Assembly: GCA_965656495.1 (NCBI GenBank)
Contig: CBFHKU010000003.1
Span: forward strand, 32,001 to 96,000
Reading direction: 5' to 3'
Length of the DNA stretch: 64,000 nucleotides
From: Coraliomargaritaceae bacterium
GTDB taxonomy: Bacteria; Verrucomicrobiota; Verrucomicrobiia; Opitutales; Coraliomargaritaceae
Notes under the pieces: generated by a model
The model's input: the letters and a program-made list of their open reading frames with translations, nothing else
Databases searched by the model: none
Told to the model about the DNA's origin: nothing
Position numbers and translations under genes: made by a program
Shown: one piece after another, positions 1-64,000 of the stretch
How the letters are laid out: each line of letters starts with the position of its first letter
Position numbering within the stretch: position 1 is the first letter of the stretch

Positions 1-306
1 TTTGCCGATGCCGTGGACCATTCCGCTGCCGAGATACTTGCGAATACCGTGAATGGAGGCGGGAAGTTCGGATTTGAATCCACTGACCTTAAACTGATCG
101 CCGTGACTGGGGTGCCGGGTCCATTCGCCGGTGAGGGCAAGGGTTTCGCCGCATTGGATGCCGGGTAGGTTTCCGAGAACCGTAACCGGAGGCCGTCCTT
201 CCGCGACCGAGATTTCTGCAACACAGTAGGCGTTTTCTTCGTTAAAAAAGATGATGCGCTCCAAGACCCCGCTAATCTTTTGTTTTGGTATGCCAGGAGG
301 GCTCAT
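1..306 (-). CDS. recD2: RecD-like (RecD2) ATP-dependent DNA helicase, 5' part only (runs off the window)
   Basis: Not in the ORF track. Manual translation from ATG at 306 gives MSPPGIPKQKISGVLERIIFFNEENAYCVAEI...GEWTRHPSHGDQFKV...IRKYLGSGMVHGIGK, the typical RecD2 N-terminus. Confidence 0.85.
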   Translation of the reverse strand, partial: MSPPGIPKQKISGVLERIIFFNEENAYCVAEISVAEGRPPVTVLGNLPGIQCGETLALTGEWTRHPSHGDQFKVSGFKSELPASIHGIRKYLGSGMVHGIGK

Positions 307-443
307 CGTTTAGGATGTTGATTCAGAGAAGGTTAAGAATGAATCCTACTTGGAGTGGGAAAATTAGGGTTCGATGCCTAGTATTATATAACTGACATAA
401 GGCGCAAATTAAACTTATATGATTTTTAAAAATATTTCATACG

Positions 444-2939
444 ATGAATCAAGGATATCCTAGAGACGGTGGCAATGGTGGTGGACGAAGACGTAAGTCG
501 TCTCGCCAGCGAGCGGGAAGAAGGGGCTCAAAGCCGCAGCGCCAATCTGCGGCGGGAAAATCCCCGATTAAGCGATCTGTTTTTGCGAAGCCAGCTTTGT
601 CAAAGGCTCCTGTGCGAATCACGAGCAAATTAAAGAAAGAACCCATGGTGGGTATGGAGTTCATTTATGCGCTGGTGGGAATCGTGGTCTTGATCCTACT
701 TGGAGGAGGGGGTTATGTCTTAGCACAGGGCTTTGCGTTATTGCTTACGGGTGTTCTTTTGCTGAAGTGCCCGCCACAGACCAGCTTGGGTCGATGGTTT
801 AATGTGGGAGCTTTGGTTTTTCTGCTGGGTGGATTAATGGGATTTCTGCCGGGAGGTTTGGGTTTCCAGTCAGGATGGCGTGAAATTGGCACTGGGGTGC
901 ATCAACTGGACTTGCCTTTTAGTTCAACGATCCGGCCGATGCAAAGCCTGGAAGCCTTTCTTATGTTAGCGGCTTGTTTATGCTGGTTTTACAGTTTGAG
1001 CCAGATCCGGCTTAACACAAGCAGCCGCAAGTGGATCCTGTTTTGGGTTTCGGTTTTTTGTTTATGCATAGGTGCGGCAGCATGCTTTGGTTTTAAGTAT
1101 GGATGGAATTATCCGGGCAGTAGCTTAGGAGGACCTTTTAGTTTCTTTAGCGAACCGGGGCAGATGGGATTTTTGCTGCTGCTGTGCGGGGTCTTTGCCT
1201 TCGGGTTTGGTTTTGAGAGTCTAACGCATCGCAGCGCGCTCTACTTGATCGGATTACCCGGAGCGGTGGCATGTTTTATTGCGCTGATTCAGGAACAACA
1301 TTTTGTCGCGCTACTTTTGTTTTTTGTAGGAATGGGGCTTTACTGCGGGCTTAGGATTTTTGGGGCGCAACTCAAGATAGGGCTGAGGCTCCTCGCGGTC
1401 ATTTCATTATACAGTATTATAATTCTCACCTTCAGTCTTGAAGGGGGACTGTTCGACCTAATCAAGCAAGTACGGTTACCGGTTAAGGCATGGCAAATGT
1501 TTTTTGAAATGCCACTCACGGGTATTGGATTGGGGAATTTTCCGATCGTAATGGTGCATTATTACGAGACCTGGCAATCCGGAATAGAGGCAGTGAATTA
1601 TCCGAATGATTTCATATGGATTGCCTGCACAATGGGAATTGTTGGCTTACTGGGCTTTTTGGCGATGCTGGTGGGTGTCGTGCGGGGGATTGAGCTTTCC
1701 AAAATTGCACGGGTGGGGTCACTGCGTTTGGCCACAATGCTCGTCTGCTTCATTTATCTTTTGGTTGGGTTTACCGGAGAAGAGCGCCACGCGCTGGCAT
1801 TGGTCTATTTTGTCTTACTCATGCTGGCGCTCTCTTACCCTTTGGGGAATCGCTTCAAGGGTCGTGTACCATCATGGTTGTGGCGTGGATGTAGCTTTAT
1901 TTTTCTTATTACAGGGAGCGTATGGATGCTGGGAAGCCTTGCCCGGATGCCGGTACACAGCCAACTGATTTCAGAATCAGGGGAGCTTCAATACGGGAAA
2001 GCACAGCTAGAAGAGGATTTGTATCAATCGCTCAATTCGCTTAACCGATTGATCAAGATGGAGCCAACTTATTGGTATTGGTATCATGAACGCGCGAAAC
2101 TAATGTTGGAGATGCGTGAAAATGCCAAAGCGGAACTCGACTTTAATCGCGCTCGTTTCTTGGAGCCGCATCTAACGGGGCCGGCATTCTTGGAAGGGGA
2201 GGCCTGGTTTGGTCATAAGGGTATTAAGGCGGAGAATGCCTGGCGTGAGGCACTCAAACGGGCGGGAAAAGAGGCTCCGGGATTATTTGAACGGATGGTT
2301 CGGGGTGGTAAAAGTAGTCCTTATAAAGCACCGGTTTTATTGAAGCTTTCGCGGGAAGATCCGCGATATGGGGTCATTTACCTGGAGCAGCTTGAGAAGG
2401 TCGTCTTTTTGCAGGAACTGAACCAATATTTAGCGGCGGATCCAGCGCTGGGGCAATTTAATCGCGAGCAACGCACTCGGATTGTCCTGAGCTGGGCGCA
2501 ACTTGGTGAATACGAGGAACCAGCACGTTATATGGATCAATATGCAAGCAGCTTAAATTATGCTTGGTATTTGCAGTCGTATATTTACCAAAATGGGGCG
2601 CGATTTGAGGAAGCGCTGGGTTTACTGCGCTCAGGATTAACGGTGCCGGACTTGCCTGAGCCGGAAGTTGACCCTGCTAAGATCGCACTTTTAGAAAGGG
2701 AGATTGCGAGTAAGCCGCGCAATTATGAAGTGGGATTGCAGTTAATCAGTATTCGTTTGGCGGAGGAGGCTAACGAAGACGGAATTATCTTAACACAACG
2801 ACTGCTTGAGTATTCGGATGCGCCGCCGGAAATTCTCTATTGGCAAGCAGAGTTTTACTTCCGGAAAGGAAATACAGTGGAAAGCTTTTTGTCCTTGGAT
2901 GCGTATGCTCAGGCGGTGCTTAGTCTACAAATACAATAA
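444..2939 (+). CDS. O-antigen ligase-like polytopic membrane protein with C-terminal TPR-like region
   Basis: Many TM segments; Wzy_C-like motif WQMFFEMPLTGIGLGNF; helical TPR-like C-terminus; basic N-terminal extension. Confidence 0.65.
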   Translation: MNQGYPRDGGNGGGRRRKSSRQRAGRRGSKPQRQSAAGKSPIKRSVFAKPALSKAPVRITSKLKKEPMVGMEFIYALVGIVVLILLGGGGYVLAQGFALLLTGVLLLKCPPQTSLGRWFNVGALVFLLGGLMGFLPGGLGFQSGWREIGTGVHQLDLPFSSTIRPMQSLEAFLMLAACLCWFYSLSQIRLNTSSRKWILFWVSVFCLCIGAAACFGFKYGWNYPGSSLGGPFSFFSEPGQMGFLLLLCGVFAFGFGFESLTHRSALYLIGLPGAVACFIALIQEQHFVALLLFFVGMGLYCGLRIFGAQLKIGLRLLAVISLYSIIILTFSLEGGLFDLIKQVRLPVKAWQMFFEMPLTGIGLGNFPIVMVHYYETWQSGIEAVNYPNDFIWIACTMGIVGLLGFLAMLVGVVRGIELSKIARVGSLRLATMLVCFIYLLVGFTGEERHALALVYFVLLMLALSYPLGNRFKGRVPSWLWRGCSFIFLITGSVWMLGSLARMPVHSQLISESGELQYGKAQLEEDLYQSLNSLNRLIKMEPTYWYWYHERAKLMLEMRENAKAELDFNRARFLEPHLTGPAFLEGEAWFGHKGIKAENAWREALKRAGKEAPGLFERMVRGGKSSPYKAPVLLKLSREDPRYGVIYLEQLEKVVFLQELNQYLAADPALGQFNREQRTRIVLSWAQLGEYEEPARYMDQYASSLNYAWYLQSYIYQNGARFEEALGLLRSGLTVPDLPEPEVDPAKIALLEREIASKPRNYEVGLQLISIRLAEEANEDGIILTQRLLEYSDAPPEILYWQAEFYFRKGNTVESFLSLDAYAQAVLSLQIQ

Positions 2940-3192
2940 GGGCGAGGGTACTTTGGTAAACCATCCAACCGAGTAAAATAAGTACGCCGAGAAAGGCGAT
3001 ACGACGAAGCCAGAGAAGCATTTGCGCGGGGAGTTGTTGCGTTTTTGGCCTTCCACGAACGGATGTTTGGGAAAGATAACTGGAGAAATTGATGCGCGCC
3101 TGACCGACCTCACGGTCGCGCTCTCCGGGCAAGCGGAAGGCGGCGATTCGATGGGCGCGTCGGTGCTTCCACCGGTAATAAAATTTAAACAT
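2920..3192 (-). CDS. small hypothetical membrane protein
   Basis: 90 aa ORF with a single C-terminal hydrophobic helix. Confidence 0.5.
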   Translation of the reverse strand: MFKFYYRWKHRRAHRIAAFRLPGERDREVGQARINFSSYLSQTSVRGRPKTQQLPAQMLLWLRRIAFLGVLILLGWMVYQSTLALIVFVD

Positions 3193-3332
3193 TTAAGTCT
3201 TAATGCGGTAAGGCTGAAATTTTAAGGAAAGAATACCCTAAACCGTAATAGGGTTGGCATTGAACTGCCAGAAAAATATCATAGGGCTGAAATTTTTATC
3301 GCACGCGCGGCCTTAGTGGCAAAGCTGAGGGC

Positions 3333-4331
3333 ATGAACATTTGTATTCTGGGCGCAGGCGGTTGGGGAACCGCGATGGCTTTGCACCTCCATCGTTGCGG
3401 GCATACCGTAACCCTCGTGCCGCGACGCTATGAAGTGGCATTAAGCCTTGCCAGTTCCCGGGAAAACTTGGCTTACCTGCCGGGATATGATCTGCCGGGA
3501 AGTATACAAATCGCCGCAGAAAGGGCCCCGGCGCTCATGGAGGCGGAGGTCGTGTGTCTTGCATGTCCATCCAAAGGCCTGCGGAAACTGTGCCAGCAAT
3601 TAGCCGGAGAATTGGGTGAAGCAAGGCAGTTTCGGTTGTTCATAGTTTTGTGCAAGGGCTTGGAATTAGAAAGTTTTAAGACGCCAACCGAGATCGTGAG
3701 GGAATATTTCCCGGATTATCCGTGCGGGGTTTTGTCCGGGCCGACTTTTGCGGGGGATGTCGCTGCCGGTTTGCCCGGAGCGATCACGCTTGCAATGGAG
3801 GAAGGTGTGCCGGATGCGGGGCGCTATCAGGCGGCGTTTAGCTCGGATGCGATGCGGGTGTATCGCTCGCTGGATGTTCGAGGGACCGAGCTTGGCGGGA
3901 CCTTAAAGAATATATACGCGATTGGGGCGGGCTTATGCGACGGCCTGCGCTTGGGCGACAACGCCAAGGCGGCCTTGTTGACGCGTAGTGTCCATGAGAT
4001 GATTCAACTGGGGGTATCGCTCGGCGGTCAACCTGCAACGTTCAACGGCTTGAGTGGTTTTGGGGATTTGATTGCGACCTGCACGGGAAGCTGGAGTCGT
4101 AACCGGAGATTTGGCCAACTGATTGGGGAAGGCAAGGATCCGGAGGTCATATTGGAAGAACAGAGCACGGTGGTTGAGGGTTATCGTGCGACGCGTTGCT
4201 TGTTTGGAATGGCGGCGGAAAAAGGACTGCAAGCTCCGATTTTAAGCGAGGTGTATGCGATTCTTTTTGAGGGAAAGTCACCGAAGGATGCCTTGCAGTC
4301 CTTGATGGCGCGTGAATTAAAAGCGGAATAA
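3333..4331 (+). CDS. gpsA: NAD(P)H-dependent glycerol-3-phosphate dehydrogenase
   Basis: [41 protein letters not shown] motifs. Confidence 0.95.
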
Positions 4332-4371
4332 GAGCTTGCTCCCGAGCGTCGGCATTACTGAATGTCGAGCT

Positions 4372-4884
4372 ATGCCCAAACTTTGCAAAGTCGCATCTTC
4401 TTCCATTCATGCACGTGGACTGTTTGCCACTTGTGATATCGAGCCCGATACGAAAGTGATTCAATACGTTGGGGAGAAAATCTCGAAGAAGGAATCGCAA
4501 CGCCGGGCTTTGGAATGGGAGGAGAAGGCGCGTAAAAAAGGTGAGGGCCTGGTTTATATTTTTGAGCTGAATAAAAAATGGGATATCGATGGGCGGGTTG
4601 GAAAAAACCCTGCGCGCTATATCAATCATTCCTGTGATGGGAATTGCGAGGCGGTCAATGAGGACGATGAAATTTGGATTGTGGCGCGCAAGGCAATCGT
4701 GAAGGGGGAGGAACTCACCTATGATTATGGCTACGACATGGAGCACTTCATGGATCACCCATGTGAATGCGGCTCGGAAAACTGCGTGGGGTACATTGTG
4801 CGCGAGGATCAGCGCAAGAAAGTTAAAAAACTCCTAAAACGAAAGAAGCAGGGCAAAGCCAAGAAGGCTTCCAAAAAGAAATAA
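4372..4884 (+). CDS. SET-domain protein-lysine methyltransferase with post-SET motif
   Basis: [32 protein letters not shown]; start chosen at MPKLCK. Confidence 0.9.
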
Positions 4885-4905
4885 ATCCGCCGCAGGGCAG
4901 CGGGT

Positions 4906-6171
4906 TTAAATCAGCATGAGGGCGGGATTTTCAAGGATCACCTTGAGGGCCTGTAGGTATTGTGCTCCGACCGCGCCGTCAATGGTGCGGTGATCCCCCG
5001 AAAGGCCAACCTTCATTGTTTGCCCTATGACGATTTGGTCATGCTCATTGACCACCGGTTTCTTGAGGGTGGCTCCAATGCTGAGAATTGCGGCATTGTT
5101 GGGATTTATAATCCCATAGAAATCCGAGATGCCAAACATCCCTAAATTGGTAACGGTGAGGGTCGAGCCGCTCATTTCCTCGGGGGTGAGTTTTTTATCG
5201 CGGGCTTTTTTAATAAGGGATTTGGCTTCACCGCTGATTTGGTGGAGTGACTTGTTTTCGGCCTCGCGAATGACGGGGGTCAGGAGACCGTCGTCGATTG
5301 CGACTCCAAAGGCGAGGTGGACATTGCCGTGTTGCGTGATGGTTTCGCCTTCCCAGGAGCGGTTCATGGCGGGCACTTGGCGGATTGCTTCAGCGGCGGC
5401 TTTGAGGGTGAGGTCATTGACCGAGAATTTCATGCCCCCCTGCTCGGCGGGTAGGTCGGCGTATTTCGCATTGAGTGCTTTGCGAAAAGCGGCGAGTGGT
5501 GCACCATCGACTTCAATTTGAAGATAGAAATGGGGCGCTTGGGTTTTGGAACCGACCAGTGCGCGGGCGATGCTCTTGCGCATATTGGTGACCGGGATGC
5601 TGAGGGCCTCAAGGCTCGGTGCGGCTGGAGCGGTGCTGCGGCTGCCGGGCTTGGCGTTGAGGACATCGGCTTTCACGATGCGTCCCCCGGGGCCGGATCC
5701 TTGAATCGTGGCTAGGTCGAGGCCTTTGTCGGCGGCAATTTTTTTAGCGAGGGGGGAGGCTTTGATTTTTGCGCCCGGTGTGGTCGGTGCGGGTGCGGGT
5801 GCGGGCGAAACCGGTGCTGGGGCAACTACGGCGGGGGTGGGCGTAACCGGAGTGGGCTCAGGCGCGGCCTCTGCTTTGGGCGCGGGGGCTTCCGTGGCGG
5901 CTTCGGCGGGTGCGACCTCGGGGGCTGCTTCGCCCGCTTCGCCGATTGCAGCGATCGCACCACCGACCGGAACTTCGTCACCGGCTCCGCAGTATTGTTT
6001 GAGCAGCACCCCATCCTCAAAGCATTCGACTTCCATCGTAGCTTTGTCGGTTTCGACCTCGGCGATCATGTCACCGTTCGCAACGGCGTCGCCTTCTTTT
6101 TTCAACCATTTGACAAGCGTACCAACGGTCATGGTATCGCTGAGTTTGGGCATGTCGATAAGGGTGGCCAT
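4906..6171 (-). CDS. pdhC: pyruvate dehydrogenase E2 dihydrolipoamide acetyltransferase
   Basis: Lipoyl ETDKA; E3-binding ASPLAKKIA..GSGPGGRI; DHRTIDG. Confidence 0.95.
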   Translation of the reverse strand: MATLIDMPKLSDTMTVGTLVKWLKKEGDAVANGDMIAEVETDKATMEVECFEDGVLLKQYCGAGDEVPVGGAIAAIGEAGEAAPEVAPAEAATEAPAPKAEAAPEPTPVTPTPAVVAPAPVSPAPAPAPTTPGAKIKASPLAKKIAADKGLDLATIQGSGPGGRIVKADVLNAKPGSRSTAPAAPSLEALSIPVTNMRKSIARALVGSKTQAPHFYLQIEVDGAPLAAFRKALNAKYADLPAEQGGMKFSVNDLTLKAAAEAIRQVPAMNRSWEGETITQHGNVHLAFGVAIDDGLLTPVIREAENKSLHQISGEAKSLIKKARDKKLTPEEMSGSTLTVTNLGMFGISDFYGIINPNNAAILSIGATLKKPVVNEHDQIVIGQTMKVGLSGDHRTIDGAVGAQYLQALKVILENPALMLI

Positions 6172-6215
6172 AGCTGTTAGGGTCGTCTAGGTTGTCTTGT
6201 TTTTAGAGAGTTAAA

Positions 6216-7193
6216 TTAAGCGAGGCACTTGAGGGCCCCTTCAATGATGCGTTCTTCGTTGGGGATTTGCCAATCCTCCAGCGGTTTGGCGTAAATTTGC
6301 GGGGCATCGATGGCGGAGACGCGGTGAACGGGGGCGTCGAGGTAGTCGAAAGCCTTGAGCTGGATCAGGTGGGAAATCTGTGCGTCGACGCCGCAGAAGG
6401 GTTTATTTTCCTCAACGAGGAGGGCGCGTCCGGTCTTTTTGACGGAATTGAGAATGGTCTCCTCGTCAAGGGGACGGATAGAGCGGAGGTCCACGAGTTC
6501 GACATTGATGCCGTGTTGCGCTTGGAGCGTTTCTGCGGCCTTAAGGGCGATCATGGCGCAGCGTCCGTGAGCAACAATCGTGAGGTCGCTCCCTTCGCGG
6601 AGGATGTTGGCGACGCCGAGTTCGATGAGGTATTCCTCTTCGGGCACTTCCCATTTTTCGCCGTAAAGGAGAGTGTTTTCCATTACGAAGACCGGGTCGT
6701 TGTCGCGGATAGCGGTTTTCATAAGCCCCTTGACGTCGTAGGCGTTGGAGGGGCAGACAACCTTGAGCCCGGGGTGGTTTGCCACCATGTTCTCGGGGGT
6801 GTGGGAATGGGTGGCGCCGACATTGGTGCCGCCGTTTGCCGGACCACGAACCACAATGGGAACGTTCATGAGCCCGCCGGACATGTAACGGCAGAAAGAG
6901 GCGTTATTAAAGAGCTGGTCAATCGCAACGTAACTGAAAGACATGAACATCATTTCCACGACGGGGCGGATGCCAAGACAGGAGGCTCCAATTGCGAGAC
7001 CGGAAAAGGCAGCCTCGGAAATAGGAGTGTCGATGACGCGCTTGTCGCCGTATTTCTCCCAGAGGCCTTCGGTGACTTTGTAGGCGCCGTTATACTGCGC
7101 GACCTCTTCGCCCATAATGCAGACGTTTTCGTCGTGTTCGATTTCCTCGGCGAGTGCTTGCTTGATGGCTTCGCGGTAAGTGATGAGTGGCAT
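6216..7193 (-). CDS. pdhB: pyruvate dehydrogenase E1 beta subunit
   Basis: GEEVAQYNGAYKVT, DTPISE, DLRSIRPLD. Confidence 0.95.
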   Translation of the reverse strand: MPLITYREAIKQALAEEIEHDENVCIMGEEVAQYNGAYKVTEGLWEKYGDKRVIDTPISEAAFSGLAIGASCLGIRPVVEMMFMSFSYVAIDQLFNNASFCRYMSGGLMNVPIVVRGPANGGTNVGATHSHTPENMVANHPGLKVVCPSNAYDVKGLMKTAIRDNDPVFVMENTLLYGEKWEVPEEEYLIELGVANILREGSDLTIVAHGRCAMIALKAAETLQAQHGINVELVDLRSIRPLDEETILNSVKKTGRALLVEENKPFCGVDAQISHLIQLKAFDYLDAPVHRVSAIDAPQIYAKPLEDWQIPNEERIIEGALKCLA

Positions 7194-7211
7194 ATCGGAA
7201 AAGGTTTAAAG

Positions 7212-8306
7212 CTAGTCGTTAAAGAAGTAGGTGCCTTTGAGGGAATTGGAGGTGTCGTTGTCGACCTCCCAATAGACATCGGTCTGAATTTCGGAGCGGG
7301 GGGCAACGGGGCTTTGTTCCGCGAATTTAGCGGCGGCATCGGCCTCGCTTTTAACCTCCAGGTTGATTTTTCCAGCTTCTTCTTCTGTGAGGCTACCGTC
7401 GGCAAGGAGTTGTGCCTTAAGGACGTTGATGGGGTCCTTATTTTTCTTGTATTCCTCGATTTCCTCTTTGGTGCGGTATTTCTCGTGGTTGGCGTCTGCG
7501 ACGGAGTGTCCGCGGTAACGGTAGGTGCGAATTTCGAGGAGGAAGGGTTTCATTTCCTCGCGGGCGCGGGTCATGGCGCGGTTGGCGTATTCGCGGACTT
7601 CAAAAACATCGTGGCCTTCGCAGACGTCCCATTCGATGTCAAAACCGTCGGCGCGGTGTGCGAGGTTTTCTTCGGCGGAAGAACGGGCGAGGCTGGTACC
7701 CATGGAGTAGCCGTTGTTCTCGATGACAAAGACAACCGGGATGCCCCAGAGCGAGACGAGGTTGAGGGTTTCCATAAAGGAACCCTGATTGACGGCGCCA
7801 TCCCCCAGGAAACAGACACAGCAACCTTTGAGTCCTTTATACTTGAGCGCAAAGGCGAGTCCGGCGCCGAGTGGGGTCTGGCCCGCAACGATCCCGTGGC
7901 CGCCCCAATAATTTTTTTCAGGCGCAAAGAAGTGCATTGAACCACCCTTGCCCTTGGAACAACCGGTGTGCTTGCCAAACATTTCAGCCATGCATTCGTT
8001 CATCGACATTCCGACGGCGAGGGCATGACCGTGGTCGCGATAGGCGGTGATGATGTGGTCGTTTTCCTCCATGAGGGAAACGACGCCCGCGGCAACGGCT
8101 TCCTGCCCAATGTAGAGGTGAAGAAAGCCGCCTATTTTTCCCTGATTGTAAGCCTGGAGGGAGCGTTCCTCAAAGCGGCGAATCCCCAGAATGGTGCGGT
8201 AGAGGTCGCATTTCTCCTCGCTGGAAAGGTTGGCGTTGATCGGCGCCTGCAGAAAATTTTCGGCAGTGCTTCCTTTAGTGGTAGATTTTTTCTTGGCGGC
8301 TGGCAT
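7212..8306 (-). CDS. pdhA: pyruvate dehydrogenase E1 alpha subunit
   Basis: GFLHLYIGQEA, GKGGSMH, TPP motif GDGAVNQG..ENN, YRYRGHS. Confidence 0.95.
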   Translation of the reverse strand: MPAAKKKSTTKGSTAENFLQAPINANLSSEEKCDLYRTILGIRRFEERSLQAYNQGKIGGFLHLYIGQEAVAAGVVSLMEENDHIITAYRDHGHALAVGMSMNECMAEMFGKHTGCSKGKGGSMHFFAPEKNYWGGHGIVAGQTPLGAGLAFALKYKGLKGCCVCFLGDGAVNQGSFMETLNLVSLWGIPVVFVIENNGYSMGTSLARSSAEENLAHRADGFDIEWDVCEGHDVFEVREYANRAMTRAREEMKPFLLEIRTYRYRGHSVADANHEKYRTKEEIEEYKKNKDPINVLKAQLLADGSLTEEEAGKINLEVKSEADAAAKFAEQSPVAPRSEIQTDVYWEVDNDTSNSLKGTYFFND

Positions 8307-8421
8307 AGGTTGGAAAGGTCTTAAATTTGCGGATTTCCGCACAATGACAAGTAAATACCTGAACTGTCTGCCGGGTGGTCCGGCAAACCCAAGGCACCGG
8401 CTGCGGGAGAATTACCTCATC

Positions 8422-9159
8422 TTAGCGCGGTTTTGGCAGGATGGCGGAGAGGCCGCCGTCGCTGACAAAGGTTTGTCCGGTTACCATTTTGGCTTCGTCG
8501 CTGAGGAGCCAAGCCGCCAAGCTGGCGATTTCGTCGGGATTCCCGATACTGCCCAGAGGATGCATTTTTTCGGACATTTGGCGGGCTTGCTCGCTGGCAA
8601 GGAGTGGTTGGGCGAGGGGAGTGTCAGTAAGGGAGGGGGCGATTGCGTTAATACGGAGTCCGCGGCTGGCATAGGTTGCGGCGGCGGAGCGAACCATTGC
8701 TTCGATTCCTCCCTTGGCGGCGGCGATGGCTTCGTGGTTGGCGATGCCCACTTGAGCGGCGGCCGAGCTAAAGAAGAGGAGGTTACCATAACTGTTGCCC
8801 TGCATCCGTTTCGCGCAGGCACGGAGGGCGTAGAAGGCGGAACCCAAATTCTGCAAGAGGGTGGCGTTCCAGTCTTCTGGCGGGGTCAGGTGCGCGGGCT
8901 TTAAGTAGATGGAACCCAGAGCATGTGCGTAGGCATCGATTTTACCGTGTGTGGCAATGATTGAATCGAAGTAGGCGTCGAGTTGCGCGGGATCGGTGGC
9001 GTCGCATGCTGCAACTTCACCGAAGTCTCCGGTTCCGCCGCTGCGGGAGAATCCGGTCACGGTGGCACCTGCCGCTTGGAGGCGCGCGGCGAGTTTGGAA
9101 CCGATGCCCCCGGTTATTCCGCCAATGATGATTAATTTTCCTTCTAGAGTAGTTGTCAT
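8422..9159 (-). CDS. SDR family oxidoreductase
   Basis: GGITGGIG Rossmann motif; NAIAPSLTDTP; VTGQTFVSDGG; catalytic Tyr position is atypical (IAAAK). Confidence 0.85.
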   Translation of the reverse strand: MTTTLEGKLIIIGGITGGIGSKLAARLQAAGATVTGFSRSGGTGDFGEVAACDATDPAQLDAYFDSIIATHGKIDAYAHALGSIYLKPAHLTPPEDWNATLLQNLGSAFYALRACAKRMQGNSYGNLLFFSSAAAQVGIANHEAIAAAKGGIEAMVRSAAATYASRGLRINAIAPSLTDTPLAQPLLASEQARQMSEKMHPLGSIGNPDEIASLAAWLLSDEAKMVTGQTFVSDGGLSAILPKPR

Positions 9160-9247
9160 AGTATAGTATCGTAAAAGTGGGGCATTCATTACCCGCAAAG
9201 CGATGAATGGCTTGCCATGATGCGCTGTGCCTCTATGCATAGCCGAG

Positions 9248-11986
9248 ATGTCTGAAATCGCAAAAGCTTATGAGCCTCAAGAGGTGGAAGCCCGCTGGTA
9301 CTCCAAATGGTTGGAGTCCGGTTGCTTTAAAGCGTCCGTCCAAGCGGAGCGTGAACCTTACGCAATCATGATTCCACCGCCCAATGTGACCGGGATGCTG
9401 CATATGGGGCACGTGCTGGACAACACCTTGCAGGATATTTTTGTCAGGCGGGCACGTCTGGAGGGAAAGTCGGTACTCTGGCAACCGGGGACGGACCACG
9501 CGGGTATTGCGACGCAAACGAAGGTGGAGCGTCAATTGCGCGAGGACACTGGGGAGAGCAAATATGACCTCGGGCGCGAGGCTTTCTTGGAAAAAGTTTG
9601 GGCCTTCCGCGAAGAATCGGGTGGGGTGATCTTGAAACAGTTACAAAAGCTGGGGGCTTCCTGTGATTGGGATCGAACCAGTTTCACGCTGGATGAACAC
9701 TATTCAAACGCGGTGCTGGAAGCGTTTGTGCGCTTGTATGATCGCGGTTATGTTTATCGGGGCAAACGCATGGTCAACTGGTGCCCGGCGACGCACACCG
9801 CTATTTCGGACGAAGAGGTCAACATGAAGCCGCAACAGGGCTTTTTCTACAAGATGCGCTACGAATTGGTGGAAGCGGACGGGGAGCGCACCCATCTGGA
9901 AATCTCGACGACGCGACCGGAGACCTTGATGGGCGATACGGCGGTAGCGGTACACCCGGAGGACGAACGGTATAAGCATTTGATTGGGAAGACGGTTTGG
10001 CGACCTTTCCCGCGCGCCGCGATTCCAATCATTGGAGATGCCTATGTGGATCGCGAATTTGGGACGGGTTGCCTGAAGGTGACGCCGGCGCACGACAAGA
10101 ACGACTTTGAGATTGGGCAGCGTCACGATCTGGAGGTGATCGAGGTGATCGACCATGATGGTTGTATGAATGCCTTGGCAGGCGAGGAATTTACGGGGAT
10201 GGAGCGTTTTGCCGCACGAAAAGTGGCAGCGGACAAGCTGGAGGCGATGGGGCTTTTAATCGAGCGCGAGCCGTATGAAAACGTGGTGGGGTTCTCGGAA
10301 CGCGGGGATGTACCGATTGAGCCGAGGCTTTCGGAGCAATGGTTTTTGAAATATCCCAAAGTGGATGCGGCGAAGCGGGCAGTGGAAGCCGGCATTATAA
10401 AATTTCATCCGGATCGCTGGAAGAAGACCTACTTGCATTGGCTCAACGGGATTCAGGATTGGTGCATCAGTCGCCAGTTGTGGTGGGGGCATCGCATTCC
10501 GGTTTGGTACAAGAAGGGGATTCCGCGCACGGACTTGGATTTTAGCGATCCTGCGCAGGTGCATGTCTCGGTCGCGGGGCCGTCGGATCCCGAGAATTGG
10601 GAACAGGAAGAGGATGTGCTGGATACCTGGGCTTCGTCTTATCTTTGGCCAATGGCGAATTTAGGTTGGCCGGAACCGGACGCCGCCGCGCAAAAAGAAT
10701 TGGCGCATTGGTACCCCACTTCCACCTTGGTGACCGGTTTTGATATTATTTTCTTCTGGGTGGCGCGTATGATTATGGCGGGCCTTGAGCTTTACGGGGA
10801 GGATAAGGCGGAATTGAGCGATGATGAAATCGCAGCCCGTATTCCCTTTAAGAACATTTTCATTCACGGCCTGATTCGCGATGAAAAGGGTCGCAAGATG
10901 TCCAAGTCCTTGGGCAATTCGCCGGATCCTTTGGATTTAATTGAAAAATTCGGGGCAGACGGTCTCCGTTTCGGGATTTGCAATATCGCGCCGACGGGGT
11001 CGGACATTTTGTTCTCGGAGGAACGGATCCAAATCGGACGGAATTTCTGCAATAAATTATGGAATGCCGCACGCTTTCGCCAGATGTCAGGACCGATGTC
11101 GGACAACACCAGTTTGGAGCAGATTCTTTCACGGATTCAGGTGGAACTTTTTGATGATTATGACCACTGGATTTTGGCACGCTTGGGAGCGGTTACGACT
11201 GAGGTGGAAGGGTGTTTTACGGAATATGACTTGGCACCCTATACGCACAAGCTGTACGCCTTTTTCTGGAGTGACTTCTGTGACTGGTATGTCGAGGCGT
11301 CTAAGGGCAAGCTCAAGGGCGACGCTGGAGTGCAGCACAATTGTCTGGCGATTCAGGATTTGGTCTTGCGACAGGTCTTGCAGTTGGCGCACCCGGTGAT
11401 GCCGCACATCACGGAGGAGTTGTGGTCAGGCTTGGGTTATGCCGGCGCAGCGCCGTTCATTCACGAGAGCCCTATCCCCGATGCCGGTACCCTTATGGCG
11501 GCGATTTCGATTGATCGCGGTGCGACGGAGCGGGTTGCGCAGCTTCAGGGTTTAATTTCAGAGGCGAGGGCGCTGAAGGCGAAATACAACCTTGCAAGTA
11601 AGCGGGATGTCTCGGTCTTTTTCGGAGCGGAGGGTTCGGCGGCGGCGGTCATCGCTGATAATGCTGGTTTAATCGCTTCGCTTGCGGGTCTCGGAAGCTT
11701 GGAAAGTTTGGGGGACAAGAGCCCCGAGGGTTTGCCCGCTGCAGTAACGCCGCTTGGGAGCCTTTATCTGGACTTAAGCAGCAGTATTGATGTGGCAGCC
11801 GAAAAAGCCCGTCTTGAGAAAGAATTGGCGCGGCTGGATAAACTGGTCGCCCTTGGGGAAAACAAATTGAAGAACCCGAAGTTTGTCGAAAGCGCGCCGG
11901 AGCAGGTTGTTGCTGGGGCACGCAAACAATTGGCGGAGACCTGTGCGCAGCGCGATGAGACGCGGCAGATTCTGGATAGTCTTTAG
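9248..11986 (+). CDS. valS: valyl-tRNA synthetase
   Basis: PPPNVTGMLHMGH, DWCISRQLWWGHRIP, KMSKS, C-terminal coiled coil. Confidence 0.97.
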   Translation: MSEIAKAYEPQEVEARWYSKWLESGCFKASVQAEREPYAIMIPPPNVTGMLHMGHVLDNTLQDIFVRRARLEGKSVLWQPGTDHAGIATQTKVERQLREDTGESKYDLGREAFLEKVWAFREESGGVILKQLQKLGASCDWDRTSFTLDEHYSNAVLEAFVRLYDRGYVYRGKRMVNWCPATHTAISDEEVNMKPQQGFFYKMRYELVEADGERTHLEISTTRPETLMGDTAVAVHPEDERYKHLIGKTVWRPFPRAAIPIIGDAYVDREFGTGCLKVTPAHDKNDFEIGQRHDLEVIEVIDHDGCMNALAGEEFTGMERFAARKVAADKLEAMGLLIEREPYENVVGFSERGDVPIEPRLSEQWFLKYPKVDAAKRAVEAGIIKFHPDRWKKTYLHWLNGIQDWCISRQLWWGHRIPVWYKKGIPRTDLDFSDPAQVHVSVAGPSDPENWEQEEDVLDTWASSYLWPMANLGWPEPDAAAQKELAHWYPTSTLVTGFDIIFFWVARMIMAGLELYGEDKAELSDDEIAARIPFKNIFIHGLIRDEKGRKMSKSLGNSPDPLDLIEKFGADGLRFGICNIAPTGSDILFSEERIQIGRNFCNKLWNAARFRQMSGPMSDNTSLEQILSRIQVELFDDYDHWILARLGAVTTEVEGCFTEYDLAPYTHKLYAFFWSDFCDWYVEASKGKLKGDAGVQHNCLAIQDLVLRQVLQLAHPVMPHITEELWSGLGYAGAAPFIHESPIPDAGTLMAAISIDRGATERVAQLQGLISEARALKAKYNLASKRDVSVFFGAEGSAAAVIADNAGLIASLAGLGSLESLGDKSPEGLPAAVTPLGSLYLDLSSSIDVAAEKARLEKELARLDKLVALGENKLKNPKFVESAPEQVVAGARKQLAETCAQRDETRQILDSL

Positions 11987-11997
11987 AATTAGATAAG

Positions 11998-12031
11998 AAA
12001 AACCCCGGGCGGCGAACCGCTCCGGGGTTTT
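11998..12031. terminator. bidirectional rho-independent terminator
   Basis: AAAAACCCCGG...CCGGGGTTTT hairpin between the converging valS and FecR-domain genes. Confidence 0.8.
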
Positions 12032-12051
12032 GGGAATTTTAGTGGGGATGC

Positions 12052-12873
12052 TTAATTTTGAGAAGCAGGGCTTGCTATCTCGCTGTCATCCGGGTTTGTG
12101 GTAGTAGGCGGTGCTGGGGTCATAATCACGAAGTTACTCCCTGGGGCGAGGTTCTTATCAAAGTCGATATATTCATCGGACTTCGGGTCATTCGACGAAA
12201 GGACAACGGAGATTACGTGGGCGGGGGGAACCGCAATCACCTTCATCGCTACGTAATCTGCCGTTGAGAGTTCTACTTCGGCACTACTTTGCATGCCATA
12301 ATCAATGTCATCTACTTCGGGTACGGTAACCACATCGACAATACCATCGATGTTATTGGTTACAAAGCGGAAGTAATTTGAGATGGTGTCGTAGCTGAAG
12401 CCGACACGGAAGCGAGTGCCTTTCACGACGGCGACCCCGAGGGGTGTTTTGACGTTGAATTTGGATGTTTTAGTAAGCTTCTTAACATTACCTAAGAGAG
12501 AACCGTAATTTATATTCAAGAGCGTGATGGATTGACTCGGGTCGCGGTCCAAGTTCTGGTAGGTTTTTTGCCCCATAAAAGGTTTTTGCTGCAGAACTTC
12601 GACCTTTACTTGCGAATTGGGGTCGAGATCAATGACCGAGCCGTTTGAGAGGGCAAATTTGACAGTGCTTTGGGAGCCGGTACTGACAACGTCGCCTTGT
12701 TTGATGATGTCACCTACTTTCAGCGCCGTTGCAGAGGCGATGTCCTCGCCCTGATGAACTGTGACAGTACCACCTAGATTAAGAATCTTCGCATTGGCAA
12801 GGGGCATCGCTTGAACTGCCTGAGCGAACATTGCGAGGATCCCCGAAAAAACGAGAACAATTGATATTTTCAT
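12052..12873 (-). CDS. secreted FecR-domain protein
   Basis: Signal peptide; GDVVSTGSQS..LSNGSVIDLDPNSQV and VKTPLGVAVVKGTRF FecR motifs. Confidence 0.75.
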   Translation of the reverse strand: MKISIVLVFSGILAMFAQAVQAMPLANAKILNLGGTVTVHQGEDIASATALKVGDIIKQGDVVSTGSQSTVKFALSNGSVIDLDPNSQVKVEVLQQKPFMGQKTYQNLDRDPSQSITLLNINYGSLLGNVKKLTKTSKFNVKTPLGVAVVKGTRFRVGFSYDTISNYFRFVTNNIDGIVDVVTVPEVDDIDYGMQSSAEVELSTADYVAMKVIAVPPAHVISVVLSSNDPKSDEYIDFDKNLAPGSNFVIMTPAPPTTTNPDDSEIASPASQN

Positions 12874-13268
12874 GATTTATTGCTTGGTTGAATTACCTAG
12901 TTATAAAAGCATCTAAATTTACAAAAAGAGAATATGCAACACTTAAATGGGCTTAATTTCGTATAAAATTAATTTAAAATAGACTTAAATAGGCGTATAA
13001 ACCTTTGTTTAAATTGATACGGCAGGATTGCTTGGGTTGCCTGAAGCTTGAGGGGTGCATCGGAGTAAGGATGCGAATTAAAGCCAACAGGATTGCTTCA
13101 GTATGGCGTAGTGACTTGGTGTGCCACTGCAGGCGCTTTAAGGTAAACTTTATATGTTCATCTATCGATTCGTTTCTTTCCTTGGCATCACCTTTTTTGA
13201 ACCTAAGTTTTACCAATGTCCTGAACCTGCTTTGTTACTCATGTCTTGAACCTGTACCATGTTTGATG

Positions 13269-13358
13269 GGATTAGGGGTAAGATTAAGAGTAAGAGTAAG
13301 ATTAAGATTAAGAGTAAGATTAAGATTAAGATTAGGAGTAGGAGTAGGAGTAGGAGTA
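13269..13358. repeat. hexanucleotide tandem repeat, 15 units of approximately RGAKTA, followed by a G run
   Basis: ggatta ggggta agatta agagta ... ggagta x4, read directly. Confidence 0.9.
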
Positions 13359-13655
13359 GGGGGGGTGTGTTTGTTGCTCTGTCTGAACAAATCTATTCTG
13401 GCTTCTCGAACCTGCTAAAGCCGCTTTGCCTTTCTTTGCGGGCTATTTTCTTATTTGTACGATCCGCGTGATTCGCAGTTAATCACTCTTTGTGCTGCAC
13501 TGAGACCAGCCTTGCTGGCGACCGCCAATAGGTACTTATTTTCGGCTCTGCCGGATTGCCCAACACAGAGTGGTTTTAGCACAGCGGGGAAACCTAATAG
13601 GAAGGGAATCGCCGAAATACCCTTGTCCTCGGGTTTGAATCATGAAAGCGGGTAC

Positions 13656-13686
13656 AAAAAAACCCTGAAATCAAGTTTCAGGGTTT
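13656..13686 (-). terminator. rho-independent terminator of the Ala-rich gene
   Basis: A7-CCCTGAAA-tcaag-TTTCAGGG; gives a U-tract on the minus strand. Confidence 0.75.
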
Positions 13687-13732
13687 CTAGCTTGTTGTTG
13701 GTAAAAAATTAGCGGTCCAACAGTCTTAGCTG

Positions 13733-14722
13733 TTAAGCGCCAGTTGAGGGACTTGCTTCAACTTCGCTATCATCTTCTGGGTCCGAGATGACCGGATCCG
13801 GAACATCGCTATCTCCGCTGTCGCTGTCATTAGAAGCGGCATCATCGGCAGCCGCTTGTGCTTCTCCAGCAAGGTCATTGGCGGCTTCGCCAGTGATGCC
13901 AGCCTCATTCGCACCAGCCAAGGTACCTTGTTGGACGCCGGAACTCACCGCCTCGTTTAAAACAACATTGATGCCGTTATCATCAGAAATACTATCAGCA
14001 CCTGTTTCAACACTGGCAGCAACTGCAGTCACGATCGTGGCGGGATCCGCGTTAACAGCAACTGCGGTTGCCACTGCCGCTTGAGATGCACCTACTGCTG
14101 CTGCCTGTACGGCGTCAACAACCACAGATAGGGGTTTGTCGTCTTCGACCAATGCCGATAGGGCAACCATGGAGCCTTCGGTGGCGGCTTTAGCGGCCTC
14201 TGCAACCGATACGGTAGAAACTGTGGAATCTTGCTGAGCTGCACTCGCCGCAAGCATTGCGCCGGAAGTCGCACCCTTGGAAGAAGCTGCTACGGCAGCG
14301 GAGAGATTTGCTTCCGATACGGCTGGTGCTTTTACAACTGCAGTGACTGCGCCCTGCGCAGTTGCCTCAACTGCGGTAGTAGTTTCTTCCGGGCTCAATT
14401 TAGCCTCGGTGGCGAGTTCAAAGACAGCTCGTGTCATGGAGGCTACCGCAGTTTCAATAGTGGATTGAATCGTCACACTTTCGCTAGACATTAATACCAA
14501 TTGCAGAATTTGTTGGGTTACGTTGCTGACACTTGCCTCATCTTCAACGTTGATACCTGCAGTCAAAAGTAATTTTTTTGCTGCTTCGACATCGCCATTA
14601 GAGACTTGCGAAACAAGCACCGGATCCATGTCTTCCGCGACGATGGACTGTGCCGGCACAACAGCGATGACCAAAGCTAGAGTAAATTTAATTAGAGAGC
14701 TTTTCAGTTTGAAATTTTTCAT
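13733..14722 (-). CDS. secreted Ala/Val/Ser-rich acidic hypothetical protein
   Basis: N-terminal signal peptide; repeated amphipathic helices (A..GA); acidic Pro-rich tail. Confidence 0.7.
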   Translation of the reverse strand: MKNFKLKSSLIKFTLALVIAVVPAQSIVAEDMDPVLVSQVSNGDVEAAKKLLLTAGINVEDEASVSNVTQQILQLVLMSSESVTIQSTIETAVASMTRAVFELATEAKLSPEETTTAVEATAQGAVTAVVKAPAVSEANLSAAVAASSKGATSGAMLAASAAQQDSTVSTVSVAEAAKAATEGSMVALSALVEDDKPLSVVVDAVQAAAVGASQAAVATAVAVNADPATIVTAVAASVETGADSISDDNGINVVLNEAVSSGVQQGTLAGANEAGITGEAANDLAGEAQAAADDAASNDSDSGDSDVPDPVISDPEDDSEVEASPSTGA

Positions 14723-14984
14723 AGAGAGTAAGTTTGAGTTAAGGCGAACCAGAAAACTGGGATGTGAAAAAATACAATTATGCCGTTATACGTAAGTAAA
14801 TATGTATAATTGTTCCCATGTGACAAGCTTATATACAGTTTTTATGCTCACGGCTCTGTTCCAGTGACTTTGATTGCAATGCTGCTAATAAAATGGAAAA
14901 GGATTGCCAGTGGTGTAGCGGGGCGTGTTTTTATGGAATCATGATTCAGCGCGTTGCGCTTACTGTAAGTTAAATGGGCAATTT

Positions 14985-15767
14985 ATGACACAATTCAGAC
15001 CTTGTATCGACCTGCACGAGGGTAAGGTGAAGCAGATTGTAGGCGGAAGTTTACGGGATAATGGTGCGGGTCTGGAGACAAATTTCGTCAGTGATGCTTC
15101 ATCGGCGAGCTACGCGGCTCGTTACGCGGCGGATGGGTTGCGTGGGGGGCACGTCATCCAATTGGGCTTAGGTAATAAGGAAGCGGCAAGGGCCGCTTTG
15201 GGGCAATATCCCGGGGGATTGCAAATTGGCGGTGGGATTACACGTGAGAATGCGGCGGAATGGCTTTCAGCAGGGGCGAGTCATGTGATTGTAACGAGTG
15301 GGTTGTTTAATGCGGAGGGGGTTTTTGAGATTGCAAGATTGGAGGCGCTTAGGCGCGAGGTTGGGCGGGAGCGTTTGGTGGTGGATTTGAGTTGCCGCGG
15401 GGCAGAGGGAAATTGGGTCGTTGCGATGAACCGCTGGCAGATGGTGACGGATCTCAAGATTGAGGTGCGGGTTTTGGGGGAATTGGCTGGATACTGCTCG
15501 GAATTTTTAGTGCATGCCGCCGACGTGGAGGGCAAGTGTGGCGGGATCGATGCGGCTTTAGTGCGCTTTTTGGGGGCGCACGCAACGCAACCGGTAACCT
15601 ATGCCGGGGGAGCACAGAGTTTGAGAGACTTGGATTTAGTGGAGCAATTGAGTGGGGGTGCGGTGGATTTGTGTATTGGGAGTGCTTTGGATATCTTTGG
15701 CGGTACCGGGGTGCGTTATGCAGACTGTATCGATTGGAACAAGCGGCACTCACAAGGTGAAATCTAG
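14985..15767 (+). CDS. hisA: ProFAR isomerase, His6/eukaryotic-type HisA
   Basis: FRPCIDLHEGKVKQIVGG, LQIGGGIT, VVDLSCR, EFLVHAADVEGKCGGID, GSALDIFGG. Confidence 0.9.
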   Translation: MTQFRPCIDLHEGKVKQIVGGSLRDNGAGLETNFVSDASSASYAARYAADGLRGGHVIQLGLGNKEAARAALGQYPGGLQIGGGITRENAAEWLSAGASHVIVTSGLFNAEGVFEIARLEALRREVGRERLVVDLSCRGAEGNWVVAMNRWQMVTDLKIEVRVLGELAGYCSEFLVHAADVEGKCGGIDAALVRFLGAHATQPVTYAGGAQSLRDLDLVEQLSGGAVDLCIGSALDIFGGTGVRYADCIDWNKRHSQGEI

Positions 15768-15850
15768 GTTTAGAAGTACGACAGCAATGCCGGAAAGCGG
15801 GGGTTTTATAGCTTGCATATTTTAATAAAAGGGTTGTTAGGTAATGAAAA

Positions 15851-16117
15851 ATGGAACTCCTAAACCTATCCTTTGCTACTTTGATTCTCAAGCTGTCGTT
15901 CAGCGTGCTGCCAATCGTTTTGGGCTGCTATCTACTGTTGTCTTCTGAAGAGGCTAAACGCGAAATGAGAAGCTTCATTTGCCGTTCTTTGTTTAATGTT
16001 AATAACGCGATACCGATGCGTGATTTTAATCGCATCCTTTATTGGGTTGGCGGCTTGGGGGTGCTTTTTGGTCTCGTAGTTGGCTGGATTTTGGTGCTGA
16101 AGCCCTTTTTCGAATAA
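15851..16117 (+). CDS. small two-TM membrane protein
   Basis: 88 aa with two hydrophobic segments. Confidence 0.55.
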   Translation: MELLNLSFATLILKLSFSVLPIVLGCYLLLSSEEAKREMRSFICRSLFNVNNAIPMRDFNRILYWVGGLGVLFGLVVGWILVLKPFFE

Positions 16118-16168
16118 AGCTTAGCGCCAAACGCTGGCGACAATCCGGGATTGCTTGCTTGTTTAGGT

Positions 16169-16184
16169 TTCAACTATTCTTGAA
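16169..16184. promoter_or_regulatory. candidate operator TTCA-N8-TGAA upstream of the GbsR-like regulator
   Basis: ttcaactattcttgaa; a matching palindrome lies at 19483-19506. Confidence 0.4.
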
Positions 16185-16226
16185 CGGATTAAACAAAAGA
16201 TCATTCTAAAGGAGTGAAAAATTAAA

Positions 16227-16772
16227 ATGTCGGAGCCTAAACCAGATATTACTGCAATGCCCGCTTGGGAGGCGGGTGTGGTTGAGTTATTTGTGCGTGG
16301 CGCGAATCTGGTGGGTTTGCCGCGTTCGGTGGGTGAAATTTATGGCAGTCTTTTTTGTGCAGATAGACCATTGACCTTTGATGTTCTGGTGGAACGTCTG
16401 CAAATCAGTCGCGGATCGGTCAGTCAGGGCTTGAAGGTTTTACGTCAACTGGGTGCGGTTAAGGTGCACTACATTGCGGGTAGTCGAAAAGATCACTATA
16501 TTGCGGAACTTTCCATGCTTCAACTCGTTCAGGGCTTTGTCCGTGACCAGCTCGGGCCGCATCTTGAATCAGGTAGTGCACGCCTTAAAGAGGTGGAGTC
16601 TTTGATTCAGGACGAAGTGGATATCGCCAAACGGAAGCATGCCGAGCAACGATTTCAAACCCTGCTCTCCTGGCAGCAAAGGGGGCAGAAATTACTGCCC
16701 TTGGTCATGACCGTACTTGGCGGTCACAAACTCCTGGATGACAGAGGTGAGTCGTCGCAAAAAATAATCTGA
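16227..16772 (+). CDS. GbsR/MarR-family transcriptional regulator
   Basis: GLPRSVGEIYGSL..PLTFDVLVERLQISRGSVSQGLKVL..GSRKDHY winged-HTH pattern. Confidence 0.8.
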   Translation: MSEPKPDITAMPAWEAGVVELFVRGANLVGLPRSVGEIYGSLFCADRPLTFDVLVERLQISRGSVSQGLKVLRQLGAVKVHYIAGSRKDHYIAELSMLQLVQGFVRDQLGPHLESGSARLKEVESLIQDEVDIAKRKHAEQRFQTLLSWQQRGQKLLPLVMTVLGGHKLLDDRGESSQKII

Positions 16773-16877
16773 TCGGACTGCTCTTTACGCACCTTCACTC
16801 GATGATCTATGAGCAGATGGTTGACCTTGCTTTTTGATTACAGTGAAGCAATCTGAAGAAAGAAAATAAAGTAATCT

Positions 16878-18389
16878 ATGGGTTTATCTCTCGTATTTTT
16901 CATTTTGTTGGGGTGCTTTGTATCATGGCTTGTGACACACCTGCTCCTTGCTGCGCGTTTTAAAGAGAGTGAAGCTCGCGAAACCCAACACCACCACACA
17001 CACAGCGGTACGATTCCACGAATTGGGGGAGTTGGTATTGTGACGGCTTTCGGGCTGGTGTACCTCCTCTGCTTCATTTTTCTGGATTATCGCGACAATA
17101 CTTCACTCATCAATTACGCCGTAGCGGCGGGGGCGGTGGGCGCATTCTTGCTGGGGTTCATCGATGATTTTAGGCCGCTCAGTGCAAAAACAAAGTTTGC
17201 GGCCCAGATTATACTGGCAGCACTTGCCTACTACTGCGGCTTATCGATTGAGGTGGTTCGCATTCCTTTCACAGAATCCCAGCTAGACTTGGGTTACTTG
17301 GGTTTATTCGTAACCGTTTTCTGGTTTGTGGCGATTATGAATATCATGAACCTGATCGACGGTCTGGATGGCTTGGCGGGCGGAATTGGTTTAATGCTCA
17401 TGCTCCTTTTGGTGTATCTGAGTTTCCAGAAGGGCACCCTGATCTCAGGCATCCTTGCTTTGGGTATGACCGGAGCCCTGCTTGGTTTTCTGTTCCACAA
17501 CTTTCCGCCTGCCAAGGTCTATATGGGGGATTCAGGTGCGTATTTGATTGGGTATGTTATTGCGGCACTTTCCCTGATGAATGCCGAAAAAGGAACGGTG
17601 CTGGCGGCTTTACTGGCGCCGACGCTGGCGCTGGCGCTGCCGATTTTGGATGTTGGTTTCGCGGTTCTGCGGCGTGCGGTGCAGGGATTGCCCTTATTCC
17701 GTCCGGATCGCGGGCACATCCACCATCGCATGGTACAAGCGGGGCTCTCGCGCCGAGGCACGGTGCTGGTTCTTTATGGGTTCTCTCTACTGGCATTTTT
17801 CGGCGGCATTCTGATGTTCACTTGGCAGGGGCGGTACCTGCCGCTCTTCTTAGGCTTTGCCTTTGCGCTCTTATTATTAGTGTTGCGGGGCCAGAAAATT
17901 TCGGTGGCGGATCTACGTTCTGCGATTGGGCATTCCTTGCAAAGTCGTCAGGAGACACGCAATGCCATCAGTTTGCAGAACTGGTTCATCCTCGAGATCG
18001 AGCGTGTGGATACTGGTCAGAGCGTTTGGTCGGACTACCACTTCTTTCTTAAAAAGCTCGGGTTTTGCCGTGCCGAAATGACCGTGAACAACGAGTCGCG
18101 GTCATTTTTTATTCCCGGAACCCCTTACGACAATGAGGCAGTGTTGTGGGTGGCAAAAATAGATTTGGGTACGGACGAAGAAAACTCCCTTATTTTGTTC
18201 GGGGAAAAGGATAATTTTTCGCAGGCGCAATTTGATTTACTCTCTGATATTGCACAAGAAGCATGGAGTAAAGCTTCGGCTCGATGGCGAGCGTTGTATG
18301 GCAGTAAACTTACCTTTGAAGCGGAGGCTTCCAGGCCTGAGAACTACCGGGTTCAGCGTGCACGCAACCTTTACCGGCCTACGTATTAG
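16878..18389 (+). CDS. WecA/TagO-like (MraY family) undecaprenyl-phosphate sugar-1-P transferase with C-terminal extension
   Basis: PRIGG, GFIDD, NLIDGLDGLAGG, HNFPPAKVYMGDSG, DRGHIHH. Confidence 0.9.
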   Translation: MGLSLVFFILLGCFVSWLVTHLLLAARFKESEARETQHHHTHSGTIPRIGGVGIVTAFGLVYLLCFIFLDYRDNTSLINYAVAAGAVGAFLLGFIDDFRPLSAKTKFAAQIILAALAYYCGLSIEVVRIPFTESQLDLGYLGLFVTVFWFVAIMNIMNLIDGLDGLAGGIGLMLMLLLVYLSFQKGTLISGILALGMTGALLGFLFHNFPPAKVYMGDSGAYLIGYVIAALSLMNAEKGTVLAALLAPTLALALPILDVGFAVLRRAVQGLPLFRPDRGHIHHRMVQAGLSRRGTVLVLYGFSLLAFFGGILMFTWQGRYLPLFLGFAFALLLLVLRGQKISVADLRSAIGHSLQSRQETRNAISLQNWFILEIERVDTGQSVWSDYHFFLKKLGFCRAEMTVNNESRSFFIPGTPYDNEAVLWVAKIDLGTDEENSLILFGEKDNFSQAQFDLLSDIAQEAWSKASARWRALYGSKLTFEAEASRPENYRVQRARNLYRPTY

Positions 18390-18469
18390 GTGCTTATAGG
18401 TCTTCAATTTCTTGTTTCATAGAAATTAGACATTGCTCTGAATCAATCCTGCCCACTAATTGGCGATGT

Positions 18470-19456
18470 ATGAATATTATTCTTACTGGCTGCGCAGGTT
18501 TTATCGGTTCACACACTTGTGAGCGCCTCCTGGCGGACGGGCATTCTGTTGTGGGTGTGGATAATTTGGATCCGTTCTATGCGCGCGCGCTCAAGAGCAC
18601 AAATCTCGATGCGATCGCACGGCAAGCCGAATCTTGTAATGCCCCTTTTGAATTAATTGAGGGGGATTTGTCGGATCCAACAACCTTCCAAAAAATTAAA
18701 TTTCAGCTGGGAGCAAGTAAGGCGGATGCCATTATACATTTAGCCGCCAAAGCGGGGGTACGCCCGTCCATTCAGGATCCGGTTGGTTATCAACAAGCCA
18801 ACGTAATCGCTACCCAAAACCTCCTCGAATTTGCCCGCGAGGAAGCAATCCAACAATTTATATTTGCATCATCATCTTCGGTCTATGGCGTCAATCCCCG
18901 GGTTCCCTGGCGCGAGGACGATGCGGTGCTGCAACCGATCAGTCCTTATGCGAGCACGAAGGTGAGTGGCGAGTTGATGGGTCATGTTTATAGTAAACTT
19001 TTCGGGATCCGCTTCCTCGCACTGCGGTTTTTTACGGTGTACGGACCACGTCAGCGCCCGGATCTGGCGATCAATAAATTTGTGCGCCGGATTGAGGCGG
19101 GGGAGCCCATTCCTGTTTTTGGTGATGGCTCTACGCGCCGGGACTACACCTATGTGGGGGATACGGTTGGGGGTATTTTGGCTGCTTTGAATTACCGTAA
19201 CTCTGATTATGAAGTTATCAATCTAGGTAATGACCAAACCATTACGCTAGCTGAGATGATCGCCACCATTGAGACCGTCGTTGGAAAACAGGCCTGCATT
19301 GACCGACAGCCCGAACAACCCGGTGATGTTCCGCAAACATGGGCCGACATCAGCAAAGCCCGTGATTTACTGGGATATGACCCCAAAACGAAATTTTCAG
19401 ATGGGGTAGCGGCGTTTCATCGCTGGTATGGGCAATCGCTCTTGGATGGCGGCTAA
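18470..19456 (+). CDS. NAD-dependent epimerase, UDP-glucuronate 4-epimerase-like
   Basis: TGCAGFIG, HLAAKAGVRPS, SPYASTK, RFFTVYGPRQRPD. Confidence 0.85.
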   Translation: MNIILTGCAGFIGSHTCERLLADGHSVVGVDNLDPFYARALKSTNLDAIARQAESCNAPFELIEGDLSDPTTFQKIKFQLGASKADAIIHLAAKAGVRPSIQDPVGYQQANVIATQNLLEFAREEAIQQFIFASSSSVYGVNPRVPWREDDAVLQPISPYASTKVSGELMGHVYSKLFGIRFLALRFFTVYGPRQRPDLAINKFVRRIEAGEPIPVFGDGSTRRDYTYVGDTVGGILAALNYRNSDYEVINLGNDQTITLAEMIATIETVVGKQACIDRQPEQPGDVPQTWADISKARDLLGYDPKTKFSDGVAAFHRWYGQSLLDGG

Positions 19457-19482
19457 TCATGAGGGATTGAACGCTCTGTCAA

Positions 19483-19506
19483 TTTGTTCATTTTTTCTTG
19501 AACAAA
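19483..19506. promoter_or_regulatory. palindrome TTTGTTCA-N8-TGAACAAA, candidate operator
   Basis: Perfect 8-bp inverted repeat in the intergenic region upstream of the uxs gene. Confidence 0.45.
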
Positions 19507-19691
19507 GTGGAGCCATGCGCTTACTGAAGGCTGTTCAATCGAGATGACACTTGCTCTCACAGGAACAAAACACGCGCTCCGGTCCTCAGGACCAAGGGCG
19601 GCAGCGTCTCAAAACCCAAGACCCCGGAATTAAAAAGATCGGACAGCTTTCACTGTCGAAATCCTTACGCTAATCCCAATAAATTAAAATC

Positions 19692-20621
19692 ATGCGTATT
19701 CTTATCACCGGTGGTGCCGGATTTCTTGGCAGTCATTTATGCGAACGCCTCCTCCATGAAGGCCACGAGGTTGTCTGCATGGACAATTTCTTTACGGGGC
19801 GAAAGGTGAACGTCGCCCATTTGCTGGACAATCCCTACTTCGAGCTGATGCGGCACGATGTCGTGGATCCCTTTAAGCTGGAAGTCGACCAGATTTACAA
19901 TCTAGCCTGTCCCGCCTCTCCGGTTCATTACCAATTCAATCCAATCAAGACGACCAAGACCTCCGTCATGGGCGCGATCAACTGCCTCGGTCTCGCCAAG
20001 CGGGTGAATGCCCGCGTTTTCCAAGCCTCGACCTCCGAGGTCTACGGCGATCCCTCGGTCCACCCTCAGCCCGAAGCCTATTGGGGCAACGTCAACCCGA
20101 TCGGGATCCGCTCCTGTTACGACGAGGGCAAACGCTGCGCCGAGACCCTTTTCTTTGACTACTATCGCCAGAACGGCGTCGATATCCGGGTGGTGCGCAT
20201 CTTCAATACCTACGGGCCGCGCATGCTGGCGGATGACGGTCGCGTGGTTTCCAATTTTATTGTACAGGCGCTCCAAGGAAAAGACCTTACGGTTTACGGC
20301 GAAGGCCAGCAGACCCGCTCCTTCTGTTACGTCGATGACCTCATCGAGGGTTTTGTTCGCCTCATGAATCAGGATCAGGTCGTGGGCCCCATGAACATTG
20401 GCAACCCCATTGAATTCACCATCCTCGAACTCGCTGAAACAGTCCTTCAAATAACCGGCAGTAGCTCAAAAATCATCTATGAGCCCATGCCGCAGGACGA
20501 CCCCAAGCAACGCCAGCCCGATATTACTCAGGCAAAGGAAATTCTCGGCTGGGAGCCCACTGTTCCCCTTGAGGAGGGCCTTAAAAAGACCGTCGCGTAT
20601 TTCAAGGAGCAGATTGCCTAG
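19692..20621 (+). CDS. UDP-glucuronate decarboxylase (UDP-xylose synthase)
   Basis: [48 protein letters not shown]. Confidence 0.92.
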
Positions 20622-20631
20622 GCTGTAGCAC

Positions 20632-20665
20632 TTGACAGAGTATTACATTTATCAAAAAGTAATAC
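20632..20665 (+). promoter_or_regulatory. TA promoter/operator: TTGACA plus inverted repeat GTATTAC/GTAATAC
   Basis: Seen immediately before the antitoxin start; typical autoregulated TA layout. Confidence 0.6.
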
Positions 20666-20666
20666 C

Positions 20667-20894
20667 ATGAAAATGAACCAAAAAGGGCAGGTGACGATAC
20701 CGCAAGACCTGCGCAAGCGTTTTGGAATGACTCGTGATACCGAAATCGTTTTTGAGGCGGTTCCTGAAGGTTTGCTACTGCGCACTGAAAATAAGGGGCG
20801 GGCGGGTCGCCTCCGTCGGGGCATTGCGAAAGCGCGGGGATGCGCCGATGCCGAATTGACAACCGAAGCGGTGATGGAATTGACCCGAGGCTAA
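20667..20894 (+). CDS. AbrB/MazE-type antitoxin (VapB)
   Basis: MNQKGQVTIPQDLRKRFGM swapped-hairpin motif; adjacent to a PIN gene. Confidence 0.88.
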   Translation: MKMNQKGQVTIPQDLRKRFGMTRDTEIVFEAVPEGLLLRTENKGRAGRLRRGIAKARGCADAELTTEAVMELTRG

Positions 20895-21293
20895 ATGGTT
20901 CTGGTAGATTCCAATGTTCTGATTGATCTTTTTACGAATGACCCCAACTGGGCCGAATGGTCAGAAAACGCCTTACTTGAAGCCGCTCGGTATGATGCGC
21001 TTGCCATCAATCCGGTCATCTACGCAGAAATTTCTATTGCTTTTTCAGATGCCGCCAAACTGGATGCCGTTCTCGAACCTCTGGAAATCATGCGACTGCA
21101 GTTGCCCTACCGTGCTGCCTTTCTTGCAGGTAAAGCCTTTCTAAAATACCGTCGGCAAGGCGGCGACAGATCCTCGCCGCTCCCTGATTTCTTTATTGGA
21201 GCCCACGCTGTAAGCGAAAAAATGAAACTCATTACACGGGACACAAAACGCTTCCGGAGTTATTTCCCAGGCATTAATTGCGTAACACCTTAA
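20895..21293 (+). CDS. VapC PIN-domain toxin
   Basis: LVDSNVLID, YAE, LPDFFIGAHA, LITRD. Confidence 0.9.
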   Translation: MVLVDSNVLIDLFTNDPNWAEWSENALLEAARYDALAINPVIYAEISIAFSDAAKLDAVLEPLEIMRLQLPYRAAFLAGKAFLKYRRQGGDRSSPLPDFFIGAHAVSEKMKLITRDTKRFRSYFPGINCVTP

Positions 21294-21313
21294 ACACAAA
21301 GCATCGATTCAAT

Positions 21314-22303
21314 ATGAAAGTTCTCGTCGTAGGAGGAGCCGGCTACATTGGTAGCCATTGCGTGCGTCAATTGCAGGCTGCGGGTCACGAACCCGTGGTA
21401 CTCGACAACCTGGTCTTCGGGCATCGAGCCGCCGTGCATCCATCCATTCCCTTCTATGATAGCGATCTTGGCGATTCCGAAGCGGTTGGCGAAATTCTCC
21501 GCAAGGAACAAATCGAGTTGGTCATGCATTTCGCAGCCTTCGCCTACGTGGGCGAATCGGTCACCGAACCCCGCAAGTACTACGAGAACAACTTCGTCGC
21601 GACCCTCCGCCTTCTCGAGACCATGCTCGATAACGGCGTTTCCAAATTCGTCTTTTCCTCTACCTGCGCGACTTACGGCGAGCCTGAGACCCTGCCCATG
21701 GTGGAGACCCTCCCGCAGGCACCCATCAACCCCTACGGGCAAACCAAGCTCGACGTCGAGAACTGCCTCAAGGCATTCGCGCACGCCTACGGACTCAGCT
21801 TCGCGGCCTTCCGCTATTTCAATGCCGCCGGAGCGGCGGAGGACGGCTCGATCGGCGAAGACCACAACCCCGAGACCCATCTCATCCCCCTCGTGATCGA
21901 CGCCGCCACCGGACGTCGCGAAAACATCCAAATCTTCGGCACCGATTATCCGACCCCCGATGGCACCTGCCTGCGTGACTACGTGCATGTGGACGACCTT
22001 TCCCGTGCCCACATTGCGGTCTTTGATAAACTCAACGAACCCGGCGCCGCCTATTTCTACAACCTCGGCACCGGCACCCCCAACTCCGTCCGCGAAATTA
22101 TCACGGCGGTCGAAACAGTCACCGGCTTGAAAGTTCCCGTAGTGGAATCCGAACGCCGCGCCGGCGACCCCCCCGCGCTTTACGCCGATTCCACCAAGGC
22201 ACAGCAAGAACTCGGCTGGGAAATTCAATACTCCAAAATCGAAGATATTATCGCCACCGCCTGGAAATGGCATCAGGCGAATCCCGAGGGTTTTGGGGTG
22301 TAA
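21314..22303 (+). CDS. galE: UDP-glucose 4-epimerase
   Basis: GGAGYIGSH, FSSTCATYG, RYFNAAGA, PETHLIP, DGTCLRDYVHV. Confidence 0.93.
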   Translation: MKVLVVGGAGYIGSHCVRQLQAAGHEPVVLDNLVFGHRAAVHPSIPFYDSDLGDSEAVGEILRKEQIELVMHFAAFAYVGESVTEPRKYYENNFVATLRLLETMLDNGVSKFVFSSTCATYGEPETLPMVETLPQAPINPYGQTKLDVENCLKAFAHAYGLSFAAFRYFNAAGAAEDGSIGEDHNPETHLIPLVIDAATGRRENIQIFGTDYPTPDGTCLRDYVHVDDLSRAHIAVFDKLNEPGAAYFYNLGTGTPNSVREIITAVETVTGLKVPVVESERRAGDPPALYADSTKAQQELGWEIQYSKIEDIIATAWKWHQANPEGFGV

Positions 22304-22312
22304 GTAACCGCC

Positions 22313-22507
22313 GTGAAGAACGCTGATTCAAAAAATTGGGACAGTGTCACCTGGGCGGGCGCGGAAAAGAGCCGCCGGATACAGGATGCCCGTTTGAGCT
22401 TCCGCCAAAAACTCGAGTGGAACGCGCAGGCTCTGGAACTCACAAAACGCTTCGAGGCAGGCTGCTCTAAGGCACCGAGCACCCGCCCGCGTCCAATTAA
22501 AAATTAA
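22313..22507 (+). CDS. small hypothetical protein, possibly an orphan TA partner
   Basis: 64 aa ORF filling the galE-rmlB gap; W..A...R..Q...LS..QKLEW pattern. Confidence 0.4.
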   Translation: MKNADSKNWDSVTWAGAEKSRRIQDARLSFRQKLEWNAQALELTKRFEAGCSKAPSTRPRPIKN

Positions 22508-22510
22508 GCC

Positions 22511-23716
22511 ATGAAAATTCTCGTAACCGGAGGAGCCGGATTTATCGGTTCCAATCTCGTACGACTGCTCATCAAAGAGAAGGGCGCTACCGTCATAAAT
22601 CTCGACAAGCTCACTTACGCGGGCAACCCCGAATCCCTTGCCGATCTCGCGGACGACCCCAACTACCACTTCGAATACGGAGACCTCGCCGCCCCGATTG
22701 ATACGCCTGAGACACCACCTTCACACCGTGATCAAAAATCGCTCGTCGAGATTTTTGATCACTACCAACCCGACGCGGTCATGCACCTCGCTGCCGAGAG
22801 CCATGTGGACCGTTCCATCGATGGCCCCGGCGAGTTCATTCAAACCAACATCGTCGGCACCTACAATCTGCTTCAAGCGAGTCTGCAATATTGGCGTGGC
22901 CTGCCGGAGCCAGAAAGTGAAAAAGTGAGAACGTGTGAAGGTGGAAATGTTCAATCAGAGTCCGGTGACCTTCCCACTGTCAAACCTTCCCACCTTCCCA
23001 CCCAGAAATCCTTCCGATTTCTGCACGTTTCGACTGATGAAGTCTACGGCTCCCTTGCGCCCGATGCTCTTGGGTTTTCTGAAACGACTCCTTACGATCC
23101 GCACTCCCCGTACTCTGCCTCCAAAGCCGCTTCCGACCATCTCGCCCGTGCCTGGGCCGACACCTACGGTCTGCCGGTGCTTGTCACGAACTGCTCCAAC
23201 AACTACGGACCCTACCAATTTCCCGAAAAACTCATCCCGGTGGTCATCCTCAAATGCCTGCGCGGGGAACCCATTCCCGTTTACGGAAAGGGCGAAAATA
23301 TCCGCGATTGGCTCTACGTGGGGGATCATGCCGAAGCCCTCTACGCCGTCCTAACCAAGGGTCGGGTAGGAGAGACCTACAACATCGGCGGCAACAACGA
23401 ACAGACGAACCTCAATTTGGTTAAATTAATTTGTAAGATTTTGGATCAACAGCATCCACCTTCCCACCTTCCCACTTTCACACCTTCAAACCCTGTCAGC
23501 TATGAAAGCCTAATCGGCTTTGTAGCTGACAGACCCGGCCACGACCTGCGCTACGCCATCGACGCCCGCAAGATCCGCGACGAACTCGGCTGGGAACCCA
23601 AAGAAGATTTCGAATCCGGTTTTCGCAAAACCGTACACTGGTATTTGGAAAACCAAGAGTGGTGGCAGCATATCCTTTCCGGCGACTACCAACTGGAGCG
23701 CCTGGGTAAAACTTGA
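22511..23716 (+). CDS. rfbB: dTDP-glucose 4,6-dehydratase with repeat-derived in-frame insertions
   Basis: [49 protein letters not shown]; 401 aa, longer than usual. Confidence 0.93.
22913..23002. repeat. inverted pair of 8-mer tandem arrays inside rfbB
   Basis: gaaagtga aaaagtga gaacgtgt gaaggtgg ... ccttccca ctgtcaaa ccttccca ccttccca. Confidence 0.8.
23456..23495. repeat. 8-mer tandem array inside rfbB
   Basis: ccaccttc ccaccttc ccactttc acaccttc aaaccctg. Confidence 0.8.
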
Positions 23717-23734
23717 AACATTACAAATAACATC

Positions 23735-25089
23735 ATGGAAAAATAGCAATAATTGGACTGGGATACGTCGGGTTACCTCTGGGTCTTCACTTTGCGGATT
23801 CGGGTGTTTCGGTATTGGGGCTGGATGTCGATGCGGCTAAAGTAGATGCCATCAATTCCGGCAAAAGCTACATCAAGCATATTGATGCGGCAGAGATTGC
23901 GGCACAACAAGCCAGTGGAAAACTGGAGGCTTCGACGGATTTTTCGCGGGTGAGCGAAGTCGATGCGGTGCTCATCTGCGTTCCCACTCCGTTGAACAAA
24001 TACCGCGAACCGGACATTTCCTACGTGCTGAAATCAGGCGAGGCCATTGCGCCTTACCTTGCGCAGCAAGGTGTGCAAAGTTCGAGTTCAGAGTTCGAGT
24101 CAGAAACTAGCCACTCGAACACTGCCAAAGGCAGTCCACTCGAACAGTCGCGTCCAAAACTCATCGTTTTGGAGTCGACGACGTACCCCGGCACGACCGA
24201 CACGGATTTACGCAAAGTGCTCGAAGCGGGTTCGGGCCTGAAGGCGGGAGAGGATTTCTACTTGGCCTTTTCTCCGGAACGCGAGGATCCGGGTCGCAAG
24301 GACCACTCTGTGAAAACCATCCCGAAGGTCATGGGCGGTTACACCGAAGCCTGTCTAAAGCGTTGTATAGAACTCTACTCCAAGGCGCTTGATAAAGTGC
24401 ATCCGGTCAGTTCTTGCCGTTTGGCGGAAGCAACAAAGTTAACTGAAAATATCTTCCGCTCTGTTAACATTGCATTGGTCAATGAACTGAAGGTGGTCTT
24501 TCAAAAGATGGATATCGACGTGTGGGATGTCGTCGACGCTGCGGCAACCAAGCCCTTTGGCTACATGCCCTTTTATCCCGGCCCCGGCCTCGGCGGACAC
24601 TGCATTCCGATTGATCCCTTTTACATGACCTGGAAGGCCCGCGAATACGAGCAACACACCCGTTTCATTGAACTGGCAGGCGAGATCAATACCGCCATGC
24701 CGGACTATGTGATTTCCCGCGTTGCCGACGCGCTCAATGACGACGGCAAGGCGATCAAGGGCTCCAAAATTCTCCTCCTCGGCATGGCTTACAAACCGAA
24801 CGTCGATGACGACCGCGAGTCCCCCAGTTACGTCCTTATGAAGAAACTTGAGGACAAGGGCGCCATTGTTAGCTACAACGACCCGCACGTCCCCGAGATC
24901 AAGCTCACCCGCGAACATCCGGAATTTGCGGGTAGGAAGTCCGTTGCGATCACTGACGACTTCGATTGTATCCTAGTCGCCACCCATCATGCCGAATATG
25001 GTGAATATGACTTTTCAAACTTCACTGCCCCAATCGTGGATACGCGAAATTGTGTAGGCAAACGTCCTGCTAAATATTATAAAGCGTGA
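23735..25089 (+). CDS. nucleotide-sugar dehydrogenase (WbpA/TviB/WecC family) with a frameshift right after the start codon
   Basis: ATG GAA AAA TAG is out of frame with KIAIIGLGYVGLPL; ICVPTP, ESTTYPGTT, FSPEREDPG, GPGLGGHCIPIDP follow. Confidence 0.88.
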
Positions 25090-25231
25090 CGCTATCAGTC
25101 ATCCTTCATCGCCCAAAGGGCCAACCAGCCAAGTATCATGTAGCCTAGGCCGATGACATGTCTCGTCTCCTCCTCCCCATCTCTAACCCGCAAGGCGGGC
25201 GGTTGTCCGAATGATTTTTTCAGGCGTTGAC

Positions 25232-25265
25232 TTGACAATTCACCCTTAAAGTAAGACGTTCTTAC
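25232..25265 (+). promoter_or_regulatory. TA promoter/operator: TTGACA plus inverted repeat GTAAGA/TCTTAC
   Basis: Directly upstream of the second AbrB antitoxin ATG. Confidence 0.6.
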
Positions 25266-25268
25266 GAT

Positions 25269-25505
25269 ATGCATACAGTTGTTTCCAGCAAAGGTCAGAT
25301 CGTGATTCCAGCCAAGATGCGCAAGGCCCTGAATTTGCATTCAGGGCAGCGGATCAATCTCGACCGTCGCGGTCGATCAATCATTTTGTCCACGGAGGAG
25401 CCTAAATTCGATAGATGGCTGGAGGAACGTCGCGGGAAGGGCGTGTTAAAGGAACCGTTAAAGGTTGACCGCACGGCAAGTATGCCTGAGGCAAAAAAAC
25501 TTTAG
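25269..25505 (+). CDS. AbrB/MazE-type antitoxin
   Basis: VSSKGQIVIPAKMRKALNL motif. Confidence 0.88.
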   Translation: MHTVVSSKGQIVIPAKMRKALNLHSGQRINLDRRGRSIILSTEEPKFDRWLEERRGKGVLKEPLKVDRTASMPEAKKL

Positions 25506-25508
25506 ACA

Positions 25509-25898
25509 GTGGGAACCTATCTCTTAGACTCTGATGTCGCGATCGCTTTGATTAATGGGCATGAGGAATGGATCGATCTTTTAATCGGTCAGGCGAACGC
25601 AATTTCCAGCGTGACTGCATATGAATTGGCAGTAGGCATAGAAAAATGCCGCTCCAAAAAGACAATCAGAGAGACCCGTGATTTCCTGTCTGCGATTGAA
25701 GTGATCGATTTCGATGTCGAAGCGGCATTTGAGAGTGCGCGTGTTCGCGCCGAACTCGAAAGTGTCGGGCAGGGCATCGGACCTTACGATACCTTAATTG
25801 CTGGGCACTGTCGCCTGCTTGGACGTTCCTTGGTGACCAATAATCTGCGTGAATTTGAACGGGTGTCGAACCTGGAGGTGGTCTCCATTCGGAAATAA
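25509..25898 (+). CDS. VapC PIN-domain toxin
   Basis: YLLDSD, SSVTAYEL, IGPYDTLIAGH, LVTNNLREFERV. Confidence 0.92.
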   Translation: MGTYLLDSDVAIALINGHEEWIDLLIGQANAISSVTAYELAVGIEKCRSKKTIRETRDFLSAIEVIDFDVEAAFESARVRAELESVGQGIGPYDTLIAGHCRLLGRSLVTNNLREFERVSNLEVVSIRK

Positions 25899-26161
25899 AG
25901 GTTTTTTTTCGCAAACACAGTAAACCAGTGCTGGAGCTCCCATTCGCCCTACATCTAGTGCAGCGGTTGTAAAAAATCATCCTTCAATTCTATCCCAATA
26001 TGTCAGAAGACTTGATAAAGTTCTTATACTTGAATGTTTTACTCGAGCTGGCAATGGTGCACAATCCACTCTGGAGTCTATGCCACGGCTTCTCTTAAGA
26101 CTTCTCAATTGATTGCTTTACACTATTATCCAGTTGCTGCCTAGTCGAGTTGCGTCGGGTG

Positions 26162-26491
26162 GGTTCAGATATCCTCCTCCTCGGCATGGCATACAAACCG
26201 AACGTCGATGACGACCGCGAGTCCCCCAGTTACGTGCTCATGAAAAAACTTGAGCAACGGGGTGCAATCGTGGATTACAACGATCCTTATGTGCCTGAGA
26301 TCAAAACAAGTCGAGAGCACGCAGATCTTGCGGGTCGCCGCTCTGTTGAGATAAATGACGACTATGACTGTATATTGCTGGCCACCCACCATGACGAATA
26401 TAGGGAGTTCGACTTTTCGGACTTTGCCAGCCCTGTGGTGGATACGCGAAATTGTATTACTAAACGCCCGATGAAATTTTTTCGAGCATAG
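26162..26491 (+). pseudogene. duplicated 3' end (alternative C-terminus) of the upstream nucleotide-sugar dehydrogenase
   Basis: ILLLGMAYKPNVDDDRESPSYVLMKKLE is identical to the upstream gene, then the copies diverge but stay colinear to the stop. Confidence 0.9.
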
Positions 26492-26522
26492 AGCGTAAAT
26501 TTAAGATCAACCTCTCAATATC

Positions 26523-27575
26523 ATGGCTAAATATCTCGTAACCGGCGTTGCCGGATTTATCGCATCACGCACGGCCCAGTTTCTTTTGGAACAAGGGCAC
26601 GAAGTTGTCGGCGTCGACAATCTGAATGATTATTATGACGTCAGGTTGAAATACTACCGTCTTTTCGAACTCGCGAAGGCATCGGGAGGGGCAGCTGGCA
26701 TTGTTGCAGATTTGGATAAGTCGTTTCGTGAATCGACACAGCCGTCTGGCGTATGGGAGGCGGGCAACTTTCGCTTCTTGCAACTCGATATCGAAGATAA
26801 GGGGGCGGTTCTCGACTTGTTCAAAGCGCATCAGTTTGATGCAGTCTTAAATCTAGCTGCCCGTGCTGGTGTTCGCTACAGTATGGAAAATCCCGATGTC
26901 TATATGACGACAAATGCCATGGGCACTCTGCACCTCATGGACGGAATGAAAGCAACGGGGGTGAAGAAACTTGTATTGGCATCCACTTCTTCCCTCTACG
27001 CGGGCCAGCCGATGCCCTTCACAGAGACCTTGCCGGTGAATTCGCCCATATCGCCTTATGCCGCTTCAAAGAAAGCGGCTGAGATGATGGCTTACAGCTA
27101 CAGTTACCTCTACGATCTGGATGTGTCGGTGGTGCGCTATTTTACGGTTTTTGGTCCCTGTGGGCGCCCGGATATGTGTATCTTCCGCTTCACGAATTGG
27201 ATCGATGCCGGTGTGCCAATCGAACTGTTTGGCGATGGCAGTCAAAGTCGTGATTTCACCTATGTCGATGATATCGCTCGTGGCACAATTGCAGCACTCA
27301 AGCCCGTGGGGTATGAAGTCTTTAATCTCGGCGGTGGCAATAACCCGATCTCACTAAAACAGATCATAGAATGGATCGAAGAGGGGCTGGGCAAAAAAGC
27401 CAACTACGACCATAAACCCTTTCATAAAGCGGACATAAAGGAGACTTGGGCCGATATTTCAAAAGCGGAGCGGATGCTCGGCTGGAAGCCCCAGGTTGGT
27501 GTAAAGGAAGGGCTGGATCAAACAACAGAGTGGTATTTTGCAAATAGAGAGTGGCTGCAGGGTGTGTCTCTGTAG
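26523..27575 (+). CDS. NAD-dependent epimerase, UDP-glucuronate 4-epimerase-like (second paralog)
   Basis: TGVAGFI, DNLNDYYD, LAARAGVRYS, SPYAASKK, GRPDM. Confidence 0.85.
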   Translation: MAKYLVTGVAGFIASRTAQFLLEQGHEVVGVDNLNDYYDVRLKYYRLFELAKASGGAAGIVADLDKSFRESTQPSGVWEAGNFRFLQLDIEDKGAVLDLFKAHQFDAVLNLAARAGVRYSMENPDVYMTTNAMGTLHLMDGMKATGVKKLVLASTSSLYAGQPMPFTETLPVNSPISPYAASKKAAEMMAYSYSYLYDLDVSVVRYFTVFGPCGRPDMCIFRFTNWIDAGVPIELFGDGSQSRDFTYVDDIARGTIAALKPVGYEVFNLGGGNNPISLKQIIEWIEEGLGKKANYDHKPFHKADIKETWADISKAERMLGWKPQVGVKEGLDQTTEWYFANREWLQGVSL

Positions 27576-27608
27576 CTTTATTCTGAATAATTCCCAATAA
27601 TATTACCC

Positions 27609-27866
27609 ATGAAAGGAATCATACTTGCAGGCGGTGCTGGCACCCGACTACACCCGATCACACTGGCTGTTTCTAAACAGTTGATGCCGATCTATGACAA
27701 GCCGATGATCTATTATCCGCTGTCCGTGCTTATGCTGGCAGGGATTAACGAAATCCTGATTATCACGACACCGGAAGATCAGCCGGCTTTCCAGCGCTTG
27801 CTGGGCGATGGCTCCGAGCTGGAGCGGTTGGGGACGAGCGAAGCTCGTGATGGTGAACAATACTGA
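27609..27866 (+). pseudogene. 5' fragment of rmlA (71 codons) joined to an rmlB-like C-terminal tail
   Basis: 68/71 aa identical to the 30132 gene, then LERLGT (rfbB ends LERLGKT). Confidence 0.9.
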
Positions 27867-27880
27867 ATGGGTGATACTGG

Positions 27881-28237
27881 ATGGGTGACGGACTTAAAGA
27901 TTTTGAGGAGATGGAGGTGTGGCAAGATGCTCGGCAGTTGGCAGTTGGTGTCTACTCCGATTTCTCACAAGTAAAAGACTTCTCCTTCTGCGATCAGATT
28001 AAGCGGGCGGTCATATCCATATCTAATAATATTGCCGAGGGGTGCGGCCGGACTACCAAAACTGAATTTGCTCGATTTCTAGATATTGCGAAAGGTTCAA
28101 GTGCAGAGGTTCGGAGTATGTATAGGGTTGCCGAAGCACTTGAATTTATTTCTACATGCACAGCACAAAGGCGCTGTGAATCTTGCGTGAGTATTTCTAA
28201 ACAGTTAAGTGGCTTTGCAAAGCACCTTCGAAAGTAG
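27881..28237 (+). CDS. four-helix-bundle protein (23S rRNA IVP-like family)
   Basis: FEEMEVWQDA, DQIKRAVISISNNIAEG, FARFLDIAKGSSAEV. Confidence 0.9.
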   Translation: MGDGLKDFEEMEVWQDARQLAVGVYSDFSQVKDFSFCDQIKRAVISISNNIAEGCGRTTKTEFARFLDIAKGSSAEVRSMYRVAEALEFISTCTAQRRCESCVSISKQLSGFAKHLRK

Positions 28238-28290
28238 GTTTCCAATCGAGCATTGAGCATCAAATATTAACTATCAAAAATCTCTGATTT

Positions 28291-28332
28291 TTTCCATAAA
28301 AGGAATCATACTCGCCGATGGCGCCGGCTCCC
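28291..28332 (+). repeat. degenerate copy of the rmlA start (ATG changed to ATA)
   Basis: ataaaaggaatcatactcgccgatggcgccggctccc vs atgaaaggaatcatactagccggtggtgccggctccc. Confidence 0.85.
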
Positions 28333-28412
28333 TTCAGCATTCCAGACTTGGGCACCTAATGAGTGTTCGTAAAAGAAATTGATTCAGAGCCGTAATCTGC
28401 TAACTTTACCAA

Positions 28413-28628
28413 ATGACCGCTCTTGAAAAAGAAATACTCAGTTTACCTAAACTGCAGAAAATCAGCATTATGGAAAAAATTTGGGTCGATCTTCTAAAAG
28501 AAGAGGAGGCGATTGAACTGCCTGAATGGCATCTTGAGGAACTCGCAAAAACAGAAAAAAGCATTCAAAAGGGCAGGGAACATTTTCAGGATTGGGAAGT
28601 AGCCAAAAAAGCGATTCGTGAGGCATGA
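28413..28628 (+). CDS. addiction-module antitoxin component
   Basis: LPKLQKISIMEKIWVDL...PEWHLEEL...DWEVAKK pattern; overlaps the RelE start (ATGA). Confidence 0.8.
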   Translation: MTALEKEILSLPKLQKISIMEKIWVDLLKEEEAIELPEWHLEELAKTEKSIQKGREHFQDWEVAKKAIREA

Positions 28629-28915
28629 ATCTGAGGATTCTAACTGCAGCCTCCCGAGATTTAGTGAAAGGAAAGAAGCTCTATGAGCGTCAATAAGTAG
28701 GCTTGGGAGGATATTTCTTAGACACCCTCTATTCTGACATTGACTCTTTGATTTTGTATGCGGGCATCCATCGAAAAATACGCGGTTATCACTGCATGTT
28801 TTCGAGGCGCTTTCCTTATGCGGTTTATTACAAAACAGAATCGAATGAGATTCGAGTGTATCGAGTGATGGACTGCAGACAAGATCCTCGAAAAACATTG
28901 AAAGCACTGAAGTAG
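28625..28915 (+). pseudogene. RelE/ParE-family toxin with an in-frame premature stop
   Basis: MNLRILTAASRDLVKGKKLYERQ*VGLGGYFLD...RRFPYAVYY..DCRQDP; TAA at 28694-28696. Confidence 0.82.
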
Positions 28916-28917
28916 TG

Positions 28918-28959
28918 CGAACTAAAAATTCAAAGAATTTTTCCATGAAAGAAAGCATA
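28918..28959 (+). repeat. degenerate copy of the rmlA leader and start
   Basis: cgaactaaaaattcaaagaatttttccatgaaagaaagcata vs cgaactaaaatttcggagaaattttctatgaaaggaatcata (30105-30146). Confidence 0.75.
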
Positions 28960-28977
28960 AACCTCATCTGCGTGCAT

Positions 28978-29026
28978 AGCGATTATGATTTAGTGCTACT
29001 TTTGCCGGATGACTGCGATCAATGGC
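28978..29026 (+). pseudogene. 49-nt remnant of the MNT gene
   Basis: 47/49 nt identical to 29372-29420. Confidence 0.85.
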
Positions 29027-29058
29027 TTGAGAAAGTCGCTACGCGACAGTTCTAGTTT

Positions 29059-29121
29059 ATAGTTCGAGAGCTGGAACTCCAAACTGAACACTCAAACTAA
29101 AAATTAAGGAATTTTTCCATG
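29059..29121 (+). repeat. second copy of the GTTCGAG/CTCGAAC element plus rmlA leader ending in ATG
   Basis: atagttcgagagctggaactccaaactgaacactcaaactaaa vs 30002-30044; then aatttttccATG. Confidence 0.75.
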
Positions 29122-29263
29122 GCGGCCATACGCTTCCCCCCATCCAGCATCGCCGTAAGGCCCATCGCTTCTGACTCCTTTACGCCTTTATGAGTCTATT
29201 AACTTACCTTTAGACCGCAAAGTTACGTTGACCTACCTTTCAAGTCTGTTGAGATTTCATACT

Positions 29264-29572
29264 ATGAAAAACGTGTCGATTCGCTCTCTCGCTAAAACAG
29301 CCGGGTTGGCGTCGGGGGCTGATGCAGTTTATTTATTTGGTTCTCGAGCAACCGGACGCAACCGCTCGGACAGCGATTATGATTTAGCGCTACTTTTGCC
29401 GGATGAGTGCGATCAATGGCAAGCGACTCGCGATGCACAGCGTTCACTCTGGCCGCGCCCTGTGCCAATCGACCTGGTTCCAATTACCAAGAAAAGTTGG
29501 GAAGATGGAAGCAACGCCTTCATCAGAGAAGTACGCAAAACCGGTAAACTTCTTTTTTCAAGAGATGGATAA
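29264..29572 (+). CDS. minimal nucleotidyltransferase (MNT) antitoxin
   Basis: VYLFGSRATG...SDYDLAL...PIDLV motif. Confidence 0.88.
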   Translation: MKNVSIRSLAKTAGLASGADAVYLFGSRATGRNRSDSDYDLALLLPDECDQWQATRDAQRSLWPRPVPIDLVPITKKSWEDGSNAFIREVRKTGKLLFSRDG

Positions 29573-29948
29573 TCTCGAAACTGGCAAATGGTTTGCTCAA
29601 GCTGAAGATGACTTCGCTTATGGCTGCGACGGAGTCGCTTCGCATCCGCGTGGAGCCACATGGAATTTTCACCAAGCCGCAGAAAAAGCGATTAAGGCGA
29701 TCCTTATTTCTCAGGAGAAAGATTTTCCACGGACACATGATCTGCCGCGACTATTGACGATACTTCAGTTGGAACCATCGGCCAGCGACACGGTGGCTCA
29801 AGCGGCATTCATTCTTTCCAGTTTTCTGCCGCTCACTCGTTATCCGGGCGATTGGCCCGAAATCAATGAAGCTAGGGCCAAAGAGGCCAAAGAAGCTTCG
29901 AAGATTATTCTGAGTTGGGCACGCAAACACTTTCAGCAGAAATTGTAA
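29565..29948 (+). CDS. HEPN-domain protein
   Basis: WFAQAEDD, HQAAEKAIKA, PRTHDL, TRYPG; overlaps the MNT stop. Confidence 0.88.
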   Translation: MDNLETGKWFAQAEDDFAYGCDGVASHPRGATWNFHQAAEKAIKAILISQEKDFPRTHDLPRLLTILQLEPSASDTVAQAAFILSSFLPLTRYPGDWPEINEARAKEAKEASKIILSWARKHFQQKL

Positions 29949-29976
29949 GATTTACGAAGCGATCTCTTTTACTTAC

Positions 29977-30113
29977 TAGTTCGAGTTATTAGTTCGAGTT
30001 GATAGTTTAAGAGCTCGAACTCCAAACTGAACACTCGAACTAAAGCAATGCGACCACTCGAACACCAGCAACGCTGTAAAAGTGTTCTACTATAACTAAA
30101 AACTCGAACTAAA
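29977..30113. repeat. cluster of AGTTCGAG / CTCGAACT inverted micro-repeats upstream of rmlA
   Basis: tagttcgagtt x2, then ctcgaac at four positions. Confidence 0.8.
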
Positions 30114-30131
30114 ATTTCGGAGAAATTTTCT

Positions 30132-30992
30132 ATGAAAGGAATCATACTAGCCGGTGGTGCCGGCTCCCGTTTACATCCCATCACGCTGGCAGTCTCCAAG
30201 CAGCTCATGCCAGTTTACGATAAGCCGATGATCTACTATCCGCTATCGGTCTTGATGCTGGCAGGGATCAACGAGATCCTGATCATTACGACTCCCGAGG
30301 ATCAGCCGGCTTTTAAGCGCCTGCTGGGGGATGGCTCCGAGCTCGGCTGCCGTTTTCAATACGCGATCCAGGAGGTGCCTAACGGTTTGGCACAGGCCTT
30401 TGTGATCGGTAAAGACTTTATCGGGGATGATAAGGTCGCCTTGGTCCTCGGGGATAATATTTTTTATGGTTCTGGTTTTGGGGAGCTGGTTCGCCGCCAC
30501 ACCGATCCCGATGGCGCGGTTATCTTTGCCGCCAGCGTCCACGATCCAGAGCGCTACGGCGTGGTGGAGTTCGACGAGCAGGAGAACGCTATCTCCATCG
30601 AGGAAAAGCCTGCGCAGCCAAAATCCAATTACGCCGTTCCGGGGCTCTACTTTTACGATAACGATGTGGTCGAAATCGCTGAAACCATCGAGCCCTCCGC
30701 TCGGGGCGAATACGAGATTACCACCGTCAATCAGGTTTACCTGGAGCGGAAAAAGCTCAAAGTTGGCGTATTCAACCGAGGCATCGCATGGCTGGATACT
30801 GGCACTTTCGCTTCACTCAACGAGGCTTCGACCTTCGTCCGCGTCATCGAACAACGGCAGGACACCAAGATCGGCTGTATCGAGGAAGTTGCCTTTTATT
30901 CAAAGTTCATTGATTGTGAACAATTGTTAAAATTGGCTCAGAAATTAGAGAAGTCCGGCTACGGTGATTATCTCTTAAGAATAGCTAAGTGA
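30132..30992 (+). CDS. rfbA: glucose-1-phosphate thymidylyltransferase
   Basis: [47 protein letters not shown]. Confidence 0.95.
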
Positions 30993-31002
30993 TCGTCGCA
31001 TC

Positions 31003-31736
31003 ATGCCGCAATCAACCAGTCGAGAGCTTTTCATGCGAAAAGTCTCTGATGCATTAGAGCAATATCCCGCACTTTACTGCTGTGTCATGGTACGTCGCTT
31101 AGGTCCGCAACGCGCCTACAATCGTGTGGTGCATCCTTTGACCGATATCACGATTGAGGGCTTCCCTCGCTGTGCCAATAGTTTTGCCGTGCAGGCTTTT
31201 CGATCCGCGAATGATGTAAACCGACCTCTTAGAATTGCGACACATTTGCACTCTACTGCAAATGTGGTGCAATCCATTCGTTTAAAAATTCCCACTGTGG
31301 TTTTGATCCGCAACCCTGGGGATGCCTTGGTTTCATGGCTTTCTTTAGCGATTCAATTGAATAAAATATCTGAAACTTCGCGCACCGACCAAAATCAACT
31401 TCGCAGGATGACTTATTGGAAAAAATCGCTATGCGTCTTTTTACGAGCGTTTGATGTCCTACCGCCCAGCCATGGTCTGTCTTGATTTTAATGAAGTCGT
31501 TACTGATTTCGGTGCCTGCATCGAGCGTATTAACCAACACTTCAGCACAGAATTTCATTTATTTCGGCATACGGAGACACAAGTGGACGAAATCTTTAAA
31601 CGCTCCAAGGTGCATTTGTCACCATCAGTCGAGCGAGAGCAAATTAAAGAAGAAATTAAAGAATTGTATGCTTCAAAAAACCAATTCGGCCAATCGGGAG
31701 CGTGCCCAGTCCGCCTATAACTTATTTTTGAGCTAA
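31003..31736 (+). pseudogene. sulfotransferase-like gene broken by two frameshifts in A6 runs
   Basis: IEGFPRCANSF and LIRNP motifs; reading continues across 31420-31425 and 31675-31680 if one A is removed at each. Confidence 0.6.
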
Positions 31737-31739
31737 TTT

Positions 31740-33689
31740 ATGAGTGCGATACGATATAGGCCGGAAGTCGATGGCCTGCGTGCGGTTGCTGTGATTCCAG
31801 TTGTCCTGTTCCACTTGGGAGCGACATGGATTCCCGGTGGCTTTGTTGGGGTCGATGTCTTCTTCGTGATTTCCGGATTCTTGATTTCCTCGATCATCCT
31901 CAAAGAGCAAGCAGCAGGCACCTTTACGTTCTCAGGGTTCTGGATGCGTCGGGTTCGACGTATCATGCCTGCGATGTTAGCAATGTTGATTGTAACATCG
32001 ATTGCTGGATACCTTTTACTGTTTGGCCCCAATTGGAAGGGTTTGAGCGATCAAGTGTTCTCCGCACTCGGCCTGTACGCAAATATTGAGATGTGGCAGT
32101 TGTCTGGTAATTATTGGGGCCCTGGTGCGGAGAGCGCGCCATTGTTACATACTTGGTCGCTATCGGTTGAAGAGCAGTTCTATTTTTTTTATCCCTTACT
32201 TTTACTGATCTTATTAAAGTTCACGCCAAAACGGGTATTTACGCTGATCCTCATCGGGAGTGTATTTAGTTTAGCTATGTGCGTCTATGCCACCGAACGC
32301 CACGCCAATGCTGCTTTTTACTTCTTGCCGACGCGTGCATGGGAGCTAGCGGCAGGTTGTTTATTGGCGATCTTTGAGCGTTCTCGAGGCCCAGTGCCTA
32401 AAGGGAGCATTAGTCGCAGTCTTGCACTTGCTGGACTGTTGCTCATTTGCGCGGGATATTTAATCATAAAAGGCCCTGAAGGTTTTCCCGGCTTCTGGGC
32501 GTTGCTACCCGTGGTTGGCACTGTTTTAGTGATTCGATTTGCGTGTACCGAGCAGTGCCTTGCAGGAAAAATATTGGGATGGGCACCTGTTGTGTATATC
32601 GGGAAATGCTCTTATTCGATGTATTTGTGGCATTGGCCTGTGATCGTTCTAGTCTCTGCGCTTAAGCTAAAATACCCCGAACTGGTCAATCTATGGGCTA
32701 TTCTAGCAGCGATGACTGTGCTCACTTTGGTGTCTTATCATTTCATTGAGTATCCGACGCGTAAGATGAAACGAATACTGCCATTAGTTCTGGCCGGTTT
32801 GGCCACTAGCTTGGGGTTCGCTACTTTTTTACGTCATGCTGAGTATGTATATGATTTATCCATCTTTGCTCCTGTGGAAGCTTTTGGTGCGGTCTACGAT
32901 GTCGTGCCATTCCCGCCTGAATTAGACGAGCGTCTTGAAGGTGTTGTGTCGCCGGACCGAGACCCCGCACAATATGCAGCATACGCGAATGATGGGGTTG
33001 TCCGTCAATTCGGGGGCGAAACGCCATCAGTAGTTGTTCTAGGCAGTTCTCATGGATTAATGTGGGGGAGAACGATTGAAGATATTTGTCGAGAGCTTGG
33101 CTTGACGGTTTTTTTCTATACTGCACGAGCGACGCCTCCTTGGATCTCGCTTCCAGTAGTTGCAGAAGCATCGCGTTTTTTTACCGAAGATCAGAAGTAT
33201 GCATTCGATATGAAGCGCATAGAGAATATTAAGGAATGGGCTCCTGATGTTGTGATCATAGTGGACCGTTGGTCTGTTCGTGGTGACCCGTTTGAGCATA
33301 CCGAGCTGCTTCAATATATAGAATCATGTGGGTCACAAGTCCTTCTGATCGGCCAACCACCTGAGTTGTCGACAGGGGATATGAGTATTCCACTACTCAT
33401 GGCCTATCGGTATGCTTCTTCTAATAGTCCGCCGCATCAAGATTACTTAGAGGCGCATCGTCCAGTGGTTGTCGATGATGCAAATTCTCGTATACGCGAG
33501 CTAGCAGAATTCTTTGAGTTTTGTCATTTCGTCGCCGTACAGGATCTATTTGAAACTGAAGATGCTCACGTGGTAGTCCGCGAGGGCAATCAAATCTTGT
33601 ATATTGACGACGATCATTTGAGTCAGGCGGGTGTGCAAAAAGCTAAAGACCGTCTCAAGCAAGCAATAGTAGCTTTAGTCAAAGAATAA
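31740..33689 (+). CDS. OafA-like acyltransferase-3 with SGNH domain
   Basis: DGLRAVAV, GVDVFFVISGFLI, HTWSLSVEEQFY, GSSH, DDDHLS. Confidence 0.9.
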   Translation: MSAIRYRPEVDGLRAVAVIPVVLFHLGATWIPGGFVGVDVFFVISGFLISSIILKEQAAGTFTFSGFWMRRVRRIMPAMLAMLIVTSIAGYLLLFGPNWKGLSDQVFSALGLYANIEMWQLSGNYWGPGAESAPLLHTWSLSVEEQFYFFYPLLLLILLKFTPKRVFTLILIGSVFSLAMCVYATERHANAAFYFLPTRAWELAAGCLLAIFERSRGPVPKGSISRSLALAGLLLICAGYLIIKGPEGFPGFWALLPVVGTVLVIRFACTEQCLAGKILGWAPVVYIGKCSYSMYLWHWPVIVLVSALKLKYPELVNLWAILAAMTVLTLVSYHFIEYPTRKMKRILPLVLAGLATSLGFATFLRHAEYVYDLSIFAPVEAFGAVYDVVPFPPELDERLEGVVSPDRDPAQYAAYANDGVVRQFGGETPSVVVLGSSHGLMWGRTIEDICRELGLTVFFYTARATPPWISLPVVAEASRFFTEDQKYAFDMKRIENIKEWAPDVVIIVDRWSVRGDPFEHTELLQYIESCGSQVLLIGQPPELSTGDMSIPLLMAYRYASSNSPPHQDYLEAHRPVVVDDANSRIRELAEFFEFCHFVAVQDLFETEDAHVVVREGNQILYIDDDHLSQAGVQKAKDRLKQAIVALVKE

Positions 33690-33699
33690 CATTAAGGAA

Positions 33700-34104
33700 A
33701 TGAAGATGCTTGGGGAAGTAATCGAACTGCAATCTCTAGGAGATTCAAGAGGAGGGCTTATTGTTGCGGAGGCACAGCGACACATACCATTTGAAATTAA
33801 GAGAGTGTATTGGATCCATAGCACACAAGCTGGAGTGGAACGTGGTTTTCATGCCCATAAAGTGTTACGACAAGTTGCCGTTGTCGTTAATGGTTCATGC
33901 GAAATAGTGCTAGACGACGGCAATGATACAGCATGCATTCCTATGCATGCCTCTGGTGCGGGCGTTGTGATTGAGCCAGGTATCTGGCATTACATGAAAA
34001 ACTTTACAGCTGACTGTGTTTTACTCGTGTTTGCGGATGCGCATTACGATGAGGCGGATTACATCAGAGATCACGACGAATTTGTTCGGTCGATTGAAAG
34101 CTAG
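33700..34104 (+). CDS. FdtA/QdtA-type dTDP-sugar 3,4-ketoisomerase (cupin)
   Basis: DSRGGL, PFEIKRVY, RGFHAHK, YDEADYIRD. Confidence 0.9.
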   Translation: MKMLGEVIELQSLGDSRGGLIVAEAQRHIPFEIKRVYWIHSTQAGVERGFHAHKVLRQVAVVVNGSCEIVLDDGNDTACIPMHASGAGVVIEPGIWHYMKNFTADCVLLVFADAHYDEADYIRDHDEFVRSIES

Positions 34105-34112
34105 GTTTATAT

Positions 34113-35090
34113 ATGTTAGAATTTGTTAAGTATCGTGCCGACTTGAAGGAAGAGTGGGACCGTTTTGTCGAGAGTTCTAAGAATTCCAGTTTCTTGCTAA
34201 AACGCGATTATATGGAGTATCATGCTGATCGTTTTGAAGATGCGTCGGTTATGGTTTATGATGGGGGCTCATTGGTCATGGTCCTTCCCGCCAATCAGAG
34301 AAGTGAAACAATTGTTAGTTCACATGATGGCTTAACTTATGGAGGATTTGTTCTGGATCGTGAGATTAAGCTGCCTGTTGTTTTGCCCGCAATCGCAGGA
34401 GTCCTAGATTTTTATAATCGTAACGGGGTCGCGAGTTTGGAGGTTAAAGTAATTCCTCGCTTCTTCAATACGGTGTCCTCGGATGAAGTAGACTATGCAA
34501 TGTTTGTGTGTGGCGCGGAACTGTATCGGAGAGATACAGCACTCGTTGTCGACCAAGCTGCACGTATTCAGTATAGTGGAAATTACCGTCGAGAGGCGAA
34601 TCGTGCGCGTAAAGAGGGCTTAACCGTGCAAGAGGAAGCCGAGTTGGAGCCATTTTGGAATGAAGTGCTTCGGCCGAATTTGAGTTTGCGATTTGGGGTC
34701 GAACCAGTGCATACGCTGGAAGAGATGGAGACCTTGAAATCGCGTTTTCCTGAAAATATCAAATGCTATTCGGTTCGTGATCGTGATGGTGTCATTCAGT
34801 GTGGTTCCGTCTTCTATTTATCTAAAGAGATTGCGCACTCCCAATACATATCGTCTTCAGATGCTGGGCGACGTAACGGGGCACTCAACCTCCTCTTTAT
34901 TGATTTGATGGATGAAGTACTTTGTGGGCATCGTTTCTTCGATTATGGTACTGCTAATGATAATCAGGGCAGAAAGCTTAATCTCGGTTTACTCGCGTGG
35001 AAAGAACGCATGGGAGGTCGCACTGTGGTTCATGACTTTTATCGTGTTGATACCAGTAAGGCAGACTTAGTTGGATCTGTAATACAATGA
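34113..35090 (+). CDS. GNAT/FemAB-like acyltransferase
   Basis: WDRFV..SKN, DYMEYHADRFED, SHDGLTYGG, FDYGT, GLLAWKERMG. Confidence 0.75.
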   Translation: MLEFVKYRADLKEEWDRFVESSKNSSFLLKRDYMEYHADRFEDASVMVYDGGSLVMVLPANQRSETIVSSHDGLTYGGFVLDREIKLPVVLPAIAGVLDFYNRNGVASLEVKVIPRFFNTVSSDEVDYAMFVCGAELYRRDTALVVDQAARIQYSGNYRREANRARKEGLTVQEEAELEPFWNEVLRPNLSLRFGVEPVHTLEEMETLKSRFPENIKCYSVRDRDGVIQCGSVFYLSKEIAHSQYISSSDAGRRNGALNLLFIDLMDEVLCGHRFFDYGTANDNQGRKLNLGLLAWKERMGGRTVVHDFYRVDTSKADLVGSVIQ

Positions 35091-36037
35091 TTGAAATCAG
35101 AGAAGGCTGTGTTGTCGGCGAGGTTGAAAACAATCATCCTCCATTGTCGGTTATCCCGTGCTCTCTGGCCGCAGCATGTGAAAATGCAAGAATTGGGTGC
35201 CGTGATTCCAAAGAATTAAATCAGTTGCTTATGAAGCGATTGGGGGCGTTGGAAGTTGTGGTTGGGCAGAATTGTCGAGAATCTTTGAGGGGCGTATTGG
35301 ATTGTTTAGGCATTCAATCGCCAAATGATGAGGTGGCAGTTTTTACTACAAGTGGAAAGCCTTACTTGTCGGGATGTGTTTCGAAAACAATCGATTCTGC
35401 GGGGTCATGGGTTCGTGAAACGATTACTTCGAAGACTAAGGCTATTTTAGTTGTTCATGAATTTGGTTATCCTTACGAGAATGTTTCAAGGTTTAGACAG
35501 TTTGAATTGCCAATTGTTGAAGATGTCGCGTTTTCATTTAATTCTAGACATCTTGGCGGCGATTTAGTTGGCACTAGAGGTGACTACGCTGTGTTCAGTT
35601 TTTCGAAGTATTTCGATATCCAAATCGGTGGAGCTTCCGCGAGGCTAAATCCAGACGTTCCCGAGCTTCCCATTGAGCAGAATAGTAATGCTGTCCACTA
35701 CGTGAAAGGTGTTGTTCTTTCTCAGTATTCTAACATTGAACCATTTGCACAAACGAGGATTGGTCTCTTCAAGTATTACGTAGAACGATTTCGGGCAATT
35801 GGAGTGGTCCCTTATTTTGAGGATACTATGGGAGTCGTTCCTGGCGTATTTCTCTTTCGTGCTCCGACTGATTGGAATCTGGTTCAGCTAAAGGAATACT
35901 TATGGAAGCGTGGGATACAATGCACCGTATTCTATGGTGACGATGCTTTTTACCTGCCCCTTCATCATGCGATGGACGAAGCGACCATTGACTATCTGTA
36001 TTGGATGGTTCGCTCATTTTTAGATGAGAATAAATAA
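35087..36037 (+). CDS. divergent DegT/DnrJ-like PLP-dependent protein
   Basis: KAILVVHEFGYP, IVEDVAFS, GDYAVFSFSK..GG, LPLH. Confidence 0.65.
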   Translation: MIEIREGCVVGEVENNHPPLSVIPCSLAAACENARIGCRDSKELNQLLMKRLGALEVVVGQNCRESLRGVLDCLGIQSPNDEVAVFTTSGKPYLSGCVSKTIDSAGSWVRETITSKTKAILVVHEFGYPYENVSRFRQFELPIVEDVAFSFNSRHLGGDLVGTRGDYAVFSFSKYFDIQIGGASARLNPDVPELPIEQNSNAVHYVKGVVLSQYSNIEPFAQTRIGLFKYYVERFRAIGVVPYFEDTMGVVPGVFLFRAPTDWNLVQLKEYLWKRGIQCTVFYGDDAFYLPLHHAMDEATIDYLYWMVRSFLDENK

Positions 36038-36863
36038 TTTTATATTAACAGGATTTGATCGGTCTGGTACTAGCGCGATCTCTCGAACCCTTGCAATGCA
36101 TCCTAGCGTTGAACTTGTCTTTCGTCCTTTTAACGGAGGAAGTATTCGTGAGAAGATGTATGATATTTTGTCGGATGAGAACGTGTCTGATGCAGATGTT
36201 CAATTCTTCAGTGAATTGTCGAAGGGTAAGTTTGATTCCCGCTATGTTGTATCATGGTGGCATAAAAAGTATTCTTCTATCTCTAATCGCTTTCTAGAAG
36301 ATCGTTTGCATGTAATTATTACGAACTTGAACCATTTTACAGTTCCTTGGGTTTCGGCGAAATTTCCTAATATTGAGAGTTGGGCTATCTGGCGTAATCC
36401 ACTCGATATTGTTCAATCATGCCTAGAGAATAATTTCCTAGGTGATTGGTATGAAGATGCACTAGAGAATGTAATACAAGCTGTAAGGTCAGATGAATTT
36501 CTAAGTTCTCAGTTTTTACAGTATGAGGACTGTTTAGATGATGAGGTTAAGAAAATTTCGTACCTCTTAGCAGTTCGTAATACTTATTTGTTCAATAATA
36601 TAGAACGTGGGAAAATTGTGGACTATGATTTGTTTAAAACAGATCCTAACCGTGCATTAAGGCCAGTTTTGGATTATTTTGAGTTAGACAGTAGTTACGA
36701 TTTTAGTAGTATGCTGGAGCAGGATCTAAATAGTGTTCCTGGTAAAGTAAGATATGCTCCTGGCATGAAGAAAAAACACACGTTTTCGGATGAGAACGTA
36801 GAGTTTCTAAGCCGCGTTATGCTGCCCTTACAAGAAGCTTTGGGGCGAAAAGCGAATGATTAA
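36024..36863 (+). CDS. sulfotransferase-like protein
   Basis: PAPS-binding-like GFDRSGTS and WRNPLD motifs. Confidence 0.65.
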
Positions 36864-37965
36864 GTTCCTAGACCTTAAAAAAGTAAACGATGCTTACAAT
36901 GTAGAGATTTTGGAGGCTATACAGCGTGTGTTAGACTCTGGATGGTATCTTCTCGGCCAAGAAGGCGCGGCCTTCGAACAGGAGTTTGCCACATACTGCG
37001 AAGCGGAGTATTGCCTCGGTGTGGCCAACGGTCTTGATTCGCTCATTCTCATCCTGATGGCGTATCGTGAGTTGGGCTTAATGGATGAAGGTGATGAGGT
37101 GATCGTTCCTGCGAATACTTACATTGCCTCTATTCTCGCGATCAGTCGGACGGGTTTGAAGCCCGTTCTGGTCGAGCCCGATGAACGCACGTATAATATC
37201 GACCCGAATCTGATTGAGGCTGCGATCACGGAAAAGACCAAAGCCATCATGGCGGTGCACCTGTATGGGCAATGTGCCGATATGGACCCGATCTGTGCGA
37301 TTGCCAAAAAGCATGGCTTGAAGGTGGTCGAAGATGCGGCGCAGGCCCACGCGGCCACTTACCGTGGACGTAAAACTGGCTCACTCGGTGACGCTGCTGG
37401 TTTTAGTTTTTATCCAGGTAAAAATCTGGGTGCATTGGGTGATGGCGGAGCCGTTACGACCAACGACGCTCAATTAGCCGAAACCATTAAAGCGCTACGC
37501 AATTACGGATCGCATCAAAAATACCATAATTTATACAAAGGGATGAATAGTCGCTTGGATGAGATTCAAGCGGCGATCCTGCGGGTGAAACTGCAGTCTC
37601 TCGATGCGGATACCAAAAAGCGCGAAGACGTTGCCAATCTTTACCTTTCTCGGCTCTCAGCCCTCAGCCTTCAGGTCTCTTTACCACACGTCGCCGACTA
37701 TGGCACACCCGCCTGGCACTTATTTGTGATTCGTGTTAAAGAGCGTGATGCGCTCGCGGCTCAATTATTAGAGCAAGGTGTTCAGACGATGGTTCATTAT
37801 CCTGTGCCGCCGCATTGCCAAAAGGCTTACTCTGAGTTGAAGCATTTATTGTTGCCACAAACGGAGCTGATTCACCAAGAGGTGCTGAGCCTGCCGATCA
37901 GTCCGGTGCTTTCCGAGGTTGAGGTCGAACGAGTCTGTTCGGCATTAAAACAGTTTTTTGTTTAG
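36856..37965 (+). CDS. FdtB/QdtB-type DegT sugar aminotransferase
   Basis: [39 protein letters not shown]. Confidence 0.92.
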
Positions 37966-37980
37966 CCAGTTTCCTGCGTA

Positions 37981-39519
37981 TTGATGGCCACAGATAAAGC
38001 AGCGAACTCACCGAAGAGTTCTTATGGCAGTATTCTGAAGTCGTCCACGATTGTGGGGGGGGCGGAGGCATTCGTATATATCATTCGCTTACTTCGAGGT
38101 AAGTTGACTGCGGTGCTTTTGGGTACGGCTGGTGTCGGGCTGATTGGCATCTATTCCTCTATGATCAACCTTGTTGCTACTATCAGTGCGATGGGGCTGA
38201 GCAGTAGTGGTGTGCGAGAAATCGCGAGTGCTCGTGGTGCTGCGGATGAGGAGTTGATCGGGCAGCTGCAGTTGGCGATCAGTCGAGTGATTCTTGTACT
38301 GGCATTTGCAGCAGTGATCTTTCTTGCGGGGGCGTCTCCTTGGTTAAGTCGCTTGATGTTTGAGGGGAGTGAGTCTGCGGCTCTCCCCATCGCCTTCTTA
38401 GGTCTAGCGATTGTTTTTAAAGGTCTGAATTTATCGCAAGAGTGTTCGATTCGGGGTTTTAGGCGTATTAGAGATTTCGCACGCATTTCTATTATAGGAG
38501 CATTGATCTCGGCAATATTATCGGTTGGGGTTTACTTGTGGATTGGAGCGGATGGAATCGTCCCGGTCATTGTCATCACTGCGGCGGTGAATTACTTCCT
38601 GGCGTGGTCGTTTTCGCGAAAGCTGCAGGTAGAACCAATATCCAGGAGTTGGGCGATTTCTTTAGTGCATTCGCGTCGACTAATTGGGTTGGGGGCTGCG
38701 GTTGCTTACGGATCAATGCTCTCGAATGTTCCGCCATTAGTGACTCGATCCTTAATAGTATCAAATATGGGATTGAGTGCGAATGGTCTATATTCTGCCG
38801 CATGGGTGATATCAGGGATGTTTGCCCAATTTATTCTTAAGGCGATGTCAGCTGATTTTTTTCCCAGATTGGCTGAGCATTCAGAGGATTCGAAGGTCGT
38901 GAATCAGTTGGTCAGTGAGCAAACAGAAATTGGGATTTTGATTGCATTGCCTGGTATCCTAGTGACGACGGCTTTTGCCCCTTTGGTATTACAATTTTTG
39001 TTTACTGCTGAATTTACCCCAGCGGCTGAGTTATTACCTTGGCTACTTTTGGGGGTCTTCGCTAAAGTGGTCAATTGGCCAATGGGGATGATCATACTTG
39101 CTCATGGTGATTCGAAGCGCTTTGCACTCTCGCAGACGCTATCCGTATGTTTACACGTCGGCCTGATTTATGGTCTCTTTTCATATTTTGGACTCATTGG
39201 AGCTGTCATGAGCTTTGCGTTACTCAACACTCTGTATTGTCCCGGGATCTATCTATACTTATATTTAAAGTATGACTTTCGGTGGGCTGGTGTGGTCGCT
39301 CCGCTGCTTCTAACTTCTTTGGTTCTATTCGCTTTAGTTGTATTGTTACGGATGTACTTAACTGAGGGGATTTCGTTTTATTGCAGCGCTATAGTCATCA
39401 TTCTCCTCGGCTGTGGATTTAGTATGCATGGCCTGCTCCGGCGTTTGGAGGGACATCCACGATTAAATAAGCTGTTGCAGAAGCTTCCATCGGGAATCGT
39501 GAAACGATTTGTGAAATAA
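37981..39519 (+). CDS. wzx: Wzx O-antigen/polysaccharide flippase
   Basis: 12-14 TM segments; YGSILKSSTIVGG..K..AVLLG..GVGLIG pattern. Confidence 0.85.
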   Translation: MMATDKAANSPKSSYGSILKSSTIVGGAEAFVYIIRLLRGKLTAVLLGTAGVGLIGIYSSMINLVATISAMGLSSSGVREIASARGAADEELIGQLQLAISRVILVLAFAAVIFLAGASPWLSRLMFEGSESAALPIAFLGLAIVFKGLNLSQECSIRGFRRIRDFARISIIGALISAILSVGVYLWIGADGIVPVIVITAAVNYFLAWSFSRKLQVEPISRSWAISLVHSRRLIGLGAAVAYGSMLSNVPPLVTRSLIVSNMGLSANGLYSAAWVISGMFAQFILKAMSADFFPRLAEHSEDSKVVNQLVSEQTEIGILIALPGILVTTAFAPLVLQFLFTAEFTPAAELLPWLLLGVFAKVVNWPMGMIILAHGDSKRFALSQTLSVCLHVGLIYGLFSYFGLIGAVMSFALLNTLYCPGIYLYLYLKYDFRWAGVVAPLLLTSLVLFALVVLLRMYLTEGISFYCSAIVIILLGCGFSMHGLLRRLEGHPRLNKLLQKLPSGIVKRFVK

Positions 39520-39539
39520 AAGCGTGGGCTCATCTTGAT

Positions 39540-40409
39540 ATGAATAATGTAAATCCAACGGTGACGGTCAGAATGTCGGCTTACAATCATGAGCGATATA
39601 TTGAGCAAGCGATTCTTTCGATCGTAAATCAAACATATCAAGATTTTGAATTACTTGTAATTGACGATGGGTCGAAAGACCAGACCCCCGCGATTCTAAA
39701 AAGGTTGAGTGAAAAATATGGCTTCCATTTCGAAGTGCAGCAAAATCAAGGGCTATGTCCCACGCTGAATAAGTTAATAAGGCGGGCTCGTGGGAAATAC
39801 ATCACTGGTTGTGCATCTGATGATTGTTGGCCGCCGATGCGATTGGAAGAGCAAGTTGCACAGCTTGAAGGACGTCCTGAGCTAGATGTTGTGCTGGGTA
39901 AGCATACGATTATAGACGGAGAGGGGCAGGTTGTTGAGTCGGGTTGGAGAATGAGGCCACCTCTGCGGGGGCGAAAAGAATATTATCCTTTGCTGCGACG
40001 AAAACGTTCTTTCGAGGCAGGTACTATGATGGTACGAGCTCAGGTATTTGAATCAGTTGGGCTTTACGATGTGTCAATTGATGTTGAGGATTTCGATTGG
40101 ATGCTACGAGCGACCAAAGTGTGTAATATTGGGTATTGTAATCGAGTGTGGCTGTATCGCCGTAAGCACGAGAGTAATTGGACGGTGACTTTGAAGGGAA
40201 AGCAGAACATCCGATCCTCGGCGGCTAAGTTGCGTCAAAAACTCGGATTCAAGGATGGTCTCATCTTTTGGTATTACGGGGTTCCGCGAGATTTTAATGT
40301 AGCAGTCAAATCAAAGGGTCGTTCTAAGGGTCTTTATTATCTGTTGCTTCCATTATTCCTATTTAACCGGGACTATTTGCGCGTTTTGTACAAAAGCGTG
40401 TGTAAATGA
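39540..40409 (+). CDS. glycosyltransferase family 2
   Basis: AYNHERYI, IDDGSKD, SDD, EDFD. Confidence 0.9.
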   Translation: MNNVNPTVTVRMSAYNHERYIEQAILSIVNQTYQDFELLVIDDGSKDQTPAILKRLSEKYGFHFEVQQNQGLCPTLNKLIRRARGKYITGCASDDCWPPMRLEEQVAQLEGRPELDVVLGKHTIIDGEGQVVESGWRMRPPLRGRKEYYPLLRRKRSFEAGTMMVRAQVFESVGLYDVSIDVEDFDWMLRATKVCNIGYCNRVWLYRRKHESNWTVTLKGKQNIRSSAAKLRQKLGFKDGLIFWYYGVPRDFNVAVKSKGRSKGLYYLLLPLFLFNRDYLRVLYKSVCK

Positions 40410-40447
40410 AATTACGATCTAGCTGATCTCTTTGCGTGCTATTCTAA

Positions 40448-41443
40448 ATGCTAATGAAAGAAATCGTATCAGATTTTAAGTGTTTTATCCGCAGGCTGTC
40501 CTCTCGCCGGACTGGGACTCATCCTGATGGCGACATTATGATTTTCTCAACAGCACGCAGCGGGTCGACCTGGGTGAAGGAAGTGATCGCCTCTCAGCAG
40601 AATATCAAATTTGTGAGTGAGCCACTACTGATGGAGAGCTTAACTCGCAGGCAGTTGGGGGTCGATCCTTCATGGGGATTAACGATTCCTAGCCGAGGGC
40701 GTGAGCAGATACTAAAGAATTATTTTCAGCGTCAATTTTCCGGAAGTTGTGGTTATGGTAGCCCTTCCTTTAAGTCGGAGTTCTATCGAAAACGCTATGA
40801 TCGTGTGGTATTGAAGCTTCTCCGTTGTCAGGATATGATGAACTGGTGTGCGGACCAGTTCGGAGTTAAGGTGGTTTACTTACTGAGGCACCCTGTGCCA
40901 GTCGCTTTGTCACGAAAAGAATACAAGCGGCTGCCCATGTTTTTGGAGAGTGATGAATTTCGTGAGCGTTATCTAAGTGATGCGCAACACGCTTTCGCCC
41001 TAGATGTCGTCAGTGATGGGACTGCTCTCGAACATAAAATCTTGGACTGGTGCTTGCAGAATTTGGCCCCGCTTAAACATCTGGATAGCAGCCGTTGGCT
41101 TACGCTTTACTATGAGGATATTGTGATGACTCCGGAGCAGCAACTGGAGCAGCTTAGTGCCTATCTGAATTTGGAAGATGTCGATTCGGCTTTGGCGCGG
41201 ATCAATCAGGCTTCTTCCACGACTTACAAGTCTGACGCTGAGACCCAGGCGGTCTTGTCGGGTGAGGAAGATCTGGGCAAGCGGCGTTCGTTTTTAGTCA
41301 ATAAGTGGTTGTCGCGCGTCAATGAAACAGAGCAGGCGCAGGTGCAGGCGATTTTTGATCAGTTTGAGATTGATGTATACCGCACAGATGCCGCGATGCC
41401 AGTCGTACGTATGAACTCGGAGGCGATTGCATGCGGTCACTGA
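40448..41443 (+). CDS. sulfotransferase family protein
   Basis: STARSGSTW, LLRHP, YEDIV..P motifs. Confidence 0.8.
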   Translation: MLMKEIVSDFKCFIRRLSSRRTGTHPDGDIMIFSTARSGSTWVKEVIASQQNIKFVSEPLLMESLTRRQLGVDPSWGLTIPSRGREQILKNYFQRQFSGSCGYGSPSFKSEFYRKRYDRVVLKLLRCQDMMNWCADQFGVKVVYLLRHPVPVALSRKEYKRLPMFLESDEFRERYLSDAQHAFALDVVSDGTALEHKILDWCLQNLAPLKHLDSSRWLTLYYEDIVMTPEQQLEQLSAYLNLEDVDSALARINQASSTTYKSDAETQAVLSGEEDLGKRRSFLVNKWLSRVNETEQAQVQAIFDQFEIDVYRTDAAMPVVRMNSEAIACGH

Positions 41444-42774
41444 TACGTAGTCTACATGGGCGTCGTACTTATATACGGCGAATTGACTGTGCATACAAGC
41501 GTCTGAAAGCAGTCGAAATGCTGGGCTCTAAAGAAGTGGAGGGGTTGGCGGAAGAGACACGTAGCGCATTCCTTCAATTCTGTATCGAGCACGTCCCTTT
41601 TTATCGAGATGCGGCTAATCGTGAGGGGGTCCATAATTTAAATGACTGGTTGAAACTGCCGATCCTAACAAAGGATTTGATACGTGCGCACTCGAAAGAA
41701 TTGCGTTCAGAGGGGCATGCGTCGCTGTGGGTTCGCCAAAATACATCCGGAGGTTCCACCGGTGAGCCAGTCACTTTTTTACAAGACGATACGTATCAAG
41801 TGGAAATGTGTGCCATGAAGCGAGTCTATGACTCTTGGACCGGTTTCCAATACGGCCAGCCAAAGGTTATCTTATGGGGGTCGGAGAGAGATCTCTTGGA
41901 AGGGCGTGAACACTGGAGGACGCATTTCGCGCGATGGATGCAAAACGAACATTGGATCAATGCCTTTAAAATGACTGAAGCCTCAATGGCGGCAACCGTG
42001 GATTTGATTAATAAGCGCAAGCCGGTACAAATCTTGGCTTACGTCGAGGCCATTTCTACACTGTGTAAATTCATTAAGAAGAATCGATTGAAAGTGTATG
42101 CGCCTCATGGTATCATGACTTCTGCTGGAACTCTTTACCCGGAGATCCGAAAGGAAATCTCCGAGACCTTTCAGGCACCTGTGTACAATCGCTACGGTTC
42201 ACGTGAAGTTGGGGATATGGGCAGTGAATGTTCGGATGACAGTGGCCTTTTGGTACACCCGATGATTCACCATCTTGAGATCGTCCGGGATGATGGTAGT
42301 CCTTGCGAAGCTGGAGAGCCAGGACGTATTCTAGTCAGTTGTATGACCAATCGAACGATGCCGCTGCTCCGTTACGATGTGGGGGATGTCGGCGTGTTGA
42401 AGGCAGAGACGCATGACGATGTGCCAGCTTTCCAGAGCTTGGAGTCAGTGAAAGGTCGGGTCACGGATAATTTTATCAATTTAGAGGGTGCACGTATTCA
42501 TGGTGAATTCTTTACCCACTTACTCTATCACTGTGACTGGGTGCATAAGTTCCGTTTCCATCAACGTGCCGATACCAGTATCGATATTTATGTTGTCCTG
42601 GCTCCTCAAATAAAGCTCATTGATTTAAAAAAAGAATGTGAGTCAATTGATCAGGAAATACGTAAAGTCATGGGAGAGGGGTGTTTGCTTCGTTGGTCCT
42701 CTGTCAGAGAACTGGAGTCCCATGCAAACGGTAAGTATCGTTATGTAATTTCAGACACCCAGCAGTCATTTTAA
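41431..42774 (+). CDS. phenylacetate-CoA-ligase-like (CapK-type) adenylate-forming enzyme
   Basis: TSGGSTGEP, YGSRE, MPLLRYDVGD, GR..D, GKYRY. Confidence 0.85.
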   Translation: MRSLIRSLHGRRTYIRRIDCAYKRLKAVEMLGSKEVEGLAEETRSAFLQFCIEHVPFYRDAANREGVHNLNDWLKLPILTKDLIRAHSKELRSEGHASLWVRQNTSGGSTGEPVTFLQDDTYQVEMCAMKRVYDSWTGFQYGQPKVILWGSERDLLEGREHWRTHFARWMQNEHWINAFKMTEASMAATVDLINKRKPVQILAYVEAISTLCKFIKKNRLKVYAPHGIMTSAGTLYPEIRKEISETFQAPVYNRYGSREVGDMGSECSDDSGLLVHPMIHHLEIVRDDGSPCEAGEPGRILVSCMTNRTMPLLRYDVGDVGVLKAETHDDVPAFQSLESVKGRVTDNFINLEGARIHGEFFTHLLYHCDWVHKFRFHQRADTSIDIYVVLAPQIKLIDLKKECESIDQEIRKVMGEGCLLRWSSVRELESHANGKYRYVISDTQQSF

Positions 42775-42781
42775 TTCAGTT

Positions 42782-44062
42782 TTGTCAATGTTACCTAGAT
42801 TTTTTAAGCAGCCTTTCTTTGTTACCGGAGCCTTTTTGTCGGCCTACATCGTCATATTTGTGTTTTTGACAGGCCTAGTTTCGCCGCGGTTGGCTACGCT
42901 TGCGGGGGTTCTTGGCGTTGGTGCACTTTGTGCAGAATCTCTTCAACGTGGAGTGCTCGCCAAATTTCTTGAAAAGCTGTGGCCGATGGCTCCGTGGATT
43001 CTATTCGCACTCTTGAGCTATGCGGTCCTTCCTCTGATTCCCTATGCTGGATCGCGCGCTTGGAACAATTTGACCGGTGTAATTTATGCCATATCGATCT
43101 TCATGGTCGTGCGACATTATGGGAGGTTGGCATGCGTGGAGCCACTGTATGTGTCTTACGTCTTTATTGTGGTCTGTTTCTTCGTGTTATTCCCCGGAGT
43201 TTTGGGGGTCGCTGAAGGCCAGGAGCGCCTTCGTTTGAGTGCAGAAGTATTGGGTCAGGAGAAGGGGTTGAACCCGAATGATGTGGCACGTTTGATGGGC
43301 ATTTCCGGCCTGATGATTTTAGGTAGTTTGAGAGGCTTCAACTTTAAGCTATTTACGCGTGGGCATGCTATCGATCGCGGGCTCAACGTTCTCAAAGTGG
43401 TTGGTGTATTTGCCGCGATTTATGTAATCGTCTTCCACTCGGGTTCCCGTGCGGCTCTGGCTTGGATTGCTGGGATGGCGGTGTATGTGGTAGCTGCGTA
43501 TTACAATCGTAATATCGTTTTCTCCTTATTTGCGGCGGGGAGCATGGCATTTATTGGGTTGCTAGTTGGTTACCATCTCTTTCCAGACATTGAAGTGTTT
43601 AGCCGCATTTCGGTGCTATTCGATGAGGTGGCTATGCGAGGAGAAGGCGAAAAAAGTTTTTATGCCCGAGTGGACATGATTCAAGAGGCGCTAGGGCTTT
43701 GGATGCAAAGTCCCGTCTGGGGGAATGGAAATGAAGCGTATCGTGTGCAAGGAAGTTACGCAACTTATAGCCATTCGAATTATACCGAGCTGCTGGCGAA
43801 TTATGGCCTGCTTGGTTTTATTCTTTTTAATATGCCCTTTGCCTTGGGTGCCTGGACAGGATGGAAGATGCGTAAAAGTATGAATCAGGATATCCGTAAG
43901 ATAGCGATTTGGACGCTAATTTGCTGTGGAATTCTCTTTGTGGTGAGCTTTGTGAATGTGATCTACTACACAAAGTATGTGCTTTTGTTTTATGCATTCC
44001 TGCTCGGGAAGATTTATTACATCAAGGATCACTATGCACAGTTTAATCGGCCGATAACGTAG
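42782..44062 (+). CDS. Wzy polymerase / O-antigen-ligase-family membrane protein
   Basis: Multi-TM; NPN, SGSRAA, R..M..A..W..PVWGNG, YSHSNYTELL. Confidence 0.75.
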   Translation: MSMLPRFFKQPFFVTGAFLSAYIVIFVFLTGLVSPRLATLAGVLGVGALCAESLQRGVLAKFLEKLWPMAPWILFALLSYAVLPLIPYAGSRAWNNLTGVIYAISIFMVVRHYGRLACVEPLYVSYVFIVVCFFVLFPGVLGVAEGQERLRLSAEVLGQEKGLNPNDVARLMGISGLMILGSLRGFNFKLFTRGHAIDRGLNVLKVVGVFAAIYVIVFHSGSRAALAWIAGMAVYVVAAYYNRNIVFSLFAAGSMAFIGLLVGYHLFPDIEVFSRISVLFDEVAMRGEGEKSFYARVDMIQEALGLWMQSPVWGNGNEAYRVQGSYATYSHSNYTELLANYGLLGFILFNMPFALGAWTGWKMRKSMNQDIRKIAIWTLICCGILFVVSFVNVIYYTKYVLLFYAFLLGKIYYIKDHYAQFNRPIT

Positions 44063-44186
44063 GTTATCTTTCGCACATTTGATTTGAGTGTGCTTAGGAA
44101 GGTTCCGAAAAAGAACCAAGACCAATGAGCAAAGCGACCCGATTCGCACGAATCACGGAGAAGCTGGAAAGTCTATTCAATCAAGA

Positions 44187-45269
44187 ATGAAAATCTGTCT
44201 CTTTACTGCATCTTTAAATCGTGGAGGCGCGGAGCGTGTTTTTGTGAATCTGGCTAATCATTGGATCAATCAGGGGCATGAGGTGGATTTCGTGGTGCTC
44301 TCGCCGGAGGGTGGTTTCCGTAAAACTTTGCAATCTGGGGTCAGACTAGTCGATTTGCGCGAACAACGAACCGGACTGCCAGCGCGAATTGATTTCATCC
44401 GCGCGTTTGTAGGTTACTTGAAAAAAGAAAAGCCGGATCAGGTCTTTGCGACCTTAACTTATGTCACCACGATAGCACTCTGGGCGAAGCGACTCGCCCG
44501 CTACACCGGTCGGGTGGTCGTGCGCCAGGCCAACTCCCTTACGAATCAGTCCAAGCAGAGTATTCCTGTGAAAGTATGGAATTGGGTCGGTTATCACATC
44601 TGCTACCGCTGGGCCGATACCATTCTCGTCAATTCCCGCAACAGTGAGTCGGAAATGCTGGAGATGCTTCCGGCTTTGAAGGATAAAGTCCGCTTAATTT
44701 ACAACCCTGTTGAGGTTGATGGGCCTATGCCGCTAACCTCTGATCAAGAGCCGTCGCCAATTGTTTTGGCTTCCGGTCGTTTTGCGCCGCAAAAAGACTA
44801 CCCCACCTTGCTTCGGGCCTTTGCCAAAGTAAGGGCTCAGGTCGATGCTAGGCTGATTATCCTTGGGGACGGCCCCTTGAGGTCGGAGATCGAGTTACTG
44901 ATCAGCGAGCTGAAGCTCAATGAACCCGTCGAACTCATGGGTTATGTGGAGAATACTCAGGACTATTATGCCAGTGCCCGTGTCTTTGCTCTCGCCTCTC
45001 GCTGGGAGGGCTTTCCCAATGTATTGGTGGAAGCGCTTGCAGCAGGAGTGCCGGCTGTGGTCACCGATGGCAAAGGTGCAAGCCGGGAAATTCTCGAACC
45101 GATCTTGCCGGATAATATCGTGCCGGTTGGTGATGTGGCTGCCTTGGCGGAGCGGATTGTTGCAAGCTTAGAGCAGACACCTGAGTGTGAACGTTATAGA
45201 GACTCGATCCGTGAGCGATTTAACTTACCTGTGATTGCAAATCAATACTTGGATACTGCAGCATGTTAA
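44187..45269 (+). CDS. glycosyltransferase family 4
   Basis: GGAERV, GRFAPQKD, SRWEGFPNVLVEALAAG. Confidence 0.9.
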   Translation: MKICLFTASLNRGGAERVFVNLANHWINQGHEVDFVVLSPEGGFRKTLQSGVRLVDLREQRTGLPARIDFIRAFVGYLKKEKPDQVFATLTYVTTIALWAKRLARYTGRVVVRQANSLTNQSKQSIPVKVWNWVGYHICYRWADTILVNSRNSESEMLEMLPALKDKVRLIYNPVEVDGPMPLTSDQEPSPIVLASGRFAPQKDYPTLLRAFAKVRAQVDARLIILGDGPLRSEIELLISELKLNEPVELMGYVENTQDYYASARVFALASRWEGFPNVLVEALAAGVPAVVTDGKGASREILEPILPDNIVPVGDVAALAERIVASLEQTPECERYRDSIRERFNLPVIANQYLDTAAC

Positions 45270-46060
45270 GAAGGCATATTAAAGCTGTTCTAGAGTATCC
45301 TCTCCTCCTCACTGCAGGATGGCGTAGGTTACCTGATTTTATTATTATCGGGGCGCAGAAGTCGGGCACCACCTCTCTCTTTGATTATCTGACCATGCAC
45401 CCGGAGGTTCTGAAGAACCCTCTCAATTATAAAGAGCTGTATTTCTTTAACACCCATTATCAACGGGGGATGAAATACTATAGGCATTATTTTCCACTCA
45501 AGTTCCGTTCCGGCTTGGTGGGCGAGGCGACGACCACGTATTTACACAGTCTGGAAGCGCCAGCTCGGGTGGCTCAGTGCCTCCCTGAAGTGAAGCTAAT
45601 CCTGACTTTGCGGGATCCCGTCGACCGCGCGATTTCCCATTACTACCATCACGTTAAGCGCGGCAGGGAAAGCAGAACTTTGGATGAGGCTTTCTCGCAG
45701 GATTATTTAGATCGATTCAATTCCGGCAAATTGGAAGACGATAAATTTACCTATCGGTATCTGAATAATAGCAATTACGCTCGGCACTTGGCCAACTGGC
45801 AGCAGCACTTCATGGAGAAACGCTTTTGTATCAATGCGGCAGAAGACATGTTTGAACGTCCGCAGGAGGTCTATGATCAGGCCTGTGACTTCCTCGGTCT
45901 GAAACGTGTGCACCTGCCTGAGTTTAAAGTTCGAAATAAGGGTTCGGAACGAAAGGAAATCCGAGAAATCGAGCAACGGCTGTGCGAATTTTATAGACCA
46001 CATGTAGCACAGCTCTACGCGTCGCCATTGATCAAGTTCCGCTGGGAGCGCTTTTATTGA
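45263..46060 (+). CDS. sulfotransferase (Sulfotransfer_1 / heparan-sulfate-ST-like)
   Basis: LPDFIIIGAQKSGTTSL, KELYFF, GEAT..Y, LRDPVDRAISHY. Confidence 0.9.
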   Translation: MLRRHIKAVLEYPLLLTAGWRRLPDFIIIGAQKSGTTSLFDYLTMHPEVLKNPLNYKELYFFNTHYQRGMKYYRHYFPLKFRSGLVGEATTTYLHSLEAPARVAQCLPEVKLILTLRDPVDRAISHYYHHVKRGRESRTLDEAFSQDYLDRFNSGKLEDDKFTYRYLNNSNYARHLANWQQHFMEKRFCINAAEDMFERPQEVYDQACDFLGLKRVHLPEFKVRNKGSERKEIREIEQRLCEFYRPHVAQLYASPLIKFRWERFY

Positions 46061-46092
46061 GGAGCATTGATTCTCTCTTTTGTATTCACGTG

Positions 46093-47316
46093 ATGCCTGA
46101 AAAGCCCAAAACTCTGCTCTTCCTGACCTATCAGTATCCCTTCCTTCCGGGGGAGTATTTCATCGAGAGTGAAATCAGTTTCCTCTCCGAAGCCTTCTCT
46201 GAAGTGCTGGTTGTTCCAGCGCGTTGTTTTTGGTGGCGCAGCGCAAAAACTTCTCGTGGCTTGCCTGAAAATGTTACTCTCGTTGACCCAAGGCAATTAT
46301 TTTGGATTCAGCGAGTTTTGTATTCCTTGGCAGGAGCGATTGAAATGCTGCCAATGATACTGTTAGGGCGCAAAATTTGGCCGGGGGCTAAGGTCGGGAC
46401 AGCTGGCTGGTTTGACGAGTTTAAGTCGATGTATAAAACCTGTGTACTTGCACACATGTTGCGACATTTATTGAGAACCCGAATGATTAGTTCGGATGTC
46501 GTTGCTTATGCGTATTGGAGAGATTTTTCTGCGGCTGCACTGGCATTTTTGAGGAAACAAAGTCTGGTGCGGCGTCTCTTTGTCAGATGTCATCGGGTTG
46601 ATATTTATCATCCGAAACGCTGGTCGGTTCAAAGTTTTATTGATAGCTATGCGGACGCTATTTTTCCGGTGTCTCAGGATGGCTTCAATCATCTGGTCGG
46701 TGAGAAAGGGCTCGACGCCGGAAAAATCGAGGTGCAGCGTCTGGGAATTCGAGTGCCGGGAACTCAGACGCGACAATCGACGGACGGCGTCTTGCGATTG
46801 GTCTCCTGTTCAAATATTGTTCCCGTGAAGAGGGTTGATTTGATCGCCCGTGTGGTGGCCTTGCTGCCAGGGCGGGTCGAGTGGACCCATATTGGGGATG
46901 GGCCGGAGAAATCACTGGTGGATCAGGTTGTGGCTACTTTGGATTCGAAGCATACGGCTCATTTTACAGGGCGCTTATCGAACGATGCAGTCTATAATTA
47001 CTATTCACATAATCCCGTTGATTGGTTTATTAACTTGAGTGAGTCTGAGGGAGTCCCTGTTTCGATTATGGAGGCAATGGCGCACAGCATTCCATGCGTT
47101 GCCACCGATGTTGGCGGGACCTCTGAAATTGTCCACAAATCAAATGGCATTTTGGTTTCGGCCGATACGCCTTTGGAAGAAATTGTTTCCTTAATCATCC
47201 AACAATCACCATCGGAAAATCTGGAAATGTTGCGGGCGCGAGCACGTGAAACAGCAGAGGAAATGTGTTCTGCAGAGGCAAATTACCGGCGTTTTTGTAA
47301 GATTATTAGCCAGTGA
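46093..47316 (+). CDS. glycosyltransferase family 4
   Basis: VPVKRV, SESEGVPVSIMEAM, ATDVGGTSE. Confidence 0.88.
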   Translation: MPEKPKTLLFLTYQYPFLPGEYFIESEISFLSEAFSEVLVVPARCFWWRSAKTSRGLPENVTLVDPRQLFWIQRVLYSLAGAIEMLPMILLGRKIWPGAKVGTAGWFDEFKSMYKTCVLAHMLRHLLRTRMISSDVVAYAYWRDFSAAALAFLRKQSLVRRLFVRCHRVDIYHPKRWSVQSFIDSYADAIFPVSQDGFNHLVGEKGLDAGKIEVQRLGIRVPGTQTRQSTDGVLRLVSCSNIVPVKRVDLIARVVALLPGRVEWTHIGDGPEKSLVDQVVATLDSKHTAHFTGRLSNDAVYNYYSHNPVDWFINLSESEGVPVSIMEAMAHSIPCVATDVGGTSEIVHKSNGILVSADTPLEEIVSLIIQQSPSENLEMLRARARETAEEMCSAEANYRRFCKIISQ

Positions 47317-48488
47317 GCAAATCAACTTTAGTTCATACGGTGCCTTCTTTGGGTATGACCGGTGGCGGGCCACCTCGCTCTGTCAGTCAGCTTTGCGGTG
47401 CGCTTTGTGACGAGTCTGAACGGGCGATTTCTATTATCACGGCGCTCTATATGGATGACCCTCTGGTGCCGTTGCATCAGAGGATTGAGTTGATGACGCA
47501 CGCGGCCAAGGGTCACTCGTTCACTGCCCGACTCCAGGAGACAGGATTTCGCGATTCGCTGCATGCTTTGGTGCGGAAGCAATCAATATCACTCATCCAT
47601 CAACATGGAATCTGGCTTCGGTCGTCTCATGAGGTTATAGGATTTGCGCATGAGTGCTCGATACCTTTAGTGGTCGCGCCCAGGGGCATGTTAGAGCCTT
47701 GGGCAATCAATCATAGTAAATGGAAGAAAAAACTGGCTTGGGTACTCTATCAGAAAAAAGACTTGGAGAAAGTTGCTGGATTTCATGCGACCGCTCACTC
47801 AGAGGCCGAAAGTATTCGTCGACTGGGCTTTAAACAACCGATTGCAGTCATTCCTAATGGGGTTCAATTGCCAGAGGCAATTGAGTGTGAAAGTGCTAAG
47901 GTGAGGAAGTTGGAAGGTGAGAGAAAAACTGCTTTCTTTCTGTCTCGGATACATCCAAAGAAGGGGCTACCAATGTTGTTGGATGCCTGGAAGAAACTCT
48001 CGCCAGAGAGCTGGCGCTTGGTGATTGCGGGTAATGATGATGGCGGGCATGTGGCTGAATTACAGGCTCTAGTAAAACGCTTGGGTCTATCTGAGGGGGT
48101 GTCCTACGCTGGGCCGCTCTTTGGTGAGGCCAAAGAAAAGGCTTATCGTGAAGCGGATCTTTTCGTGTTGCCCTCCTATTCTGAGAATTTTGGCATCGTT
48201 GTGACGGAAGCTCTGGGCTACAAAGTGCCGGTACTGACGACGACAGGCTGCCCGTGGAAGGAATTAGAAACATATAATTGCGGCTGGTGGGTGGAACCGA
48301 CTCCATTAGGCATTGAGCAAGGGCTACAACTTGCCTTGGCAACTTCAGGTCAAGAACTCAGTGAGATGGGCGCGCGTGGTCGTGCGCTTGTTGAAGAAAA
48401 ATATCAATGGCCGGGAATTGCAGAAAGGATGATTGAATTTTACGACTGGCTACTGAAAGGTGGGAATCAGCCTGAATTCGTAGTATGA
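47313..48488 (+). CDS. glycosyltransferase family 4
   Basis: SRIHPKKG, PSYSENFGIVVTEAL. Confidence 0.9.
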   Translation: MSKSTLVHTVPSLGMTGGGPPRSVSQLCGALCDESERAISIITALYMDDPLVPLHQRIELMTHAAKGHSFTARLQETGFRDSLHALVRKQSISLIHQHGIWLRSSHEVIGFAHECSIPLVVAPRGMLEPWAINHSKWKKKLAWVLYQKKDLEKVAGFHATAHSEAESIRRLGFKQPIAVIPNGVQLPEAIECESAKVRKLEGERKTAFFLSRIHPKKGLPMLLDAWKKLSPESWRLVIAGNDDGGHVAELQALVKRLGLSEGVSYAGPLFGEAKEKAYREADLFVLPSYSENFGIVVTEALGYKVPVLTTTGCPWKELETYNCGWWVEPTPLGIEQGLQLALATSGQELSEMGARGRALVEEKYQWPGIAERMIEFYDWLLKGGNQPEFVV

Positions 48489-49027
48489 AAAAGCTAGATA
48501 TAAAAGCGAATCGTGCCATTTCAAAATATTCAAAGAGGGAGCTCCTGCTCCGTGTGATTTGGGGCTTTGGCAAGCTGGTGTTTCGCTTAACCCCTCGTCC
48601 ATGGTTTGGGCTGCGTCGTGCGATTCTCCGATGCTTTGGCGCAAAGGTCGGAGGGAATGTCAATATCTACCCTTCGGCCCTAATTTATTTTCCGTGGAAT
48701 TTGGAAATCGGCGACGATTCCTCTATCGGAGAGTGGGCCTTGATTTATAATTTGGGTTCCGTTACGATTGGTGAATGTACGACCATTTCGCAACGTGCGC
48801 ACTTGTGTGCAGGAACTCATGATTACTCTAACCCCGTCCTGCCATTAATTAAGCCACCAATCACCATTGGCAATGAAGTATGGGTTTGCGCAGATGCCTT
48901 CGTTGGTCCCGGAATTTTAATAGACGACAGGAGTATTGTTGCTGCGCGTGCAGTCGTTGTTAAAAATGTCCCTTCCTCTGTATTGGTAGGCGGAAATCCA
49001 GCAAAGTTTATTAAAGATAGATTATAA
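48485..49027 (+). CDS. WcaF-like hexapeptide-repeat O-acetyltransferase
   Basis: LRCFGAKVG, FPWNLEIGD, HLCAGTHD, GGNPAK. Confidence 0.88.
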   Translation: MKKLDIKANRAISKYSKRELLLRVIWGFGKLVFRLTPRPWFGLRRAILRCFGAKVGGNVNIYPSALIYFPWNLEIGDDSSIGEWALIYNLGSVTIGECTTISQRAHLCAGTHDYSNPVLPLIKPPITIGNEVWVCADAFVGPGILIDDRSIVAARAVVVKNVPSSVLVGGNPAKFIKDRL

Positions 49028-49028
49028 T

Positions 49029-49844
49029 ATGAATTACCTAAGACGAATAATAGAACTCTGGGCCAGAGGCAAAACTTTTAAAAGAAAGCTCAATGTGGGT
49101 GGGAAAATTGTTCCGCTAATAATCAGTCCAGATGCACAGTTAAAATACTTAAAGTCAGGCTCAGAAGGCTTTGATCGTGATTTGATAGCGATTGCTGAAC
49201 TCTTTCTAAAAAGGGATTCCAATGTTTGGGATGTTGGAGCTAATGTAGGAGTATTTACTTTTGCTGCAGCAGTTATCGCAAAGGAAGGCTCAGTGGTCTC
49301 GTTTGAGGCAGATACATGGCTTGTGGGTCTTTTGCGCCGCACGAGAAATTTGCCTGCTTTTAAGGATTTTAATATCAGAATATTACCAGTTGCTTTATCT
49401 GGCAAAGATGGTGTTGCCACTTTTCAAGTAGCAAAGCGAGGGCGTGCATCCAGCTCTCTTGAAAGTGCAGGTGGGCGCAGTCAGATGGGGGGAATTCGAG
49501 AGAAACAAGATGTCCCGACACTGAAAATCGATACACTGCTGAAGTCACTGGAGGCGCCAGATTTTATAAAAATAGATGTAGAAGGTGCCGAACTTATGGT
49601 TTTAAATGGTGCTCCTAATGTCATTCATCGCGTAAGACCAATATTTTATATTGAGGTTTCTCGTGAGTCACAAAGAGAAATCTTTGAGTTATTTAAAGAT
49701 GCCAATTATCTTAGTTATACTCATGGATTCAAAATTATAGATGATACAGAGAACGTTTCTAGTAATGTTTATTTTGTTCCTGAGGAAAAAGTTGATTTTT
49801 ATAAGGAGGCAAGTGCATCATGTGCGAGCAGTAAAATTTCATGA
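49029..49844 (+). CDS. FkbM-family methyltransferase
   Basis: WDVGANVG, IKIDVEGAE. Confidence 0.88.
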   Translation: MNYLRRIIELWARGKTFKRKLNVGGKIVPLIISPDAQLKYLKSGSEGFDRDLIAIAELFLKRDSNVWDVGANVGVFTFAAAVIAKEGSVVSFEADTWLVGLLRRTRNLPAFKDFNIRILPVALSGKDGVATFQVAKRGRASSSLESAGGRSQMGGIREKQDVPTLKIDTLLKSLEAPDFIKIDVEGAELMVLNGAPNVIHRVRPIFYIEVSRESQREIFELFKDANYLSYTHGFKIIDDTENVSSNVYFVPEEKVDFYKEASASCASSKIS

Positions 49845-50650
49845 TCTCTATTCTTATTTTAACTAAAAATGAAGCAGTAAATTTAGGGGATTGCCTAGAC
49901 TCGGTAGCATTTTCGGATGATGTCGTAATTTTAGATTCGGAAAGCACAGATGAGACAGTGCAGATTGCTAAATCCTATGGAACAACAGTGCTGACGCGTC
50001 CTTTTGATAATTATGCGGCGCAACGAAATTTTGGTCTGGCGCATAATTTCAAGCACGATTGGGTTCTCATGCTCGATGCCGATGAGCGGATTCCTGAGGA
50101 TTTTGTTGCAGAGATTCGTGCAGTAACGGATCGAATTGATAATCCAGTGACGCTCTATCGGATGCGCCGGAAGGATATGTTCATGGGGCGTTGGTTGAAG
50201 CGCTCCAGCGGCTACCCCACTTGGTTTGGGCGCCTCTTTCGTAAAGGGCAAGTTCGTGTAGAACGTGAAATCAATGAGGAATATTATACCGATGGTGAGA
50301 TTGGACTATTGCAGGGGCATTTGATTCATTACCCATTCAATAAAGGCATAGCCTATTGGTTTGAGCGGCACAATCGCTACTCTTCAATGGAGGCACTAAA
50401 GTTGAGCGAAGAACGTGCCGAATCCATTTCTTGGAAAGACTTTCTAAGTAAAGATCCAATGCTTAAACGCAAAGCCTTTAAGGCCTTTGCCTATCGTTTG
50501 CCATTTCGGCCATTACTGGCTTTTTGTTTTCTTTACATTTTTAAACTTGGTTTTCTCGACGGCAAAGCTGGCTTTCATTTCAGCCTTTTGCGTTCAACTT
50601 ATGAGTATATGATTTCGCTAAAAATGAAGGAGCTTAATCCTAAAAGTTGA
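49841..50650 (+). CDS. glycosyltransferase family 2
   Basis: TKNE, DSESTD, QRN, LDADE, GFLDGKAG. Confidence 0.9.
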   Translation: MISILILTKNEAVNLGDCLDSVAFSDDVVILDSESTDETVQIAKSYGTTVLTRPFDNYAAQRNFGLAHNFKHDWVLMLDADERIPEDFVAEIRAVTDRIDNPVTLYRMRRKDMFMGRWLKRSSGYPTWFGRLFRKGQVRVEREINEEYYTDGEIGLLQGHLIHYPFNKGIAYWFERHNRYSSMEALKLSEERAESISWKDFLSKDPMLKRKAFKAFAYRLPFRPLLAFCFLYIFKLGFLDGKAGFHFSLLRSTYEYMISLKMKELNPKS

Positions 50651-51950
50651 GGATAAACTCCACAAATTTTGAATAGGCTTTTGATCGATCAAATAAGGCT
50701 TCCGCCATCTTTCTAGCGTTGGCACTGTGGCGGTTTAAAATATTCAAATTAAACAAGTAATTCTCAAAGGCGGCATGGAGTGATTCCACGTCGCCTTCTT
50801 TGTGTTCGGAGCCCGCATTGTATTTTCTAAGTAGTTGCCCGAGTTCGCCGCCGAGGCAGCTTAGAATAGGCAGTCCTGCCGCAGCGTATTCCGCTACCTT
50901 GTAGGGACATGCGACCAGAGTTTCGGGTTTGTTGGTGACGAGGCCAATGTCTGCGTTGAGAAGAAGTTCGTTGACGCTTTGTTTATCGAGTTGGCCGTGA
51001 AATGTTACAACAGCGGAGTGGGAGAGCAGCTGGTGCTCTTGGCAGTATTTTTTTAATTCAGGCTCTTGGCTGCCGGTTCCTGCAAAGTGAAGATGAATGG
51101 ATATATTTCCGGATTCTCTGCATTTCTGGACAGCTTGTACGACGGTGCGAAGGTCGTAGCCTTCATTCATTGAGCCTAGACAGACTGCTTGTAATTCTTT
51201 AGATACGGATTCCGGTGTTGTTGCTTCCAGTTCTATGTTTTGGAAGCGGGAAAGGTCAGTCCCATGGTAGCAAAGATGCGTCGGGGTTGTGGAGTTTTCT
51301 TGTAGGTATTGATTTGCGAGATTCAGGTATGTCTGCCCAACCGCAGAAATTTTATACGCTTTTGTATAAGCTTGTTTGGCGGAAAAGTGCATCGGGTATA
51401 GGAGCCCGTTTTTGAGTTGTTTGGGGATCCATTTTGGCAGTGCCCGATAGAATGTTTCTGGCCAAGCATCCATGATGTCGACCACAACCTGGCACCTTCT
51501 GCTGCGATTGTTGGGCAATGACTGATTCACATAATCCCTGATCTTAAATGCCTGCTCGGCGACTCCTAGCGGTGGAAGCGATACTACAATGCGGTCGGGA
51601 GCTTTGAGGGTGCCATTCTTTAGCCCAGTGATGGCGTTCTTGTAGAAGCCAACGCCGAAGGCTTTGTGATTCCTTAACCGAGCGATACTGATGTTCTTGG
51701 TATAAGGCGGGGTCTCGATCAGACGGACGACAAAGCCGTCGGTGTCAGGGCAGGGCGGGCGCTTGGTTTTGCTGAGATGGGAAAAGTCGGAGGACCACCA
51801 GATGACTTCGTGTCCCTGTTCTGCTAATACGCGGCAGAGCGTCCAATAGCGTAAGGGCAGATCCGTTTCGTTAGGTAGTTGATCGAAGGGATTGACGACC
51901 CAAACGACTTTTGGGGTGCTGGATATTTCGTTCTGTTGCTCGCAAGACAT
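50640..51950 (-). CDS. glycosyltransferase family 4-like
   Basis: DIMDAWPE, PYKVAEYAAAGLP. Confidence 0.8.
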   Translation of the reverse strand: MSCEQQNEISSTPKVVWVVNPFDQLPNETDLPLRYWTLCRVLAEQGHEVIWWSSDFSHLSKTKRPPCPDTDGFVVRLIETPPYTKNISIARLRNHKAFGVGFYKNAITGLKNGTLKAPDRIVVSLPPLGVAEQAFKIRDYVNQSLPNNRSRRCQVVVDIMDAWPETFYRALPKWIPKQLKNGLLYPMHFSAKQAYTKAYKISAVGQTYLNLANQYLQENSTTPTHLCYHGTDLSRFQNIELEATTPESVSKELQAVCLGSMNEGYDLRTVVQAVQKCRESGNISIHLHFAGTGSQEPELKKYCQEHQLLSHSAVVTFHGQLDKQSVNELLLNADIGLVTNKPETLVACPYKVAEYAAAGLPILSCLGGELGQLLRKYNAGSEHKEGDVESLHAAFENYLFNLNILNRHSANARKMAEALFDRSKAYSKFVEFILNF

Positions 51951-51959
51951 AAGATCGAA

Positions 51960-53339
51960 TTAGGCGGAGACAGATTGGAGAAAGTCAGCGATAAGTTTTG
52001 TGCGATCAAAGTTTGTTTGAACTGCCGCATGGGCGCGGGCTTGCATGGCAGCCCGCTCTTCTTCGCATTGGTCGGCGGCTGCCTTGAGGGCAGCGACTGC
52101 GGCGTCGACATCGCCGTGCTCAATCGACCAGCCGACAGGCTCTACCTGTGATGATTGATGATTGATGGTTGATACTTGATCGGGTTCAATGATGTCGCTG
52201 AGGTAGCTGTCTTTCGGGCCAAGGGTAAGCACTGCTCGGCCAATGCTGAGGGCTCCATAGATTTTACAGGGGTGTACTATCCCGCTCATATTTTCGCCTA
52301 GAGAGACGATATGCAGGTCGGCGGCGGAAAGGGAGTAGCGTATCTGATCGAGCGGTTGGTAGGGGAGAGACACGACCGAAGGTCGTGATGTTGAAGGTGG
52401 GAAAGTTTGAATGTGTGAAGGTTGTTTACTTCTTCCCTTATCTGCCTGAGGGATAAATTCGTTGTCAGACTTTCTTACTTTCTTACTTTCATACTTTCGC
52501 ACCCAGTCGTCGATGCGTGCATCGACGACGGCCTTTCCTTTGCCGCCGCCGATGAAGGCGAAAACGAAGCGTGGGTCGTCCGCAAGTTTTTCGGCGGCAT
52601 CCAGTATCGTGTCGAGCGGATGTACGATACTGTGATTGCCGCTATACATTACAACGAACTTGTTCTCCCAGCCTTGTGCTTTGCGGAAAGGATTATCGGC
52701 ATGGGCAACGGGGTCTAAATGATCATCCATTGGCCAGGGAGGGATGACATGAATTGGAGCTCTTAAATCTTTTTCAGGATCACGAAGCTTTGCTTCAAGG
52801 CGAGCTTTCATGAAGCGATCGAGCGCGATAATGGTATCGGCGCGTTTAAGAATACGTCGGTTCAGCCAATCCATCGCAAGGACCAAGGGGTGACCCTTGC
52901 CGAATTTCCCCATCGCGATGGCTTGATCCGGATTGATGTCCATCACCCAGTAGTGCACCTTCAGGCGGGGACGAAAAAATCCAATAGTGACGGCGCATAT
53001 CGCAGCCATGGGTGGGGAGGTTGAAACGAGCAGGTCGGTCAGTTTTCGGTTAAACAGCCCATGAAAGATACATTGGCAGAGAAAAGAAAGTTGAGCCAAA
53101 ATACGAATTGCCAGGTTGGCTTTACCCAATGAAGCAAGCTTCAGTCGCCGGATATGGATCCCATCGCGCGCTTCTTTCGCCTTAAAGACTTCAGCAGGAT
53201 TATCATAACCTCGGATTGCAGTTAGAACCTCAACGGCATTTCCCTTTTTTACTAAAGTTTGTGCTGCTTCATCCAAATATTGGCCGACAGCGGCGGGGTC
53301 GGGCGGGAAAACCTGAGTGATAATGAGGAACCGTTTCAT
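51960..53339 (-). CDS. WcaI-like glycosyltransferase family 4 with repeat-derived insertions
   Basis: QVFPPD, STSPP, WVMDINPD, YSGN, HPCKIYG. Confidence 0.85.
   Translation of the reverse strand: MKRFLIITQVFPPDPAAVGQYLDEAAQTLVKKGNAVEVLTAIRGYDNPAEVFKAKEARDGIHIRRLKLASLGKANLAIRILAQLSFLCQCIFHGLFNRKLTDLLVSTSPPMAAICAVTIGFFRPRLKVHYWVMDINPDQAIAMGKFGKGHPLVLAMDWLNRRILKRADTIIALDRFMKARLEAKLRDPEKDLRAPIHVIPPWPMDDHLDPVAHADNPFRKAQGWENKFVVMYSGNHSIVHPLDTILDAAEKLADDPRFVFAFIGGGKGKAVVDARIDDWVRKYESKKVRKSDNEFIPQADKGRSKQPSHIQTFPPSTSRPSVVSLPYQPLDQIRYSLSAADLHIVSLGENMSGIVHPCKIYGALSIGRAVLTLGPKDSYLSDIIEPDQVSTINHQSSQVEPVGWSIEHGDVDAAVAALKAAADQCEEERAAMQARAHAAVQTNFDRTKLIADFLQSVSA
52393..52500. repeat. inverted pair of 8-mer arrays inside the WcaI-like gene
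   Basis: gaaggtgg gaaagttt gaatgtgt gaaggttg ... actttctt actttctt actttcat actttcgc. Confidence 0.8.
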
Positions 53340-53436
53340 ATGCCTTAAGGTAAGGTTGTGTCGTAATTAGATTCATTCGCAATGCTGAATGAACTCGAAA
53401 TTTTTAATCAGCGCACTAAGTTGTTCGTTCTGTAAT

Positions 53437-55878
53437 ATGCGTTTTTTCACGATTTTTGTATTATTAATGCCTCTTGTCTTGAGCGCGAGCACTCCAGATA
53501 GTCGAGTCAAAAATATTCCCAATACCGCGCGGCTGGAACTGGCGGCGGTGCGGGAGGTGGTGTTGCCGGAGGGGGCTTCGGAAAAGTTGGTGGCGGCGGT
53601 TGGGGATTTGCAGGTGGTCTGGGCTGAACGGGTGCGGGGTTCGAGCGGGCTTAACTTGGCGACGGGAGCGCCGTCTAAGTTTTCGATCGTGTTGGAGTAT
53701 CGCGATGTGCCGGCATGGGTGCGTTTGTGGCGGCCCTGGCCGGCGGGGAGTTTTACGATTTCCCGGGAGCGGAGCCGGGTCTACATTCGGGCGGTAGGCG
53801 ATGCGGGTTTGCTGAATGGAGTCTATGCGCTTTGTCATGAGGTGCTGGGGGCGCGCTGGTATTGGGCGGGGGATTTGGGGAAAGCCTATGTGGGCGAAGT
53901 GCCGCGCTTTTTTCCGGAACGTTTCGGGTCGCGTTCGCCCGCTTTTGTGCAGCGCAGGATGTATCCGATGAACAACGACTTCGGACGGCGGAATCGTTTG
54001 GTTGGGGGTTACAGTTTTAATCACAACATGGCGAGGGTCTTCAGTCCGAAGGTCTACGCGGCTGACCCGGAGATTTTTCCGGTGGTGCGGGGAGTGAAGA
54101 AAATCCCGAAGGGCAGCGGGGCGTATGATGCCATGCCGGATCTCTTGCATCCACGGTCAGTGGAAATCGCGGCGGAGGCGGCCTTGGAGCATTTCGCGGC
54201 GAATCCGGAGAGTGTCAGCTTTTCGCTCTCGATCAATGACAATACCAATTTCGACGGGCAGGCACAGACCCGCGAATTTTTCGGGGAGATGGAGTTTTAC
54301 CGCAGGCGCCCGAATTTCTCGGACTATGTTTTCCGTTTTATGAATGCGGTAGCAAAGCAAGTCTTTGATGAGGGGGGTGCATGGAAGACGCCTGATGGGG
54401 AAGACCGCTATCTTACCGCACTGGCTTATCATTGGACGGAGCAATCGCCGGGCTTTAAGCTGCACCCCCGGGTCATGCCGGTGCTAACTTCAGACCGCGC
54501 GCAGTGGCACGATCCCGACTATCGCATGGATGACCGCGCCCTTATAAAACGTTGGTCGCGGAGCGGGACAAAACGAATCGCCACTTGGGATTATTATTTT
54601 GGTTCGCCTTACCCTTATCCTCGGCAGTTTAACCAATGGATCAGCGAAAGCATCAGGCACCTGGCGAAGAACAAGGTAACGGTGTTTTTCTCGCAACTGC
54701 CCTCGGCATGGGGCTTGGATGGTGGCAAGGCATGGTTGGCCTCGCGGCTCTTGTGGAATCCCTCTCTGGATACAGAGGAATTGTTGGATGAATTCTACAC
54801 TACCTTCTTCGGGCCGGCGGCGGGTGCGATGCGGGCTTTTTATGAAAGGGCGGAGGCGCATCGCAACGCTCATGAAGGGGAGTGGTGTTGGATCAAGCAT
54901 TATCTGGACGAAGCCGCGATTGAACTCTTTCCGCCGACGGTTTTGCGGGAAATGCGCGACTCGATCGAGGCGGGTCGTGCGAGCGTGTCAGCAGATTCAA
55001 TCTACGCGAAACGCATTGCGGTGGTTTCAGACGCTTTCGGTTTTACGGAACAGTACGCCGTATACCAGACCGCGCGGCGCGAGCTGGTGGATGCGACTCT
55101 GGCAGAAAGCCCCTCGCTCGCGGGTAAAATCGGAACCTTCCTCGAGGCGCGGGTCGGCTTTGAAGGGTATGCGGAGAATCTTTTGCAGGATCCCATGCAC
55201 GCGCGGCTGGAATACTTCATGCGCTTGAATCAATCCGACCCGGTGCCGATGGCGTTGGGGGTCGCGGCGCGACTGGAGGCTTCCTTGGATGGTCTGGATC
55301 TCACTGACTATGCCGCGAATCTGGAGGTTGCCGCACGTTGGGCAAAGCAGCCGACGGCTTTTAAGAAAGTTTTCTGGAACGAGGACCTCAGGCATCAATT
55401 TGGAATGACCCGAGCCCGAACATTCTATGAGCCGAGTATTCCGAAAATCTATGATTGGTCGCTTGGTCTGCGGGCGGCAGAGCATCTGCGTATCGCGCCT
55501 GCTTCGGGGAATGCCGGCCTTCTTATTATGCACGCAGACTACGTGAATTTTTATAGCGATGTGCGTTTGAAAAACACCCGCGATTACGTGATAGAATTTG
55601 AACTGGAAGCTCTAAACAGTCCGGACAATCGGATTTTTGTGCAGGCGATATGGAAGGATGCCGACAATAAAAAGATTCGGAATGATAAGCTGCTGCAGTT
55701 ACCGAACGACGAGGCTGGGCGGAGCTATCGTTTTTTCATTCCGGTGCGATCACCGGAGGCGGCTGCGTTTCTTCAGGTTCGTTTGAAAACTGAGCGCCAA
55801 TATCCGGGCGATTACTTAAAAGTTATGCGCGCCCAAGTGCACGCGGGACTCAAGGACTCCGCCGCGGCGGCGCAATAA
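53437..55878 (+). CDS. secreted DUF4838-like (glycoside-hydrolase-like) protein
   Basis: Signal peptide; GLLNGVY..LGARWY, SLSIND, F.NAVA, LAY, LLWNP..D...LDEFY..FFGPAA pattern. Confidence 0.6.
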   Translation: MRFFTIFVLLMPLVLSASTPDSRVKNIPNTARLELAAVREVVLPEGASEKLVAAVGDLQVVWAERVRGSSGLNLATGAPSKFSIVLEYRDVPAWVRLWRPWPAGSFTISRERSRVYIRAVGDAGLLNGVYALCHEVLGARWYWAGDLGKAYVGEVPRFFPERFGSRSPAFVQRRMYPMNNDFGRRNRLVGGYSFNHNMARVFSPKVYAADPEIFPVVRGVKKIPKGSGAYDAMPDLLHPRSVEIAAEAALEHFAANPESVSFSLSINDNTNFDGQAQTREFFGEMEFYRRRPNFSDYVFRFMNAVAKQVFDEGGAWKTPDGEDRYLTALAYHWTEQSPGFKLHPRVMPVLTSDRAQWHDPDYRMDDRALIKRWSRSGTKRIATWDYYFGSPYPYPRQFNQWISESIRHLAKNKVTVFFSQLPSAWGLDGGKAWLASRLLWNPSLDTEELLDEFYTTFFGPAAGAMRAFYERAEAHRNAHEGEWCWIKHYLDEAAIELFPPTVLREMRDSIEAGRASVSADSIYAKRIAVVSDAFGFTEQYAVYQTARRELVDATLAESPSLAGKIGTFLEARVGFEGYAENLLQDPMHARLEYFMRLNQSDPVPMALGVAARLEASLDGLDLTDYAANLEVAARWAKQPTAFKKVFWNEDLRHQFGMTRARTFYEPSIPKIYDWSLGLRAAEHLRIAPASGNAGLLIMHADYVNFYSDVRLKNTRDYVIEFELEALNSPDNRIFVQAIWKDADNKKIRNDKLLQLPNDEAGRSYRFFIPVRSPEAAAFLQVRLKTERQYPGDYLKVMRAQVHAGLKDSAAAAQ

Positions 55879-56434
55879 TCCAGAGCACGGGGGGCAGGGC
55901 TTTCTTGCCCAGGGCGGGGTCGTAGCACTCCACTCGCCAGCCTTCCGATTCTTTTGCGCGCATCCACGAGGCCACTGCATCCGCCTCGTTCGACCCGCCG
56001 GGGTGCGCGCGGTACGCGGTCACGAGTAGGAGCCCATCCGGCGCAAGGAGGCGGCCGCTGGCATCCAAAGCCCTTACGGTGTCGCTTGCCTGAGTCTGGA
56101 TCGTCTTTTCGCTGCCGGGCAGATAGCCGAGATTAAAAACGATCACTTGGGCGGTGGCGGGCGATTGCTCCGCAAGGGTAGCCAGCACGGTGGCATGGTT
56201 GTCTTGATGGAGCTGCACTTGCTCAAGGCAGCCCCCTTCGCGCAGACGTTCCCGCGTGGCACCGATGGCGGCAGCCTGCACATCGATCGCGCAGACGCGC
56301 CCGGTTGCGCCCACCTGTTCTGCAAGCAGGAGACTGTCGTGTCCATTCCCGGCGGTGGCATCGACCGCGAAGTCGCCTGGGCGCAAGTGGGCTTTGATTC
56401 GATCGTGGACGAGTTGGGTTAAACGCTGCTTCAT
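55850..56434 (-). CDS. SAM-dependent methyltransferase, YtqB/MnmM-like
   Basis: VDATAGNGHDS, FNLGYLPG, Y.AHPGG..E motifs. Confidence 0.8.
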   Translation of the reverse strand: MKQRLTQLVHDRIKAHLRPGDFAVDATAGNGHDSLLLAEQVGATGRVCAIDVQAAAIGATRERLREGGCLEQVQLHQDNHATVLATLAEQSPATAQVIVFNLGYLPGSEKTIQTQASDTVRALDASGRLLAPDGLLLVTAYRAHPGGSNEADAVASWMRAKESEGWRVECYDPALGKKALPPVLWIIAPPRRSP

Positions 56435-56436
56435 TT

Positions 56437-56688
56437 AAACACAGAGGATTGGAGTTATAGAAAAACGCGGAGGATCAAAGAATTGGAGTTGTGGATATTA
56501 TAAACGCAGAGGATCAAAGAAATGGAGTTATTTATTATAAACGCGGAGGATCAAAGAATCGGAGTTATGGATGTAATAAACGCAGAGCATCAAAGAATCG
56601 GAGTTATGGATGTAATAAACGCAGAGCATCAAAGAATCGGAGTTGTTGATTTAATGAATATCTCTCCGTTCCTCTGCTCCTCTGCGTT
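56437..56688. repeat. ~39-bp tandem repeat (5 full units + 1 partial) with a terminal inverted copy
   Basis: Units AAACGCRGAGSATCAAAGAATYGGAGTT.. start at 56463, 56502, 56539, 56578, 56617; inverted copy at 56664-56688. Confidence 0.92.
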
Positions 56689-56707
56689 AATAATTTGATG
56701 GGCTCAA

Positions 56708-57799
56708 TCAGGGTTGGCGCAAAAAGCGGGCGAGGTCGGTTTCGGGATAAAGAGGGCGCTCGTGCAGGAGATAATCGACAAACTGACGGGTCATGAGTGG
56801 AGCGAGGGAAGCGCCTTTTGAACCGAGGCCGTTGAGGAGATAGAGTCCTTTCTTTTGAGGGTGCTGTCCCATTATGGGGCGGGCATCTACGGTGCTGGGA
56901 CGCAGACCTGCGAGGTGTTGCTCGATTTCCAACTCGGGCACTTTCTTTAGTATTTTTGCCAAGCCTTCAAGGAGGGCGGTCTTCGCGGCGGCAGTCGGTG
57001 TTTCGCTCAAATCCTCCTCGTCATAAGTGGCGCCGATGCGGAAGCGGTTTTCGCCGTAGGGCAGGAGCCATTTTCCGTTGTGGAAGATGGAGTGGGGGAG
57101 TTGCAGTTCCGGGCAGGAGAAGGCAAGGGTCTCGCCCTTAACCGGCTTCATCGCCAAGTCGGGGAAAAATGGATTTTGAGTGACGGCGGCGCCTTCGCAA
57201 AAAACGACCTGCTGCGCGGTGACATTTTTATACTGCCAAAGCCCTTCCGCTCCTTGCTGGAGCGCGTGGTGGTCAAAGTATTCCTCGCGGTAGCAATCCG
57301 CCGCCACGAGGTCGGCCCGCATCGCCGCGAGTAAGGGCGGGAGATCCACGTAGGCTGCGCCGTGAATTTCAAAACTCCCGCAGGGATCCTGCAAGGCCTC
57401 GGGGCCTTCACCCGCCGGGCTGAGTTTCCCCAACACATCGGCGTAGCGGGGATTGCGCGAGCGACGCCCGATGCGTTTGAGGTCTGCTTCATTCTGGCAG
57501 AAACGTCGCAAGGGGATGGGGTGGTAAATTTGAATGCCAAGCTCCGCCTCGATGGTGCGGTAGCTGTGCTCTGCTTCGGGGAGGAGTGCATCAATTTGCC
57601 AGCTTTTGACCGCCCATCGTCCCGTCACCGGATTGATAACCCCCGCCGCGACCGAAGCCGCACAGGGCTTTGAGGAATCACCCACCACAAGGACCCGTTG
57701 CCCCGCGGCACGCAGACGCCATGCCAGCAGGCATCCAGCTAGACCCGCCCCCACAATGAGGGTGTCGGGCGCTGCTGCTTCTTGGTTGATCGTTTCCAC
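56708..57799 (-). CDS. FAD-dependent oxidoreductase (DAO / MnmC C-terminal-like)
   Basis: IVGAGLAG, ASVAAG, KGE, IGATY, AGLRP..D.RP, NGLGSKG. Confidence 0.8.
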   Translation of the reverse strand: METINQEAAAPDTLIVGAGLAGCLLAWRLRAAGQRVLVVGDSSKPCAASVAAGVINPVTGRWAVKSWQIDALLPEAEHSYRTIEAELGIQIYHPIPLRRFCQNEADLKRIGRRSRNPRYADVLGKLSPAGEGPEALQDPCGSFEIHGAAYVDLPPLLAAMRADLVAADCYREEYFDHHALQQGAEGLWQYKNVTAQQVVFCEGAAVTQNPFFPDLAMKPVKGETLAFSCPELQLPHSIFHNGKWLLPYGENRFRIGATYDEEDLSETPTAAAKTALLEGLAKILKKVPELEIEQHLAGLRPSTVDARPIMGQHPQKKGLYLLNGLGSKGASLAPLMTRQFVDYLLHERPLYPETDLARFLRQP

Positions 57800-57864
57800 C
57801 GCTTTACGTATTACTTATTAACCTCAAACATCAACCTGAAAGCCTCCCGCCGCAAACACTTCCT

Positions 57865-58323
57865 GTGAAGCTGCTCCAAAAAATCCGCCGTCTTTTCTCG
57901 CCCAAGCTACGTCCGCCGGGCCCAGAGGCTACAACTGCGGAAAAGGGCCGTTTCGGAGAAGACCTGGCGGCACAATTTTGCCGTGAGAAGCTCCATTACC
58001 GCATCATTGCCCGAAATTGGCGCTGCGGACACGACGAGATCGATCTTATTTGCCGCGATAACAAAGTGCTGGTGTTCATCGAAGTGCGTACCCGCAAAGC
58101 AGGGGCACGCATTCAAGGCGTCCAGTCCGTGGATCGCCGCAAGCGCCGCAAATTGAAGCGTGCCTGCCGTAATTATCTCTATCGCCTCCGCGAGCCGGCG
58201 CCCCATTTCCGTTTTGACATTATCGATATTGCCCTCTCCAAAAAAGGAGTGGGAAAGATTCGCCATTTCCCAAATATTCAGCTTTTCTCCAAACACTTTA
58301 GTGTCCCTATTTGCTCAAAATGA
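57865..58323 (+). CDS. YraN (UPF0102) family nuclease-fold protein
   Basis: GRFGEDLA, ARNWR, EIDLI, FIEVRTR, RFDII. Confidence 0.88.
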   Translation: MKLLQKIRRLFSPKLRPPGPEATTAEKGRFGEDLAAQFCREKLHYRIIARNWRCGHDEIDLICRDNKVLVFIEVRTRKAGARIQGVQSVDRRKRRKLKRACRNYLYRLREPAPHFRFDIIDIALSKKGVGKIRHFPNIQLFSKHFSVPICSK

Positions 58324-59879
58324 CAGAACTTAACGAAGCTTCCCGCCATCCATTCCTGGAAGGCCTCAGTAAGCACCGGGGTGCGCCGCCGACCGTCATG
58401 GTCATTTTTGGTGCTTCCGGCGACTTGGCCGCGCGTAAACTCATCCCTGCGATTTTTAATCTCGGCATTGATAATTTACTGCCCGGTGAATTCCACCTGA
58501 TTGGGTATGGTCGCCGTGAAATGAGCGACGAGGCCTTTCGTAGCGACATGGATGCCGCCATTGAGTCGCACTCCCGCCGCCCCCTTGATCCGGCGATTTG
58601 GGAGCGGGTACGCGAAGGGATGAGTTACCAGCCGGGCGGCTACGACGACCCCAAGGTCTTTGAAATTCTAGCGGAACGAATTGCGAAAATAGAGACTGAA
58701 CTCGGTCGCGAAGTTCAGCGCCTGTTCTATATCTCGACCCCGCCGAGTGTCTTTGAGCCGATCATCGAAAACCTCGGACGCTCGGGTTTGGCAAAAGCGC
58801 ATTTGCATACTCCCTTCGCTTCCAAGGTGATTGTTGAAAAACCCTTTGGGCACGATCTCGAATCCGCCCGCGCTCTGAACGCCTCGATTCAAGAGGTCTT
58901 TGAGGAATCGCAGGTCTACCGCATTGACCATTACCTCGGGAAGGAAACCGTGCAGGATTTGCTCGTGCAGCGTTTTGCCAATTCCATCTTTGAGCCGATG
59001 TGGAATCGGGAACACGTGAACAATGTTCAAATCACGGTGGCGGAAAGTTTGGGGGTCGGTTCTCGTGGGGGTTACTACGATACCAGCGGAGCCCTGCGGG
59101 ACATGATCCAGAATCACACCATGCAACTGCTCGCGCTCACCGCAATGGAGCCGCCGGTTTCGCTCGACCCCGAATCCATTCGCGATGAAAAGGTCAAAGT
59201 TCTAAAAGCGATTCAGCCATTGAATTTGACTGCTCCCGGTCAGGGAGGGGACGTGGTGCGCGCCCGCTACACCAATGGAATTCTGAATGGCGATCCCGTT
59301 GCGGGTTACATGGAGGAATCCGGCATTCCGGCAGATTCCAATACGGAAACCTATGCGGCGCTGCGTCTATCGATCAATAATTGGCGCTGGAAAGGGGTTC
59401 CTTTTTATATTCGCTCCGGTAAGCGCATGGCACGCCGCGCCAGTGAAATCGCGGTACAGTTCAAGCGGCCTCCCGGGATTCTTTTTTCTGAAGGGGAGAA
59501 GTTTAACGTCGCGCCGAATACGATGGTCATTCGCATCCAACCGGACGAGGGGGTCACGCTGGTCCTGAACTCGAAGGTTCCGGGTCTGGAAACCCGCACC
59601 CAGCCGGTAAAAATGCATTTTCGATATGCCGCGACTTATGGTTCCAATACCCCGGAAGCCTACGAACGTTTGATTCTGGATGCGATGGTGGGGGACGGGA
59701 CGCTCTTCATCCGAGGGGATGAAACGGAGGCCTCCTGGAAATTGATCACGCCTATTTTGGAGCATTGGCAGGCGAGCGGAACGAAAGGCATGGAAGAATA
59801 TGCCGCCGGTTCCTGGGGCCCTGCGGCAAGTGATGCCATGCTGGCAGTCGCGGACAACACTTGGCGCAATGCCGGTTAA
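58320..59879 (+). CDS. zwf: glucose-6-phosphate 1-dehydrogenase
   Basis: GASGDLA, EKPFG, RIDHYLGKE, RDMIQNH, RWKGVPFY. Confidence 0.96.
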   Translation: MTELNEASRHPFLEGLSKHRGAPPTVMVIFGASGDLAARKLIPAIFNLGIDNLLPGEFHLIGYGRREMSDEAFRSDMDAAIESHSRRPLDPAIWERVREGMSYQPGGYDDPKVFEILAERIAKIETELGREVQRLFYISTPPSVFEPIIENLGRSGLAKAHLHTPFASKVIVEKPFGHDLESARALNASIQEVFEESQVYRIDHYLGKETVQDLLVQRFANSIFEPMWNREHVNNVQITVAESLGVGSRGGYYDTSGALRDMIQNHTMQLLALTAMEPPVSLDPESIRDEKVKVLKAIQPLNLTAPGQGGDVVRARYTNGILNGDPVAGYMEESGIPADSNTETYAALRLSINNWRWKGVPFYIRSGKRMARRASEIAVQFKRPPGILFSEGEKFNVAPNTMVIRIQPDEGVTLVLNSKVPGLETRTQPVKMHFRYAATYGSNTPEAYERLILDAMVGDGTLFIRGDETEASWKLITPILEHWQASGTKGMEEYAAGSWGPAASDAMLAVADNTWRNAG

Positions 59880-59900
59880 GTAGCGGGCTATACTTTTGAG

Positions 59901-60866
59901 ATGGCTGAATTGATCACACATCTTCCCGGGCAGGAGCTCGCGGTCAGCGCGGTTGAGAAACGGCTTCGCCAAATGTGGGATGCAGATGGGGAGGCCTCGC
60001 CTTCGCATTTTCGGGCCTCGCAAATGAACATCGTGCTGCATTTTGGTTTTCAGGTAACACCGGCGGAGGCCTTGGAGGCATTCGATTCCTTATTACGTTT
60101 TGTGCAGCGTTACCCTGGGCGTATCATTGTGCTTTGCCCCAGCGAAACGCGGCAAGACGGTTCGATGGGCGCGAAACTCTTCAGCCAATGCTACATTGGG
60201 CCGTCGCAGCGCGAGATGTGTTGTTGCGAGGCGCTCATGCTCGCCTTTGAGCCGGAGGATTGCGGGCACTTGGCGAATCAGGTTTCGGTATGGCTGGAGT
60301 CGGATCTGCCGACATACCACTGGTTCATGAAGGTTCCGGGAGCCCGCATTCATAAGTATTTTGACAATCTCCTCAAGGGGGTGCGCCGCATGATTTACGA
60401 CGGAAGTCTCGAGCAAAGTGACTTGCGGTCCTTGGATTGGCCGCGACCCGAACGGGTGCGCGATCTGGCGCAGGCGCGGCTTTTGCCGATCCGCCAATCG
60501 CTGGGACAATTCCTGAGCGGTTTCCCGATTGAGGGCTTGCTGGACGGACTCACGGGCATTCGGTTGGGGTATGCGCCGGAGCGGAAGGGTGAGGCGGTCC
60601 GTCTTGCGGAGTGGCTGGAGTCCTGCCTTGGCGGGCGCTTAAAAATTCAGACCGGGCTTTTTGAGGCAGCATCCCCGCAGGCTGAGCCCCTGCAATTAAA
60701 CATGCTCTGGGATTATGCGGACGATCGTTATCTCAAATGGGAGCTTTATTGCGAGGGGGAGCGCGCGCGTTTTGACTTTAAGCTCGGCGCTGAGGCAAAA
60801 TCCTTCATGACGCAACTCAAGCCGCTTGCGCCGGAGCAAGCCTTGGCAGAGGCCCTCTTTTTCTAG
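59901..60866 (+). CDS. opcA: G6PD assembly protein OpcA-like
   Basis: Directly downstream of zwf; P.RII.L, CCE, SDLPTYHW, DL...RL..R pattern. Confidence 0.75.
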   Translation: MAELITHLPGQELAVSAVEKRLRQMWDADGEASPSHFRASQMNIVLHFGFQVTPAEALEAFDSLLRFVQRYPGRIIVLCPSETRQDGSMGAKLFSQCYIGPSQREMCCCEALMLAFEPEDCGHLANQVSVWLESDLPTYHWFMKVPGARIHKYFDNLLKGVRRMIYDGSLEQSDLRSLDWPRPERVRDLAQARLLPIRQSLGQFLSGFPIEGLLDGLTGIRLGYAPERKGEAVRLAEWLESCLGGRLKIQTGLFEAASPQAEPLQLNMLWDYADDRYLKWELYCEGERARFDFKLGAEAKSFMTQLKPLAPEQALAEALFF

Positions 60867-60965
60867 GGGATAAACTACAAGGGTTAAGCCTTGCTTGCGC
60901 TTCGGCGGATTGATTCAATACGCCTTGAAAAACTAGGAGCTACTTTCGCCTATTATTGGTTCAAA

Positions 60966-63900
60966 ATGTCGCAGAATTTGAAAAGTGATATCCCCACTCA
61001 AGAGGCAGAACAACGCCTCGAATTGATGCGTGCCATGTGGCGGAGTCGCTTGGGCGACCTGCGGGAACAAAGCCTCATTCGTCAGGGGAAAGGCTGGTTC
61101 CATATCTCGGGAATGGGGCATGAATCCTTGGCGACTGCGGCATTGCATCTTGAAGCGGGTGACTACGCCTTCCCGTATTATCGTGACCGGGCTTTTTGCG
61201 TTCAACGGGGTCTCGATGATGCCGCACTCGCGCTGGCGTTCTATGCGAAACGTGATTCCTCCAGTGGCGGGCGCCAGTTGACCGGGCATTTCAGTGACCG
61301 CGCCCTGAACATCTGGAGCCATCCATCCCCGGTTGGTGCGCACCTCCTGCCGGCCTGCGGGGCGGCTTGGGGTATTCAAATGGATGGATCGGGGCAGGTG
61401 GTGTATGCTTCGCTTGGCGAGGCGGCGGCGCGGCAGGGTGATTTCTACGAAGCGGTTTGTTTTGCGAAGGAACGGCAGCTGCCGATTGTTTTTGTGGTCG
61501 AGGACAACCGCATTGCGATCAGCACCGACACACAGCGGACGAATCCCCTGGCGTTGGGAGTCTTGGCGGCGGAAGAATGGCGACGCGTTGACGGGGTCGA
61601 GGTGGATGCGGTTTCAGCGGTGATGAAGGATGCCATTGAATTTGCGCGCTCGGGCAAGGGTCCCGCTTTTGTATGGTGTGATGTCGAGCGTTTCTCAAAT
61701 CATTCGAGCGCGGATGACCAGCGCATGTATCGCGCTCCCGATGAGCTGGAAGCCCTGCAGACCCGCGATCCGGTAGCGCTTTACCGGGCGCAGTTGATCG
61801 AGTCGGGTGTATTGACTGAAGCGGAGGCGGAGGCACAGGAAACAGAAATAAAGGCGGAGGTTCGCGCCGCGTATAAGGCCGCCGAGTCCGCGGAGGATCC
61901 CCACGCAAAGGAGCAGGGCGCGCACCTCTATGGGCCAAGCTATGAACCGGAGCCCGTTCCGGTGGAGTTGGACTCCGAGTGCCGGATTCTTGACGCGGTC
62001 AATCGCACCTTTCACGCCGCTTTGGATCAATTGCCGGAAGTGGTCTTTTTTGGTGAGGATATTGCGGACCCGAAGGGCGGGGTCTTTAACCTGACGAAGG
62101 GGCTTTCGACCAAGGATCCCGCGCGGGCGGTGAATTCGCCCCTCGCGGAATCCACCATTATGGGGGTGGCGGTTGGGCTGGCGTCCTACGGCAAGCGTCC
62201 CTGTTTTGAAATTCAATTTGTGGACTTCATTTATCCTGGCTGGAATCAGTTGGTCAGCAACATGGCGACCCTGCGCTGGCGGAGCTTTGGGCAATGGGAA
62301 TGCCCCCTGGTGATTTATGCACCCTGCGGGGGTTATTTGCCCGGCGGGGCGCTTTGGCACAGTCAATCCGGCGAGGCGAATTTTGCGCGTATTCCGGGTC
62401 TCCGAGTGGTGGTACCCTCGACGCCAAACGATGCGGCGGGACTTTTTTGGGCGGCATTGCGCGGGAGTGACCCCACCATCATTCTTTTGCCGAAGCATTT
62501 GATGTGGGCGGCACAGGCCGCCCCGGCACCCGTGCCACCTGTATCGCTTGGCAAAGCCCGGGTCCTGCGTGAAGGGGATGTCCTGACCTTGGTGACCTGG
62601 GGAAATTGCGTGGAATTGGTGGAGGAAAGCCTTGAGAAAATGGAGGCTGAACTCGCAATCGAATTGATCGACCTGCGTTCGATCGCGCCTTGGGACCGCG
62701 AGTGTCTCATGGAATCGGTCTGTAAGACGGGGCGTTTGCTCGTGGTTCAGGAGGACAACATCACCGCGAGTATTGGGCAGATGTTGGTGGCGGAGCTGTG
62801 CAGTGAGCGCCGGGTTTTAGAGGCCTTGAAAAGCCCCCCGGCGATTGTTTCGAAAGGCGACGTCCACATTGGCTTTAATCCGATTTATGAATACGCCGCC
62901 CTGCCGGATCATGAGCGGGTCGTGAATGCGATTGAAAGTATTCTGGGAACCGCCTTGAAGTCCTCGCTCGAGGCCGCAAAATGGAGCGAGCAATCGGATG
63001 CGCCTGCCGCACCAACCAAGACTCCCGCCGGGGAAGCAAAACCAATCATGAACTCCGAAAATCTAATTAAAACGATCACGGTGCCGATTCTGGGCGAGGG
63101 GATTCGGGTGGCGCGCATTGTGGCGGTGCATAAAGCGGTGGGCGATCTCGTCGCGGCGGATGAAGCGCTCTGTGAAGTCGAGACCGACAAGGCGGTTTTC
63201 CCGATTGAATGCGATGTGGAGGGGCGCTTGCTCGAGTGGAACGCCGGTCTGGATGATGAGGTCAAGGTGGGGCAGGAATTATTGAAGCTTCAGATCGCGG
63301 GGGAGGCCGTCGCAACGGATGCTCCGGCAACGGTCGTCGATGCCGCACCTGCAAATACGGGGCTCTCTCCGGAGGCGATTCAGCAAATACAGGGGATCAT
63401 CCCGGCAACGATTGACATGACTTGTCGTTGGGAGGCGGTGCGTGCTGCTCGCCTGCGGAGTAAAGCATTGGGCGGCGGAACCCTTTCACCGGTGACGATG
63501 GCGGCATGGGTGGCGGTGCAGTCGATGAAGTCGCACAAGCGTTTTGCCAGTTATGTGAGCGGCGGCAAGTTGCGGGAGGATGAAGCCGACTTCGATCTGG
63601 GCATCGCAGTTGCCTTGCCCGGTGATGTTTTGGAAACCGCGGTGGTGCCGTCTGCCAATAAACTGACTTGGGAATCGTTCCCAGAGGCGGTGAATCTCGC
63701 CTTGAAAAAAGCGCGCCAGGGGGAATCGGTTTCAAAGAATCGCGTTTCACTGATTATCTCCAGCTTGGGGACCTACTCGGTGCGTTCTGCTATTCCGGTG
63801 GTGGTGCCGCCCGCGGTGGCGACGCTCTTTGTCGGGGCGCCTCAAAGCCTGCCGGATCCGAAGTCAGAAACGGGTGCCTTGATGGAGGTGGTTTCGCTGG

Positions 63901-63995
63901 TCCTGACCTTTGATCATCGCTGGATCAATGGTGTGGGTGCCGCCGCGTTCCTTTCAAAGGTGCGCAAGGGGATTGAGCGTTTTGACTTAGTCTGA
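60966..63995 (+). CDS. 2-oxoacid dehydrogenase fusion: E1alpha-E1beta-lipoyl domain-E2-like catalytic domain
   Basis: [53 protein letters not shown]. Confidence 0.85.
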
Positions 63996-64000
63996 GTTGC

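Follow-up and report, generated by a model that had tools for sequence, protein, structure and literature searches.

In-frame arrays of an 8-nucleotide repeat in rmlB of a Coraliomargaritaceae bacterium resemble the arms of four-helix-bundle gene cassettes

The window analysed in this work (the whole stretch of 64,000 nucleotides, positions 32,001 to 96,000 of contig CBFHKU010000003.1) contains rfbB (rmlB), the gene for dTDP-glucose 4,6-dehydratase, with three additions, S1 to S3, that carry arrays of an 8-nucleotide unit, GAARGTKK (Table 1). The product scores 468.6 bits against TIGR01181 (curated cut-off 365), its reading frame is open over all 401 residues, and the GxxGxxG, T175-D176-E177 and Y201xxxK205 motifs are invariant among 60 aligned RmlB orthologs. 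According to the alignment with the solved RmlB structures 1BXK and 1G1A, S1 adds 13 residues, S2 about 30 and S3 6-10, all at positions where solved homologs also vary in length; the placement in loops is based on these two homologs together with the general RmlB topology, and a single-sequence AlphaFold model of the protein was unusable (pLDDT 31.6). It is confirmed that rfbB encodes an intact RmlB with three enlarged loops that carry the arrays. The sequence GAAGGTGG occurs nine times in the window, compared to 2.06 copies expected and to none of 100 shuffles that reach nine, and five of these copies are in rfbB. The initial annotation had located 8-nucleotide units at 22715-22730, 22913-23002 and 23456-23495 and had taken them for frame-keeping, repeat-derived additions in tolerant loops; coordinates and sequence are as it described, and the comparison with orthologs and structures that it proposed bears out the loop additions.

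Table 1. Repeat-bearing features of the window and the cassette with the same unit elsewhere in the genome
Feature	Position	Strand	Details
rfbB/rmlB, dTDP-glucose 4,6-dehydratase, host gene	22511..23716	+	401 aa; TIGR01181 above cut-off, catalytic motifs invariant
S1, 39-nt addition with remnant C-rich arm	22691..22735 (units 22715-22730)	-	13 extra aa compared to 1BXK/1G1A; orthologs
S2 left arm, G-rich, 4-5 degenerate GAARGTKK units	22913..22952	+	sequence, profile scan
S2 right arm, C-rich, ~4.5 units	22966..23002	-	sequence, tandem-repeat finder, profile scan
S3, single C-rich arm, 4-5 units	23456..23495	-	tandem-repeat finder, profile scan
In-frame convergent pair, GTTCGAG family, in the next gene (nucleotide-sugar dehydrogenase)	24079..24150	+	residues 2-87 and 113 onwards covered by family models
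PF05635 gene of another clade, weak arms	27881..28237	+	follows rmlA 5' fragment (27609-27866); 40% identical to cognate
Shorter GTTCGAG-family empty pair	~29049-29100		sequence
Intergenic empty convergent pair, GTTCGAG family, just before rmlA	29973..30115	.	sequence
Single 7-mer arm, second loop of the GT4 gene	52149..52180	-	23 aa compared to 10 aa in 8/9 measurable orthologs
Second in-frame convergent pair of the 8-mer family, in GT4 glycosyltransferase gene (51960-53339, -)	52393..52498	-	
Cognate cassette of the 8-mer	G000:C3 ~150180-150635, gene 150245-150595		upstream arm G-rich, downstream arm C-rich; unit and polarity as S2

In S1 the repeat accounts for only about 16-19 of the 39 extra bases, as one perfect and one degenerate unit, and neither the tandem-repeat finder nor the 8-mer profile scan detects it. 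In the nearest relative S1 is 24 nt (three units) longer; by itself it is weak, and it can be recognised as a shrunken arm only through the orthologs. The left and right arms of S2 constitute a convergent empty pair. In S3 the native loop is partly replaced, so that the array of 40 nt leaves the loop just eight residues above the modal length. The inserts are not an artefact of assembly, because a contig from an independent study (run X3) spans the gene (22403-24624) with five differing letters and no gap. As regards an intragenic inverton, with the enclosed segment in both orientations within a population, no strand-changing joint is listed among the contigs of four runs. In a related strain represented by two RNA runs, S1 is missing, with exactly 39 letters fewer, and a different S2 insert is retained; an allele without S1 is present in one DNA run too. 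One row of run X13 at S3, which resembles another array of the genome, was set aside.

Other genes of the window are similarly affected. The GTTCGAG family, found in the dehydrogenase gene downstream of rfbB, also fills S2 of RmlB in four relatives. In the GT4 glycosyltransferase, the loop with the convergent pair comprises 68 residues, compared to 28-38 in 9 of the 12 measurable orthologs; two of the other orthologs carry an 8-mer pair and one carries another family. Judging from its sequence, the PF05635 gene of the window is not the cognate of the 8-mer. No Rfam match was found within window positions 20000-31000. The likely start codon of the dehydrogenase is out of frame with the NAD-binding motif (23736-23815), and this region has one more base in three runs of related strains, while run X3 agrees with the window; in this strain the gene may yield little protein or an inactive one. 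Farther downstream (25269-30131), AbrB-VapC, addiction module and MNT-HEPN toxin-antitoxin pairs and the four-helix-bundle gene lie between duplicated gene ends, namely a second dehydrogenase 3' end (26150-26491), a 5' fragment of rmlA and a degenerate rmlA start near 28300, followed by the full rmlA, which starts at 30132. A further toxin-antitoxin pair, with a PIN gene, is located at 20667-21293, and five copies of a 39-bp unit at 56463-56655.

The genome scan proposed in the initial annotation revealed 65 GAARGTKK arrays in 2.06 Mb, compared to one in each of two Markov controls (profile scan). The arrays contain between 2 and 15 units, in shuffled variants, and four units, found exactly in 27 of the 61 arrays that score 16 or more, is the mode; the earlier supposition that the single 8-mer is the mobile unit is not supported, as it occurs in arms of about four units. 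Nor are the arrays a feature of this locus, as 58 of the 65 lie outside predicted gene bodies, next to mdh, pnp, ahcY, carA, rplQ, rlmN, trpA, mfd and others. The expected enrichment in polysaccharide loci was not seen: array-flanking proteins are mostly housekeeping (50 proteins in 20 regions of 36 array clusters), but the credible in-gene copies, although few, are all within glycan genes. Seven arrays are in genes, three of them in rfbB, one in the GT4 gene and three others that we judged to be mis-extended starts or chance. When arm-like segments were counted with a library built from cassette arms, which is stricter and misses the degenerate GT4 and dehydrogenase inserts, 5 of 131 fell in gene interiors, which make up 69% of the genome.

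Between genes, the 8-mer arrays are stacked with arrays of a 6-mer (TCTTAA), a 7-mer (GAACATC) and a 10-mer (CACGAATGGA) and with REP-like palindromes. Arrays recur as copied blocks together with flanking modules, and their unit number differs between close genomes. The two stacks that were aligned with the nearest genome differ sharply from it, and deletions have fused pairs of arrays in register. The GAACATC family is abundant, yet has no cognate among the PF05635 genes of the genome, of which there are four. For TCTTAA, an array of 13.5 units is present in the window (13270-13358) and the cognate PF05635 gene at G000:C3:105065-105460. In viral contigs from IMG/VR (L321-L349), 8-mer arrays are stacked head to tail with 7-mer arrays; none of 79 array-bearing viral contigs has a PF05635-like gene within 600 bases of the array, and the same profile finds 80 of 80 controls.

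The association with four-helix-bundle genes that the initial annotation had suggested is supported: the same arrays bracket one clade of the PF05635 family, and other clades have arms of other units. In the genome of the window (G000) the cognate cassette lies between protein genes, and two other PF05635 genes are flanked by 6-mer or 7-mer arms. In a tree built from 112 PF05635 loci of the bacterial family (the profile, with one seed out of frame, located 112 of 113 genes), the arm unit, 6-10 nt long, tracks the protein clade, an agreement that could partly reflect linkage, as kin are not independent. The arms are inverted in 89 of 104 distinct cassettes, compared to 11 of 103 mismatched pairs, and directly oriented in 7 of 104; they are also inverted in 74 of the 80 best GTDB relatives, which span Verrucomicrobiota, Bacteroidota, Patescibacteria, Planctomycetota and others, with Opitutales as the nearest named records. 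The GAAGGTGG arm marks a single clade of seven loci that are 65-100% identical, with the best outsider at about 44%; it is still present in homologs that are 52-59% identical and gives way to related units in more distant ones. At four-fold sites the cognate ORFs have reached saturation (90 of 257 identical), yet the arms retain the motif and must therefore be constrained or renewed. The best PDB match of the cognate protein is 2GSC (XCC0516), a solved four-helix bundle with five chains.

Cassettes of the GAAGGTGG clade occupy three junctions, phasin-aarF, argG and dacA-trpA (dacA and trpA labelled by Pfam, the others by eye). At dacA-trpA, G000 has an empty 8-mer pair and G030 the full cassette; at phasin-aarF, the congener G002 has neither the cassette gene nor the arms. 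These two comparisons close the link between the 8-mer arrays and the cassette arms. For the insertion ends, G006 lacked several sites or was broken at them, and G001 and G002 were too diverged; no target-site duplication was found in these comparisons. Of 11 genomes with the cognate gene, 10 have arrays, as do 24 of the 90 that lack it; kin are not independent in this sample, and many assemblies are incomplete. Orphan arrays predominate, with 65 arrays to one cognate gene in G000; G102 (94% complete, 23 matches) and G090 (90%, 12 matches) are rich in arrays and lack the gene, while the gene is accompanied by just two matches in the closed genome G012 and by no strict match in G030. Array-rich genomes that lack it, as well as the viral contigs, count against a tight coupling of the arrays to the cognate gene.

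The RmlB loops of related bacteria are variable in the same manner. At least eight extra residues are found in 6 of 57 measurable orthologs for S1, 35 of 61 for S2 and 30 of 59 for S3. The inserts have 11-mers in common with cassette arms in 20 of 35 cases for S2 and 13 of 30 for S3, compared to about one after codon shuffling; 15 and 17 inserts, respectively, do not match the arm library. All eight paired loop inserts are convergent, left then right. Single arms are mostly C-rich (13 versus 1 in S2, 8 versus 3 in S3), which fits the stop codons in several G-rich arms. Sister RmlB lineages (L005/L234, L225/L235 and L004/L229; support 0.99-1.0 on a tree of core codons) carry different families; the family labels on this tree are hand-made patterns, some of them overlapping, of which the 11-mer test is the objective version. 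Thus, S2 and S3 are recurrent sinks for different arm families. None of the 40 regions fetched among the family matches contains a full cassette inside RmlB. In L222 (G066:C1:3939300-3940700) a second, internally deleted rmlB has the S1 region joined to just before S3.

Taking the anatomy of the cassettes, the clade code, the full and empty states, the turnover and the retention of the motif in DNA as observations, we consider it somewhat probable that the rfbB inserts are ends of small selfish cassettes that have no cargo, which inter-array recombination has shuffled and which persist where they are in frame and free of stops. The cassette consists of a G-rich arm of about four 8-mers, the PF05635 gene and a C-rich arm. 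It may have entered the loop once, either complete or as an empty pair, and the cargo gene, if present, would then have been lost. Recombination or conversion with intergenic stacks could then have used the leftover arm as a landing pad, and exchange through shared units would bring in other arm families and REP elements. Slippage may alter the unit number, in steps of three units, and selection on RmlB would retain stop-free products of a length divisible by three in tolerant loops, so that the inserts would be translated passengers, nearly neutral for RmlB. A nested cassette is the intermediate expected from this model, and one of 174 cassettes does lie inside another gene (L035, G083:C14), out of frame in a methyltransferase-like gene, with 7-mer arms and the host frame open.

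Our best guess is that the arms are putative double-stranded DNA binding sites of the cognate protein; it is a speculation that arms of four to five units would match a pentamer. Strand transfer would be provided by an enzyme from outside the cassette, with host recombination as the first guess. Genes for Y1_Tnp, RVT_1 and tyrosine recombinase proteins exist in G000. Two Y1_Tnp (RAYT-like) genes (G000:C9:68100-69900 and C15:8900-10300) each lie amid their own REP-like repeats and not amid the 8-mer. The REP-like repeats of C9 recur in array stacks, and the C9 gene follows argG (by eye), a junction that holds an 8-mer cassette in G026.

It is rather unlikely that the inserts are RNA-level elements resembling the intervening sequences of 23S rRNA, with arms that pair in the transcript to loop out the cargo, either for cleavage by RNase III or to tune mRNA stability, and with S2 as a miniature stem. 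In a fold prediction for the full cognate cassette the arms do pair around the ORF (duplex -46 kcal/mol), own left-right arm pairs score slightly above cross pairs (21.1 versus 19.0; 42 of 64), and the intervening sequence of Coxiella that encodes this protein family has at its termini a stem of 28 bp, which RNase III cleaves (PMC4990558). However, on the sense strand there is no excess of G.U over A.C (100 versus 133; 101 versus 122), antisense duplexes are if anything more stable (48 versus 36 of 89), and the GAAGGTGG clade shows hardly any difference between own and cross pairs (17.9 versus 17.2). The S2 pair, described in the initial annotation as able to form a hairpin, folds at -23.7 kcal/mol with z = 0.04, and 96 of 200 shuffles fold as well; the GT4 pair gives z = -0.24, and S1 and S3 are single-armed. 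With these folds not above shuffles and the wobble test negative, the hairpin was rejected as a functional unit. RNA-run contigs of the related strain retain an S2 insert (113 letters versus 131 in the window), as far as contigs, which cannot show ends, are informative. Still more improbable is that the loops are protein features selected as interaction or regulatory segments, a reading to which we give almost no credence. The S2 frame is identical in distant lineages and the peptides are similar, but the loops are absent or swapped for unrelated sequence in close relatives, including a near-identical strain without S1. The initial annotation had regarded conservation of the protein without nucleotide periodicity as the outcome that would speak against it; instead, in 21 in-gene arms, the four invariant bases of the motif are conserved at 66 of 71 four-fold sites and at 220 of 238 non-synonymous sites, whereas identity at core four-fold sites among the same lineages is 0.40. 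Selecting these arms by profile raises the overall match artificially but leaves the comparison of codon classes unaffected. As the motif is kept at silent sites just as at non-synonymous ones, it is not a protein-level feature.

Two further explanations concern the origin of the arrays themselves. We regard as improbable that they are simple sequence repeats that expand by slippage, possibly with formation of G-quadruplexes and with no cassette involved. The different unit numbers in close genomes, the GG and GGG runs in the 8-mer and the majority of arrays without a cargo gene agree with this, but it leaves unexplained the convergent pairs, the clade-specific units at PF05635 genes across phyla and the full and empty states of one junction, and the families without G runs (TCTTAA, GAACATC, GTTGTTT) behave alike. 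An even smaller chance is given to the writing of repeats, in which an Avd-like pentamer and a reverse transcriptase would add units de novo at breaks or ends. PF05635 resembles Avd, a protein of diversity-generating retroelements (PMC10053308), and both the range of array sizes and the shuffled variants are compatible with such an activity. However, the only RVT_1 match of the genome (G000:C13:33267-33737, in a 480-aa frame) is on another contig with no PF05635 gene next to it, and idiosyncratic units are common to the S2 arms of distant lineages. These shared units, together with the recurrence of arrays as copied blocks, indicate copying rather than fresh synthesis, and for the templated synthesis raised in the initial annotation no evidence was found. 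By eye, the C13 reverse transcriptase looks like a defence-type enzyme; its frame is near a tyrosine recombinase gene (C13:28664).

The reading of the rfbB inserts as cargo-less cassette ends can be compared with several known systems. Cyanobacterial STRR heptamers reportedly include an in-frame case in nifJ, and REP/BIME elements with their RAYT transposases form hypervariable intergenic mosaics. REP-like palindromes occur here in the same stacks and loops; unlike REP/BIME, the 8-mer lacks palindromic symmetry, and the two RAYT-like genes are flanked by other repeats. There is a close similarity to the heptamer repeats GGGAATC of Xanthomonas and GGGGA(C/T)T of Nostoc (Rehm et al. 2015, PMC4692102). 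The Xanthomonas repeats form arrays of a short unit with four units preferred, convergent pairs and a strong intergenic bias, with intragenic pairs in purL (#27/28) and mraW (#35/36), and repeat #15, an array of four units, lies directly before XCC0516, with no downstream arm listed (PMC4692102). The authors argue for G-quadruplexes, and the main text is silent on XCC0516, S23 and intervening sequences (PMC4692102). In contrast to Xanthomonas and Nostoc, here the unit is an 8-mer, in Opitutales, with many families per genome and per loop. The multicopy sequences of Geobacter metallireducens and G. bemidjiensis, as the available excerpts describe them, are four tandem hepta- or octanucleotides in opposite-strand pairs at variable distance, and one family is inserted in genes without frameshift, as here; they are interpreted as regulator binding sites or RNA elements, and these excerpts describe neither a cargo gene nor a clade code (PMC2700814, PMC2996986). 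The arrays reported here share with those of Xanthomonas and Geobacter a unit of 6-9 nt, a mode of four, convergence and depletion in coding regions with occasional intragenic copies.

In the ORF-bearing 23S rRNA intervening sequences of Coxiella and Leptospira, the same protein family is encoded in sense orientation between complementary ends (PMC4990558). An S23p/PF05635 ORF between complementary ends is also found in the cognate cassette, but not in the rfbB inserts; the cassettes here are located at junctions of mRNA genes instead of rRNA, the cognate one between protein genes, their ends are periodic arrays, and the rfbB copies, which have no ORF, are retained in the transcript. Rickettsia palindromic elements and bacterial MITEs are likewise small repeats, and conserved enzymes tolerate their in-frame fusion; the Rickettsia elements are stable hairpins of 105-146 bp from one family (PMC2229807), whereas the inserts described here are periodic arms, often single, weakly folding and swapping families at each site. 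Known features are thus the four-unit arrays, convergent pairs and intragenic pairs (Xanthomonas, Geobacter), the in-frame fusions (Rickettsia) and the protein family itself (23S intervening sequences, Avd), and the tie of the arrays to PF05635 would be new. No paper linking such arrays to four-helix-bundle genes was found in the literature outside subscription journals and bioRxiv supplements.

Taken by itself, the case of rfbB is modest, because in-frame repeat inserts are already known and these look neutral. Its wider interest is that of a natural experiment, in which one loop in about 60 orthologs has received some ten arm families, each matched to a PF05635 clade. It is tempting to consider, as a tentative possibility that we hold to be doubtful, that PF05635 pentamers read the code of their own arms of 6-10 nt, one subunit per unit, and together with a host enzyme spread transposase-free cassettes across phyla. 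Many heptamer and octamer families, including GGGAATC of Xanthomonas, would then be scattered ends, and loops such as S2 and S3 would be self-renewing pads that add protein sequence. This would offer a testable origin for repeats that have long been unexplained and a context for PF05635, a family without known function.

Follow-up and report, generated by a model that had tools for sequence, protein, structure and literature searches.

Stacked partial copies of the rmlA start in a marine bacterium and their probable origin by one-sided recombination

Gene content of the rmlA locus

The window, the whole 64,000 nt stretch of DNA analysed, comes from a marine bacterium and carries, inside a surface-sugar (polysaccharide) gene cluster, a stack of partial rmlA starts and small cargo genes. 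The features are listed by position and strand.

22511..23716, +, rmlB-like dTDP-glucose dehydratase, intact, with the C-terminal family motif YQLERLG (context gene)
23815..25089, +, intact UDP-sugar dehydrogenase gene (ugd), the 3' end of which recurs downstream
25269..25898, +, AbrB/MazE antitoxin and PIN (VapC-like) pair, between ugd and the ugd stub
26171..26455, +, ugd 3'-end stub, 76 % identical to the ugd end; a scar in mirror image
26523..27575, +, NAD-dependent epimerase
27609..27820, +, rmlA start copy 1, 71 codons; 83 % nucleotide and 96 % amino acid identity to intact rmlA
27819..27833, +, junction 1: last conserved rmlB codons (LERLG), in frame with copy 1
27881..28237, +, four-helix-bundle gene (unit 1; PF05635, TIGR02436)
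28276..28344, +, hairpin leader and rmlA start copy 2; ATA at 28296, 37–49 nt of coding likeness
28349..28920, +, antitoxin and ParE/RelE-like unit (unit 2): PF09720 antitoxin at 28413–28628, ParE/RelE-like ORF at 28625–28915
28918..28959, +, hairpin leader and rmlA start copy 3; ATG at 28945, ~15 nt coding
28978..29101, +, copy of unit 4 with an internal deletion (unit 3): MNT piece of 49 nt (47/49) and repeat-block piece of 54 nt (48/54)
29087..29121, +, hairpin leader and ATG, copy 4; the weakest copy
29264..29948, +, MNT (Polbeta) and HEPN pair (unit 4); a 79 % identical pair in relative G054 lies within a stack of other TA pairs
29975..30131, no strand assigned, inverted short-repeat array and hairpin leader; fold −26.9 kcal/mol vs −10.8±2.8 in shuffles
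30132..30992, +, intact rmlA; TIGR01207 match over the cut-off

A first-pass annotation had placed the stack in an rmlB–rmlA interval, but its direct upstream neighbour is the NAD-dependent epimerase and not rmlB. In relatives the order of these sugar genes varies, and a gene boundary often holds a single small cargo gene or TA pair. The slot before rmlA differs among them, the variability rather than invariance that the annotation had anticipated. No comparable stack was present in the 149 other rmlA loci examined, and when family loci (456 kb) and other rmlA loci (2.07 Mb) were scanned for stubs, matches were few and mostly paralogues or repeats; the background set consisted of protein-based locus searches of genome and metagenome contigs, mostly from distant Bacteroidota.

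The claim that rmlA starts are repeated upstream of rmlA was borne out. Copies 1–4 scored 68, 63, 49 and 29, with a 99th percentile of 27 and a maximum of 34 in 1000 block-shuffles of the interval; copies 1–3 were far above chance and copy 4 was marginal, just above it. Alignment to intact rmlA gave 176 matching columns of 213 for copy 1, which lacks likeness in the leader, 47 of 56 for copy 2 (28290–28344, with ATA as start), 35 of 42 for copy 3 (leader plus ~15 nt) and 28 of 36, including a gap, for copy 4 (leader and ATG only). When the genome was scanned without gaps using the first 40 nt of rmlA, copies 2 and 1 matched at 34 and 33 positions and the next-best site at 25; copy 4 on its own at best equalled the top background (22/30). 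A hairpin-leader pattern, derived from the rmlA copies themselves, occurred at nine genome sites, four of which were copies 2–5; across 399 kb of loci from relatives it occurred four times, three of these being rmlA starts. This supports copy 4 as an rmlA-type leader. The likeness to rmlA ends after 212, about 37–49, 15 and 3 nt in copies 1–4, lengths that later trimming may have altered. Three of four breakpoints were <50 nt from the start codon, and no shared junction motif was found at the four junctions of the stack.

One cargo had been assigned to each interval, and family matches confirmed the four-helix bundle, the PF09720 antitoxin, MNT and HEPN. The RelE assignment needs correction: the toxin ORF contains an in-frame stop at codon 24 (28694–28696) and has no family match of its own, and two 91 % identical relatives match ParE only under the cut-off. 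Nor is the 'MNT remnant' a distinct cargo, since unit 3 shares with unit 4 both its sequence and the order of its elements (MNT piece, repeat block, leader), indicating a decayed copy. Unit 2 has a G+C content of 41 % (51 % for the window) and a 91 % identical counterpart at other sites in relatives G080 and G091. Both this unit and the 79 % identical MNT–HEPN pair sit elsewhere without an rmlA start, which speaks against the proposal that the cargo travels as modules carrying an rmlA 5' end.

Junctions and end-stubs

Junction 1 is the most informative of the four because the rmlB tail preserves the gene order of another strain. LERLG stands exactly at the breakpoint of copy 1, and the chimeric ORF ends at 27866. 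With a matrix of rmlB tails from 18 relatives, a test picked after the motif had been noticed, 12 of 4,123,902 genome sites scored as high. Relatives G086 and G092 both have an intact rmlB–four-helix bundle–rmlA order, and G086 is collinear through the leader. Together with the rmlB tail, this indicates that junction 1 joins the operons of two strains. Microhomology of ~2–4 nt is possible at the join, depending on the donor codon.

Over 70 codons, copy 1 and intact rmlA differ by 33 synonymous and five non-synonymous changes (pS 0.63, pN 0.03), and the distance between them is about that of either to other genera. This synonymous-rich divergence suggests that they are alleles of two lineages and not recent local duplicates. 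Junction 1 therefore displays one-sided homology with a non-homologous join between divergent alleles. Neither a tree of rmlA starts (213 nt; one of 22 inner branches supported) nor sliding identity to relatives assigned the resident and donor sides. Searches of relatives' loci with the short pieces at junctions 2–4 found no donor genes, and 28900–29300 gave only chance-level matches of 20–48 nt outside its own genome among 301 genomes of the order.

End-stubs were not confined to rmlA, which had been regarded as a special site: 14 genes of the genome (rmlA and 13 others) had stubs of 32–285 nt, 76–100 % identical, around unrelated cargo such as an RND efflux operon or a lectin-domain gene. 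Stubs lie outside the working gene genome-wide. Empty sites with a single copy were detected for parA in three of five congeners and for a DUF445 gene in five of six. None of six congeners matched this rmlA, and no empty site was available for the locus because the gene is absent from all six. The annotation took the upstream copies to be the earlier starts; for alaS and lepA, the congeners' alleles lay on the intact start and not on the stub. Both sides of the alaS junction were unlike the congeners' alleles, and an imported or circle-borne junction fits this pattern better than simple displacement.

Alternative explanations

Artefactual joining of several strains during assembly, which the annotation had named as a possible flaw, has almost no probability. 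The draft genome comprises 31 contigs, and the sequencing runs also contain sister populations, but contigs from three other studies (X12, 26790–28887; X6, 27693–29024 and 29933–30197; X5, 27820–30076) jointly bridge every junction, although no single listed contig spans all of them. X12 and the first X6 contig had no differences to the stack and X5 had 12; 17 runs contained at least half of the sampled words. That a recombinase gene located elsewhere drives insertion into one fixed site of the rmlA start, in an integron-like or integrase-driven manner, is very unlikely. As first reported, no recombinase or transposase family was matched in the window, among ORFs scanned in partly overlapping sets of 18, 20 and 40 that left out some small ORFs. 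In favour of such a model, the genome has elsewhere a resolvase gene, two genes for island-type tyrosine recombinases, one of the IS110 family and two of Y1 transposase families. Integrons are defined by the IntI integrase, attC sites and cassette excision as circles, while integrase-driven gene-end islands of the SXT/prfC type have a fixed crossover core and their own integrase. The stack resembles an integron in that its small genes all point the same way and include many TA pairs, but has neither IntI, attC nor a fixed crossover. The best TIGR02249 score in the genome, searched except for 8,000 bases, was 80.8 bits (cut-off 265), such sub-cut-off matches falling in XerC/D-sized and island integrase genes; attC-like R-box pairs by consensus numbered zero in 27570–30200 (0.59 expected in shuffles), and Rfam gave one chance-level match and none above E 0.4. 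An integron or CALIN is thereby not supported, nor is the description of the stack as integron-like. An SXT/prfC-type island is also not supported, with four different breakpoints, no shared motif and no integrase of its own. A fixed-site model is likewise opposed by cargo that occurs elsewhere without rmlA starts and by the missing stacks in the other rmlA loci. None of 15 contig joints listed, from a total of 22, linked two rmlA starts in register. One X12 joint, from 30063 back to 29099, might be that of a unit 4 circle or tandem copy, but given its 15 extra letters, only 32 nt on one side and a depth twice that of the host contigs, a sister population is its more likely source.

The cassettes themselves (four-helix bundle, GxxExxY, TA pairs) might instead be mobile, bounded by hairpins or short repeats whose structured ends steer them to positions next to start codons together with a little host sequence. 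This we consider unlikely. A stable inverted short-repeat block adjoins the leader, repeat-plus-leader blocks also precede ugd, an epimerase and rmlA in G080 and G073, the four-helix-bundle gene is found in relatives at a wide range of gene boundaries, and breakpoints 2–4 gather near the ATG. Against this, the cargo at most of the 14 stub sites has no common enzyme, repeat units differ between cassettes, and part of an adjacent chromosomal gene is included in junction 1. A further possibility is that, within one lineage, slippage or unequal crossing-over duplicated segments at gene boundaries locally in tandem, with later decay and no foreign DNA; for the stack as a whole this is quite improbable. 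It probably holds for unit 3 only, which is 89–96 % identical to unit 4, and a precedent is offered by tandem copies at leuB–alaS (96–98 % identity). For units 1, 2 and 4 it is largely refuted by their unrelated genes, the almost entirely synonymous differences of copy 1 and, for unit 2, the low G+C content and the 91 % identity to other genera.

Proposed one-sided recombination and related systems

The serial gain of small cargo without a local recombinase, with rmlA starts left behind as scars, is the part of the original proposal that stands. Judged from sequence comparison, the stack probably arose by several rounds of recombinase-free gene gain, through one-sided recombination, at a hotspot within an operon for surface polysaccharide. 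The best reading of the process is homology-facilitated illegitimate recombination (HFIR) or insertion with long target duplication, this being a known kind of process; in keeping with the second, copies 1–3 with their leaders exceed 30 bp, vary in length and lack a mobility gene. An operon fragment from a relative would enter the cell, probably via natural transformation, as suggested by the ComEC and DprA families in the genome, whose presence alone does not show competence. One end of the fragment would recombine by homology, at rmlA or an upstream sugar gene, and the other would be joined without real homology; equivalently, the fragment may circularize and be integrated by one crossover. 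Either route would fuse the downstream gene's start to another strain's upstream sequence, junction 1 being the direct case. Only events sparing a whole rmlA would presumably survive selection, leaving stubs outside the working gene, and subsequent deletion may have trimmed stubs and cargo (unit 3 from unit 4; the broken ParE-like gene). The five starts could thus reflect about three independent gains and one duplication or re-gain. The model leaves unexplained the proximity of three of four breakpoints to the start codon.

An E. coli conjugation study, PMC3240628, is presumably that of Amarir-Bouhram et al. 2011. It describes HFIR, and also partial anchor-gene duplications of 109–950 bp that arose by circularization with a single crossover, with one-sided homology and join microhomology of 0–10 nt (PMC3240628). 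One-sided homology and partial duplication of the anchor gene are shared with the rmlA locus; however, HFIR was rare in those experiments, resident DNA was usually deleted and not duplicated, and the substrate was a laboratory plasmid recombining at very low frequency. HFIR has also been proposed for stacked T6SS effector–immunity arrays of Vibrio cholerae, in a text whose available part remarks on a superficial likeness to integrons and cites Rhs C-terminal displacement (Kirchberger et al. 2017, PMC5361080). Those arrays are likewise serial stacks at a conserved anchor with gene leftovers and no integrase. As described there, their anchor lies upstream, 3' pieces become displaced in the downstream direction and effector–immunity cargo is under competition, whereas the rmlA stack repeats housekeeping 5' starts, carries TA-type cargo and includes a neighbouring operon gene's tail at one junction.

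Long variable duplications (>30 bp), often across a start or stop codon and mostly in competent species, flank inserted genes without a mobility gene, according to the available part of Furuta, Abe and Kobayashi 2010 (PMC2853133), which cites Nobusato et al. 2000. The parA and DUF445 sites, including the empty ones, agree with this pattern. The cargo described there is restriction-modification genes and the tabulated repeats are near-identical and 46–47 bp long, in contrast to rmlA copies that are about 78–89 % identical and stacked, two with <30 nt of coding sequence. Restriction-modification cargo was absent from the stack, which holds TA-type genes and the four-helix bundle; one other stub site has an N6 methyltransferase. 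In Salmonella, O-antigen clusters are exchanged with the junction inside an rml gene and remnants at junctions (PMC3715488), an rml gene serving as the recombination anchor; the place of the junction and the remnants are points of likeness to the rmlA locus. There, homologous recombination swaps whole clusters, and the available part of that article describes neither repeated starts nor a stack of TA genes. In Geobacter, short-repeat arrays that occur in pairs are described as putative regulator sites, with no link to mobility drawn in the part available (PMC2700814). No report of stacked rmlA starts was found in a literature search of main texts that included few subscription journals.

The stack is a clear example of small TA or defence-type genes accumulating in surface-polysaccharide loci without an integrase, and its depth at one start codon is unusual. 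It reveals no new enzyme or new cassette system. The 2 Mb genome, with its 14 stub sites, is a good object in which to measure one-sided recombination in the wild. A broader reading, which seems rather unlikely, is that host DNA uptake is a general integrase-free route of cassette stacking at gene termini, with hairpin leaders and inverted repeats steering the joins and in-frame junctions being kept. Under this reading, TA and defence genes exchanged across genera would find a permanent landing site in the polysaccharide operon, and in-frame mini-genes would preserve translation of the downstream gene. In-frame junctions were observed at both start–tail junctions (rmlA/rmlB and alaS/leuB) and for copy 3 with the MNT piece.

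Contigs of runs X5 and X18, from two studies, start exactly at 27820. In X5 the stack contig had a depth of 55.6, with flanks at 25.1 and 21.5, contig depth not being copy number. The pattern gives a weak hint of a second population sharing the stack with another upstream neighbour.

The rmlA-start copies and their cargo

The source genome (2.06 Mb in 31 contigs, detected in marine runs) carries the stack inside a long surface-polysaccharide cluster, as identified by family searches of the window ORFs. The features run in the following order.

22511 (start): rmlB
23815 (start): ugd
Between ugd and a stub (leftover partial copy) of the ugd end: AbrB-PIN pair
26523 (start): epimerase, after the ugd-end stub and directly before the stack
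27609: copy 1 of the rmlA start, with unit 1, a four-helix bundle gene
28296: copy 2, with unit 2, an antitoxin-ParE-like pair
28945: copy 3, with unit 3
29119: copy 4, with unit 4, an MNT-HEPN pair
30132 (start): intact rmlA, after the stack

All five rmlA starts reported in the first-pass annotation were found at these positions, and the repeats are real, with variable breakpoints. Local alignments against intact rmlA matched at 176/213, 47/56, 35/42 and 28/36 positions for copies 1 to 4, with scores of 68, 63, 49 and 29. In 1000 shuffles of the interval the 99th percentile was 27 and the maximum 34; copies 1–3 exceeded both, copy 4 the 99th percentile only. Copy 4 comprises leader and ATG only and was no better than background in a whole-genome scan; it is the least certain copy because rmlA-type leader and ATGAAA stretches also precede ugd or epimerase in two relatives (G080 and G073). 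In favour of copy 4, the hairpin-leader pattern that we built was rare, with nine sites in the genome, four of them stack copies, and four matches in relatives' loci, three of them rmlA starts. In three cases the break falls within 50 nt of the start codon, perhaps because deletion trimmed the copy or because the hairpin leader steered the join.

A strain-chimeric assembly is contradicted by contigs from three other studies, which jointly bridge every junction, no single contig covering the whole stack. The stretch was held whole or in part by 20 of 24 listed runs (six studies). Contigs of two studies (runs X5 and X18) begin exactly at 27820, where junction 1 breaks, which may point to another upstream neighbour in those populations.

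The cargo families first named were upheld, apart from two points. A break at codon 24 disrupts the ParE-like gene, which was recognised only weakly, via relatives. The supposed MNT remnant is no separate cargo: unit 3 copies unit 4 with an internal deletion, repeating its MNT piece, repeat block and leader in unchanged order. Two genomes of another genus carry the antitoxin-ParE-like unit (28349–28920) at 91 % identity; in G080 it lies between rmlB and an epimerase, in G091 it follows an MNT pair. The MNT-HEPN pair was 79 % identical in G054, within a row of other toxin–antitoxin (TA) pairs. No rmlA start accompanies the cargo at these three sites; the cargo travels without rmlA. In a one-contig genome (G012), a TA row (MNT-HepT, MNT, DUF433-DUF5615; L031 11871–14560) lies directly upstream of rmlB, with no gene-end stub detected there.

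Junction 1 and the rmlA loci of relatives

The rmlA likeness of copy 1 stops at 27820 and the frame runs on into LERLG, the conserved rmlB end in the family. With a matrix from 18 relatives' rmlB tails, a test chosen after the motif was seen, this site, its position fixed by the breakpoint, was in the top 12 of 4,123,902. In two relatives (G086 and G092) rmlB is followed by a four-helix bundle gene and then by rmlA; the G086 alignment covers window 27892–28332 and runs through the leader. Unit 1 is therefore part of a normal operon allele rather than a cassette with purpose-built ends. Copy 1 and intact rmlA are divergent alleles (33 synonymous, five non-synonymous differences), which indicates that each was functional in a separate lineage before copy 1 was truncated.

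Junction 1 is symmetrical, and two opposite histories fit it. Either a resident epimerase-rmlA lost its start to an incoming rmlB-tail-cargo-rmlA piece, or a resident rmlB-cargo-rmlA received rmlB-ugd-epimerase-rmlA-start from the left. A tree of rmlA starts did not decide between them. This rmlA was found in none of six congeners, and G002 and G004 have a different gene set after rmlB.

Among 24 rmlA starts in close relatives, five are immediately preceded by a single small cargo gene (four-helix bundle in four, DUF2283 in one) and none by a stack. A further 149 loci, mostly of distant Bacteroidota, were compared. All had an intact rmlA and 1.5 kb or more of upstream sequence, the genome's own loci and short duplicates being excluded; a copy of copy-4 length would be overlooked. 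Among the best 25 viewed, a full-length second rmlA (L056) was the sole strong second start; L151 gave a 20-nt match. One genome (G023, 95 % complete), in which no intact rmlA was found, has a lone 31-codon rmlA start (L034 8119–8211) followed by unrelated sugar genes.

Partial gene copies across the genome

The ugd 3' end (window 24769–25053) is repeated at 26171–26455 with 76 % identity, behind the AbrB-PIN pair, as a mirror-image scar. A scan of all long ORFs in the genome gave 41 nearby same-strand partial copies, comprising 13 3'-ends downstream, 13 5'-ends upstream, eight on the opposite side and seven internal. Paralogue pairs, shadow ORFs and simple repeats were removed by eye, including all eight opposite-side matches, leaving many similar sites, at 14 genes: parA, trpA, FAD oxidoreductase, ACT protein, NTP transferase, sugar isomerase, ugd, leuB, rlmN, DUF445 and msrA; rmlA, alaS and lepA. 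Their stubs measure 32–285 nt with 76–100 % identity, and their cargo is of mixed kinds, including PIN pairs, Phd-zeta, a methyltransferase, an RND pump, an ATPase, a lectin-domain gene and a PD-(D/E)XK gene, with no recombinase among it. Empty sites occur at parA in 3/5 congeners and at DUF445 in 5/6. The native C-terminal tail of the DUF445 gene (C8:9397–9446) was replaced by the insertion and now follows the stub; the two 50-nt copies at trpA (C1:198048–198097) are identical.

Between leuB and alaS (G000:C4:74800–75924, L252), three tandem units surround the PD-(D/E)XK gene (GxxExxY-type). Both junctions are 27-codon mini-ORFs joining alaS start to leuB end in frame, the same start–tail type as junction 1. 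The intact genes match the two closest congeners in their alleles, whereas either side of the junction departs from them. A 197-nt copy of the leader and start of lepA is present (97 % identical; G000:C4:90777–90973, L253) upstream of the lectin-domain gene, and the intact lepA start matches G003 at 5/6 differing sites. Because intact alaS and lepA starts carry congener alleles, a stub need not be the older, resident start. These patterns tell against the proposed polarity, with upstream copies as older starts left behind, and against a simple displacement picture.

Other observations concern the cluster and the rest of the window. A second AbrB-VapC-like pair (20667–21293) and a 64-codon ORF without family (22313–22507; 89 % identical in G006) lie at other operon gene boundaries. 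Short-repeat arrays occur in frame within rmlB and ugd (22700–22760, 23400–23535, 24047–24170) and vary among sister populations by 24-nt insertions and skips of 97–134 nt in assembled contigs; the ugd array folds at −32.9 vs −14.4 kcal/mol for shuffles. ORFs at 444–2939, 13005–14722, 34113–35090 and 41431–42774, one of 831 aa, had no Pfam match.

Origin of the stack

The annotation's observation was confirmed in part, with the corrections described, and its interpretation was supported in part, the integron-like portion excepted. The stack is not an integron: a genome profile search found no IntI, and the stack interval held no attC-like pairs and no Rfam match. No recombinase family was hit among the window ORFs scanned, as had been noted; the genome's XerC/D-sized genes, two island integrases, resolvase, IS110-family gene and two Y1 genes all lie outside it. 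In run X12 one contig joint leads from 30063 back to 29099. A circle of unit 4 would explain it, yet the joint is short, carries 15 additional letters and stands at twice host depth. Stacking of cassettes by host machinery, steered by the hairpin and selected for frame, seems improbable; both start–tail junctions are in frame (2/2, chance 1 in 9).

We consider recombinase-free one-sided recombination the probable origin. The cargo is mobile without rmlA, and ComEC and DprA are present in the genome. A relative's DNA would enter by transformation and be joined homologously at one end and illegitimately at the other, or would circularise and undergo a single crossover; selection would keep rmlA intact, and stubs and cargo would later decay. 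PMC5361080 attributes displacement arrays that work like the stack to homology-facilitated illegitimate recombination, PMC2853133 describes a comparable insertion with long target duplication, PMC3240628 demonstrates both joining routes in the laboratory and PMC3715488 reports recombination junctions inside rml genes. Elsewhere in the genome, a small-gene unit occurs as three diverged tandem copies that share pieces (G000:C6:115267–117937), next to a pair that by eye resembles HicA/HicB, and an array with a period of ~61 nt (G000:C4:135423–136481) is possibly CRISPR-like.
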